The position numbers and the translations under genes are program-made. This document shows, piece after piece, positions 1 through 12,115 of a stretch of DNA of 12,115 nucleotides; the first letter of the stretch is position 1; every line of letters begins with the position of its first letter. This DNA comes from Octopus sinensis (lineage: Eukaryota). A model generated the notes under the pieces. That model worked only from the letters and a program-made list of their open reading frames with translations. It was not told the DNA's origin and made no database searches. The DNA is taken from NCBI RefSeq assembly GCF_006345805.1, contig NW_021826779.1, positions 1-12,115 of the forward strand. Direction: 5' to 3'.

Positions 1-485
1 TACATGTAAGTATGTATGTATGTATGTATATATGTACGTATGTATGGTATGTATGTATGCATGTATACATGTAAGTTGTATGTATGCATGTATGTATGTA
101 TGTATGTGTGTATGTATGTATGTATGTATGTATGCATGTATACATGTAAGTATGTATGTATGTATGTATGTATGTACGTATGTATGTATGTATGTATGCA
201 TGTATACATGTAAGTATGTATGTATGTATGTATGTATGTATGTATGTATGTATGTATGTATGTGTGTGTGTATGTATGTATGTATGTATGTATGTATGTA
301 TGTATGTATGTATGTGTGTTTGTATGTACGTATGTATGTATGCATGTATACATGTAAGTATGTATGTATGTATGTATGTATGTATGTATGTATGCATGCA
401 TGCATGTATGCATGTATGTGTGTGTGTCTGTATGTATGTATGTATGCATGTATACATGTAAGTATGTATGTATGTATGTATGTAT
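1..485 (+). repeat. (TATG)n microsatellite with recurring GCATGTATACATGTAAG interruptions
   Basis: Direct reading: TATG tetramers throughout; palindromic CATGTATACATG at 60-71, 135-146, 199-210, 343-354, 447-458 and a partial copy at 1-10. Confidence 0.97.
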
Positions 486-538
486 GAGCTGAGGTTCGGA
501 CAACATTAACAAGGAACAAAGTGAAGAGGATAGCAGAT

Positions 539-688
539 CAAGATGGCGAGCAAAGATCGCAACGGATGGACAATATCAAGTTCTAGTCGGATAAGAAGCG
601 TAGCAAGGTTTGCTAGAGAATTCGCGCTTTCGTTGTGACGTCACAATGCACAGCAGACGTGCGATAAATGGCTGCGACAAACGTAAGT
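539..688 (+). promoter_or_regulatory. Candidate CpG-rich promoter/first exon ending in a splice donor
   Basis: YY1-like CAAGATGGCG 539-548; perfect palindrome TTGTGACGTCACAA 633-646 containing the CRE TGACGTCA (636-643); ATAAATGGCTGCGACAAAC|GTAAGT (ATG 668, donor GT 683-684). Motif-level evidence only. Confidence 0.3.
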
Positions 689-756
689 GTCCTGACTGCT
701 GACACAAATGCAAGGAATTTATTCCATGCTGCCACAATTCTGTAACATTGTATTCC

Positions 757-764
757 GCGCCAAA
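757..764 (-). promoter_or_regulatory. E2F consensus site
   Basis: GCGCCAAA on + = TTTGGCGC on -, an exact TTTSSCGC match next to the CpG-rich patch; a short motif that could be chance. Confidence 0.2.
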
Positions 765-911
765 ATAGTTTAACAACCGCCGAACAGTTAAGCTTTTCTT
801 TCTACTTCCTTGGAAATGAGGTTAATTAGTTATATATTTGGTACATTACAGCTCGCTAATTATTATTCCCGCCCACAAAATCAAAAGGCATTTTTTTCTA
901 AGTGATAGACG

Positions 912-1437
912 CAGGCGTGGCTGTGGGGTAAGAAGCTTGCTTACCAACCACATGGCTCCGGGTTCAGTCTCACTGTGTTGCACCTTGGGCAAATGTCTTC
1001 TAATTTCGCCTTGGACCGACCAAAGCCTTGTGAGTGGATTTGGTAGACGGAAACTGAAAGGCGGCTAGCTGGCAAAACCGTTAGCACGCCGGGGGAAATG
1101 CTGCGCGGTATTTCGTCTGCCGCTACGTTCTGAGTTCAAATTCCACCAAGGTCGACTTTGCCTTTCATCCTTTCCGGATCGATTAAATAAGTACCAGTTA
1201 CGCACTGGGGTCAATATAATTGACTTAATCCGTTTGTCTGTTCTTGTTTGTCCCTTCTGTGTTTAGCCCCTTGTGGGTAGTAAAGAAATAGGTATTTCGT
1301 CTGCCGCTACGTTCTGAGTTCAAATTCTGCCGAGGTCGACTTTGCCTTTCACCCTTTCGTCTGTCCTTGTTTGTCCCCTCTATGTTTAGCCCCTTGTGGG
1401 CAATAAAGAAATAAGACGGAAACTGAAAGAAGCCCGT
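912..1437 (+). mobile_element. tRNA-derived SINE family 1 (head and body), split by a nested insertion at 1061-1413
   Basis: A-box-like TGGCTGTGGGG and B-box-like GGTTCAGTC; 912-1060 plus 1430-1437 align with the intact copy at 11838-11997 (CCAACCACATGG..GGGTTCAGTC..CCTTGGGCAA..GACCAAAG..TTGTGAG..TAGACGGAAACTGAAAGAAGCCCG). Confidence 0.9.
1061..1413 (+). mobile_element. tRNA-derived SINE family 2, one full unit (1061-1290) plus a 5'-truncated, internally deleted second unit (1291-1413)
   Basis: B-box-like GAGTTCAAATTCC; central GTCGACTTTGCCTTTCATCC..AAATAAGTACCAG resembles, from memory, the Meta/MESC SINE core; 3' end TTTAGCCCCTTGTGGG..TAAAGAAATA occurs twice; flanked by the 16-bp direct repeat AGACGGAAACTGAAAG (1045-1060 and 1414-1429). 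Confidence 0.88.
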
Positions 1438-1480
1438 TGTGTGTGTGTGTATATATGTCTATATATATATATTATATATA
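1438..1480 (+). repeat. (TG)n/(TA)n microsatellite (SINE tail)
   Basis: Direct reading. Confidence 0.9.
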
Positions 1481-1481
1481 A

Positions 1482-1570
1482 AGTCCCGACCCAAGTCACC
1501 TATGATCAAAGATATTCCAGCTGTGACCATCTCATCTTTATCCAGATGTAATATATTTAAGATTACATAG
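1482..1570 (-). repeat. Orphan satellite-B monomer in inverted orientation
   Basis: 1498-1529 ACCTATGATCAAAGATATTCCAGCTGTGACCA is 31/32 identical to the reverse complement of 9423-9454; flanks also match B units. Confidence 0.9.
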
Positions 1571-1587
1571 TCTAAGTCATTCGTATG

Positions 1588-1590
<3 letters not shown>

Positions 1591-1647
<57 letters not shown>

Positions 1648-1729
1648 TGACTTATAACCAACGACTACAGACAATGTGTGTGTGTGTGTGCGTGTACGTA
1701 TGTAAATGTATATAGATAGATAGATATAA
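1591..1729. repeat. (TA)n, (TG)n and (TAGA)n microsatellites
   Basis: Direct reading; short unique spacer at about 1645-1674. Confidence 0.9.
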
Positions 1730-1890
1730 GACGGGCTTCTTTCAGTTTCCGTCTACCAAATCAACTCACAAGGTTTTGGTCAGCCTGAGGCTATAGCAGA
1801 AGACATTTACCTAGGGCTCAAACGCTGTGGGACTGAACCCTGAACCGTGTGATTGGAAAGTAAGCTTTGTACCACACTGCCACGCCTGTG
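1730..1890 (-). mobile_element. SINE family 1, reverse orientation
   Basis: GACGGGCTTCTTTCAGTTTCCGTCTACCAAATC..GTGGGACTGAACCC..GCCACGCCTG is the reverse complement of the 912-1060 / 11838-11997 copies. Confidence 0.92.
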
Positions 1891-2024
1891 CCTATAAATT
1901 AGGGGTTTTAAAACGCCGAAAGGCTATGAGCCCCATTCCCTGACTAAAACAGGAATTAAAGGGATATTTTAGTAAAAAAGAAAAAGAAAATGGTTGAGAA
2001 CTACATTCCTAGATAGTCGCTAGA

Positions 2025-2112
2025 TATGCTAAAAATAGCAGCCAAACTCTTTGAAATCATGCTTTCTGGGAAGAAAAAAAATAAAGAAGGAAAAAAAGAA
2101 AGAATGGGAAGA
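2025..2112 (-). repeat. Orphan satellite-A monomer (reverse orientation) with purine-rich tail
   Basis: ATGCTAAAAATAGCAGCCAAACTCTTTGAAATCA matches the reverse-array core; the following A/G-rich tract resembles that after the monomer at 8699-8790. Confidence 0.75.
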
Positions 2113-2185
2113 GTTTTAATTTTGAAATGCACAATCCGGGTTGACTTCGTTTTTGATGGAGTAAGGCGCGAATTGCAGTTCATTT

Positions 2186-3470
2186 AACTGTTGTTTCCGG
2201 CATATCTATTGACGATATCGTCTGCAAGTTTTAAGACTATAGCTATGTGATTTGTATAAGATTTGGCTGTTGTTTCCAGTCGACAAATTTTAAAACAATA
2301 GCTGTGTGATTCGAGGAAGATTTGACTGTTAGTTTCAGCTTATCTATAGACCCCATCGTATGCAAGTTTTAAGACAATAGCTGTCTTATTTGAGAAAGAT
2401 TTGGCTGTAGTTTCCAGCATATCTATGGACCACATCGTCAACAAATTTTATGACAATATCTGTATGATTCGAAGATTTCGCTGTTGTTTCCAGCATATCT
2501 AGGGATCACATAGAGACTCCTTCCTTACATCGGCAGGAAGTTTTTAAACAGTAGATGCGTGATTTGAAGAATATTTTGCTGCTATTTCTAGCATGGTCTA
2601 CTGAATATGTAGAAGCTAGTCCCATCTTTCCATTTTAAGTCAGTAGATAGTTGAATGAGATTTGACTGCTATTTCTAGCTTAGTCTACTGAGTTCGTCGA
2701 AGCTAGCTTCAGCCATTCTTTTTAACACAATTGAGAGTTGAGAAGGGAAGGGGGTTAGCTGCTATTTCTAGCATGGTCTATTAGAAGCTAACCTCTTAAA
2801 ACAGATATACGTTGAGGGAGATTTGGCTGATATTTCTAGCTCCTTCTACTGTGTACCTCGAAGTAAGCCTCATCTTTTCATCTTAAGACAATAGAGATTT
2901 GAGGGAAATTTGGCTGCTGTTTCTAGCTTGATCTACTGTACGTGTAGAAGCTAGCTTCATCTTTTTGTCTCAAAACTGTTGTAAGTTCAGAGAGATTTGG
3001 GTGCTATTTCTAGCATAGTCTACCGAGTAGGTAGAAGCTAGCCTCGCTTTTCATCTTAAGACAATAGAGATTTGAGGGAAATTTGGCTGCTGTTTCTAGC
3101 TTGATCTACTGTACGTGTAGAAGCTAGCTTCATCTTTTTGTCTCAAAACTGTTGTAAGTTCAGAGAGATTTGGGTGCTATTTCTAGCATAGTCTACCGAG
3201 TAGGTAGAAGCTAGCCTCGCTTTTTCATCTTAAGAAAGTAAAGAGTAGGGAGAGATTTGGCTACTATTTCTAATTTAGTCTACTGAGTACGAGAAGCAGA
3301 CTTCATTTTTTTCCTCGTCTTTAAACGATAGAGACTTGAGAGAAATATTGGCTGCTATTTCTAGCATGGTTGATTGTATATGTAAAGGCTAGCTGCGACC
3401 TTTCGCTCTAAGATTATAGGAAGTTTTAAAGGTCTAGCTGCTATTTCTAACATGTCTATCGACCACGTGG
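2186..3470 (+). repeat. Satellite A, forward arm: 16 units, 60-98 bp spacing (about 78 bp in 2186-2520, about 87 bp in 2585-3444)
   Basis: Core ATTTGAGGGAGATTTGGCTGCTATTTCTAGCAT(G/A)GTCTAC; TTTC anchors at 2194, 2273, 2333, 2411, 2487, 2585, 2672, 2765, 2833, 2920, 3007, 3093, 3180, 3267, 3358, 3444. Confidence 0.95.
2875..3220 (+). repeat. Exact 173-bp tandem duplication of a satellite-A dimer
   Basis: 2875-3047 and 3048-3220 read identical by eye. Confidence 0.95.
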
Positions 3471-3489
3471 TGGCACGCCCTTCTCCGTT

Positions 3490-5705
3490 CCACGTGGTCC
3501 TTAGCAGTCATGCTAGAAATAACTGTTAAATCCCCCTCAAATCACAACTTCTGTTCATCAAGGAACCAGCGAGTAGAGCCCCCGCGTAGTCGGTAATAGT
3601 ACTACTAGTAACAGCAGCCAAATCTCCCTCAAATTATATCACAAAAGGAGTCGGGGAGTAGAGCTTCCACGTGGTCAGTAGACATGCTAGTTATAGCAAC
3701 CAAATCTCCCTCCAATTTTATCCTGCACTGTTTAAAAAGGAGCTAAGGAAAAAGGCTCACACCTGGTTGGTATTCATGCTAGTAATAACAACCAAATCTC
3801 TTTACTGTCTCAAAGCCTTCGAATGGGGCTTACATGAGGACTGAGAAATGCGAGTTATAGTAGCTAAATTTCCCTCAAATGACAGCCTACATTCTCATAA
3901 AGAAGTCTTGGAGTGGGGCCTAATCAAGGACCTAAGACATGCTAATAATAGCAGCCAAATCTCCTTCTTAAAAGGTATCGGAACGTGGCCAGTGGACATG
4001 CTAGTTATAGCAGCTAAATCTTCCTCAGATCATACACTACTATCTCAAAAAGAAGTTTCGGAATTGGGCCTACACGGGGACCCAATACGTGTTAGTAATA
4101 GTAGTCAAATCTCCTTTAAATTACACCTGACTTTCTTAAAAGGAGCCAAGAAGTGAAGTCTTCACATTGTCAGTGGACATGTTAGATATAGCAGCCAAAT
4201 CTCCCTCAAATTACATTAGTTCTTGTTTAAAAATGAACCAGTGAGCGGGGGCTCCACGCAGTCGGTAGACATGCTAGTAATAATAGTCACATCTCAAATT
4301 ACACCCTGCTATCTCAAAAAGTACCCTTACAGTGGACCTTACATGGGGACCTTAGACATACTAGTTATAACAGCTAAATCTCCCTCAAATGATATCCTAC
4401 ACTCTCAAAAAGAGTCAATATGGGGACCCAAGAAATGCTAGTTATAGCAGCCAAATTTCCCTCAAATGATACCCTACACTTTCAAAAAGAAGTCATGGAA
4501 TGGAGCCAACATGGGGACCCAAGAAATGCTAGCTATAGCAGCCAAATCTCCCTCAAATGACGACATACTTCCTTAAAAGGAACCAAGGAGTGAAACCTTT
4601 ATGTGATCAGTGGACATGCTAGTTATAGCAGCGAAATCACTCAGATTACATCATTTCCAGTTTAAGAAGGAACCGGGAGGCCCCACGTGGTCTTACAACA
4701 GCCGGATCGTTTTCAAATTACATTCTTTTGTCTCAAAAAGAAGTATCGTAGTAGGGCCCTACACGTGGTCGGTAAACATCCCGTGATAGCAGTAAAATTT
4801 CCCTCAAATTACATAATTTCTTGTTTAAAAAGGAGCCAAGCAGTGGAGGCTCCACGTGGTCGGTGGACGTATTAGTAATAACAGTCAAATCTTCAAATCA
4901 TACCCTGCTATCTCAAAAAGAAGTCTTGAAGTAGGGCCTATACGAGGTCGGTAGTCATGCTAGTAATAAGAGCCAAATCTCCTTCAGATTACATCCTACT
5001 GTCTGAAACTGAAGTCTCGGACTTGGACCTTCACCAGATTTGTAGTCATGCTAGTCGTAACAGCCAAATCTCCCTCAAATTACATTGTATTACCTTAACA
5101 GGAACCGGGTTGGGAAGCACTGCCAGCACGTGGTCAGTAGACTTGCTAGAAATAACAGTCAACACTCCTTTAATTTACACGCTGCTGTCCCAAAAAGAAG
5201 CCTCGGAGTGATACCTAGACGTGGAGCGTAGATACACTAATAATAGTAGTCAGATCTCCCTCAGATTATACGCTACAATTTTAAAAGGAGCCAGGAAAAA
5301 GAGCTTACATGTGGTCGTTAGACATCCTAGAAATAACAGCCGAATCTCCCTCAAATTGCATTCTACTGACTCAGAAAGAGGTTTCAGAATGGGCCCTGCA
5401 CGTGGCTGGTAGATATGCAAGAAATAACAGCCAGATCTCCCATAAATAACACCCTATTGTCAAAACCGTCTTAGGGGATTTGCCCGGGGGCCATTTTTGT
5501 GTAGGGGCCCAATTTTGATTCATGTATACTGGGGCTTGCTATCCTTATATAACTACGAAGGGTCCAGTGCAGAGGTTTGTTAAGGGGCCTAGAATGTTGC
5601 TACGGCGGCTTTGGCGAATGTCTTAAAAGGAATGATCGTAGACAGTTCCTTACGTAGACACAGGACATGCTAGAAACAGCAACCAAATCTCGTTAAAATT
5701 AAACA
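3490..5705 (-). repeat. Satellite A, reverse arm: 24 units, modal period 90-92 bp
   Basis: Core GTAGACATGCTAGTAATAGCAGCCAAATCTCCCTCAAATTAC (reverse complement of the forward core); anchors at 3513, 3605, 3687, 3779, 3851, 3942, 4001, 4092, 4182, 4274, 4361, 4438, 4529, 4619, ~4692, ~4781, 4872, 4960, 5051, 5146, 5237, 5327, 5418, 5670. Confidence 0.95.
5461..5613. mobile_element. Possible MITE-like insertion in the last spacer of satellite A
   Basis: Anchor spacing 5418-5670 is 252 bp, about 160 more than one period; the insert has degenerate terminal inverted repeats (CAAAACCGTCTTAGG vs GCTACGGCGGCTTTG, 11/15) and internal GGGGCC motifs. No clean TSD. Confidence 0.4.
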
Positions 5706-6290
5706 ATACAGTCCTAAAAGAAGAATGTGAGACGTGACCTGTAGAGTGTCGATATATATATGTGTGTATATATGTGTGTGTGTTAAATAAAATGAGACAA
5801 TTAAAGCCAAGGCAGAGTGAAATTTCTAGGATATTAGCTTATACACGCTCATATACACGGAACCCGAGTTAGACTCCTCACTCATACTAGTATCGAACCG
5901 GGAGTCTATCTGCAGCACCTACATAGCCTTACTTGCGTTTTGGAGTCTACGGATACCAAACCTTCTCATATTATATATATATATATTAAGTAGAGAAAAA
6001 ACACTATATTATAAAACATATAACTAAATCACAAAAAGTACAAAAATGAATATATATAAGTAAAAAGACTACGTACGTTTCGTGGCTATAACTTCAATTC
6101 GAATTACAATTAAATTTTAATTTAATCGAAAAACAACCCAATTTAAAATATGGCGTATGTCTATCATTGTTTGAATTACGTATTAGTGGTTTTTCCTCTA
6201 ATTTATATATATTATATATTTATATTTTGAAATTTGATTTAATACTAAATTGAATTTTCCCCTGTAAGTTTGGAGTTATACTCCCTAATA

Positions 6291-6295
6291 TTATA

Positions 6296-6364
<69 letters not shown>

Positions 6365-6426
6365 CTATCTCTCTCTCTCTCTCCATATATATATATATAT
6401 ATATAATATATATATATATATATACA
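6291..6426. repeat. Compound (TATC)n-(TC)n-(TA)n microsatellite
   Basis: Direct reading. Confidence 0.95.
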
Positions 6427-6427
6427 C

Positions 6428-6556
6428 AACGCCCTTCTTTTTGTTTCCGTCGACCAAATTCACTCACAGGATTTTTCGACCAAGTGTTGCGTTGTGGGAC
6501 TGAACCCGGAACCATGAGGTTTGGAAGCAAACTTCTAACTACACAACCACACCTGT
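6428..6556 (-). mobile_element. SINE family 1, reverse orientation, diverged with internal deletion
   Basis: TTTCCGTCGACCAAATTCACTCACAGG..GTGGGACTGAACCCGGAACCATG..CAACCACACCTG is a reverse-complement match; about 30 bp of the body is missing. Confidence 0.85.
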
Positions 6557-6610
6557 GGCGAAACTCTCGGACCTTGAGTCACTCTCTGCTGCTTCTGCTA
6601 AATATTAATA

Positions 6611-6620
6611 TGTATATATA

Positions 6621-6664
<44 letters not shown>

Positions 6665-6684
6665 CACGTACACACACACACATA

Positions 6685-6758
<74 letters not shown>

Positions 6759-6760
6759 CA
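6611..6760. repeat. (TA)n microsatellite with (CA)n interruption
   Basis: Direct reading. Confidence 0.95.
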
Positions 6761-6771
6761 TCACGCACTTT

Positions 6772-6935
6772 GCTTTTCATGCGTTTCAGTCAATTGACTG
6801 CGGCCATGCTGGGGCACCGCATTGAAGAATGGGTAGTCGAATGACTCGAACTCAATACTCGCTTTTTTTCTTTTCTTTTTTTTTTTGGGCCTGGTACTTA
6901 TTTTATCGACCAATTTTGCCGAGCCGCTAGGTTAG
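6772..6935 (-). mobile_element. 3' segment of SINE family 1 (reverse orientation)
   Basis: On the minus strand CTAACCTAGCGGCTCGGCAAAA matches GTAACTTAGCGGTTCGGCAAAA near the window end (about 12090-12111); the continuation GCGGTGCCCCAGCATGGCCGCAGTCAATTGACTGAAAC matches my recollection of this family's 3' end. Confidence 0.65.
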
Positions 6936-7145
6936 GATGTATGTGTATGTGTGTTACATTTACTCGAGTGCACAAGCATTTCCTCAGTCACCGATCGAAC
7001 CTGGAAAACCGAGGTAACTACGTTTCCATTAGAGTTTTCCATTTTTTTTTCTTTTGCAAATGGCTGCTACTAATTCTTCAGTAACAACTCTTCGTAGACG
7101 AAGAATTACCGTTTTTCCCACCACTAACACACCGATAAAACTCTG

Positions 7146-7237
7146 GTAGGATTTGAACGCACAACGCAGAGACAGTCGGCAGAAACAGGCTGTAAGGTAA
7201 TTCATCAGACACCCTTAACCATCCTGCTATTTCGCCG
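7146..7237 (-). mobile_element. Degenerate 5' head of SINE family 2 (reverse orientation)
   Basis: GGATTTGAACGCACAACG..TAACCATCCTGCTATTTCGCCG loosely matches the reverse complement of 1061-1145. Confidence 0.55.
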
Positions 7238-7275
7238 ACTTCATTCTGCTACCAAATTAGCGAAGCATGCGTTTG

Positions 7276-7314
7276 CAGTAGACATATGATCAAAGTTATT
7301 CCTGCCGGCACCAT
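7276..7314 (-). repeat. Inverted satellite-B fragment
   Basis: CAGTAGACATATGATCAAAGTTATTCCTGCCGGCACCAT is 32/39 identical to the reverse complement of the B consensus ATGGTCACAGCTGGAACATCTTTGATCATAGGTCTACTG. Confidence 0.8.
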
Positions 7315-7335
7315 ATAAAATGGAGGTACATGTGC

Positions 7336-7395
7336 GTCTCTCTTATCTGTCTCTGTCTGTCTGTCTGCCTGTCTGTCTGTCTATCTATCTATCTG

Positions 7396-7456
<61 letters not shown>

Positions 7457-7557
7457 TTATCTATCTGTCTGTCTGTCTGTCTCTCTCTGTCTCTCTCTCT
7501 GTCTCTCTCTGTCTCTGTCTCTCTCTCTCTCTCTGTCTATATCTATCTCTATCTATC

Positions 7558-7592
<35 letters not shown>

Positions 7593-7669
7593 CCATATAT
7601 ATACATACACATTTAGATAGATATAGAATAGATAGAGACAGAGAGAGAGAGAGACAGATAGATAGATAG

Positions 7670-7737
<68 letters not shown>

Positions 7738-7855
7738 GCATTAATTATACATATATATGTGTGTGTGTTTGTGTGTGTAAGTATGTTTATGTATATGTAT
7801 ATATATATGTATATATATATATATATGTATGTATGTGTGTGTGTGTGTTTGTGCG
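7336..7855. repeat. Compound microsatellite block (TCTG/TCTA/TC - TA - TAGA/GA - TG/TA)
   Basis: Direct reading; left and right halves are mutually inverted around about 7585. Confidence 0.95.
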
Positions 7856-7878
7856 TTTTAGTTAACGAAGAAACCTTT

Positions 7879-7960
7879 ACGTGGTTCCTCGATCTGCTAA
7901 AAATAACAGCTAAATCATTTTTATAATCACATCCTACCATCTATAAAAAAAAGAAGGGGC
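7879..7960 (-). repeat. Orphan satellite-A monomer heading B sub-array 1
   Basis: ACGTGGTTCCTCGATCTGCTAAAAATAACAGCTAAATC..ATAATCACATCCTACCATCTATAAAAAAAAGAAG follows the reverse-arm unit layout. Confidence 0.65.
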
Positions 7961-7980
7961 ATTGAAGGGCACATTGGAAA

Positions 7981-8503
7981 TTACATTCCTAGATACATAA
8001 TGCCTGAACACAAGAAAGTATAGCCTCAGCTGGAGCATCTTTGCCCTAACCTGAACAGTAAGAACAACTATAGCCACTAATACAAAGAACTATATGATAC
8101 ATTCGCTAATGTAATCCTAGATAGACTATGTCACGTTAAAATGTAGGATAGTCAGAGGTCTACAGGTTCTGGATTGACCTGGGGCTAAAAAACAACAAAA
8201 AAAGCGACTAATACTAACTGTTATACAATACATTAGGAAATGTAGTCTTAGATATACTATGACCGAATAAAAGGCGGGATGGTCACGGTTGGACCGTCTT
8301 TGATCATAGGTATGCTGGATCAAGACTGACCTGGGGCTAAAAAACAACAAAAAAAGCTACTAATACTAACTGCTATACAATACATTAGGAAATGTAGTCT
8401 TAGATACACTATGACCGAATAAAAGGCGGGATGGTCACGGCTGGGCCGTCTTTGATCATAGGTCTGCCGGATCAAGACTGACCTAGGGTTAAAAACACAA
8501 CAG
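7981..8503 (+). repeat. Satellite B sub-array 1 (4 units)
   Basis: TC(C/T)TAGATA anchors at 7987, 8115, 8246, 8398; 8176-8327 and 8328-8479 are a 152-bp duplication with 7 mismatches. Confidence 0.92.
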
Positions 8504-8634
8504 CGATGACGACAATAGCTTCAAGAAGAAAAGAGATGAAATCTCACCTATGTAGCTCCTTATTCGAGTCACCTTGTATACCTATCAGGCAACGACCTAC
8601 CCGCTCCCTCCACGCCTCCCCAACCTGAAATTCT

Positions 8635-8675
8635 GCGCCGCCATCGCTGCCCCGATTGCGTAGCGACGGCGGCGT
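8635..8675. other. GC-rich hairpin between the two B sub-arrays
   Basis: GCGCCGCCATCGCT (8635-8648) / AGCGACGGCGGCGT (8662-8675): 12 Watson-Crick pairs, one A.C mismatch and one G.T; on the minus strand a continuous 13-bp stem with one G.U. Confidence 0.75.
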
Positions 8676-8698
8676 GCAGGCGAGATTGCCGTCCTGCT

Positions 8699-8790
8699 AT
8701 GCAAGAAATAGCAGCCAAATCTCCTTGGAATCACAAACTACGGAAAAATATATAAAAGAAAGAACAAAAGAAATGAAGGAAGAAAGGAGG
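8699..8790 (-). repeat. Orphan satellite-A monomer plus purine-rich linker heading B sub-array 2
   Basis: ATGCAAGAAATAGCAGCCAAATCTCC 8699-8724 is a near-perfect A core. Confidence 0.85.
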
Positions 8791-8800
8791 CGAGAACATT

Positions 8801-10230
8801 CCACTAATGTACTCCTAGATACATTCTTCCTATACCAATGACAGGATGGTCATGCTTGGAGCAACTTTGACAATAGTTTTGTTCTTTAAAAACTGGTCTA
8901 AGACAACTATAGCCACTAATACTGTACTGTACATTCTGCAATGTACTCCTAGATATACTATGTCTGAATAAAAGGCGGGTGAGTCACAACTGGAACATCT
9001 TTGATCATAGACTTGCTGGGTAAGGCCTGGCCTAGGGCTAAACAACAACAGCTATAATCACTAATACTAACTACTATACTGTACATTAGATGATGTAGTC
9101 CAAGATACATTACGTCTGAATATATGTCAAGACAGTCCTGGCTGGAACGTCTTTGATCATAGGTCTACTGGATCAGGACTACCTGGTGTTAAACAGCTAC
9201 ATGCTTCAGTACTAAGTGGTATTCGTTAGATAATGTAGTCCTAAAATCATTATGTCAGAATATTCAACGCGATGGTCACGGCGGGAACATCTTTGAAGAT
9301 GTTCCCGCCGTGATCAAGACTAACCAGGGGCTAAAAAGCAACTACAGCGTCCTAATACTAACTACTATGCTGTACATTGGATAATGTAGTCCTAGATACA
9401 CTATGCAGAATAAAAGACAGGGTGGTCACAGCTGGAACATCTTTGATCATAGGTCTACTGGATCACGACTGACCTGGGGCTAAACAACAACTATATGGAC
9501 AGATACAAAGTACTGTACATTAAACAATGTAGTCCTAGATACACTATGCCCGAATAAAAGAGATGGTCACAAATGGAACATCTTTGATCATAGGTCTACT
9601 GGCTCAGCAACTTAGTCACTAATACTAACTACTATACTATACTTTAGAAAATATAGTCCAAGATACACTGTGTCTGAATAAAAGAGGAGATGGTCACAAA
9701 TGGAACATCTTTGATCGTGGGTCTACTGGATCGGGATTGACCTGGTGTTAAGCGCCAATGATATGCTCTAATACAAAGCACTACTTATTAGATCATGTCG
9801 TCCAAGATACACTATGCCTCAATAAAAGGCGGGATGGTCGCAAGTGGAACATCTTTGATCATACGTCTGCGAGATCAAGACTGGCCTAGGGCTTAACAAC
9901 AACAACAACAGCTATGGCCCCTATTACTAACTTCTACACTACACATTATGATGTAGTCCTTGATACACAATGCCTGGCTTAAAAGGCTGTGGTGTGATCA
10001 CTACTGGTCTGAGGATCAAGTCTGGCCTAGGGTTAAACAACAACAGCAGCAACAACAACAACAACAACAACAACAACAGCTATGGCCCCTATTACTAACT
10101 TCTACACTACACATTATGATGTAGTCCTTGATACCCAATGCCTGGCTAAAAGGCTGTGGTGTGGTCACTACTGGTCTGAGGATCAAGTCTGGCCTAGGGT
10201 TAAACAACAACAACAACAACAACAACAACG
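8801..10230 (+). repeat. Satellite B sub-array 2 (10 units, 124-168 bp)
   Basis: Consensus ATGTAGTCCTAGATACACTATGCCTGAATAAAAGGCGGGATGGTCACAGCTGGAACATCTTTGATCATAGGTCTACTGGATCAAGACTGACCTGGGGCTAAA(CAA)nCAGCTATAGCCACTAATACTAACTACTATACTGTACATTAGATA; anchors 8813, 8947, 9099, 9239, 9390, 9533, 9657, 9801, 9957, 10125. Confidence 0.95.
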
Positions 10231-10318
10231 ATATGTAACAACAACAGCAGCATACGTAACAGAGAGCCACCGTTAGCAAGAGTGTACGCGCCGCCGTCGT
10301 CGCCTCTGGCAAACTTAC

Positions 10319-10413
10319 CTGAAAAAGGGAGGGTGAGTTTTCGAAGTAGGCCCAAAAATTGTGTGTTATAGCGGTCCAACAGTAAAGACTGTATGAGCAG
10401 CTCATTCATATTA
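10319..10413 (-). other. Candidate 95-nt exon of an unidentified minus-strand gene
   Basis: Minus strand: about 200 nt pyrimidine-rich tract ending CCCTCTTCCACCCCCAG| (AG at 10415-10414), then 95 nt, then CAG|GTAAGT (GT at 10318-10317); CpG-rich on both sides. Open readings MNELLIQSLLLDRYNTQFLGLLRKLTLPFS (ATG 10409) or MSCSYSLYCWTAITHNFWAYFENSPSLFQ (ATG 10405); neither recognised. Confidence 0.4.
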
Positions 10414-10424
10414 CTGGGGGGTGG

Positions 10425-10620
10425 AAGAGGGCTGGGCCGCGGCGGCGCGGCGGCGAGGCGGAGAAGGAGGGATGGAGAGAGATAGAGAGGAAGAGAGAGA
10501 GAGAGAGAGGATGCAGCGGCGGCGGGAAGTTGAAGAAACAGAGAGAAATAAGGGGGGGGTGGAGAGAGAGAGGTCGGAAGCTGGTTGGCGGGTTTAGAGA
10601 AGGGTTTTTTTTTTTCTTTA
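10425..10620. promoter_or_regulatory. CpG/GGC-rich and (GA)n purine tract; possible 5'UTR or promoter-proximal region of a minus-strand gene
   Basis: GGCGGCGCGGCGGCGAGGCGG, (GA)n and G-runs in an otherwise AT-rich window. Confidence 0.35.
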
Positions 10621-10669
10621 TCTGAGCGGTTTTGCAGCGGTATTTTTGTGTAGTATCGTTTGCTGTTGG

Positions 10670-11653
10670 CGGTGATGATGATGCTGACGATGACAATGGT
10701 GGTGGTGGTGGTAGTGGTGGTGGTGGTGGTGGTGGTGGTGGTGGTGGAGGAGGAGATGGTAACTATGATAATGGTGATGATGATGATGATGACGATGACA
10801 ATGGTGGTGGTGGTGGTGGTGCTGGTGCTGGTGGAGGAGATGGTGACTATGATAATGGTGATGATGATGATGATGATGGTGATAGTGATGATGATGAGGG
10901 TAGAGGTGTGTCTTCTGGCTGCTGATCTTGGCGAGGAGATGGTGGAGGGTGCCGGCGGTAGTACTTATGGTAATAACGAAGGTGATGATGATGATGGTGG
11001 TGGCGATGGTGGTGGTGATGGTGGTGGTGGTGGTGGTGATGGAATTACTGCTGAGACTAACGATAGTGTTGATGACGATGATGATGGTGATGATAGTGGT
11101 GGTGGTGGTGGTGGTGGTGGTGATAAGGATGGTGCTAATAATAATGGTGGTGGTGGTGGTAGTGATAGCGGCAGTGACGACGGGGAAGAAGATGAAGGCG
11201 AGGAGTGTTGGCAGAATTTCGGAGGTATTGAGGCGGGGTATTGGGTGGGGGGAAGTTATGAACGAGGGTGGGGGTGTAAATACTTTTGAGGAAAGTGTTA
11301 GGGAAGGGCGATGCCGACGACGACGACGACGATGATAATGAGGAGAGGATGAGAAGGAGGGGAAGAGAAAAAGGATGACGTCGGTGATGATGATGACGAT
11401 GATGATGATGATGATGATGATGCCAATGACGATGATGATGGTGGTGGTGAAGACATCGACGGTGTTGATAATGTCGAGGAAGGCGGAAAGGAGGAGAAGG
11501 AGAAAGATGAGGGTGGTGGTGGCGACGGTGTCGGCGTGAAGGGTTGGAGTCGATTGTATAATTATGGAAGTCGTGGGTTGGCGGTCTTTGCAGTGACTGC
11601 AGCCGTGAACTCTTATCACCATCATCACCATCGTCATCTTTCTTAATCGTCAG

Positions 11654-11691
<38 letters not shown>

Positions 11692-11692
11692 G

Positions 11693-11752
<60 letters not shown>

Positions 11753-11760
11753 TGTCATCA
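10670..11760. repeat. Compound trinucleotide low-complexity region (GGT/GAT/GAC then CAT/CAC)
   Basis: Direct reading; near-pure (CAT)n at about 11654-11750; duplicated module at 10686-10790 and 10791-10876. Confidence 0.93.
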
Positions 11761-11837
11761 ACGTAGGTCTTGGGGAAGATTTGGCGGGACACAGAATGTG
11801 ACAAGGCTTATATGTTTGTGTGTGTGTGTGTATAGGT

Positions 11838-12115
11838 GTAGGAGTGGTTGTGTAGAAAGTAGCTTGCTTACCAACCACATGGTTCCGGGTTCAGTCCCAC
11901 TGCGTGGTGCCTTGGGCAAGTGTCTTCTACTATAGCCTTAGGCCGACCAAAGACTTGTGAGGGGATTTGATAGACGGAAACTGAAAGAAGCCCGTCGTAT
12001 TTATGTATATGTATGTGTGTATATGTTTGTGTGTCTGTTTTATCCCCCCATCATCGCTTGACAACCGATGCTGGTATGTTTACGTAACCGTAACTTAGCG
12101 GTTCGGCAAAAGAGA
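11838..12115 (+). mobile_element. SINE family 1, longest copy, running off the window end
   Basis: Head with GGTTCAGTCCC B-box-like motif, body matching 912-1060, internal TA/TG microsatellite 11998-12040, then a 3' domain CATCGCTTGACAACCGATGCTGG..TAACTTAGCGGTTCGGCAAAAGAGA. Confidence 0.92.

What the first reader, a model, noticed from the sequence alone, without database searches (positions are those of the whole stretch)
2186..5705. 3.5-kb inverted satellite: two opposed arrays of one ~90-bp repeat joined at a self-complementary CCACGTGG
Seen: 16 forward units and 24 reverse-complement units share a ~45-bp core; the junction is GACCACGTGG (3461-3470), 19 nt, CCACGTGGTC (3490-3499), and CCACGTGG is itself a palindrome. 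The arms differ in spacer and period (about 87 vs 91 bp), so they have evolved separately since the inversion. Inference: the self-complementary 8-mer seeded a fold-back event; as RNA (for example inside an intron) the arms could pair core-to-core in many registers, giving a long imperfect dsRNA. Established: coleoid cephalopods have extensive ADAR A-to-I editing, which acts on such duplexes. I do not recognise this repeat family.
Basis: partly seen in the sequence, partly recalled or inferred. Interest (0 to 1): 0.8.

Follow-up and report, generated by a model that had tools for sequence, protein, structure and literature searches.

The report
Old inverted tandem-repeat array, octopus-like DNA
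A 3.5-kb stretch is made of about 40 decayed copies of one ~90-bp repeat, 16 pointing one way and 24 the other; it is real, but looks like an ordinary old rearranged repeat array, with no evidence that it does anything.

Summary
There are 16 forward units (median period 87 bp) and 24 reverse units (median 90.5 bp). They meet at GACCACGTGG (3461-3470), a 19-nt spacer, then CCACGTGGTC (3490-3499). The array is old and decayed. Whole-unit identity is about 0.6 within arms and 0.52 between arms, and only a ~26-45-nt core is well kept.

The arms are not mirror images. I found no terminal domains and no target-site duplication. CCACGTGG belongs to the unit itself: it is intact in 5 of 40 units, including both junction units (p about 0.013 if random).

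The junction has the formal signature of a fold-back inversion, a short inverted repeat around a single-copy spacer. Any such event must be ancient and has since been overwritten by turnover within each arm.

As RNA the region would fold into a long imperfect hairpin (z about -11.7, 730 inter-arm pairs). No helix exceeds 18 bp, and no stretch reaches 95% identity over 40 bp. That makes it a mediocre ADAR substrate. Transcription and editing could not be tested.

No database or paper available here identified the repeat family. The window holds two further orientation switches, so such events look routine in this DNA. Interest is low.

The parts
2156..3470 (+). Forward arm: 16 units (F01-F16), median period 87 bp. 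Sub-blocks are F01-05 at 2156-2546 (76-79-bp type), F06-15 at 2547-3405 (87-bp type) and F16 at 3406-3470 (reverse-arm-like, ends in GACCACGTGG).
   Evidence: Anchor scan, unit alignment, TRF periods 79/87/173, periods.
2882..3228 (+). Recent duplication of a two-unit block (F10-F11 = F12-F13), 173 of 174 positions identical.
   Evidence: TRF period 173 over 2811-3272 at 90% matches; pairwise identity matrix; 173/174 identity.
3461..3470 (+). Left half of the junction inverted repeat, GACCACGTGG. It is the end of unit F16 and contains the self-complementary CCACGTGG.
   Evidence: Direct reading; motif positions; 10-bp stem in the ssDNA fold, -16.4 kcal/mol, z -3.6.
3471..3489 (.). 19-nt single-copy spacer, TGGCACGCCCTTCTCCGTT. 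Only its first 5 nt continue a unit-like sequence (compare unit R20).
   Evidence: Inverted pair I12, 3438-3475 with 5121-5158. The spacer alone has no significant match to any unit: score 12 against shuffle 15.2 +/- 2.4.
3490..3499 (+). Right half of the junction inverted repeat, CCACGTGGTC. Unit R01 starts exactly at the palindrome.
3490..5714 (-). Reverse arm: 24 units (R01-R24), median period 90.5 bp. R15 and R16 are degenerate. TTTC-loop variants occur only at the edges (R01, R20, R22-24).
5463..5619 (.). Stretch without the core, between R23 and R24 (anchor spacing 252 bp). It is either an insertion or decayed units.
2016..2112 (-). Solo copy of the unit core plus a purine-rich tail, in reverse-arm orientation, just left of the forward arm. 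It is 74% identical to the solo at 8698-8783 over 90 nt.
7874..7946 (-). Solo copy of the unit, followed by an array of a second repeat family of ~150 bp (family B).
8699..8783 (-). Solo copy of the unit core plus a purine-rich tail, followed by a second family-B array.

Best explanation
This is an old, decaying tandem array of an unclassified ~87-91-bp repeat. The same repeat also occurs as solo copies nearby, in a repeat-dense region that looks like octopus DNA. The array contains one head-to-head orientation switch.

The switch was made by a DNA rearrangement at or next to the unit's own palindromic CCACGTGG motif. It was either fold-back priming or template switching after a break, or one breakpoint of an inversion. 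This step is inferred, not shown.

Afterwards each arm turned over on its own through unequal exchange, amplification of arm-specific variants and point decay biased from GC to AT. That erased any mirror symmetry (the lack of symmetry is shown).

Nothing indicates a function. If one transcript ran through both arms it would fold into a long but imperfect hairpin, with core-to-core helices of about 10-18 bp separated by loops. Such RNA would behave like a weak inverted-SINE pair for dsRNA-binding enzymes such as ADAR (fold computed, biology untested).
For: - Units and orientation.
- Strong divergence everywhere. Whole-unit identity is F-F 0.58, R-R 0.62, F-R 0.52. Jukes-Cantor distance to each block's own consensus is 0.18-0.31. 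On the octopus calibration quoted in PMC13282606 (0.09 = 25 My, 0.2 = 56 My) that means tens of millions of years.
- The substitution spectrum is GC-to-AT biased and strand-symmetric. In the reverse arm A>G is 0.088 and T>C is 0.096; CpG observed/expected is 0.54-0.64. This is what neutral decay predicts.
- No mirror register. No outer-end correspondence. No target-site duplication.
- Junction signature: a 10-bp inverted repeat around a 19-nt spacer. This matches fold-back junctions described in PMC3907307 and PMC10622511.
- Intact 10-mer in 5 of 40 units, including both junction units.
- Ongoing local turnover: the 173/174-bp dimer duplication.
- The same 12-kb window holds two more orientation switches. 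One is a 21-nt snap-back inside a family-B unit. The other is a mirrored microsatellite palindrome with 108-nt arms at 90% complementarity. Such events appear routine here.
- Fold.
Against: - The core is kept about twice as well as the rest of the unit (0.157 against 0.313 mismatches; heterogeneity p about 5e-25). Pure neutral decay does not predict this. It could reflect a binding site, gene conversion, or partly misalignment of the flanks.
- The link between the intact palindrome and the junction is only modestly significant (p about 0.013).
- The spacer's origin is unexplained.
- Transcription, copy number elsewhere, and the state of the orthologous locus could not be examined. 'No function' is therefore a default, not a result.
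Confidence: 0.6

Rival explanations
1. It is the relic of a foldback-type (FB-, Galileo- or Tetris-like) DNA transposon. Its two long terminal inverted repeats are built of tandem repeats, and the conserved core of each unit served as a transposase-binding site. The middle domain is reduced to 19 nt.
For: It has long inverted arms of unequal length made of tandem repeats with almost no loop. A core is conserved about twofold better than the rest of the unit. In Galileo, tandem repeats inside the arms carry extra transposase-binding sites, and in Tetris such repeats seeded satellite arrays (PMC4079207). Solo copies of the unit are dispersed in the window.
Against: The outer ends share no terminal domain. 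There is no direct repeat of 8 nt or more at the flanks, and 7-mers are at chance level, 4 against 3.2 expected. The arms are not alike in mirrored order. Copy number elsewhere is unknown.
Confidence: 0.15
2. It is a functional hairpin-RNA locus. Both arms are transcribed together, and the duplex is used as an ADAR substrate or sponge, or as a source of siRNAs or piRNAs.
For: Predicted folding is strong: z -11.3 for 2981-3980 and z about -11.7 for 2156-5714, with 730 inter-arm pairs. Octopus shows the highest hyper-editing signal among 21 species, and that signal is tied to neighbouring inverted repeats (PMC5625713). The locus meets that paper's lenient criterion of 65% identity or more: 898 of 1325 forward-arm bases are covered.
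Against: It fails the strict criterion for long, nearly perfect dsRNA: no stretch of 40 bp or more at 95% identity or more. The longest uninterrupted helices are 17-18 bp. There is no sign that arm complementarity is maintained, since between-arm identity (0.52) is lower than within-arm identity. There is no evidence of a promoter or of transcription. The mirrored microsatellite in the same window is a far better duplex.
Confidence: 0.1
3. It is an assembly artefact: two separate arrays of the same family were mis-joined head to head at the shared palindromic motif.
For: The junction lies in repeated sequence, and the motif on either side is identical and self-complementary. No reads were available to test it.
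Against: The arms are very different from each other. That excludes the usual perfect-palindrome chimeras (missed adapter, amplification fold-back). Units are diverged enough (about 0.5-0.6 identity) to be assembled uniquely. A unique 19-nt spacer sits at the join.
Confidence: 0.05
4. It is a periodic array of protein-binding sites acting as a cis-regulatory or chromatin element. The sites would be the CACGTG E-box and the core mini-palindrome TGCTA-N4-TAGCA.
For: CACGTG occurs 8 times in the array against 1.75 expected in the whole window. The core is conserved. The core holds a 5-bp/4-nt/5-bp palindrome with 88.7% of cells paired.
Against: Most units have lost the E-box (32 of 40). Pairing in the mini-palindrome is no better than in column shuffles: 87.4% mean, with 67 of 500 shuffles as high. 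There are no binding or chromatin data.
Confidence: 0.03

Closest known systems
Fold-back inversions / inverted duplications with a spacer (Hermetz et al. 2014, PMC3907307; Al-Zain et al. 2023, PMC10622511)
   Same: A short inverted repeat bounds a short single-copy spacer at the point where orientation flips. Here it is 10 bp around 19 nt. Published junctions show 2-8 bp of inverted microhomology in human, and 5-11-bp repeats with 6-35-bp spacers in yeast.
   Different: Fresh fold-back products are mirror images outward from the spacer. Here mirror pairs are no more alike than any other pairs. The event, if it happened, is ancient and has been overwritten.
Foldback transposons (Drosophila FB, Galileo, Tetris; PMC4079207)
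   Same: Long inverted arms of unequal length built from tandem repeats, a small or absent middle domain, and repeats that can seed satellite-like arrays.
   Different: No shared terminal domain, no target-site duplication, no second copy available, and arms that are only about 52% identical.
Neighbouring inverted SINE/Alu-type repeats as ADAR hyper-editing substrates (Porath et al. 2017, PMC5625713)
   Same: Reverse-oriented copies of one repeat lie within 2 kb and can pair within a single transcript. Octopus is the species with the strongest hyper-editing signal.
   Different: These are tandem arrays rather than two elements. Complementarity is lower (66-74% over 112-219 bp; best 30-31 bp at 90-93%). 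Transcription and editing are untested.
Transposon-carried satellite-like arrays of molluscs (oyster Cg_HINE / Pearl Helentron derivatives, PMC7492417)
   Same: Short dispersed arrays and single monomers. The window also shows a composite layout: module, then purine-rich or microsatellite tail, then central tandem repeats. It appears twice (solo unit, tail, family-B array), once followed by a GC-rich hairpin.
   Different: No subterminal inverted repeats or conserved right flank were found. The two candidate right flanks are not similar (score 28 against shuffle 22 +/- 3.4). The resemblance is one of layout only.
Drosophila hairpin-RNA (hpRNA) loci made of inverted tandem repeats (from my own knowledge: Okamura et al. 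2008; Czech et al. 2008)
   Same: Inverted tandem repeats that can form a long intramolecular RNA hairpin.
   Different: hpRNA stems are long and nearly perfect and yield 21-nt siRNAs. Here no helix exceeds 18 bp, and there are no small-RNA data.

Membership tests
Tandem-repeat (satellite-like) array | Head-to-tail copies with a regular period | tested here: met
   16 + 24 units; median periods 87 and 90.5 bp.
Tandem-repeat (satellite-like) array | Homogenised monomers (typically 80-90% identity or more), as in classical satellite DNA | tested here: not met
   Whole-unit identity is 0.58 (forward) and 0.62 (reverse); the best sub-blocks reach 0.72-0.77. This is a decayed array, not a homogenised satellite.
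Tandem-repeat (satellite-like) array | High copy number or other arrays elsewhere in the genome | not testable with these tools
   No eukaryotic genome collection is available. There are only 3 solos in the window. One chance hit in metagenomes.
Fold-back inversion junction | Short inverted (micro)homology bounding a single-copy spacer | tested here: met
   GACCACGTGG / 19 nt / CCACGTGGTC; ssDNA hairpin of -16.4 kcal/mol, z -3.6.
Fold-back inversion junction | Arms are mirror-image copies outward from the spacer | tested here: not met
   Mirror register 0.536 against 0.509-0.528 for shifted registers. With free end gaps, 0.754 against 0.751.
Foldback (FB-like) transposon | Long inverted arms containing tandem repeats | tested here: met
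Foldback (FB-like) transposon | Shared non-repeat terminal domain at both outer ends | tested here: not met
   The outer flanks align only through unit cores. Outer units are no more alike than inner ones. Flank extensions are not significant.
Foldback (FB-like) transposon | Target-site duplication (7-10 bp) | tested here: not met
   No shared word of 8 nt or more between 2050-2190 and 5690-5800. 7-mers: 4 against 3.2 expected. Age could have erased one.
Foldback (FB-like) transposon | Several genomic copies with the same structure | not testable with these tools
   No host genome is available.
ADAR hyper-editing substrate (operational criteria of PMC5625713) | Reverse-oriented similar sequence within 2 kb at 65% identity or more | tested here: met
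   58 HSPs of 40 bp or more at 65% or more; 898 of 1325 forward-arm bases covered.
ADAR hyper-editing substrate (operational criteria of PMC5625713) | Long, nearly perfect duplex (over 95% identity across 40 bp or more) | tested here: not met
   None found. The best are 30-31 bp at 90-93%. The longest uninterrupted helices in the MFE fold are 17-18 bp.
ADAR hyper-editing substrate (operational criteria of PMC5625713) | Both arms transcribed in one RNA, with clustered A-to-G mismatches | not testable with these tools
   No RNA data. The genomic substitution spectrum shows no A>G strand excess, but that does not bear on RNA editing.
Helentron/HINE-type element carrying tandem repeats | Left flank with subterminal and inverted repeat plus microsatellite, central repeats, right flank with palindrome | tested here: inconclusive
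   The layout 'solo unit + purine-rich tail + family-B array' occurs twice. One GC-rich hairpin lies at 8635-8675, -18.2 kcal/mol as DNA, but the two right flanks are not similar.
tRNA-derived SINE present in the same window | Sequence similarity of the unit to the SINE | tested here: not met
   Best local scores are within the shuffle range (z 1.9 or less).
Any Rfam RNA family / tRNA | Covariance-model or ARAGORN match inside 2156-5714 | tested here: not met
   Only one sub-threshold chance hit (ceN108, 24.5 bits against gathering score 50). No tRNA.

The most novel reading that the evidence does not exclude
The two opposed arrays are a maintained hairpin-RNA locus or a foldback-type mobile element of octopods. 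In that reading the conserved ~26-45-nt core and the CACGTG palindrome are working sites (protein binding or duplex nucleation). The locus would feed the unusually active dsRNA-editing or small-RNA machinery of cephalopods.
Probability: 0.08. Interest if true: 0.55.

Novelty: new member of a known kind. Interest (0 to 1): 0.2.

Why it matters
Taken at face value this adds one more decayed, rearranged repeat array to a genome type that is about two-thirds repeats (PMC13282606). It has modest value as a worked example. A palindromic motif inside a repeat unit sits exactly at an orientation switch, which fits fold-back or template-switch rearrangement. Three such switches of very different sizes occur within 12 kb.

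It would matter more if genome-wide data showed that this family is habitually arranged as opposed arrays, or that such loci are transcribed and hyper-edited. Octopus is reported to have an exceptional load of dsRNA-forming loci. Tandem arrays with orientation switches could then be one structural source of that load.

Tried and rejected
- Protein route to other loci. The array ORF 3848-4156 and a SINE-containing ORF 838-1068 gave no homologues. Three window ORFs had no exact record.
- Exhaustive HMMER search of 1.84 billion representative proteins. It returned only three weak hits (E 1e-7 to 1e-5). On inspection they are unrelated repetitive proteins, so I rejected them.
- Core pattern scan of metagenome contigs. 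It gave one hit whose flanks do not resemble the unit, so it is chance.
- Literature. I found no cephalopod satellite survey. Unit and SINE k-mers matched only unrelated primers or nothing.
- My by-eye impression that the unit derives from the tRNA-like head of the SINE. Shuffle statistics rejected it.
- My by-eye readings that the 19-nt spacer, a partial unit left of F01, and a partial unit right of R24 are unit-derived. None is significant.
- Mirror symmetry from the junction outward, and correspondence of the outer ends. Neither was found.
- Target-site duplication. None was found.
- Covariation in the core mini-hairpin TGCTA-N4-TAGCA. It was not significant.
- A genomic footprint of A-to-G editing in the substitution spectrum. 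None was found.
- Similarity of the two candidate right flanks of a Helentron-like composite. It was not significant.
Full report

Yes. An 18-nt anchor from the unit core (GGCTGCTATTTCTAGCAT) finds 16 units on the + strand (cores starting 2186-3436). On the - strand it finds 22 clear units (cores ending 3527-5684) plus two degenerate ones (4706, 4797), making 24. At up to 4 mismatches there are 33 hits in the window against 0.17 in shuffled sequence. TRF independently reports periods of 79, 87 and 173 bp in the forward arm. Median anchor spacing is 87 bp in the forward arm and 90.5 bp in the reverse arm.

The junction reads GACCACGTGG (3461-3470), then TGGCACGCCCTTCTCCGTT (19 nt), then CCACGTGGTC (3490-3499). 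Composition skews flip sign across the junction, as expected.

**2. Anatomy of the unit**

A MAFFT alignment of all 40 units shows that the unit can be aligned over its whole length between arms. Only a core is well kept: roughly TTTGAGGGAGATTTGGCTGCTAT..CTAGCATG. In the reverse arm the mismatch rate to consensus is 0.157 in the 26-nt core and 0.313 elsewhere (heterogeneity chi-square p about 5e-25). Part of that contrast may come from alignment noise in the flanks.

Whole-unit identity is 0.58 within the forward arm, 0.62 within the reverse arm and 0.52 between arms.

**3. Anatomy of the arms**

The forward arm is a mosaic of three types:
- F01-05 are 76-79-bp units ending in GACCACATCG.
- F06-15 are 87-bp units with a derived GTAGAAGCTAGC segment.
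- F16 is a reverse-arm-like unit ending in GACCACGTGG.

In the reverse arm the TTTC version of the core loop is found only at the edges (R01, R20, R22-24). The interior carries TTAC or TAAC.

One block of two units was duplicated very recently: 2882-3054 against 3055-3228, 173 of 174 positions identical. The stretch 5463-5619 lacks the core.

**4. How old is it, and how does it evolve?**

Jukes-Cantor distances of units to their own block consensus are 0.18 (F01-05), 0.23 (F06-15) and 0.31 (reverse arm). The calibration quoted for octopus repeats is 0.09 = 25 My and 0.2 = 56 My (PMC13282606). On that scale the array is tens of millions of years old. This assumes neutrality and that the window is octopod.

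The substitution spectrum is GC-to-AT biased and strand-symmetric. In the reverse arm, G>A is 0.188 and C>T is 0.181; A>G is 0.088 and T>C is 0.096. CpG observed/expected is 0.54-0.64. This is the pattern of neutral decay. There is no A-to-G strand excess in the DNA.

**5. The junction and the fold-back idea**

CCACGTGG occurs five times in the window, all inside the array (3463, 3490, 3667, 4683, 4852; 0.07 expected). CACGTG occurs eight times. The palindrome is therefore a unit motif that most units have lost.

Both units flanking the junction are among the 5 of 40 that keep the intact 10-mer. That has a probability of about 0.013 if junction units were drawn at random. It is a modest but real association.

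The layout, a short inverted repeat around a single-copy spacer, is the published signature of fold-back inversions. Human junctions show 2-8 bp of inverted microhomology. Yeast junctions use 5-11-bp repeats with 6-35-bp spacers (PMC3907307, PMC10622511). As ssDNA the junction forms a hairpin of -16.4 kcal/mol (z -3.6).

A fold-back product starts as a perfect mirror image, and this one is not:
- Mirror pairs F(16-k)/R(1+k) average 0.536 identity. Shifted registers give 0.509-0.528 and non-mirror orderings give 0.497-0.527.
- The outer ends do not correspond either.
- The spacer has no significant match to any unit. Only its first 5 nt continue a unit-like sequence.

An equally simple alternative is an inversion with a breakpoint next to the motif. 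A reverse-oriented solo copy sits just left of the forward arm (2016-2112). However, it resembles the other solos (74% to 8698-8783, including a purine-rich tail) more than it resembles array units.

I conclude that the rearrangement mechanism cannot be decided from this sequence. A fold-back at the palindrome is compatible with the data and mildly favoured, but it would be ancient.

**6. Transposon test**

Foldback transposons (FB, Galileo, Tetris) have long inverted arms made of tandem repeats. In Galileo those repeats carry transposase-binding sites (PMC4079207). That would explain a conserved core.

The defining ends are missing here, though. There is no shared terminal domain and no direct repeat of 8 nt or more at the flanks. 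No second copy can be looked for with these tools.

The unit is not related to the SINE copies in the window. Rfam and tRNA scans found nothing in the array.

**7. Would it make dsRNA?**

As RNA, 2981-3980 folds at -331.4 kcal/mol against -263.3 +/- 6.1 for shuffles (z -11.3). The whole 2156-5714 folds at -1123.7 against -937 +/- 16 (z about -11.7), and against -886.9 when the forward arm is flipped into direct orientation. There are 730 inter-arm base pairs in 132 helices, and the longest helices are 17-18 bp.

Pairing is possible in many registers: 237 reverse-oriented HSPs.

Measured against the criteria used for hyper-editing substrates (PMC5625713), the locus meets the lenient one (65% identity or more; 898 of 1325 forward-arm bases). 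It fails the strict one (over 95% across 40 bp or more). The best segments are 30-31 bp at 90-93%. The longest are 112-219 bp at 66-74%.

The same paper reports that octopus has the strongest hyper-editing signal of 21 species, tied to neighbouring inverted repeats. Nothing shows that it is transcribed.

**8. Context**

The window is dense with repeats:
- Four copies of a ~160-bp SINE-like element (898-1060, 1739-1902, 6494-6557, 11831-12014). I recognise these from memory as the abundant octopus tRNA-derived SINE. No tool confirmed that.
- A second tandem family, B, of ~150 bp at 7971-10248.
- Many microsatellites.

Two further orientation switches occur in the same 12 kb:
- A 21-nt snap-back that replaced part of one B unit (9273-9316).
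- A mirrored microsatellite palindrome: (TCTA/TCTC)n, (TA)n, (GAGA/TAGA)n, with 108-nt arms at 90% complementarity (7352-7737).

Orientation switches therefore look like a routine mutational outcome in this DNA.

**9. External evidence**

No collection available here holds cephalopod genomes.
- Protein-space detours failed.
- One metagenome hit was chance.
- Literature searches found no description of this family and no cephalopod satellite survey.

Whether the family is already in Dfam, Repbase or the O. vulgaris library (Zenodo) remains open.

**10. Verdict**

The best reading is an old, decaying, probably transposon-derived tandem array with one ancient orientation switch at the unit's palindromic motif, and no demonstrated function (confidence 0.6). 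It is a new member of a known kind, and interest is low (0.2).

The most novel reading still open is a maintained hairpin-RNA locus or a foldback-type element. I give it a probability of about 0.08.

Noticed in passing
window 7352-7737: Mirrored microsatellite palindrome: (TCTG/TCTA/TCTC)n, then (TA)n, then (GAGA/TAGA)n. The arms are 108 nt at 90% complementarity in several registers. It is a much better potential hairpin than the finding itself, and it explains the sub-threshold miRNA-model hits on both strands at 7525-7649.
   Followed up: partly
window 9273-9316: One unit of the ~150-bp family B has its normal TCATAGGTCTACTG replaced by the reverse complement of the preceding 15-21 nt. The arms are 21 nt at 95% complementarity with a 2-nt loop. 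This is a small templated snap-back event.
   Followed up: yes
window 7971-10248 (and reverse copy 1482-1575): A second tandem family (B): units of about 141-168 bp, about 15 copies, 67-80% alike, with 291-bp and 152-bp higher-order periods. The last two units are 94% alike and are flanked by (AAC)n.
   Followed up: partly
window 7874-8698 and 8699-10300: A composite layout is repeated twice: a solo copy of the 90-bp unit, a purine-rich tail, then a family-B array. The first is followed by a GC-rich hairpin at 8635-8675 (-18.2 kcal/mol as DNA). This recalls the layout of mollusc Helentron-derived elements (PMC7492417), but the two right flanks are not similar.
   Followed up: partly
window 898-1060, 1739-1902, 6494-6557, 11831-12014: Four copies (two per strand) of a ~160-bp SINE-like element, 76-87% alike. 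I recognise it from memory as the abundant octopus tRNA-derived SINE. ARAGORN calls no tRNA, and neither a protein search nor a literature k-mer search confirmed the identity.
   Followed up: partly
window 2180-5690 (unit cores): The conserved core contains a mini-palindrome, TGCTA-N4-TAGCA, with a variable loop (TTTC, TTAC, TAAC and others). F01-05 carry a double change (TGTTG...CAGCA) that keeps pairing. Overall, pairing and covariation are not better than column shuffles.
   Followed up: yes
window 10620-11760: About 1.1 kb of low-complexity trinucleotide sequence, (TGG)n/(TGA)n/(GAT)n then (ATC)n, with very strong GC skew (up to 0.75). It gives long but compositionally trivial ORFs on both strands. 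No exact protein record exists for the 339-aa ORF.
   Followed up: partly
window 1107-1413: A local tandem duplication of about 185 bp: 1107-1174 matches 1291-1358 at 94%, and 1230-1290 matches 1353-1413 at 89%. It lies next to a SINE copy.
   Followed up: no
window 4-486 and 487-560: A 483-bp (ATGT)n array. It is followed by a short open frame reading ...EDSRSRWRAKIATDGQY, which by eye resembles the C-terminal end of a LINE reverse-transcriptase ORF. That resemblance is from memory and was not tested.
   Followed up: no
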